A DNA stretch of 64,000 nucleotides from Chrysemys picta bellii (GCF_011386835.1 NC_088805.1:29078001-29142000); one strand, 5' to 3'; positions 1 through 64,000 are shown, numbered from the stretch's first letter. The notes: a model not told the origin generated them from the sequence alone. Program-made: numbers and translations.

Positions 1-2330
1 TAAGGCATAGGTACAATCCGTTAGCAGAAATGAGCATTCTTCACTTCTCTGTAGTAGCAGCTGCAAGGCTTCAGGCTGGTACACCTTTCCTTTGCACTAA
101 TCTCTCGCTCATGTCAACATCCATAAAGTCTTTAAATATTTGAGATTGTTTTAAACTTTCACTCGACGTCTGTTTTTCCTGGGACATCTTAATTGTCAAC
201 TTTTAAGCATGGTGTATGGAGAATTAAACAAGGCAGTCACATCATTTTAATAGGGATTGTGTAGCTAATTCCCCACAAACGGCTTTGAAGCTTTATCCTG
301 TAAACCAGGAGGCCCAAACTTTGCCCAACTGAGCACCGCACTGGCATCTTCCCAGGAGCATAAGGCCACCTGTAGCTCGCATATAAAATGGATCGGATTG
401 TAGTTATCCTCATCTTTAATATGGAATGCTGGGCAACAAAAAATACTGGTCCCAGAATGCCATGCTCTCTTGTGATCCAACCAATTTCTGCTTTGTGAGC
501 AAGATGGAGTATAGCATGCAGGGACCTGTTCTCTCATGCAGGTTGCCTCCAGTATTAAAGGGGATCATGACAAGGCTTGCCTTATAGAATTCCACAGGCC
601 AAACTTTGGGCACTACTGCCTTAACCAGTGACCTGGTATTTCCATATGGCTTTGCTTTGGAAGCGAAGCCAAGATGGGATTCCCCAAAACCCCTTTGGTG
701 CTGCTATTTTGTAATCACCTGTAAGAAATAGCTTCAAACTGTTTCCACAATACAAAATATCCATTTTGTAGAAAACCTTAGAGTATTATGGCAACTACTT
801 CTAGGAGAAATCCAAACCAGGGCTAGAAAATGGGAAGGAAGACCTACAACTGGCTGGCTAGTTACTCAGCGTTGTGACCGAGTCCCTCCTCCATTTATCG
901 GTTTTAATTTATTTAAATGACAGGATGACTTTGTGCCGTTAGTAATTGCAAGATGGGTAAATTCAGGCCTGACTTAGAACGGTTTCAGTATTTTAACAGT
1001 GCAGGTTTGGAGGGGGAGAAGTCAAATTTCCAAGTCTCTGGTGGAAAAACTGCCTTTTGTAAGTTTACTTTGATATTGTCCATATACTAATTGAGACTAG
1101 ATTAATCTGAAATGCGTCGGAAGGAAGAGATTAAGGTGACACAGTTGAAACTGAAGGTCAAATGGCTTTATAAAATGAGAAAATGATTTATTTTACTTTT
1201 TAAAAATTAGTTAAATTTTTGAATTCAAAATTAAATACACTAATGGATTTCATTTAAATATTTAAGTACATTTTATTTTTTCTGCCCTATATCTTTATTT
1301 TTCAGTGGATGAAACTGCCAGGTATTTTGTCTTGATTGTGCATATTTTTGTTTGGTAATAAACTCCACCAGTTCTCCTTAGCAGACTGTAATATTTTAAA
1401 TATCTTGAATTGAAAGGGTCTGATGGATGGTACCCCATAAAAGAACCTTTCTTTATAAAAACACAAAGGATAAAGGAAGCTACTATGCGAGGGGTTCTTT
1501 TGTTTTTAAATAAAACTCTAAATAAATCTTTGCCTGAAATCATTTGACCTTTTTATATATTTTTTTAAATATATATCTGGCTTATCTTATGATTTGACTG
1601 TTTGGGGCTATTTAAAAAAGAAAAGATTAGAAGAACTTGTCTAGAAAGAGAATGTGTTGGCTTGGAAATAGGAAGTTGTTAAATGATATCATTACCACGT
1701 GTTTTTCCTTTGGAAATCTCTCTTGGAACTCTTCATATGCCATGTTTAACTTCTGTGTATTAAGAATATTTTCATTTCTCCTTTTCAGTGTTATCTGTAA
1801 TATTAGTTTATTTTGGATCAGTATTAGATTGTAAATATTATTCATCAGTGTACATAAAAAGTGATTTTACTAAACTTAAAAGGTATCTGGCTTTTTTGTT
1901 TGGATCAAGGCTGAATTTAAATCTTTGTAGCTCAAAAGGGAGAAAGGGACAGTCGTGTGGTCCACACCCAGGACAACTGGGCTCTGTTTCTCTCACTATG
2001 TCATCTGACCTCTCTGCTTCAGTTTTACCTGCCTGTAGTAGAATGGAATAGTCACATTCCTTTGTACCTCACAAGAGTGCTGGGTGGCCTAACTTATTCA
2101 TATTTGTAAAGTGCTTTGAGATAAAATGTGCTGTGTTTAAGGGCAAACTACAAAACTGGGCTAGACAAAGTACCAGAAAATAAAGGTAGGTGACAATCTC
2201 ACACTGATAATTATAGGTGGGGCAAGATAACCTGTCATCTCTTCTTTAGTAACTATGATGCCTCCCTGTAGATGGCAGCATTATACACTCAATAAGAATA
2301 CAGTTTAGCCCCATTCTGTCAGAGTATATA

Positions 2331-2670
2331 CAGTAGAACCTCAGAGTTACAAACACATCAGGAATGGAGCTTGTTGGTAACTCTGTTCAGGGTTACAAAC
2401 ATTTCAAAGAGTTACAGTTGTTCTTTCAAAAGTTTACATAAACAACTGAACATTGACTTAATACAGTTTTGAAAGATTACTATGCAGAAGAAAAATGCTG
2501 CTTTCCCTTTATTTTTTTCATAGTTTACATTTAAACAGTACTGTACTGTAGTGGCTTTTTTTCTTTTTTGTCTCTGCTGCTGCCTGTTTGCGTACTTCCG
2601 GTTCCAAAGGAGGTGTGTGGTTGACTGGTCAGTTGGTAACTCTGGTATTTGTAACTCTGAGGTTCTACTG
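2331..2670. mobile_element. Non-autonomous Tc1/mariner (Tigger-like) MITE
   Basis: TIR CAGTAGAACCTCAGAGTTAC / GTAACTCTGAGGTTCTACTG, flanked by TA on both sides (2329-2330, 2671-2672). Confidence 0.85.
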
Positions 2671-2716
2671 TATAACTTACTGTAGCTGTAATGTTTGAGT
2701 TGCGGAGATAAAGTTG

Positions 2717-2789
2717 ATGGTAGCTAAGACTCAATTTAATGTTTTAAATCTACTATGGTAGCTAAGACTCAATTTAATGTTTTAAATCT
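2717..2789. repeat. Local tandem duplication, period 38 bp
   Basis: ATGGTAGCTAAGACTCAATTTAATGTTTTAAATCT at 2717-2751 and again at 2755-2789. Confidence 0.9.
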
Positions 2790-4377
2790 GATGTCTCGTT
2801 TTACATTTGGTGACCCCACGCTGTAAGGGTATTCCTGGAAGCAGAAACTAGTTATTCTTATTTCCTTAATGAGTTGCATAAAGGGAAAACTCTCACAAGG
2901 CACTGCATTAAAGAAAATGAAGCTGAAGCAAAGGAAGGCATTGCAAGGTTTTGAGTTCACTATGTTGCGATTTCTATCTGGAATGATGTTGCTTTCATAA
3001 GAACTTTACACAAATGGGAACTGTCCCAAGATTTCCCGTAGAATTTTGTTCAACCTTTCAGTAAAGAACACCCTCTACTAGGAGACTGATGTTTTTTCTT
3101 GCTTCTTGGGTAGTTAGTTAACTCATACTTCACTGTATTACAGTCTGCATTTGATATCAGTCAGATATCTTCAGAGCCCGGTTAGAATATGGCAGGAAGA
3201 CGGGAAAAGACTGACTGTCCAAAGGCACGTTCTGATTGATGCTACACCGTGACACCAACCCAATGAGGAGCTCATCAGTGAAAAATGCTTAAGAAATCTC
3301 TGCACTCCTAAAGTTGACAGGGAATGGAGGGGAGACGTGCTGAAGATAGGCAGGCTGGGGCTGGAGGGAGATGGGGAGGACACGGTAACAGCAATTTTGG
3401 GGCATTGCTGCCTCTCCAACCCACTTTCAATTGTAAATAACCTAACTGTTCAGTAAAACTATTTTTAATCATTAGCATAATAGAAAGTGAGTGGCTATTT
3501 GATCTGTAAAGCATCGCTGGGACATAGCATCCATGTTGCTGGAGAAAGGAGGAAAGAACAGGCCTAAAAAGTCCCGGTAACTTAAAAAGAGAGATTACAA
3601 AACCCCCAACAAGCTGTGTAGACGTAAAATTGTAGCGGGCAGGAAGCTTTCAAGCCTCTTCATTTTCTCACCCTACTGTGAGAATATCTCCCAGAGCAGA
3701 AGGCTGCATTGCTCAGTGCATGCAACCCACTTTCCAAAAAAACAATTAAAAATATATATATAAAATGTCAGCTTATGAGCAGCAATAGGGTGTTTAGAAA
3801 AGGGCAATCCGCTAGCCAGTGTGCCAAAAAGCATTCATTAATAACCCAAGGTGTGTCTTGTTGCTATATTAGGGCCCAATGAGTGACTGAGGCATTATTC
3901 ACCACCCTTTATCTTTCCATTGCCTTATTCATTCCAAATTTATATCGAGTAGAATCCCAGGGATCCAAATCTCCATTTCATGCCCATCCCTGCATGGGGG
4001 AACACATGGCTGCATTCTGAGCTTCATGCCGTAGAATGTTCACATTCAAAGAGGCACGAAGAGAAACAGACACGATCTGGGCCATTCCATTGCCGCAAAA
4101 GTTTCCGGAGTAACATTTTATAAGTGTTATCCTCTTCCTAGTTTAGGCGCCTACATTTCCTTTCACAGACAGATTTGTTAGTGTTTCTGTGCTGTATAAT
4201 ACAGCGGAGTTGGGCTCTCTGGCTGACCTGCTGCTTTGTTGGACGTAGTATTGCCCTGCCAGACAGAGAGAGCACCCCTGAAAATACAAAAGACACAGAT
4301 GGGGAGGGTGCCCATAAAAATGTATGTGAAAGGTGGCAGGCAGCTTTGATACTCCAGGTGGATCTAGCTGGTGATAT

Positions 4378-4600
4378 GTAAGGAGGGTGTGGGGAATATA
4401 ACTTGGTCATTAAAATGTTCAGAGTCAGAGAGGGAGGCAGTTAGCTGGGGGTATGGGCAGCAACTAGCAATGGAGAAAGGGGCATTACCTTTGTCTTTTT
4501 AAGATGCTGGGCTGTACTGGGTGAAGGAGCTGCTCTGTGATTGAATTAAGGGCAGTACTGCTGCGTTAACACACCCCAAGATTTCCCTTCTCTGCTGCAG
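4378..4600 (+). other. Putative 5' UTR intron of ADAM gene A
   Basis: Donor GTAAGG at 4378, branch-like GTTAAC near 4565, pyrimidine tract and CAG acceptor ending 4600. The same signals are conserved in paralog B. Confidence 0.6.
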
Positions 4601-4673
4601 TTTGGGCATCAGCAACCATAAGTCAGAGCCAGAGAGCATTCAGTTTAATCCAGCGTTAATACCGAGGAGTCTG

Positions 4674-6869
4674 ATGGCAAGGGACAGAGTGCTGCTCCTC
4701 AAACTGGGCATCTCCATGGTGCTGCTGGGGTCTCTCCTTCCCAGCACAGGCGCTAGTCCTCATCCACCTCCACGGTTTGCTTCCTATGAAGTGATAGTTC
4801 CAAGGAAGCTAGCACCGAAGGAAGGCAAAGCCACCAATGATGAGGTGTCCTATGTCATCAAGGCAGAAGGAAAGAACCACATTGTTCACCTAAAGCAGAA
4901 GAAAGGATTCCTAGTAAAAAATTTCCCAGTCTTCACTTACGATGCTAGAGGTCAACTGAGAGTAGATCTGCCCCATATTCCAGACGATTGTTACTATCAT
5001 GGGTACGTGGAAGATACCCCAGAGTCTCACGTGGCCCTCAGCACCTGCTCTGGACTCAGAGGGTTTCTCCAGATTGGGAGCTTAAACTATGGCATTGAAC
5101 CTGTGGAGACTTCCTTTACATTCCAGCACCGTCTTTATCGGACAGAGGAGATGGAACCCAAGGCTGTGACGTGTGGATTAACCGCCAAAGAGATCAAATA
5201 TCAAGCTTCTGAAACAGAGAGGAGGCAGGTTCCCAAAGCACAGGAATTTCATCCCTGGACGCACACTAAGTATATGGAGCTTCTTATAGTGGTGGACAAA
5301 CTGCGGTTTGAATATTCAGGCAGAAATATAACTAATGTTTCAATGCAAGTTGTTGATGTAGTCAGTATGGTGGATGAGCTTTTTTATCCTCTTCGTCTTC
5401 GCGTACTACTAACTGGACTAGAGATTTGGACAGAAAGCAACCCCATCAAAATTACACACAATATAAGTGAGGTTCTTTCCAATTTTAACCTTTGGAGAAA
5501 ACGTCACATTTATCCACGGGCGCCACATGATGTAGGACACCTGTTTGTGTATATGAACTTTGGAGCAAACATTGGAAAAGCGTACCTGAGAAGTGTCTGT
5601 GATAAGAAACGTGCATCGGGTGTCGAAGCATTCATGCATGGCCCTTCAAAGGAGTTTGCTGTGCTTGTTGCTCATGAGTTGGGACATAATATTGGCATGA
5701 AACATGATGGAAAAGAGTGCGTATGTGCCAATGACAGTACCTGCATCATGAATGCGCATCATATACAAGTCCATCAATTCAGTAACTGCAGTTCTAGAGA
5801 CTATTTTGACCTAACAGTGTCAGGGCAAGGACGCTGTCTGAATAACATCCCAGAAATTGAAAAACTATTTCACGTGCAGCATTGTGGCAACTTCATAGTT
5901 GACCCAGGAGAACAGTGCGATTGTGGCTCCAAAAAGCAATGTAAAAAAGACCCTTGTTGTGATCACACTTGCCAGTTGAAGCCAGGGGCTATTTGTGATT
6001 TGGGACAGTGCTGTCACAAATGTCAGTTTCTTCCAGAAGGAAGAACATGCAGAAAGAAGACAAGTGAATGTGACCTGCCTGAGTATTGCAATGGGACTTC
6101 TCCGTGGTGCCAAGAGAATGTGTATATGCAAGACGGGACTTTATGCAGTGACAATGGCTACTGTTTTCATGGGTTTTGCTCTACTCACAATTTACAATGT
6201 CAATACCTCTTTGGCAAAGCAGCCATGGCAGCTCCAGAAAGTTGCTTCAAAGAAGTGAACTCAAAAGGGGATCGGTTTGGCAACTGTGGAGGGGATGGGG
6301 GAGATGTAAAGTTTGAGGCATGTAAATTGGAAAACATCTTGTGCGGAAGGGTGCAGTGTGTGAATGTAAAAAGAATACCGCGGGGAGAGGATCATACGAC
6401 CATAATTCAAACTCCAGTGGATAATATGTGGTGCTGGGGTACAGACTTTCACGTGGGGATGGAGCTTTCTGATACTGGTATAGTAGACGATGGCGCAAAG
6501 TGTGGTACAAATAAGATTTGTATTAACCATACATGTGTCAATGAGACAACAGTGCTGACATCCAACTGTACTGTAAAGAAGTGCGGCGGCAGAGGGGTTT
6601 GCAACAGTAATGGGAACTGCCACTGTAATGACGGTTGGGCCCCTCCGAACTGTCAGTTCGCCGGCTTTGGAGGAAGCATTGACAGTGGGCCCCCACCACT
6701 TTCCAAAATTGGACTCTTTAGTTTTGTCGGGACTATTGTGGGCATAACCATTGCTGCCGCTATAGTCGCTGCAGCTATTGCTCTCTTACTTAAAAAGCCT
6801 GTAACAAAAGTGATTCGTAGCGCATCTGAAAGCGTTGCGCAAATAAATCTCTCTCGCAGGAGCATGTAA
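4674..6869 (+). CDS. ADAM metalloprotease-disintegrin, single coding exon, copy A (ADAM1/fertilin-alpha-like by synteny; may be labelled ADAM20/21-like by similarity)
   Basis: Uninterrupted ORF: signal peptide, prodomain, reprolysin domain with HELGHNIGMKHD and Met-turn CIM, disintegrin loop KTSECDLPEYC, Cys-rich and EGF-like domains, TM helix, short tail. First ATG is at 4674; the ORF-track start at 4602 is TTG. Confidence 0.93.
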   Translation: MARDRVLLLKLGISMVLLGSLLPSTGASPHPPPRFASYEVIVPRKLAPKEGKATNDEVSYVIKAEGKNHIVHLKQKKGFLVKNFPVFTYDARGQLRVDLPHIPDDCYYHGYVEDTPESHVALSTCSGLRGFLQIGSLNYGIEPVETSFTFQHRLYRTEEMEPKAVTCGLTAKEIKYQASETERRQVPKAQEFHPWTHTKYMELLIVVDKLRFEYSGRNITNVSMQVVDVVSMVDELFYPLRLRVLLTGLEIWTESNPIKITHNISEVLSNFNLWRKRHIYPRAPHDVGHLFVYMNFGANIGKAYLRSVCDKKRASGVEAFMHGPSKEFAVLVAHELGHNIGMKHDGKECVCANDSTCIMNAHHIQVHQFSNCSSRDYFDLTVSGQGRCLNNIPEIEKLFHVQHCGNFIVDPGEQCDCGSKKQCKKDPCCDHTCQLKPGAICDLGQCCHKCQFLPEGRTCRKKTSECDLPEYCNGTSPWCQENVYMQDGTLCSDNGYCFHGFCSTHNLQCQYLFGKAAMAAPESCFKEVNSKGDRFGNCGGDGGDVKFEACKLENILCGRVQCVNVKRIPRGEDHTTIIQTPVDNMWCWGTDFHVGMELSDTGIVDDGAKCGTNKICINHTCVNETTVLTSNCTVKKCGGRGVCNSNGNCHCNDGWAPPNCQFAGFGGSIDSGPPPLSKIGLFSFVGTIVGITIAAAIVAAAIALLLKKPVTKVIRSASESVAQINLSRRSM

Positions 6870-6928
6870 AAATAAGGCAGCATTAGCTTCAAAAAGCCAG
6901 TGCAGAGTGGCAAGTCCATGGTTTAGGG

Positions 6929-7245
6929 CAGGGGTCGGCAACGTTTGGCATGTGGCTCGCCAGGGTAAGCACCCTAGCAGGCCGGGCCAGTTTATTTATC
7001 TGTTGACGCGGCAGGTTCGGCCGATCGCGGCCCCCCGTCCCGGACCAATGGGGGCGGCGGGAAGCCGCGGCCAGCACATCCCTCGCCCGTGCCGCTTCCT
7101 GCCGCTCCCTTTGGCCCGGGACGGCAAACCGCGGCAAGTGGGGGCCGCGATCGGCCGAACCTGCCACGTCAGCAGGTAAATAAACTGGCCTGGCCCGCCA
7201 GGCGCTTACCCTAGCGAGCCGCGTGCCAAACGTTGCCGACCCCTG
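6929..7245. mobile_element. Palindromic hAT-type MITE in the 3' UTR of ADAM A
   Basis: TIR CAGGGGTCGGCAAC / GTTGCCGACCCCTG. Perfect 8-bp TSD GTTTAGGG (6921-6928, 7246-7253). Confidence 0.92.
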
Positions 7246-7401
7246 GTTTAGGGTTTCTCAGAGCAGTTGTGGAAATGCCTGGGGAACCCTGCCAGAGAAT
7301 CGATGGGTCCGGATGACTAGTTTCAATAGGACTCATGTAAATTTACTTTATACATACGCACACACACTTTTGGCAGTTTGTTCTGTTTTTAAAAATATTT
7401 A

Positions 7402-7407
7402 AATAAA
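7402..7407 (+). terminator. Candidate polyadenylation signal of ADAM A
   Basis: First AATAAA after the stop codon and the MITE. Confidence 0.45.
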
Positions 7408-8948
7408 TTTGGTCTTGGAATCAAATAGCAAAACGGTCAGCGAATTAAAAAACGGATGGATTTAAATCTATTGATCATCCCCCCGCCCCCCCATCAGCCC
7501 TAAGCAATTCACAGCTTGTCTGTGCCAGGGTTTGTAACTGGGGTCTGACTGGAATCCGGCAGCCTTGCTTCCCCGTTCATCCCCAATGTGTTTTTTTAGG
7601 ATACTGGTGAAGTGGCACACAAGCTGGCAGAAGAGGGGCGAGACCCAATTGGGAGTTTTAAAAACGTAATATGTAGGGCTAAGGTTCCTATTTTTTGCCA
7701 TTTTTTTTCTTCACAACCCACAGTTTTTTCCCTCAGCAGAGACTGGTAGCACCTAATATTGTCCCCTTCAGTAAAAGTCAGCTTTCCAAATGGCCGTCAT
7801 CTCTCCTTGTTCTCAGTGAGACAGAAGCCACAGGCAGCCCTCAGTTAAGATGGCTGCCACTTCCCTACAGCCTGTGGAGGAGGGCTTTAGGCAGCTCTTA
7901 AAAGAAATGGACACTGTCCATGTCCCCCATTGTTACCCATGGGGCTAAAGTACTGGTGCCCTGAGGGAGGAGGGTGGCCTCATATTCTCTGAGGAGGCAG
8001 AGAGGGGCACTGTGAAGAACAGGAGGGCGGAGTGAGAAAGGGCCGTTGTCCCCAAGGGAAGCACACTAGCATGGGCAAATACAGATGAGTGAAGGAAGAA
8101 GCCGTGGAGGCTTCCCAGAGAGGGTCAGGAGGGAGGTGGGTTATCGGTAAGGGCAAAGGCTAGAGTGGGATCAATGGCAGCCACTCCCGCCTTACCCCAC
8201 CCCAGGGCGTAGGAGAGGGCAAGTGGAATCCCCTCCAAGCAGCCAGCAAGGGGCGGGGGGATGACCCCTTTTTGTGGTTTTTAGCAGTTCAGGTTGAATT
8301 TTGAAGCTCACAGAAAATCAGGGTCGGGCAGCCTCACCCCTGTAGGCTCAAAGGTCAGAACGCAGACCAGGAAAAAAAAAACAGTTTAACAAAACAAAAC
8401 AAAACAAAAAAGAAGTCCCTCGCTGTTTAAAATAATCTCCTGCTACGTGGGGAGCTGAGTCATGATTTTTAAATGCTTGTTTTTGGCAACACAGCCTATG
8501 GCCCTCCTGCATTTTCCCCCTTCACAAGCCCCTGTCCCCAAGCCTCAGCATAGTAGCTGCTGACAGCCATCCAGCGCCCCATTCACCAAATTGTCCCCTT
8601 CCAACACATCAAAGGATTTCTCCAGGCACACACAACTCATTATCTTAACACTGGGCGGCGTTGGAAAAGGAGGTAGTGGAAGACTGACATGGCTGAGGGC
8701 CGGGATGGGTGCTCTGTGGTGTACAGGAATCGGGGCAGTGCTAAATGCTAGATACCATTTCATTTCTGTCGTGCAGTCGTGGCACAGGTCCCACGTGCAG
8801 CACTATTTTAATTGCGTCACAACCAGGACTTTTGTGAATTGTAGCTTGAATAGCTGCACCAGCTCTTGTGAGAACTGACTCAAGGAACGGGGCGTAGCTG
8901 GGCTTTCACGGCGCTGGGTTCTGGCATAGCTTGGAAACGTGCTAGTTT

Positions 8949-8991
8949 TACACACACACACACACACACACTCACACACTCTCTCTCTCTC
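8949..8991. repeat. (CA)n-(CT)n compound microsatellite
   Basis: Visible dinucleotide runs. Confidence 0.9.
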
Positions 8992-9414
8992 TCCTGGAAA
9001 GCCCTAAAGTCTGTCTCGGCACAAACCACACATGGCTACGTTCTAAGCCCCTCTCCAACCCGAGCCACATGCCGTAGAATGTTCACGTTTAAAGAGGCAA
9101 CAAAACAATCAACCGCCATCCCGGCCATTCCATGGCAGCAGGAATTTCAGGGGTTAAACATAACCCGTTTTTTTTTGTTTTGCCCATTTAGAAGCCTGGA
9201 TTTCCTTGCATACAGCGGTTTGTTAGTGGAGCTGTGCTTTATTATATAGTGAGACGGTCTGTTGCGCTGTGGTACTTGGTATCACACAAATGGTGAGCAC
9301 AATCCATTGATGTTACAAAAGCGAGATGGGCGAGGAAGGAGCCCACAGAAATGCGGGTGTGAAAGAGGGCCGGCCCCTTTGTGCATTACTTGATGCTGAT
9401 CTGGAGCGTGAAAT

Positions 9415-9611
9415 GTAAGGGGACAAGTTTTACTGGGTCTACTCACTAAAGCTCAGAGAGGCAGTTGGCAGCGGGCATGGGCAGCAGTTGGGAGTGGCGA
9501 GAGAGAGGCATTACCTGCTGCTTCTTAAGATGAGAAGGAGCCACTCGGTGATTGAATTAACGACCGTGCTGCTGAGTTAACACACCCCACAATTTCCCTT
9601 CTCTGCTCCAG
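9415..9611 (+). other. Putative 5' UTR intron of ADAM gene B
   Basis: Donor GTAAGG at 9415, GTTAAC branch-like motif, pyrimidine tract and CAG acceptor ending 9611. Homologous to 4378-4600. Confidence 0.6.
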
Positions 9612-9658
9612 TTTGGAAAGCAGCGACCATAAACCAGACCCAGAGAGGATTAGCGTTA

Positions 9659-11911
9659 ATGCCGAGGAGTCTGATGGCAAGGGACAGACTGCTGCTCCTC
9701 AAACTGGGCGTCTCCATGGTGTTGCTGGGGTCTCTCCTTCCCAGCACAGGCGCTAGTCCTCATCCACCTCCACGGTTTGCTTCCTATGAAGTGATAGTTC
9801 CGAGGAAGCTAGCACCAAAAGAAGGCAAAGCCACCAAGGACGAGATGTCCTATGCCATCAAGGTGGAAGGAAAGATCCATGTAGTTCACCTAAAGCAGAA
9901 GAAAGGATTCCTAGTAAAAAATTTCCCGGTCTTCACTTATGATGCTAGAGGGCAACTGAGAGTAGATCAACCCCATATTCCAGATGATTGCTACTATCAT
10001 GGGTATGTGGAAAATACCCCAGAGTCTCACGTGGCCCTCAGCACCTGCTCTGGACTCAAAGGGTTTCTCCAGATTGGGAGCTTAAACTATGGCATTGAAC
10101 CCGTGAAGACTTCCTTTACGTTCCAGCACCGTCTTTATCGAACAGAGGAGATGGAACCCAAGGCTGTGACGTGTGAAGTAACTGATGGAGAAAGAAAACG
10201 TCCAGCAACAGTAATGGAGACTAGGAAGGACTTAATAGGTAAAGACCTGTCTATAAGATTCAGACACACCAGGTATCTCGAGCTCTTTATAGTGGTGGAC
10301 AAAAAAATGTTTGACTATCATGGGAAAAATGAAACCAATGTGACATATCTCGTTGTTGACACAGTCAACATGGCAGATTCTCATTTTCAATCTCTAAAGT
10401 TACGTATACTTCTGGTTGGGCTATTGATCTGGACGCAAAGCAACCCCATTAACATTCCTGAAGACATTAGGTTGCTTCTTCAGAGTTTTAATGACTGGAG
10501 AAGACTTAATATTTCTCCACGGGTGAAACATGATGCTGCACACCTATTTATTTATAAAAATTTTGGAGCTCTAGTTGGGAGGGCATATGTCAGTGGGATC
10601 TGTGAAGGCTATTATGGAGCAGGAGTTGAAGCATACATTTATGATTCTCCAGTACTCTTTTCAAAGGTTCTCTCTCATGAACTGGGTCATAATCTTGGCA
10701 TGGAGCATGATCACACAGGCTGTATGTGTGGCAAACACACCAGCTGCATCATGAATGAAGCGAGTTCAAGAACCAGTCTATTCAGTAACTGCAGTAAAAA
10801 TTATTTTTTAGACCTAATGGATAAAGGAAAAGGAAACTGTTTGTTTAACATCCCTGAACCTCACACACTTTTTACCCTTCAGCGCTGTGGTAACAAAGTA
10901 GTGGACCATGGAGAAGACTGTGATTGTGGGAACCTACGAGAATGTAGAAGAGATCCTTGTTGCCATCACAATTGCACACTGAAGCCAGGAGCGGTTTGTT
11001 CTGTTGGACAGTGCTGTAGAAAATGTAAGTTTCTTCCACCAGGAAGAACATGCAGAGCAATTACAGACGAGTGTGACCTGCCCGAGTATTGTGACGGGAT
11101 TTCTGAGTGGTGTCCTGAAGATGTGTATAAGCAGGATGGAAAGGCATGCAGTGACAAAGGCTACTGTTATAAGGGGAAATGCGCCACCCATAATTTACAG
11201 TGTGAAAGTATCTTTGGAAAAGGAGCTAAAGCTGCTCCAGAAATTTGCTTCAACGAACTGAATGTAAAAGCTGATCGGTTTGGCAACTGTGGGGGTGACG
11301 GGAAAGAAACTGCGTTTGAGAAATGCAACCATAGCAACATTTTGTGTGGGAGAGTGCAGTGTGTGAACGTAAAAACCGTACCTGTCTTGGAGGAATATGC
11401 AACCATAATTCAAACCCCTATGGGCAATGGGTGGTGCTGGGGCACAGACTATCATCCAGGGGTAGATATTGTTGACATCGGAGTAGTGGCAGATGGCACA
11501 ACGTGTGGCAACACACAGGTTTGTATGAACCGGACATGTATGGCTGCTTCAGTGATTAAAAGAGCTTGTGATGAAGACAAAAAGTGCAGCGAGAGAGGAG
11601 TTTGCAACAATAATAAAAACTGTCACTGTATCATGGGCTGGGCCCCTCCAAACTGTCAGTTCCATGGCTTTGGAGGAAGCATTGACAGTGGCCCTCCCCC
11701 ACAAATAGTGAGTGGCAAAATCTGGTGGGTTTTTTGGGCAATACTTGGCCTTGCTCTCCTCATCCTCATTGCTCTTATTCTTGCTGTAAGAAGATTCAAA
11801 GAGTCTATCCTATCATGTCTGCGTCGTGCATTCCTCAAGAAGCCGCAACCAAAAGGTCATCCAGCAGAGAAGGATTCAAAGAAGTCGGAAGGAAGGAAAC
11901 CACATAAGTGA
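9659..11911 (+). CDS. ADAM metalloprotease-disintegrin, single coding exon, copy B (ADAM1-like by synteny)
   Basis: 750-aa ORF with the same domain series, zinc motif HELGHNLGMEHD, CIM Met-turn, disintegrin loop ITDECDLPEYC, TM helix and basic cytoplasmic tail. The ATG homologous to copy A is at 9674. Confidence 0.94.
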   Translation: MPRSLMARDRLLLLKLGVSMVLLGSLLPSTGASPHPPPRFASYEVIVPRKLAPKEGKATKDEMSYAIKVEGKIHVVHLKQKKGFLVKNFPVFTYDARGQLRVDQPHIPDDCYYHGYVENTPESHVALSTCSGLKGFLQIGSLNYGIEPVKTSFTFQHRLYRTEEMEPKAVTCEVTDGERKRPATVMETRKDLIGKDLSIRFRHTRYLELFIVVDKKMFDYHGKNETNVTYLVVDTVNMADSHFQSLKLRILLVGLLIWTQSNPINIPEDIRLLLQSFNDWRRLNISPRVKHDAAHLFIYKNFGALVGRAYVSGICEGYYGAGVEAYIYDSPVLFSKVLSHELGHNLGMEHDHTGCMCGKHTSCIMNEASSRTSLFSNCSKNYFLDLMDKGKGNCLFNIPEPHTLFTLQRCGNKVVDHGEDCDCGNLRECRRDPCCHHNCTLKPGAVCSVGQCCRKCKFLPPGRTCRAITDECDLPEYCDGISEWCPEDVYKQDGKACSDKGYCYKGKCATHNLQCESIFGKGAKAAPEICFNELNVKADRFGNCGGDGKETAFEKCNHSNILCGRVQCVNVKTVPVLEEYATIIQTPMGNGWCWGTDYHPGVDIVDIGVVADGTTCGNTQVCMNRTCMAASVIKRACDEDKKCSERGVCNNNKNCHCIMGWAPPNCQFHGFGGSIDSGPPPQIVSGKIWWVFWAILGLALLILIALILAVRRFKESILSCLRRAFLKKPQPKGHPAEKDSKKSEGRKPHK

Positions 11912-12098
11912 AATGCACAATGGAAAATCCATCATTTAGGGTTTCTCATTGCTGCCTTAGGAAGGCTGGTGGTCCTGGAGCATCAGTGGATCCAATTTAC
12001 TAGTTCAGGGGGTTCGTTTAAAGTTATAAATTCTTAGCATTAGCATTAGATCTTCTGTTAAGGAAGACAGAAACTTCAATACGTTTGGTTTGGATATA

Positions 12099-12104
12099 AA
12101 TAAA
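12099..12104 (+). terminator. Candidate polyadenylation signal of ADAM B
   Basis: AATAAA, with further copies near 12122 and 12175. Confidence 0.45.
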
Positions 12105-13099
12105 GACAAGTAAAACTTACCAAATAAACATGAAAGTTTTACAATTTTCAGCTCAGCACCGAATTTGAAAAAATAATAAAGTAAGTTCTTACTAATTAAA
12201 CTGAGTGGCTGGAAGATCATATTGCAAATTATTTATTTAAATTCATGAAAGGTTTTTAAGAGACCCAGCTGAGGCTCTGGACTCTGACATAAATTACAAG
12301 ATAGCTGACTCCATGAGAGCCAACAAAACTCCCTAGCTCTACAAAACTACAGCCCTATCAATCCTATCAGTCTGCAAAAGCCCGATAGAGAGATGCACCA
12401 TTTAGCATGCCATGATGCTCAACTTACACAGGACCTAGTTAGGACTAGAGCTAGTTCCAAAGTTTTAGGTACCTTCATGGAGAATGTAAAGTAGCGAGTA
12501 AGCAAACAAACACTGCTAACAGTCAAAGCTGCTGCCTCACAGAGAGTACTGTGCTTTGGCAACCTCTGATTTTATGGATCTGGACATGTCAAGGCTGATC
12601 TCAGCATTTGTGACAAGGGAAAGGACTAGAAACCTTTTTCTTTTCAAATCAGCCTGGTGGATGTAACTGGTGTAACCCAATCATTAAAGCTTCCTCCCGG
12701 CCATGTGCCACCATCCTGCAGATGAGCTGACTTCTCTGGCAAGTTACCAGAGTGGCTTCTGGGTACAAGAGGGGGCAGCTGAATAGCATGAGAGGCAATT
12801 TGTTCTAGTGGACTAAACATGCTAGGTTTGTTGACAGTGGGAAAATCAGTAGTGTTATTAGCAAGTTTTAAACACCTGTTTTCCCAGTGTAGATAAATCC
12901 CCTGAGAGCGAAGTACTCCTGCATCCTAGTCCTTTCTCTGATGCCTTCTGTGGCTTTGGAAAGTCACTGACCATCTCTGCCTCACTCTCTTTCAGTAGCT
13001 CTGTCTGTAAAATGGGAACAATGATATTGACATGCCTACAACACAAGAGTGGAGGGTATGGTGATAAATTAGTTAATTGATGTTAAGGCCACTGTGATC

Positions 13100-13525
13100 A
13101 TATACTCTGACCTGCTGCATAACCCAGGCCAGTGAATTTCTCCAAATGATTCTGCATAAAGTCCTAACTTGTTTGAGCTACAGAGTGCCTTTTAAAAAGA
13201 CATCCAGTTAAGATTTATAGGCGTCAAGTGATGTGGAAATAGTGACATCCCTAGATAAGTTATTCCAATGGTTAATTAAGATGCAAAATATAACAGTGCA
13301 GTTATTTCTCTGCACTTGTCTCTCTTCAACTTCCAGCCATTTGATCTTCTTTTAACATTGTCTGCTTAAGTGCTTTCTACTCGCAGAAACCTTCTCCCTT
13401 TGCAATTTCGTATAGTCCATGATCAAGTCACCTATTAACCTTCTCTTGGATAAACTAAATAAACTGAGCTGCTTTCGTCTCACTGTATGGCAGGTTTTTC
13501 AGACCTCGTATCACTCTTGGTAAAG
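13100..13525 (-). mobile_element. Degenerate CR1 LINE 3' fragment
   Basis: Resembles reverse-complement CR1 RT end (TTCCAATGGTTAATT...TTCCAGCCATTTGATC...CAAGTCACCTATTAACCTTCTC). Recognised by eye; boundaries approximate. Confidence 0.55.
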
Positions 13526-14392
13526 AGCTCTACTGTGTAAATGGTAAAATTCACCCACACATACAGAAACCCTCCAATGGCTCCTGCCCTCAGGCCCCTA
13601 ACTTATTTGGAGAAGTATCCTTGAAATCCCTTTTAAATTTTGTCATCTATCCATTTCCTCCAGCCTTAACAGCTGCGCTGTGCATCTCCTTCAGTGGGAG
13701 GCTGGTCACGGCATGAAGGTACCCTCAACCCCTTTTCATATACAAGGGAACCTATGTTCTGGGACTACCCCCAAAGAATCATCATGCTCTTCCTCACCGA
13801 AATCCTAGGGCTAGCACCATGCATAGCTATGTGATATCACAGTGGGAATGATTCATTTCTGATTGAAGAGATGGGGGGAGGAAAACCCCTCACACAAGCC
13901 CACCCAAAAAAGGATGCATCCACTCTGAATATTAAATGTTTGCTAGCAATGAAATCTGAGACATCAATAACATTTGACAGGAGTTTGCCCTGTACAAGGA
14001 GGAGATGACAGTGCCCGATTGCAGAGATTGTTACATACTGCGCCACCTAGTGGCTGAACGTAGCATTCCGCCCCAGACACCTAACCTGTTCAGGTGCCTT
14101 TGCATATTTCATTAGGCATCTATATGTAGCTTTAGGCTCCTAAATACCTTTGAAAACCTGGCCCTCAGTGACTGAAGCTTTGAAACCATTCAAAGAGAAC
14201 TACTTAACTAGCGTGCACGGAACAATGGTGTAACTATTACAGTAGTGCTCAAACCCAGAGTAACTCCACTGAATAAAGAGTAATGATATATTAGCAATAC
14301 ATTACCCAATTAAATGTAAGACCTTTTTGATGTGTGGAAGGTATTGTATTCAGAATGATTCTTGACTGCCCCGTGACTGATGGTGTGATACA

Positions 14393-14530
14393 TTTCTAAC
14401 ACAGAACGTGGGGGTGATACGTTTCTAACACAGAATGTGGGGGTACCCAAAATACTCTTTTTTAGTATTAATTAACAATGTCTTGTAGAATACTCTTTTA
14501 GTATTAATTAACAATGATGTGTTGTAGAAT
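14393..14530. repeat. Two adjacent short tandem duplications (about 29-bp and about 38-bp periods)
   Basis: TTTCTAACACAGAAYGTGGGGGT x2, then AATACTCTTTTT(T)AGTATTAATTAACAATG x2. Confidence 0.85.
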
Positions 14531-16080
14531 GTGCACTTCACAACATACAGCTCTCTGGTGAAGATAGTATTAAAACAAGTTTTAATACAAAAGAGCCATC
14601 CAGCCCACAAGCCTAGAGCATGAAACGAATGAACCAGCAAAATCAGAAGAGATCCAAAACGATTATCAGAGAATCATAGATGTTAATGACAGAAAACCCA
14701 TCACTCATCTCTCCAGTTAGACGTAAGCAAGTTACTAGAATCTGGTTTGTCCATCAATTAGATTATAAACTCCTTGGGGCAGGGAATCTGACTTTCTGGG
14801 AAGCACCCTTTATGCTAGTGGGTGCCATAAAATAATTTCTAACAATAATAAAATCCATCTGATGTCCCATCTAGGCCAATCCCAATCAGTACAGGATTGA
14901 ATCCTACAGTATATTTCTCCACTGCCTAGTTTATTCCAGTTTCAACAACTCAAGGTGATGCTGCCATCTCTTTAAGGGAGACCAGTCTCTATTTACACAC
15001 TGCAACTGATAAAACTTTTGTAGATACGTGAAAGAGTCTGCAAACCCTAATGTCCTTCCCTACAGGGGACTCATGAAGCTATAATCTCAGGCACTCTTTA
15101 TCCTCAGTCACATGTTGTAGACTGTTCACCTTCAACCAGACATGGAAGAAGAAGAAAAAATGCTGTTTGAAACATTCCATTGCAGCAGGTGTTTCAGAGG
15201 CAAAGGCCAAAACACTTTTCTTCTTCCCAGTTTAGGAGCCTGAATTTCCTATCATACTACAGAGGTCTGTCAGTATTTCAGTGCTCCAGAATCGAGCAAA
15301 GCGGGGCCTTTAGCTGGCCCCTGGCTTTGTGCTATGTGATAGCACCCTTCAAAATTTCTTGTAACCTTATCCAATAGCCATCCGGGGTGTTTTACAAGCA
15401 TTAGCAATAATGGTTGGGAATAGCACCAAAGACAAGGCCTTTAGCTGAAGTCTAGGTTGAACTAGTACCTCAGCAATATGGTCATTCAAGTGCTACAGCT
15501 GCATGCGTTCAGCTGGTCCTAACTCCGTCCCACAATGCAATGCTTTGTTTTGGAGGATGCTCCAAAGCTTCTGCTCCCACCAAATATACTAGGTGAGCAG
15601 TTGAATTTTTTTTCAGCTTTCTCCAGCTGGCAACTAAGGCTCCAATGCTGCAGCAGAATAACCTGTGGATGTGCAGTTGCCTGCCAATGTGCACCCAGTT
15701 GCTAGATAGGGGTCTTGGTTTGGGGGCTACTTGCCTTTTGACAGTAACCAGCAGAAATCAGCTGAAGGATTCTAATGGAGCCCACTGGAATTTCCTCTTG
15801 GGCAGGAAGAGTAGCTGGAGTGACTGCCGAAGAACAGTGGATTCTGGGTATAGTGAAAAAGCCAAGAAAGTTGACTCAAGGTCATTTGGATCTGACAAGT
15901 CAGGCATTTGCTTTAACTAAAACCATGTTTTCTCCGCTATAATTTGTGGAAATTTGGCTTGGAACCAAGCATTGTCTGTCTATTTGCATCTTTATGAATT
16001 GCCAGTGCCAGTTAACTACCACACAGTTAAAAGAAAGTCAGAAACCTTCCACCCCTAGACTAACCATTGGAGCTGGTGCG

Positions 16081-16270
16081 GTCTAGTGCATAGAGCACAG
16101 ACCTGGAGCCAAGAGCGCCCGTGCTCTAATCCTGACATTGACTTGCGGCATTGCCTTGGACACGTCTCTTAGCTACTCTGTGCCTCAGTTTCCACATCTA
16201 TAAAGTGGAGACTAGACTTCCCTACCCTTCAGGATGTTATGAGGACATATTAGTTAGCTTGTACAGTGTT
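16081..16270 (+). mobile_element. Old CORE-SINE (MIR-like) fragment
   Basis: tRNA-like head followed by core CTCTGTGCCTCAGTTTCCACATCTATAAAGTGG. Confidence 0.55.
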
Positions 16271-16580
16271 TTGAATGTAAAAAGTCCTGCTACTATATAA
16301 ATAACACAGCAATGACATAGCTTGTGTGTGTGTATGTTTGTGCTGCACTGCCCCATACTGGATAGAATCAGAACTGCTCACCTGTGTGTCATTGGTGCTA
16401 TATTGCTGCCAGTGAAGGGTGATTCTCCTTTAGCCCAAATAGAAGGGGCCTGTGAGTGTGGAAGTGAAATGTGTAGGAAAAAGAGGTGCTAAGGTAACAA
16501 TGATGGGACAGCGTAAGAACCTAGCTACATATCCCACTGTTGCAGTAAAGTTCAGCATAGGGATAACAGTGAAGTTTTAG

Positions 16581-16659
16581 TATCAGAGGGGTAGCCGTGT
16601 TAGTCTGAATCTGTAAAAAGCAACAGAGGGTCCTGTGGCACCTTTAAGACTAACAGAAC
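16581..16659 (+). mobile_element. Penelope-like element terminal fragment
   Basis: TATCAGAGGGGTAGCCGTGTTAGTCTG...GTGGCACCTTTAAGACTAAC, same family as 29659-30024. Confidence 0.65.
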
Positions 16660-19600
16660 TATGAAGTCATAGTTAACTCTGGATTTACTACAGATTTTGG
16701 GGCGGGGGGGGGGGGGGAAAACAAGAAATTCACAGTTCTCAAAAGTCTTTTCTCCCTCTTAAGGGATAGTACAAATTAGGGATGAAATGTTAGCCTTATA
16801 TGTGTACTTACTGATTCCTGTTAGCTTCTATCCACTGTTTTAATGCACCTCCTGCTAAACATTTATTAGGATGATAACGTGGCAAATGCCAGCCATCCAG
16901 TGGTTAGCATTACTACATGCAGGAAGGTTTGGAGTTTCTTGGTCTGGAAATGGTCCAGTTCAATGATGGCTTTTCTCCTGTGGTTAAAATGAGTCAAAGT
17001 CTGACGTCCAGCTCCAGACCCGAGCACAGATGCTGAGAAGGACAGACAGTGAGTGCCAATGACGGCATTTGGGGGAGCGTGAAGACCTGTCAGCACTGGC
17101 ACTGACTGTCATTCGTGTCCTCCTAACAACCGGCCTTACTCCAGTGGTGAATCCTGCAAACAGAACTGAGCCTAGCTCAGAGTTTTCTGAGAATCTACAT
17201 CCTAGGTAACCTGGGGCCAAATCCTGAGGTCCTTACTTGGGAAAAGCTCCCAGGGAATAGAATTCCCACCGCCTCAGTGGGAACCTAAGAATTTAGCTTC
17301 TAGACTAAGAGCTTCTGAAAGTAGGGGCTAACTTATCTGTCTGTAAAGCACCATGTGCACCCCTGGGGCTGTATAATGAATGATCACATTACAGTCACCA
17401 AAGGAACCAGACTCTACATCAATGTATTTGTTATAGAACTTAGTGAGACAAGACATGGGATACAACTGCAAGAGACAACACAGGCCAGGGGCATGCGTGA
17501 TTTTGGAGGTTTGCCCCTTGTAGCTGCCCAGATCTATTTAACCTCACTGCTAATGAAAACAGAGAAGTCAGCTTTCATTCCCGTGGCATCTGCAGCTATG
17601 TCATTGTAAGGCGATGTGGCAGTTTTGTTTGCTAAGTCTCTCTAGCCTGCATCTCCAGGCTGAGAGTACTTCGTTTGTGATGGAGCTTACATGTGTTCTT
17701 TCTCTCTCATTTTCCTTAATAAAGTCATCAGGATTGAAAGTACAGGTTGGATCTTGGTTTATGAGAGACAGAGCAGCTACTATAGATCAGTAGCATGTTC
17801 TGTCTGTGCCATAATCTGCTCCCATTCTTCTTAGTTGTGAGCACCTTGGCAGAAGGTAGCCTCAACTCAACTAGTGTTCTGGTGGAAAGGTTTCTGTGAA
17901 ACTCCTACTGTGACCTGTTTAACTGAGTCTTAAATTTCTCTCTCCCTTTGGTTCGAAGTCTGTACTCCCTGCAGGACTGATCCATAACTAATGAAGCTTG
18001 TCCCCAGCTCTACAGGCACACTGTCAGAACGAATAGAACGGCTCTGAGAATAAATGGATTTAAAATATCTAATCTAAAAAAAAATTTGGATTTTTTCTTA
18101 TAAATCCATGAACTTTTTTTTAAATTTTCCCTGCAGCATTCTAAGCCTCAACGCTGGAGCTTTGTGTTAATGCAAGTCCCTTAAACGTCTCTGTGACTCA
18201 GTTTCACCATCTATAAAATGGGAACAATAGTACTGTTGGGAGGGAAGTTCTCACAGTTGGGGAAGGCGGTCCCGGGTCCCCATCCACATACCTCTGCACA
18301 AGTACCAACCCTTTTCCCTAGAGGATTGTTAGACCTCTGGACCAAGTACTCCACTTAACTACAGAACAATCCTTGTATCTAGCTCAGACAGTGCCAGGAA
18401 TAACCCCAGGGAAAGATCTCCAGCAGGAGTTACACAAGCTCCTTTTCCCCTTGGTACAGCACATATCATACATCCCCCCTATACCCTCCTAGGTAAGCAC
18501 TTGCTCCCTGTTTTGAACTGATCCATGGCCCCCTTCAGTCAGTCCTACCTGCCTGGCACTCTGGAGCTGGGGTGCGCTGTACACTCAGAATGGTGGGGTC
18601 CTGCCAACTGGTCTCAGCTGTCCTGTTGGCTCCAGGCTGTGCGGTCTACATTGCTCCCTCTCTGCGATGGCCATGGCAGCTCTTGATTTCTCTCTCCAAA
18701 ACCAAAATCCCCTCCAGCTGCATGCAGTCCTGCTTTCCAGCCCTGCCCTGTCTGCTCATTTGTCCAGAGTCTCCCAGGTGGTCTGTAGCCAACCCCTTGG
18801 CCTTGGTTTGGAGTGATGGTGCTTCCCTCAGCCAATGAGGCTTGAGACTTCTGTGGCCAATAGTCTGTTCCTGTTCCAGAGTGGCGTTTGCCTAATGCAG
18901 TAGGAGTCGGGCATTTGATAGCCAATCACTCACAGCCACCTCACTCCCACAATTGTCTATGCCAGTTTTCCCTGGAAGGGAGGGTCTCTACCCAGTCCCA
19001 CATCCCTATCCCCTAAACATGCTTGTCCTCAGGTCACCATCTGTAAAATGGAGATAATAGAACTTACCTCACAGGTGCAGGAACTAGGGGTGCTGTAGCA
19101 TCCCCTGGCTTGAAGGGGTTTCCATCATATCCAGGGTTTACAGTTTGGTTCAATGGCTCCCAGTTCCCCCAGTGTACAAATTGTTCCAGCCGCCCTGCTC
19201 CCGGGGTGTTTTGGGAATAATTAGCTAATGTCTGTAAGATGTTTGAAGACATGATGCTCTGTAGAAGTGCTACATGTCACTATTACAAATGGACTACAGG
19301 CCAAATCCTGCTCACCTTACTCATGCGAAGAGCCCTCTTGACTTAAATGGGGTTCCTCATTTAAGCACTGTCAGCTGAGCATGATTTGGTCTTTGGAGCA
19401 GAAATTAAACAATTTAGTTTGTTCATTCTCAAAGCCGAGTGAAGCACAAAAAGCAAACAAACAGCATCAATGATGAAAATTAAATTCTGTTTTCCGAGTA
19501 ATGTCTGTGTTAATTTTAAAGCAAAGAAATTTAGTTTATAAAAACATGATGTAACTTCAGTGGGTTTACAGGGCACAGTGATTTTTAACCTGAAAGTGTG

Positions 19601-19684
19601 ACTGGCATGTAGCTGCCAGTGTTGGACTTGTTTGCATTATTGCCTGGAGGTAGAAGAGCATGAGTTATAAATAGTCACCTTGGC

Positions 19685-19690
19685 TTTATT
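19685..19690 (-). terminator. Candidate polyadenylation signal of TMEM116
   Basis: TTTATT on + (AATAAA on -), about 410 nt past the stop codon. Confidence 0.45.
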
Positions 19691-20102
19691 GTTCAATTGT
19701 AATTACAAATATCTGATCATCACTGAGGAAAGACAAACATCCCCTGGTCATCTACCCTTATGAGAAAGGTCTTTAAGGAGCTGTAAAGGATCTCTGATGT
19801 ACAATTCCCAGCAAATCCTGGAGATGTTTCCATAAGGAAAAGACTGCACTAAATGGCTTACAAAGGTAAAATAATCCATTACAAAGTCATAAAAAACTAT
19901 AAAATAAATAATGATCTTCCGTGAAACAGCTGATCTCCAGCTAGATGTGCTCAGGCTTTCCCAGCCTAACTCTGCAGGTGTTACTGACAAAACAGTTCCG
20001 AACAAGAAAATCAGCAGAATAGCTCTGGCTGACGTCTCACAGACGGGACCGGGCCAGGGTTGCAAGGCAACATGCTGCCCATTCCTTCTGGGCAGAGAAT
20101 TC

Positions 20103-48446
<28,344 letters not shown>

Positions 48447-50016
48447 CGGGCGCCGGCAGCCCCTTCCCCGGGGCACTGAGCTCTGCGCTCCTGCCGGGAG
48501 CCACTGCCCGGCTCCTCCTCCCGGCCCGGCTGGTCCTGCCCCCGCCCCGGGGCCGCTGGGCACGGCCACCCCCTGCCAGCCAGGGACCCGGCCGGGGCTA
48601 GAGCCCCCCGGGCAGGGATGCGGTGGGGTGGGGGGGGAGAGGACAGAGGAAGGGGGGATGCCAAAGGGAGGGAGGGCGGAGAAGAGACGGGGCAGAAGCA
48701 GGAGCCGCTCCGACTTTACCCTGCCCCCGTCTGCTTCGCAGGGACCCTACACCTCGCTCCTGCCTCTGGCAAAACTCCCGCTGAACCCAGCGCCCCGGAA
48801 AACTCCGCGTCACATCATGGGTCTGGCCGAGCGGTGTGCACAGCCCCGGGGGAGCAGGGAGCGGGGTTGCTAACTGAGGAGGAGAGAAGGGGAATCGCCT
48901 TTTAACAAACGCAGCCGCCCTCTGTTGTATTGCTCATGCACCTGTCACTGCAGTAGCCAGGGCACTTTGGATGTGTCTGTATAAACTCCCCCCTTCTCCT
49001 TTCCTCTTCTAGGTGGCTATTCCTTCCTTTGCATCTTATTTTGTCCATTTCCCTCCCCGCCCTCAACTCTCTGGGGGCACTGATGACGCCCGTTGTTCTT
49101 CAGCCTCCATTCTTCAAGGAAGGCTTTGGGAAAAGGTGGCTTCCTGCACCTTGCTCTGAAAATGGGCAGGATCAGGACCATCACGTCACAGAAGCACAGA
49201 AGTCACTAAGCAAACTGAGCCCTTCAGTGCAGTTCAAGTTGATGGGAAGCCAGGAGATGTCATTGGCAGGCTCTAGAAACTGCACTAGGGGAGAAACCAA
49301 AACAGAGCATACTGTCTTGTGGGAAAATGCTACTGGAATTGAATCTACTCTGGGAGCAGCATGAATGTTGAGAGCTCTGGGGAAAAGAAGAGGTTAACAT
49401 CCAAGCAGGTTGCTTTACTCAGCTGAGTAAAAGGAATGACGATAATGGGGTGGAAAGTTCCCATAAGGAATTGGAAATGATGCGAGCTTCAGCTTGTGGA
49501 AATTCCTCTGAACTGGGAGATGAGGGGGCTTGCTAGAAATACATCTAATTGGGCTCCTTAAATTGTAAGCGCTGTATTTTCCTGTGTGTCTAGCACAATG
49601 GGCTCCGAGCTTGACTGGAATCTCCTGGCATTCCTGAGATATGAATAGTAAATAATAGCGATGACTCAGGACATCAGGACACCCCTGGTCATCGGGGTGG
49701 TGGTGTAGGCCCAACTCAGGATAACTGCCACTGGGAATAAGGCAACTAACTACCTTTGAGGATCCGGGCCTCAGTGCTTCCACAGCTCCCAATTTCCTTT
49801 ACGGCAGCCTGGGTCAATCTGAAGCAAGGCTGACCTGGCCAGCACTTCCCCCAAAACATGAATTATATTTTGTCTCACTTGGTTTAAATCCTCCTTCTAC
49901 CACAGGACAAGCGGCATTTCTGACCATTTCCAGGGCTGTTTACATTTTACACCTTCTTTATAGGACTGCTGTGCTCACAAGTCAGCACTGCAAGAGAGCT
50001 GGGCAGTAGTTACTAA

Positions 50017-50271
50017 GGGCTAGTCTACCAGAAGTGGTACATCGGCACAGTTGCACCGCTGTAGTGCATTCTGTTCTCCCATCGGCATGATAAATCCATT
50101 TCCATGAGAGGCGGTAGCTAGGTTGGCGGGAGACGCTCTCCCGCCGATATAGCACTGTCCACACCGGCGCTTAGTTGGATGTAATTTTCGTGGGTCGGGG
50201 GGGGGAGTGGCTTATTCACACCCTTGAGCGACATAAGTTATACCAAAGTGAGTGGTAGTGTAGACCTGGCC
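50017..50271. mobile_element. Degenerate Harbinger-type MITE
   Basis: GGGCTAGTCTAC ... AGTGTAGACCTGGCC termini. Confidence 0.6.
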
Positions 50272-50674
50272 GTGTTTACAAAATATGTATATAATATGTA
50301 GAGTCACTCAGTGGACTCCTAGCTTTGCCTGCCATTGGTCAGCTGTCAGGCTTGTTTAATTAGTAAGAACCTGGATCAAAAGCACCTAAGATGGGGAAGA
50401 GCAGTGCATTATCACATGGATTTAGGTGGATGCTTTCATGGGATAGAGAAGAGGTACAAAAGAGCTCATCCATAACTGAAATTCCCAAAAGTTTCCTCAC
50501 CTAATCTGTATAATGGAAGAATAAAGGTACAAGGCACAGCAAACAGAATGATTTTTCATAATGAATATGGAGCTATGGAAAAGACTGAGAGTGACATTCA
50601 CCCTGGGCAGAAGGCCAGCACAAGGCCCTGTGCCCCATTTAAATTCTTTAGTGCTTCCATGGGATATAAACAAT

Positions 50675-50798
50675 TAGGGTGACCAGATAGTAAGTGTGAA
50701 AAATCAGGACCGGGAATGGGGGGCAATTGGCACCTATATAAGAAAAAGCCCCAAATATCGGGACAGTCCCTATAAAATCGGGACATCTGGTCACCCTA
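50675..50798. mobile_element. 124-bp hAT MITE (TAGGGTGACC family)
   Basis: TIR as in 29723-29846, TSD TAAACAAT / TAAACAGT. Confidence 0.88.
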
Positions 50799-52289
50799 TA
50801 AACAGTGCACAGGCCTTGTGCTGTTTCTCTGCACAGGAGTGAGTTGTACCTAGTGAGACTAGGAAGGAATAGTCAGCCCAACCGTAGTAAACATGATGAT
50901 GAACGAGGATGGAGGGCGACCATAAAATTACCAATAGAAAGATTCCAGATCCCATTACCAATATTCTGAGTCATCTTTCCACTACATTTAGCAATCTGAG
51001 TTTACCAGATTCTATCATACAATGATAACATAATCAATAACATCAGATCATATTTATTGGACCAGTTTTCATTTTTTTGTGTTGACCATGCGGTGTTTAT
51101 ATAAGTCAGAACTCAAGAATGATAATGCTTTATTGCGCTTGTGGAAAGTTATGATTAATGTTCCACAAGCGAGTCACCGCAAAACCTTTAAACAAATCAT
51201 GATCTATGTTCCCAACCATGTTGAATGTTACTAATGCTGAAATAACATTTAAAATACCATTTACTTTTCACTGTTTATGCTGTTTGATCAATTTTTGTAT
51301 TTCACTCAATAGTCAGTTTTAGTTAGTGGCTTTCATGCCCTAACAGAGTGCTGCAGTGTTTGGGCTGCAAACACTGCAAGAGGATGTTGAAATCCAAAAC
51401 AAATACTTTTAAAATTTCAAATCCTTTTTATAGAGAAAAATGAGGACTCTCCAGTAAGGTAAGCATGGTTATGGAGGGGCCATTTACTAGAAGTCTTTAG
51501 AATTTGCAAATACCACTGACAAACACATATTTAAACACACCTAGAGTCAGATACACGCCGACACTCATACACGCAATCATTGGCTGGGATACCATGGTGA
51601 TGAGTGCACAGAGATAAGCAGATAGATATGCTCCTCTTGAGAGTAGTGAAATTTTGATTCAATTCACCAATGCAATAATCCATTTTATTTAAATAATGCA
51701 CAAACTATTGGGGCAGTACTCCTGGTCAATATAGTTTATAAAAGGCAATAGAAAGGATGATGTCTAGGCTTAATGCACTAGCAGAGTGTTCACTATACAC
51801 CTGATGGTCACTGTGGGTTTATGCTGGAGACCAACTACAGTTGGCTTATGGAGATGAATACATGTCTTGTGGGATTCACAGGAAATTAATGAACCAGTGT
51901 CTGCCCTATCATTAGAGGCGGAAAAGCCACTAGAGGGAAACGGGGCTATCTGTCATTTGTACTCATTCAGTTTGAGCTCTGGGACAATTTAAACAGTTAA
52001 TAAAACCTTTTACTTTATTCCTTTGGTGAAAGTTCAAGTGACTTATTTTTCTTGGCCCTTTGTATTATGGAGAGTTGCTAGACAGGAGTGTCCTTTGTCT
52101 CCATTATTGTTCATTACATAAGTAGAGTTTTCGGGGGTGATACCATGGAATCAAAATAACATGAAAAGAATGCAAATTGGACAGGTGGCCATAATTGGTC
52201 TGATTTCGGTTGTTGGGTTTAGTTAGTGTCTGGGTGCTGGCCTGTGAAATACAGGAGGTCAGACTATTTGATCTAGTGATCCCTTCTGG

Positions 52290-52697
52290 CAGGGGTGAAA
52301 GTAATATAAAATTCTTACCGGTACGGGGGCCCGGAGTGGGCCCCCGGAAGGGGTGGGGCTTCAGGAAGAAGGGGTGGAGCTGGGAGTCAGCCTCCTCCAG
52401 CCAGCCCATTTGCACTGCCTGGCCTGTGCCACCTGGGGCTCCGACCACTGCTGCAGTAGCAGCAACGGCACGGATCCCTGGGCCCTTTAAATCGCCAGCC
52501 CCGGGGCAGCTGCCCCTTTTGCCCCCCCCGCCCCCGTCGGCAGTCCGGGGGGCCGGCAAAAGGGGCAGCAACGTTAAAACGCTGCCACCGCAAAGGACCC
52601 TCCTAAAAGTGCTGCCGCGGCAGCGCTTTAACGTCGCTGCGTACGGGCCGGTACCGACTTCTTACCGGTATGCCGTACCAGCCCACTTTCACCCCTG
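52290..52697. mobile_element. hAT MITE (CAGGGGTGAAAGT family)
   Basis: TIR CAGGGGTGAAAGT / ACTTTCACCCCTG, flanking CTTCTGG(C) duplication. Confidence 0.82.
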
Positions 52698-53113
52698 CTT
52701 CTGGCCTTCAAATTCCATGATTCCCAGGGCCTTGATCCTCACTCTCATGCCTCTCGATTCCACGTGTTTCATTCAATTCCATGCATTTCCTTTGACTGTC
52801 CACTCCTGGGCCTGTTTTTAACTGTTATTGTAAAACAAATTGGGCCTTAGCAGTTTAGGCTCCTTTTACAATATTCACTCTTCGTACGGCTCTGCCCCTT
52901 GTGCCTTCGTTGTGTAGTGACAGTGAGAATGATCTACCACGGGCATAGGCCCAGACCCACAACCCTCCTAACTTCCACTGAAATCCTTGGAGGCTCTGGG
53001 CCACCGGAGCCTCCCTCACCCCCATGGAACCAAAAGCACTTAACCAATTGGTATTTTCATCAAAAGCTTCCCAGGGGGTATGCAACCTCAAATCCCCTGC
53101 GTGCTGTGGCTAG

Positions 53114-54377
53114 TAGGGTTACCATATTTCCACAAACAAAAAAGAGGACACTGGGGGGGGGGGGGAGGTCCCGCCCTAGCCCCGCCCCATCCACTCCCTC
53201 CCACTTCCCACCCCCTGACTGCTCCCCTCAGAACCCCAACCCCCCCTGCTTCTTGTCCCCTGACTGTCCCCTGCTGAGAACCCCCTACCCTAACTGCCCC
53301 CCCCCCCCCCCAGGACCCTACCTGTCCCCTGACTGCCCTGACCCTTATCCACTCGCATGGGTGGCAGGGTTGTAGAAATTTTGGTGGTGCCCAGAACCCC
53401 CCACCCCACCTGCCTAAGGCTCTGGGAGGGGGGTTGGGTGGGGGGAGGAGGTCTGGGGTACAGGTCCTGGGCTGGGGATTAGGGTGCAGGAGGGGTGCAG
53501 GTTCTGGGATAGAGTTTGGGTGCTGGGTGCAGGCTCCGGGCTGGGGCAGGGGGTGGGTGTGCAGGAGGGGGTGAGGGGTGCAGGCTCTGGGATGGAGTTT
53601 GGGGGTGAGAGGCGGTGCAAAGGGAGGGGGTGCAGGCTTTAGGAGGAAGTTTGAGGGCAGGAGGGGGTGTGTGGGAAGAGGGAGGGGGATTGGGAGGGAG
53701 TTTGGGGATAGGAGGGGATGCAGGGGTGAGGGCTGTGGGTCTGGGGATGAGGGGTTCATGATGCAGGAGGGGGCTCAGGGATGGAGCAGAGGATTAGGGT
53801 GTGTGGGGATGAGGGCTGGGGCTGGGGGGTTTGGGGTGTTGGAGAGGCTCAGGGCTAGGGTGGAAGGGCAGGGTAAGGGCAGCCTGTCTTCCCATTAGTG
53901 GATGGGGGCACTAGGACCCGGGGGCAGCAGACAGCAGTTGTCTGCATGTACTGCCAGAGCCAGCACAGCAGACAAGGGAGAGACAGACAGGGAGGGGGGG
54001 GACCCACCAAGGGGGGGATGCACGGATGGGGGGTGGCAGGTGGAGGCTGGGGACCCATCCAACACTCCCCCACTCCCTGACTGCCCCCCCCCACTCCTCT
54101 TACCATTCTGGCTCCACGTGGGTCTGTTTGTGTGTTACAGAGGACTACAGAGAGAGGGAGGGGGGAGCAGGGGAGGGCTCTGGATGCTGGAGGCCAATGG
54201 GAGTGGGTCAATCGGCCTAGCCGCCCAATCAGCAGCCACACTCTGCATGGAAGGGAGGGAGGCGAGGGAGAAAAAAACCCCGGACATTTTAACCTTGTTA
54301 CCAATTCCTCCCGGACGGCTATTTAGAGACGCAAAAGCCGGACATGTCCGGGGAAATACGGACGGATGGTAACCCTA
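53114..54377. mobile_element. About 1.26-kb non-autonomous hAT element with internal G-rich minisatellite
   Basis: TIR TAGGGTTACCAT / ATGGTAACCCTA, TSD GTGGCTAG. Confidence 0.87.
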
Positions 54378-54619
54378 GTGGCTAGTGACAATCCCCCTAG
54401 CACCAGTGATGTGTACGCTAAGCTGGGAAACAACACAACCATGCCCCTCTCTGCAGGGTTGAGTGGGTTCTTTTAGAGCCCGGCAAAGGGGAGTTTCAAT
54501 CTTAAATCCCTGAGCAGTTACAGCCGGGGGCTGCACAACCGGCCTGATTTCCAGCCTCCTTGAGCCCCGATAGCCCAGGTCACCCATTACAGGGCTACAC
54601 CCAACAGCCCCTGCTTAGC

Positions 54620-55280
54620 TTCCCCACGCGCTACTGCGCCCCCAGGCAAACCCCTCCCCTCCAGGGTACGTTCCCGCCTCGTTAGCCCCGCCCTCACTGG
54701 CGTCACGCGCTGGGAAGGTCTCGCAGACGCGCGTGCGCCCGGCAGCCCCAGGGTGGGTGGGGTGCGACTAGCGCGCGGGCGGAGCCGTCGGTGCCGGCGC
54801 CTCAGCCTGGGCGGACCGAGGAGGTTCGTGGGTGCGGCTCAGCTCCCGTGGGCCCGGGCGAGTCTCCCCGGAGCGCGGCAGGGGGCTGTCCCAGGGGGGG
54901 CTCCCGGGCGGACCCGAACCCTCGGGAAGCGGGTCCCGGTCAGGCCCCGAGCCCCGCCCCCCGGGATCAGCCAAGGGGTCTCCCGCCCCAGGGAGGGAGG
55001 CGCTGGGCGGAGTCTGGGATGGAGTTACTCCCCCCCCCCCCCCGGGCTCGCGACCCCCGGGCGTTTGCTGAGTCGCGCGCCTGCTCCCGGCCATCCTACG
55101 GCTGCAGCGCAGGGACTGGGAGGAGGCCGCTGGCGCGAGTGGACGGAGACAGGTTTAACGGAGCAGTAGTAACGCACAGCCTTTATTTGCAGCAACACTC
55201 ACCCTTCGCACCCACCCCGGCACTCCAAAGGCAGCAAAGCCTCCACTGCAGTCCGATAGCCCGCTACGCAGCGTGGTGCA
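54620..55280. promoter_or_regulatory. CpG island with promoter-like motifs and no assigned gene
   Basis: Dense CpG outside any TIR/TSD pair. NRF1-like GCGCGTGCGC, TCTCGCAGA, GGGCGG box and CGTCA half-site at about 54700-54785. Confidence 0.6.
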
Positions 55281-55718
55281 GTGCCCAGACCAGGCCTAGG
55301 CCTCTGCAGACCCTGTGTTGAACCCTTCCTACAAAGGCATCTAGTGTCTGAGGGCAGCTACCTGAGAGTCACATGGGAACAGCACATGCAGGAACACTTG
55401 CTAGGGCAGCAGAATCTGCTTGTTCGCAGAGAACAAAATGATCTCTGGAGAAGGTATTATTTAAAAAAAAATAGAGGGAGGGCTAGTAGCACTGCCTGTT
55501 ACGCTGGTTGCCCAACTGTTTCCCTTATAAGACCTTGGGTACACTGATAATTCACCATTTGGGCTGAACTTTTCCACGGTGGCATCTCCTCCAGGCTGAC
55601 TTTTGGAAAAATTCACCCAAAACAGTTTGTCATTTTTCGGAACAAGTCTTGCAAAACAATGTTGTTTGGCCCATGTTAAGTTTCTGAGACCATTTATGTG
55701 ACTTGCCCCAAGAGTCTG

Positions 55719-56045
55719 CAGTGGCGTAGCCAGGTGGTGCAAACAGTGGGGGCGGACATAAAAAAAGGCGCCACCCGCTGCGGTGCTTGTACTCACCGGG
55801 CGGCGCTCCGGGTCTTCGGCGGCACTTCAGCAGTGGGTCCTTCACTCACTCTGGTCCTTCGGCGGCACTGAAGGACCCGCCACCGAAGACCCGGAGCGCC
55901 GCCCGGTGAGTACTAGCGCCGCAGGGGGTGGTGCCTTTTTTTATGTCCCCCCTCACCCCCCGTTCAGAGTAAAAATTAAAAAGGCGCCACTTGTGCTCAA
56001 TGGGGGAGCGGCTGCTCCCCCTGCTTCCCCCTAGCTACGCTACTG
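55719..56045. mobile_element. hAT MITE (CAGTGGCGTAGC family) with internal palindrome
   Basis: TIR CAGTGGCGTAGC / GCTACGCTACTG, TSD AGAGTCTG. Confidence 0.88.
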
Positions 56046-57229
56046 AGAGTCTGCCACCAGGATGGGAATGGGAATTGGAGGAGGAGGGTAGGCTGAGTTT
56101 GAGAGCTGATGAGTAGAAGCCAGTTGGCTGGGGGTGGGGGTGAGGGAGCAGAGGGATACTGAGACCAGACAAGGAGCTTGTGGAAACTGGATCTAGGAAC
56201 CAATGTAGAGGGGGTGGGGGAAAACGGGGGAGAAGAAACAGATCTGAGAAAGAGCTAGGGTGTAGGAGAAAACTAGAACTTGCTGGGGAAGGACTGAGAT
56301 GGGGATGAGATGCCTGAAGAGCAGAGACTGTAACAAACAGCCAGGGGTGGGGCAGAAAGGGGTAAATTTGGGGAGAAAAGTTCTGTGCCCACTAGACCGT
56401 ACTTCCCTCCAGAGCCTAGGATAGAACCCAAGATTCCTGAATCTCACTCAGCATCCTTTGCTGTCAACAAATATCTATGAAACTCACTGGCAAAGAGTAT
56501 CTTCCACCTCTAATGCTGGTCACATAGAGGATGACAACCCACAAATTGCTATCACTTACTAGGTCTGTGGTGGATTTAATGGTTTCAACCCTGCTGCTGA
56601 ACCATGTGTATGACAATATAACACTACATGGTAGGATTTCTGCTTGTTCAGTTTGCTTTAAAAAAAAAAAAAATCTAGGAAATTACATACACAAAAACTA
56701 CATTAAAAGATTATTAAGATTGCAAAGCCAAATACTCAAAAGTTAGGAAATACCCTTTTTATAGATCCAGACTAACACGGCTACCCCTCTGATACTATAC
56801 AACCTCAGTTCACCCCCATTGTGCATGTGCATTATGATAGTCTTTAATCACGTGATCACATTTTTTCCACAGGACTCCTACTCCCACTCAGTGCATTGGA
56901 GGAATAATTCTGCAGAGGCAAACTTAATTATATTATTTCCTAAATTTTTGAGTGCTTGACTTTGCAACCTGAAATCTGTTTTTAATGTATTTCTGTGTGT
57001 AATAGTATTTATCAACTAATACACATCAGTTTCACTTTAAGAGGTGATTGTTTGAATCCCTACTACAGAATACTGTCATTTTTCAAAGACGACATGCCTT
57101 CCTCTGAGTTTTCTAAAGCACCAAGCACACTAGAAGGAATTTTGCTGCTCCCTGGAGGTCAAAGGGAAGTTTGCTTGCATAAAGAGAACTGGATGGGACC
57201 TTGTGCCAGTAATTCACAGCTTGTACAAA

Positions 57230-57431
57230 AACAACAAGGAGTCTGGTGGCACCTTAAAGACTAACAGATTTGTTTGGGCATAAGCTTTCGTGAGTAAAAA
57301 CCTCACTTCCTCACTTGGAAGTGAGGTTTTTACTCACGAAAGCTTATGCCCAAATAAATCTGTTAGTCTTTAAGGTGCCACCAGACTCCTTGTTGTTTTT
57401 GTAGATACAGACTAACACAGCTACCCCCTGA
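57230..57431. mobile_element. Penelope-like inverted-repeat insertion in the ERP29 3' UTR
   Basis: 12-bp TSD AGCTTGTACAAA (57218-57229, 57432-57443). Arms 57227-57310 and 57317-57400. Confidence 0.8.
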
Positions 57432-57456
57432 AGCTTGTACAAAGTTCTCCAGCCAG

Positions 57457-57959
57457 TTAAAGCTCTTCTTTTTCATTCTTCTTCTTTTGAAAAGAGGCGA
57501 GGATGTTTAGGCTTTTCTGGAGCTCCTCCTTCTTCCCATCACTCATTTTGTTCTTCTCAAGCAGTTTTGTGATCCGGACAACTTCATTAGCAGCAAACTC
57601 CTCTCCTTGCTCCAGGATTTTACTCATGATTTTCAAGTACTGCTCAGCCCGTTTCTTCTCTGTTTCCTTGGCTTTTGCTAAACTGTCCTGCCCCTGTTTG
57701 AGAAGAGCTTGACGCTCTAACTCTTTCGTGGTGCTCACAAATTTGCTTGCCAGGATGTCATATTCTTGTAGGCAGCCTGGCATTCCCAGATAGATGCCTT
57801 TACTCTTCAGCCAACGCTGAATAGCACTGGCTTTTATTTGGCCACTGTAAGGTAAGGGACTGTCAAAGTCCCCATCCTGGAACAAGTAAAAAATAGGATA
57901 GCTATCCTTATCCAGCTTGTATTTCTCACCCAACTCTGTGTTCAGTTTATCACCATAAT
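57457..57959 (-). CDS. ERP29: ERP29 exon 3
   Basis: (D)[17 protein letters not shown]...KKKNEKEEL*, acceptor at 57960-57961. Confidence 0.96.
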
Positions 57960-60900
57960 CTGGGAACAGAAACGAAACATGAAAAGGATCAGTGCATTAA
58001 TCAGAGCAAAATCAGTCAGTTGGATCCTTTCCTCTCCAACGCAATTCATGTTTATGTTTGTAATTACAACTCTGCTAGCACCCTCTCTCTACCAGGAATT
58101 GCCATAGGATGGAACAACCCAAATGTCCAGCAAGTTCACTTGCAAGAGTAACCATTATCGACTGCTTCAGAGGAAGGTGCAAATCCCCCATAATGTATGT
58201 ATTTAACCTTGCTTTACTCTATCACTGATTTTGTCTCTTGAATTTGGGGTGGGATGGAATGATTCCTTCCTGATCCCCATCAGATTAGCTTGTAGCCTGA
58301 AGCATACAGACTGATAATACTCATTATAATTTCTAGCTGATGTCCCTGCAGACACCGTTCTTACTAAGAATATGCTATATGCCAAGCAAATCTGTAAAAT
58401 GACATCTGAAGAAACAGAAATCCCATGTGAATTCCTGAAGCTAGAATATGAATATACGGATTTCAGATATTCTACTAAGGTATAAAGGGTTTGTGTTTAG
58501 GTAGACTTCAATGCCTAGTGATGTATGCCACCTGGGCAGTCTGTAGAGGTTTAAATCCTTTGTTTACAGAACAGGCAGCAGCAGGGGTGATGGCAATTCA
58601 GTCTTCATTGCTTATACAAGCCTTGGCTCTTCTCTTGAGACTACCATAGCGATGTCAATGAGTGCCAATTGTGATGCCGACACCTCTCATAACCTCAGCA
58701 ATGAATGGCAATGCTCCCTAGAGTGAATCAACAATGTAACACTTGTTTCCTGTGACCACAATTATGCCTCATAAGGCATATTCCAGAGAAGTGGGCCAAG
58801 AGGCTAAGAAAAAGCCAGATTTCCCTCTGGTCAAGAGGAACTGCAAATCAACTTTAATTCCATAACTGTGCTGAGAGACTTCACTAACTGGCCCATGGGG
58901 GTTGGGGATATCCAGCACTCCTACTCCCACCTCGCATGAGGCTGCGAGGGCAGCCAGCTCCACTACCAACCAGGCTAAGGGAGCATTCAATATTTCAATA
59001 ACTAAAAATGAACTTTTCAATCATTTATTCTTAGGTTCCCCCCCAGCGTCATGCTGGGCCATCCTAATTCCTCTATGACCTCTCAGCATGCCAGCTACAC
59101 CCAAAACCCAGCTAAAGCAGAGAGCTAGGTGACATTTCACAGTGCTTAAGAGGTCGAGTTGTGCCAATATTTTGTCCCCCCCCCCCCCCCCCTGATGATA
59201 TTACATTAGTCTTTTTACAGCTCACCTGATATTCCCACTTCAGCTATGAGCAGATCTTCACTGGAAGCTGAGCTTTCTGCTAGCTTTTTGAATTCATCTT
59301 GCTTCTCACCATAAGGATACTGGGTGTCAAATTTCACCAGGACAAACTTATTCTTTGGAATCACCTAGTACAAGAAAAACAAAGATGAATGGAGAAATTA
59401 TTGAATACTTCATAAACATGCAATAAACAATTACAGGAATTCTAAATTGTATACTTCAGTATTTTGTTAAAATGGCTTGTAATTATACCCTGAAAAATGG
59501 TACTTTCATTTTGCTTTTCTGAAGTCAAATTCTGATTGACATAATGGACCAAATTCTGCTCACCTTACTGGTAGGGAGCTCCATTGACCTAGAGAGTAGA
59601 ATCAGCCCCAGCTGACCTCAGGGGGACATCTCAAGTGAGTAATACAAGTAGGATTTTAGGCCAAATAAAATGTGACTGCTAGATTAGATTAATGGAGATA
59701 TCCCATCTCCTAGAACTGGAAGGGACCTTGAAAGGTCATCAAGTCCAGCCCCCTGCCTTCACTAGCAGGAACAAGTATTGATTTTGCCCCAGATCCCTAA
59801 GTGGCCCCCTCAAGGACTGAACTCATAACCCTGGGTTTAGTAGGCTAATGGTCAAACCACTGAGCTATCCCTCCTCCTCCCAATTCAGCAGTAGGACTAA
59901 CATTTTAAATAAGTGAGAAATTTGGAAGTGAAGTAAAAAGTGTTGCTCAGCAAATAGAAGCACCTTAGATTGCTAAAGTGAAAGTTTTTGAAAAAAAATC
60001 TTATTAACTTGCCATCATTTGTGCTATTGGCTTTTAGTTTCCCTGTTTGGACAGTGAAACTGGCCTTGTCAGGTTGGCACCAAACACACTGGCTCTTTGA
60101 GGTCAGCTTGGAAATGGACTTGTTTGCTTTCAGTCAAAACTTGGTTTGTGTCTACACCTGGCACATCTTGTCCCTTTCTATGCTAAGTGGGAAGATAGTG
60201 CAGCAAAATCTTGCTAGGAATGTTCTGAGATTGCAGTAACTGCTCCCCCCCCCCCCCCCAAAGGCCATCCCAGGCATTTTATAAGCATTCGTAGTAACAT
60301 ATGCAATACCTGGAACAAAGTCTTTAATTCTGGTCCTGATGACCAGTGTAGTTGGCAGTTATTCTCCTCCCACTCCTCAGTATGGCTGAAAATCGCAAAT
60401 ACTGTAGCTCCACCCTGTCAGCCAGTCTTTTTAGTTCCATCCCACAATGTAGTGCTTCACATCTGGAAATTACCCCAAAGTCCTTGGTCCTAGCAAAAGA
60501 TGCTATGGAACAAGTGCTTAAGGGGTCCCAGAATGCAAATACACCAAAACTGGTCTGTCAAAGTGGAGATTCATTTCAAGTGGATGAGATGAACTGTCAT
60601 AAGAAAAACTGGTCTGTCAAAGTGGAGATTCATTTCAAGTGGATGAGATGAACTGTCATAAGAAAAGGTTTCAGAGTGTAGCCGTGTTAGTCTGTATCAG
60701 CAAAAACAACGAGGAGTCCTTGTGGCACCTTACAAACTATATGCCCAAATAAATTTGTTAGTCTCTAAGATGCCACAAGGACTCCTCGTTTTTGTCATAA
60801 GAAAAGAAAACCTCCACAGTTACTTGCTTAGGGTGAATGTTTCCCTACATACTTTGAGGAACAAGTTAAATAAGCTGATATTGATTCAGTGTTATTACTG

Positions 60901-62349
60901 CATGGACCTGGAATAGGTGCCTAGTACCCCTTCTCCAGTGTGGATTAGAAGCCTGACCCGTGACAGCTGACTCTATTCAGCTGGTGTTCTTCACTCTCAC
61001 TTCAATTTCTATTTCTGATCAATTTTCCTTCCTATTTCTAAAACCTGGCTCTTGTGCTTAAACATCGTCTTGCAGTGCTAGAAACCTAAATCTTTAAATA
61101 ACAAAAGTACACCCTGTTAATGAAATAAAAAAAAAATCAGGAAGGTATTTCCATTTCTACTTGGTTCTGGAAAAATGCTTTTCTACAAACTTAATTTTGG
61201 TGCTTAAACTACTTGCCTTTCCTTACTTGGAAAAAATAATCGGATTCTGTACTGCTTTGTCTAGGGAACTCAGGGGCAGATTGCATAGCCCATCCGCAGG
61301 CTGCTAAGAAGCATCAGGTAAGAGTGAGAGGCTCACCGACATGTGAGCAAATAACACCTAGTGAGGCTGTTATATACGGGTATAGAGGAGGGTGTTTCTG
61401 GATGGTCTTTCTTGCGGGAATGTCGCCCATGCCCATGAAATGCTAGGAGCCCGGCTGGGGCTGGACAGAAGTGCTTGGTGTAGGCTAGGCGTTGTGCTGC
61501 ACCAGCAGGAGTGTGAGGGGGCAGTAGCTTGTGGCTGGCAGGAAACCTGACGGATGCGGCAATCGGACACCTGCTGCAGACAAAGACAGCAGAGCTCCGA
61601 GGTGCTCAGGACACTGCCTGCTCGGCCAGGAGCGATGCCCCTGCGCCCACAGGTGATCACGCTGCACCGCAGCCTTGGCAAAAACGTCCAACCACGTTCG
61701 CGGCGCAATGGAGACACTTGGACTCCTGTGATTGGCCAGCTGCGGAGGCCGCCTCTCCTCTGTCCTTTCCCCATTGGCCACCGTGGCCCGGGGCGAACTC
61801 TTGAGCCGTTCCCCAGTGGCGGCCAGCCTGCAGCGGCTGAAAATGGCCCTTGCGCCCCTGAAAGAGGCAGGCGTTAGCTGTGCTCTTGCAGGGCTGAGCG
61901 CGCCGCCGCGCTATTTCACCCGCCACGGGCCGGAGGCTGCCCCATCTCAGAGCGGGGGGCGGGAGGGAAGAGACACACACTCTCTCTTTTACCTCCCCAC
62001 CAGCCCTTTCCAAAAATCCTCCTGAAAAGCGCAGCGTTCAGGGCACGTTCCGGCTGCAGCCGCCCGAGCCCTGCGCTGGAGCTGAACGGTATTTTCAATA
62101 CAGCGACCCGTAGCTTTAAGGTCCTTCCCCGCGCCAACAGCCCGTGTCCCGGAGCGCCCCAGCGCAGGTGCCGCCGCACCATGCAGGCAGACACATGCAA
62201 CCAGCAGCGCCCCCCCTTACCTTGTAGAAGGTGATGACATCCAGGGGCAGCGAGCCCTTGGTATGCAAAGCGCTGCTGCTCTCCCAGGCGAAGGAAAGCC
62301 AGCAAAGCAGCAGGGAGGAGACCGACCCAGCCCTGCTCCCGAAAGCCAT
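57457..62349 (-). CDS. ERP29: Endoplasmic reticulum resident protein 29, full gene span (3 exons, 256 aa)
   Basis: Exons of 129+139+503 nt join in frame. Signal peptide, [26 protein letters not shown]-terminal KEEL retention signal. Confidence 0.97.
59226..59364 (-). CDS. ERP29: ERP29 exon 2
   Basis: [46 protein letters not shown], ag/gtgag junctions. Confidence 0.96.
59688..59874 (-). mobile_element. Tortoise polIII/SINE (tRNA-derived head, CR1-derived tail)
   Basis: On -: GGAGGGATAGCTCAGTGGTTTGACC...GAGTTCAGTCCTTGAGGGGGCC head with A/B boxes, and CR1-like tail ...GGTCCCTTCCAGTTCTAG. Confidence 0.85.
60546..60663. repeat. Perfect 59-bp tandem duplication
   Basis: 60546-60604 is repeated at 60605-60663. 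Confidence 0.92.
60668..60792. mobile_element. Short Penelope-like inverted-repeat insertion in ERP29 intron 1
   Basis: GTTTCAGAGTGTAGCCGTGTTAGTCTG head, inverted GTGGCACC/GATGCCAC arms, 14-bp TSD TGTCATAAGAAAAG. Confidence 0.78.
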
Positions 62350-62520
62350 GTCGAGAAGGCTCTAGATGGAGAGGACTTGCTTTGCGCGGTTCACGTGACC
62401 TGATCCGTTGTCACTGGCTCCCCCCAAAGGAGAAGGGAAGCGTCGGAAGAGCTAACGCTCAGCCCCCCAGCCCCCGGGGGACGGAGCAACTGAGAAAAGG
62501 GGCGGGCTGGGGCTGCCAAT
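61540..62520. promoter_or_regulatory. CpG island / promoter of ERP29
   Basis: CpG-dense region over exon 1, GGTCACGTGA E-box at 62391-62400, GGGCGG and CCAAT near 62500-62520. Confidence 0.7.
62221..62349 (-). CDS. ERP29: ERP29 exon 1
   Basis: [43 protein letters not shown] followed by donor gtaagg. Confidence 0.95.
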
Positions 62521-63859
62521 GCACCGCAGAGCAAACTCCTCATTACACGCTGTTCTGAAAAGCCAGCCCCTCCATTGCACAACCCAGGTCCTAGGTGTCC
62601 TTCCCCTTTCTGCTTTGCTCCATTGGTCGTTGGCCCTTTCTGGCGGGCTAAGGGCACAACCAGCTCCATGAAGCCACCCCGTCCCCTTTGTTCAAAATTA
62701 ATTCGTAAGCCTAATCTTTGTCGTCCAGCTGGACACGTGCGAGGGCATGCTCAGTCCCAGAGCAGGGGCTATTCAAGGGGAACAGCGGTTTAGCCAGCTG
62801 CAAAATCTCTTCATTACGTTTGTGGACGATCTGCTTGGTCCCTTGAAATCTCTCTCTCACTGAATAGCTTTGCACCGGCCCCCCATCAATCCAGAGTAGT
62901 TCTGAGTTATTGGTTGGGTAATTAAAGGACCACACCGCTCTGGGATCCATTCCACTCCAGGAGAAGGCGTTCCACAGAGCACAGTAGAAAGCGCTGCAAC
63001 AAAACTGTGTGTGTGATATCACCTGCCACCCAGCTCTAACTCAAACAGTGGTTATAGCTTAATTATAAGTGCGGGCAGGGCTGGCTCCCTGGTAGGGAAT
63101 TTTAGCAAGACACCCCCCTCCCATGCACTAAAACAAACAATAAACCCACCCTCACCCAGTGCTTGCCCTACCACTGGTTGGGCTGCACCGTCTTTGGGCA
63201 TTTTTATGATGTTAATTAAAGCGGTGCCTTAGCTGACATGATAAAAACAAACAGCATCGTGTCAGAATTTTGTCTAGACCCAGGCTCCCCACCTGTGCAG
63301 CTGAGCTGGGGATCAGGACCAGTGAGAATTTTTTTGCTAACATTCTCTGGTGTACAAAAAAAAAAAAAAAAAAAAACAACCAAAACCTTAGAACAGCCAT
63401 TCCTAAATTATGGTACTGAGACCAGCATAGGGAGAGTGCTTGCTGACGGGTGGAGAGCGGTCTGGTTACCTGGTGCAGGCTCCTCTCCTAGTTTCCAGCT
63501 AGTACATTGTATTATAAATAGCTAAAACAAATAATGTATTGCTTTTCTATATAAGCAATTGCAGTAGTTGCCACAGGATCATGAAACAATTGTGAATGGA
63601 AGAGTGGGTCTGTGTAGTGGCGAATAGGAGAACACTATAAGACCACTCTTGTTAAGATGGGAGGTCTACACTGAGAAATTTGAGAACCTTTGCCTGCACC
63701 TGATGCTTAGAGTGTGGGGTGAAGAGTACTTAACTGACATGCACACACAATGTAATGCCACCACAGGTGATCTATACCTAGCCTTATTTAAGTTGAGCCA
63801 CATTTCAGAAATGGCCCTTGAGCTACTTAGCTAATTAGGGTTGTTCTGTTCTGTGTGCA

Positions 63860-63983
63860 TAAAGTGACCAGATAGCAAGTGAGAGTTGTTTTTTTTTATT
63901 TACACAGGTGGGTATAGTTGCGTATGTAAGACAAAGCCCTTAATATCGGGAGGATCCTAATATCAGGCCATCTGGTCACCCTC
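63860..63983. mobile_element. Degenerate 124-bp hAT MITE (TAGGGTGACC family)
   Basis: TAAAGTGACCAGAT / ATCTGGTCACCCT, TSD TGTGTGCA / TGTGTACA. Confidence 0.75.
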
Positions 63984-64000
63984 TGTGTACATAATTCAGG

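Follow-up and report, generated by a model that had tools for sequence, protein, structure and literature searches.

We identified a block of ~525 bp that has stayed alike in two tandem ADAM1-like genes, A and B, within a window of 64,000 nt from Chrysemys picta bellii. One module has remained in concerted evolution, with the same edges, across a whole reptile order, while the divergence of the rest of the gene goes back to before the turtle-archosaur split. Taken as a whole, the account that we favour (an old ADAM1-type duplication, recurrent gene conversion and passive edges) has, judged from sequence comparison, a probability of roughly 0.9. Within it, the interlocus gene conversion, its recurrence and its constant edges are strongly supported by alignments, trees and divergence profiles. 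The process is a known one, of which these genes give a new and clean example. The features on which the description of the genes depends are the following:

4674..6869, + strand: paralog A, intronless ADAM1-like coding sequence, 731 aa (ORF, translation, Pfam)
9674..11911, + strand: paralog B, intronless ADAM1-like coding sequence, 745 aa, with the architecture of A
5673..5708, + strand: HExxHxxGxxHD zinc-binding motif of A (motif match), with the Met-turn CIMN at 5742-5753
10676..10711, + strand: HExxHxxGxxHD zinc-binding motif of B (motif match), with the Met-turn CIMN at 10745-10756
5172..5174, + strand: Cys167 codon of PKAVTC, putative cysteine switch and last common codon (B counterpart 10172-10174)
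4582..4600, + strand: splice-acceptor-like motif, a polypyrimidine run followed by CAG (B counterpart 9593-9611)

Both ORFs are intact in Chrysemys picta, each as a single ORF. A encodes, in order, a signal peptide, a prodomain, reprolysin, disintegrin, ADAM cysteine-rich and EGF-like domains, a putative transmembrane stretch and a short tail; its product matches a Chrysemys picta bellii protein at 100% identity and has orthologs in 10 turtles. Pfam PF01562, PF01421, PF00200 and PF08516 follow each other in this order in A and B (E-values 1e-15 to 1e-60), which is the propeptide, catalytic, disintegrin and cysteine-rich order of ADAM (M12B) proteins. The zinc motif reads HELGHNIGMKHD in A and HELGHNLGMEHD in B, and CIMN is present in both, a motif match that predicts two competent proteases. 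The prodomains of ADAM/reprolysin (M12B) proteins serve as intramolecular chaperones and cysteine-switch inhibitors. Both turtle copies resemble them in having a Pep_M12B_propep domain (residues 45-113) and a PK..C motif, here PKAVTC, ~30 residues ahead of the catalytic domain, a putative switch by position and motif; they differ in that neither linker, of A or of B, shows a canonical R-x-K/R-R convertase site. By the same kind of evidence, a hydrophobic stretch of 23 residues near the C-terminus is a candidate transmembrane segment. The splice-acceptor-like motif, kept in both paralogs and in the turtles examined, suggests a predicted leader intron upstream of the coding sequence. A search for RNA runs that contain the stretch turned up none. 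The starts of A and B lie 5000 nt apart in Chrysemys and 4475 to 5379 nt apart in the other turtles; the exact figure of 5000 is a coincidence.

Every turtle, crocodile and kiwi locus has a Pkinase gene upstream, of 473 aa except in kiwi (467 aa) and in Chelydra (a truncated model of 407 aa), and from its size and the published locus we infer a MAPKAPK5-type kinase. Intronless coding sequences, a tandem pair and a position beside this kinase gene are the features of the ADAM1 locus, by which A and B probably correspond, in turtles, to the tandem ADAM1 (fertilin-alpha-type) pair. By analogy with mammalian ADAM1a/ADAM1b and the amniote Adam1 locus, likewise intronless tandem ADAMs beside the 473-aa kinase gene, the turtle proteins may be putative testis-type, proteolytically competent ADAMs. 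Two tandem Adam1 copies have been described in Chinese softshell turtle, chicken, opossum, mouse and human, in a study in which the strict orthology of the mammalian and chicken copies could not be established and the term gene conversion occurs 0 times (PMC4550289). In contrast to that unclear orthology, bird and turtle copies correspond 1:1 as orthologs once the tract is set aside. The rooted protein tree of the rest of the gene joins turtle B with bird type 2, and turtle A with a group of crocodile and bird type 1. The A/B duplication is thereby shown, at the level of the gene tree, to predate the turtle-archosaur split, as the first-pass annotation of this DNA had supposed in calling it old. 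In crown birds no prodomain homogenisation between the two paralogs was found, and their prodomains stay distinct. Both copies are present in nine turtle species; in Lepidochelys and crocodile the 10 kb downstream contain no B, and in Carettochelys B has decayed.

The homogenised tract and its edges are delimited as follows:

4652..5176, + strand: homogenised tract, copy A, 22 nt of leader plus codons 1-167
9652..10176, + strand: homogenised tract, copy B (alignment, dS, divergence-ratio profile)
4641..4651, + strand: 11-nt segment in A, absent from B, marking the 5' edge of the tract
5177..5261, + strand: hypervariable linker of A from the Cys to the catalytic domain, at the 3' edge (B counterpart 10177-10264)

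Most of what had been noticed at first sight stood up to counting. The indel-free alignment claimed for 4652-5175 with 9652-10175 was recovered in a gapped alignment, with zero indels over 4652-5176, and the 12 differences in 167 residues (93%) proved to be exactly that, at 92.8% identity. Compared base by base 5000 nt apart, A and B match at 87-98 of every 100 nt over 4700-5175 and at 25-38 thereafter, which is the collapse reported after the last prodomain Cys; the protease domains, put at roughly half identical, share 49.0%. In the tract 30/502 coding bases differ, compared with 499/1527 downstream (Fisher p=8e-39). Upstream, where indels and lower identity had been seen, the 11-nt indel adjoins a region of ~83% identity (4520-4640), with less farther up. 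The description of the tract as signal peptide and prodomain held for the former and only in part for the latter: it comprises the 22-nt leader, the signal peptide and the prodomain as far as the putative cysteine-switch Cys, with the 3' edge at most ~3 nt past this codon (5172-5174 / 10172-10174), and leaves the linker outside. This linker of ~30 residues is the most divergent part of all (~47% nucleotide and 25.8% residue identity between A and B, with indels) and is conserved across species inside each paralog. The 11-nt segment is diagnostic of paralog across nine turtles, being partial in Carettochelys and 15 nt long in Emydura.

Such a pattern could in principle come from chimeric or collapsed 5' ends in assembly or annotation. 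Wrongly fused A-B gene models are indeed public (e.g. Chelydra P0008 of 6.9 kb and a Gopherus agassizii model of 994 aa), and short-read unitigs break within the tract. Against this, the same structure recurs in ten independent turtle assemblies, the Chrysemys tracts differ at 30 sites, and two DNA data sets from different studies yield copy-specific contigs for both versions without mismatch and at like depth. As these contigs, which are unitigs from a few individuals, recover both versions, we regard an artefact as exceedingly improbable.

The collapse point was compared in five deeply separated turtles and then in four further species. In all nine species with both copies, which span both turtle suborders, the block is the same and its 3' edge stays in place to within about 3 nt. 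The first-pass annotation had proposed separate trees for the prodomain and the rest as a test of conversion, and these group the tract by lineage and the rest by paralog. In the tract tree, A and B pair within Emydura, Pelodiscus, Carettochelys and Chelydra with support of 100/100 or 100/98; in the tree of the rest of the gene the A clade and the B clade each receive 100/100. AU tests reject a single clade of all B sequences for the tract (p=2e-46) and a pairing of Chrysemys A with Chrysemys B for the rest (p=2e-54). Distances, trees, AU tests and the ratio profile agree that paralogs within a lineage are closer than orthologs between lineages inside the tract, and that the reverse is true outside. 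Pelodiscus, Emydura, Chelydra and Carettochelys moreover carry species-specific residues common to both copies.

Far stronger purifying selection on the prodomain, or parallel selection in both copies, might produce similar proteins with no exchange at all, and the low A-B dN in the tract (0.013-0.058) is what one would then expect. Nonetheless, homogenisation goes beyond residues and reaches indels and synonymous sites. Between A and B of Chrysemys, dS is 0.17 in the tract and 0.82-0.96 (~0.8-1.0) downstream, an inequality across domains that contradicts purifying selection alone. A Fisher test of the contrast at synonymous sites gives p=4e-14. Over the nine species the ranges are 0.04-0.17 and 0.78-1.9; with a dS 5-20 times lower in the tract, exchange is the explanation. 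When within-species divergence is divided by between-species divergence, the tract gives values of 0.28-0.53, the edge 1.06 and all of the downstream sequence 1.6-3.1. Comparisons of species show the tract and the rest of the gene diverging at the same pace (8-18%), with a dN in the tract that is no smaller (Chrysemys-Pelodiscus: 0.10-0.12 in the tract, 0.075-0.115 in the rest). The grouping of the tract by lineage and a 12-nt deletion common to both copies also speak against selection without exchange, to which we give almost no credence. A GC3 signature of biased conversion was not found: GC3 is higher in the tract, but likewise in the single-copy crocodile gene.

Gene conversion best explains these observations: the block would have been kept alike via repeated non-reciprocal exchange between direct repeats ~5 kb apart. 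Such exchange took place independently in no fewer than five turtle lineages (Emydura, Pelodiscus, Carettochelys, Chelydra and stem Testudinoidea), with later short patches in emydids. Downstream of the block, from the linker to the tail, A and B have meanwhile evolved as two separate genes, in the transmembrane stretch as much as in the catalytic, disintegrin, cysteine-rich and EGF-like domains. Alternatively, new chimeric copies could have arisen repeatedly in each lineage, by unequal crossing-over or partial 5' re-duplication, with loss of the old copy. The variation in copy number noted above is in keeping with such birth and death. However, gene order, the spacing of 4.5-5.4 kb and the paralog-specific flanks (upstream indel and downstream sequence) are constant in all species, unequal crossing-over would carry the flanks along and alter copy number, and the exchanged patches in emydids are short and run in both directions. 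We consider this scenario very unlikely.

Food for discussion is why conversion should end at the same places each time. Both edges may be passive, the 5' edge being the 11-nt indel and the 3' edge the unalignable linker followed by 30-40% divergent DNA. Heteroduplex would be stopped at both, and every conversion would remake the same block. Given that the edges coincide with the indel and the linker, a passive homology barrier is probably their simplest cause. An edge constant to ~3 nt over the turtle crown would also fit selection against conversion into the catalytic domain. In this alternative the conversion is real and selection polices the block, favouring prodomain identity (e.g. for a common folding or inhibition partner) and purging conversions that enter the catalytic domain, A and B having diverged in function. 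The position of the constant edge, exactly at the putative cysteine-switch Cys in nine species, the intact zinc motifs of A and B and the purifying selection on both genes (ortholog dN/dS of ~0.06-0.28 in the rest of the gene) would be in line with it. Yet the indel, the linker and the divergent DNA would be enough to stop heteroduplex, the paralogs of crown birds have distinct prodomains, prodomain identity is eroding in Testudinoidea (9-12 fixed A/B residue differences), and A-B dN/dS in the tract (0.17-0.72) does not fall below the ortholog values. We consider policing by selection unlikely, while granting it some weight. Less likely again is that the block is adaptive, one signal peptide and inhibitory prodomain being kept for two catalytically different sperm-type ADAMs that must rely on the same partner for folding, latency or pairing; conversion would then be what lets the module co-evolve with this partner, with an edge selected at the cysteine switch for >200 My. 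If this were true, the losses in crown birds and in the testudinoid tract centre would mark a functional uncoupling of the enzymes. A selected 'interchangeable chaperone prodomain', as first suggested, is not needed.

Another question regards the age of the exchange in Chrysemys, for which two sub-tracts are distinguished:

4838..5059, + strand: central sub-tract with 13 A/B-diagnostic sites (B counterpart 9838-10059)
4674..4830, + strand: 5' sub-tract, signal peptide, with younger exchange (B counterpart 9674-9830)

The 13 central sites are common to Chrysemys, Trachemys, Malaclemys, Mauremys and Gopherus, that is, to all Testudinoidea sampled; the centre has therefore remained unconverted since before the testudinoid radiation. 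Here dS between Chrysemys A and B is 0.255, and that of the whole tract (0.17) equals the ortholog distance between Chrysemys and Chelydra or Lepidochelys. Evidence for exchange in Chrysemys is thus old for the tract centre, and the original wording 'recently homogenised' applies only to short patches at the ends. In the Chrysemys lineage the block would be decaying, with a centre ~9% diverged and frozen for roughly at least 100 My on dS scaling. In the 5' sub-tract, emydid A and B form a clade (support 92/89). Chrysemys and Trachemys have a 12-nt deletion after 4690/9690 in both copies, and Malaclemys has it in A but not in B; it is flanked by a 4-nt direct repeat, so that recurrence is possible in principle. 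A derived G at 4817 occurs in five of six emydid copies, with an A in Chrysemys B, and Chrysemys A shows B states at 4750 and 4752. The younger exchange proposed for the tract ends in Chrysemys rests on few sites, and single sites are open to homoplasy.

Partial conversions of this kind are known from other gene pairs. In the human gamma-globins HBG1/HBG2, gene conversion is restricted to the 5' part, and similar partial conversions occur in opsin and RH gene pairs. Like HBG1/HBG2, the turtle genes are tandem direct duplicates a few kb apart, with a sharp, near-identical 5' block, a diverging 3' part and an edge at a sequence feature that blocks or ends heteroduplex. They differ in that the block has the same edges across a whole order, that the duplication predates the turtle-archosaur split and that the block is one protein module, signal peptide plus inhibitory prodomain. 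Models of how duplicates escape concerted evolution make conversion dependent on sequence similarity; they are reportedly due to Walsh in 1987 and to Teshima and Innan in 2004. The turtle data fit such a model, in which the dependence of conversion rate on identity is a premise: the profile is a step, conversion is limited to a block of high identity and fades as divergence grows, the testudinoid centre is frozen and the prodomains of crown birds have fully escaped. All stages can be placed in series, from active conversion (Emydura, Chelydra) through partial escape (Testudinoidea) and full escape (birds) to the loss of one copy (sea turtle, crocodile, Carettochelys).

The mammalian parallel of N-terminal near-identity that had been proposed is not supported for pig, where most of the differences between ADAM-1a and -1b fall in the prodomain and in the disintegrin, cysteine-rich and C-terminal domains (PMC3141649), the reverse of the turtle pattern; mouse ADAM1a and ADAM1b are 75% identical overall (PMC3141649). 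For ADAM biochemistry, the turtle pair evidently offers one predicted prodomain for two catalytic domains that are only 49% identical. Homogenisation of the tract leads to chimeric gene models at the ADAM1 locus, and that of the first 167 codons to unclear orthology in full-length Adam1 trees; these codons are best excluded from ADAM phylogenies. Within Testudinoidea the tract tree contains an exception, the sequences there grouping by paralog.

Two intronless ADAM1-like paralogs, A and B, lie in the window, and no further ADAM copies were found in its 64 kb.

Paralog A: 4674-6869, + strand, long ORF of 731 aa counted from the MARDR start
Paralog B: 9674-11911, + strand, long ORF of 745 aa

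Both have a complete ADAM architecture (propeptide, reprolysin, disintegrin and ADAM cysteine-rich domains), an intact zinc motif (HExxHxxGxxHD) with the Met-turn, a PKAVTC motif about 30 residues upstream of the catalytic domain and a hydrophobic C-terminal segment; the canonical R-x-K/R-R convertase site is absent from both linkers. A Chrysemys picta bellii database entry matches protein A at 100% identity. In ten other sauropsid species the ADAM gene or genes lie downstream of a gene for a 473-aa protein kinase (467 aa in kiwi; truncated to 407 aa in the Chelydra model), which we infer to be MAPKAPK5. This kinase-adjacent ADAM locus has been described as the Adam1 locus, with a tandem intronless pair in Chinese softshell turtle, chicken and mammals (PMC4550289). 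An acceptor-like polypyrimidine-CAG at 4582-4600 and 9593-9611, about 75 nt 5' of the ATG, is conserved between the paralogs and among the turtles examined, and suggests a spliced leader exon. Among the sequencing runs on record as RNA, none contains the A/B stretch; two runs taken for RNA, both from related species, were rejected as DNA because their coverage is equally deep over intergenic sequence.

The first-pass annotation had described an indel-free block covering signal peptide and prodomain, with 12 differences in 167 residues and a collapse of similarity after the last prodomain Cys codon. This description is borne out for a tract at 4652-5176 in A and 9652-10176 in B, comprising a 22-nt leader and codons 1-167: the gapped A-B alignment contains zero indels, and 12/167 residues differ (92.8% identity). 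At a fixed offset of 5000 nt, A-B identity per 100 nt is 98, 87, 93, 97 and 85% across 4700-5199, and 25-38% beyond. Residue identity falls to 25.8% over the 31 residues after the tract and is 49.0, 65.8 and 63.5% in the protease, disintegrin and cysteine-rich domains, respectively. Of the coding sites, 30/502 differ in the tract versus 499/1527 downstream (Fisher p=8e-39). Upstream of the tract there is an 11-nt indel (4641-4651), followed by about 120 nt of about 83% identity and then by 55-69% identity with many gaps. The exact 5000-nt offset was considered as meaningful and rejected as a coincidence, given that the spacing is different in every other species.

An assembly chimera could produce such a tract. 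Copy-specific Logan contigs from two DNA data sets of different studies, however, match the assembly without mismatch at a comparable depth of 17-24, and the two-gene structure recurs in nine other turtle assemblies; the tract is therefore not an artefact.

A-specific contig pieces (Logan contigs): 4400-4752, 4898-5043, and 5146-6947 or 5072-6947
B-specific contig pieces (Logan contigs): 8999-9752, 9898-10043

Two repeats were seen in the same region. Short-read contigs break at a compound (CA)n(CT)n microsatellite at about 8950-8995, about 700 nt 5' of B. At 6918-7244 (about 325 nt), just 3' of the A stop codon, contig word depth in two DNA runs rises to about 250,000 from about 20 nearby, and the segment is skipped by the contigs of two related species. 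It appears to be a recent Chrysemys insertion of a very high-copy repeat.

Resemblance restricted to one part of two genes could also reflect purifying selection alone, in which case dS would be similar throughout. We compared loci from Trachemys, Malaclemys, Mauremys, Gopherus, Chelydra, Lepidochelys, Pelodiscus, Carettochelys, Emydura, Crocodylus and Apteryx (Lepidochelys has A only, Crocodylus one copy, Apteryx two). In Chrysemys, A-B dS (Nei-Gojobori) is 0.17 in codons 1-167, far below the 0.82-0.96 found downstream (Fisher p=4e-14 on synonymous counts), and across two-copy turtles it ranges in the tract from 0.043 in Emydura and 0.062 in Chelydra up to 0.17, versus 0.78-1.9 downstream. 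A-B identity is 90-100% up to about 5175 (Chrysemys coordinate), with the same collapse point in every two-copy turtle. Between species, tract divergence (8-18%) is similar to that of the rest of the gene, and tract dN is equal to or higher than that of the rest. In sliding windows, the ratio of A-B divergence within species to divergence of the same paralog between species is 0.28-0.53 throughout the tract, 1.06 at the edge and 1.6-3.1 at every point further downstream, a profile that leaves exactly one tract. A second converted tract downstream, for example in the EGF-like region at 6608-6714, was rejected: the ratio is never below 1.6, so this region is conserved rather than converted. GC-biased conversion was likewise considered, as GC3 is higher in the tract (0.52 versus 0.41), but the single-copy crocodile gene has an equal excess (0.51 versus 0.38) and GC3 thus gives no signal of it.

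Conversion predicts that prodomains group by lineage and the remaining domains by paralog, a test that had been set beforehand, and this is the pattern recovered. In the tract tree A pairs with B in Emydura, Pelodiscus and Carettochelys (100/100) and in Chelydra (100/98), while the rest-of-gene tree has an A clade and a B clade at 100/100, with turtle relationships reproduced in each. AU tests reject a single clade of all B copies for the tract (p=2e-46), and for the rest they reject A+B pairings in Chrysemys (p=2e-54) and Emydura (p=4e-8). Repeated exchange of the tract in at least five turtle lineages is firmly shown.

The homogenisation had been called recent, and for Chrysemys this holds only for younger patches at the tract ends, not for its centre. 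With denser sampling, the prodomains of five testudinoid species form an A clade (97/93) sister to a B clade (100/99). Thirteen A/B-diagnostic sites, all within 4838-5059, are present in all five and match fixed residue differences in at least 10 testudinoid proteins. The Chrysemys tract dS of 0.17 (0.255 in the central part) matches the ortholog dS to Chelydra or Lepidochelys (0.11-0.18) and greatly exceeds that to Trachemys (0.03), which places the last whole-tract homogenisation in the Chrysemys lineage at about the durocryptodiran radiation. Scaling dS by a crown-turtle age of about 210 My gives rough estimates of about 120 My for the last homogenisation in Chrysemys, 30 in Emydura, 45 in Chelydra and 58 in Pelodiscus. 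At the 5' end, no A/B-diagnostic site common to Testudinoidea exists in 4674-4830, where emydid copies of both paralogs make up a single clade (92/89). A 12-nt deletion after 4690/9690 is found in A and B of Chrysemys and Trachemys but, in Malaclemys, in A and not in B. At 4750, 4752 and 5171, Chrysemys A has the B states. Because a 4-nt direct repeat flanks the deletion and the single-site B states could be homoplasies, the late patches are established less securely than the deep pattern.

Why would exchange remain confined to the same block? The 5' edge is an 11-nt segment present in A and not in B in nine species (partial in Carettochelys, 15 nt in Emydura). The 3' edge is the start of an 85-nt linker of about 47% identity with indels, followed by 30-40% divergent DNA, and paralog-diagnostic sequence starts within about 3 nt of the TGT Cys codon in all two-copy turtles. 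Conversion requires long near-identical substrates and is blocked by heterology. Given this requirement and the heterology at both edges, the simplest account is a self-defining block: each conversion would copy only inside the block and hence restore it, while the flanks would have diverged too far to be rescued. Selection that keeps functionally different catalytic domains from being homogenised, or that favours a shared prodomain, is a less likely account, and three results argue that it need not be invoked: the two prodomain types remain distinct in crown birds (clades 100/100 and 100/99), 9-12 residue differences between A and B are fixed in testudinoids, and the tract A-B dN/dS is not unusually low.

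The duplication itself is old. In a rest-of-gene protein tree rooted with turtle and lizard ADAM20/21-like proteins, turtle B groups with bird type 2 (support 92) and turtle A with crocodile plus bird type 1 (support 99), which makes the A/B duplication older than the turtle-archosaur split. B is lost or being lost in crocodile, Lepidochelys and Carettochelys. No B copy or remnant was found in the 10 kb downstream of A in Lepidochelys (12230-22229 of loci L001/L002) or Crocodylus (locus L007), and the B-type protein cluster, in the members listed, includes no sea-turtle protein; the evidence points to independent losses in these two genera. In Carettochelys B (locus L004, about 14806-17035) the homologous start position lacks an ATG, frameshifts interrupt the prodomain, and the Cys codon at the tract end is lost through a 7-nt deletion. 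This copy is probably a pseudogene, though its tract retains about 93% identity to A. Chelydra A (locus L006) has a frameshift at about 11110, near codon 385, which may reflect either an error in the assembly or incipient decay. Public gene models P0008 of Chelydra (L006, 10001-16904) and P0001 of Gopherus agassizii (994 aa) join the A 5' end to the B body, or fuse the genes, probably because gene predictors are misled by the near-identical tract.

The first reading had also proposed that 5'-restricted conversion recurs in separate lineages, citing mouse Adam1a/Adam1b. Within turtles it does; outside them the idea fares less well. Mouse ADAM1a and ADAM1b are 75% identical overall; pig ADAM-1a and -1b are 74% identical, closer to each other than either is to mouse (59-64%), and differ mainly in the prodomain, disintegrin, cysteine-rich and C-terminal domains (PMC3141649), the reverse of the turtle pattern. 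The closeness of the pig pair fits separate duplications or mammalian conversion, but not conversion confined to the prodomain. We found no report of gene conversion at Adam1 or fertilin alpha in the searchable literature. Sharply bounded partial conversion between tandem duplicates is classical, with gamma-globin as the textbook case. The process is thus already known and the Adam1 instance is a new example, notable because its edges stay constant throughout an order and because active, decaying and extinct stages can be seen together.

Concerted evolution in birds was rejected, as the prodomains of 33 bird proteins separate by paralog, in clades supported at 100/100 and 100/99. The tract tree makes bird types 1 and 2 sister groups (94/78), a hint of an old exchange in stem birds, but the alternative is not rejected (p=0.34). 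The turtle prodomain groups with that of crocodile (91/83); identifying its donor would take an unconverted B-type reference. A 744-aa protein of Anser brachyrhynchus (P0038) combines a type-1 prodomain, sister to Anas type 1 (99/89), with a type-2 rest, the result of either a prodomain conversion specific to geese or a chimeric gene model.
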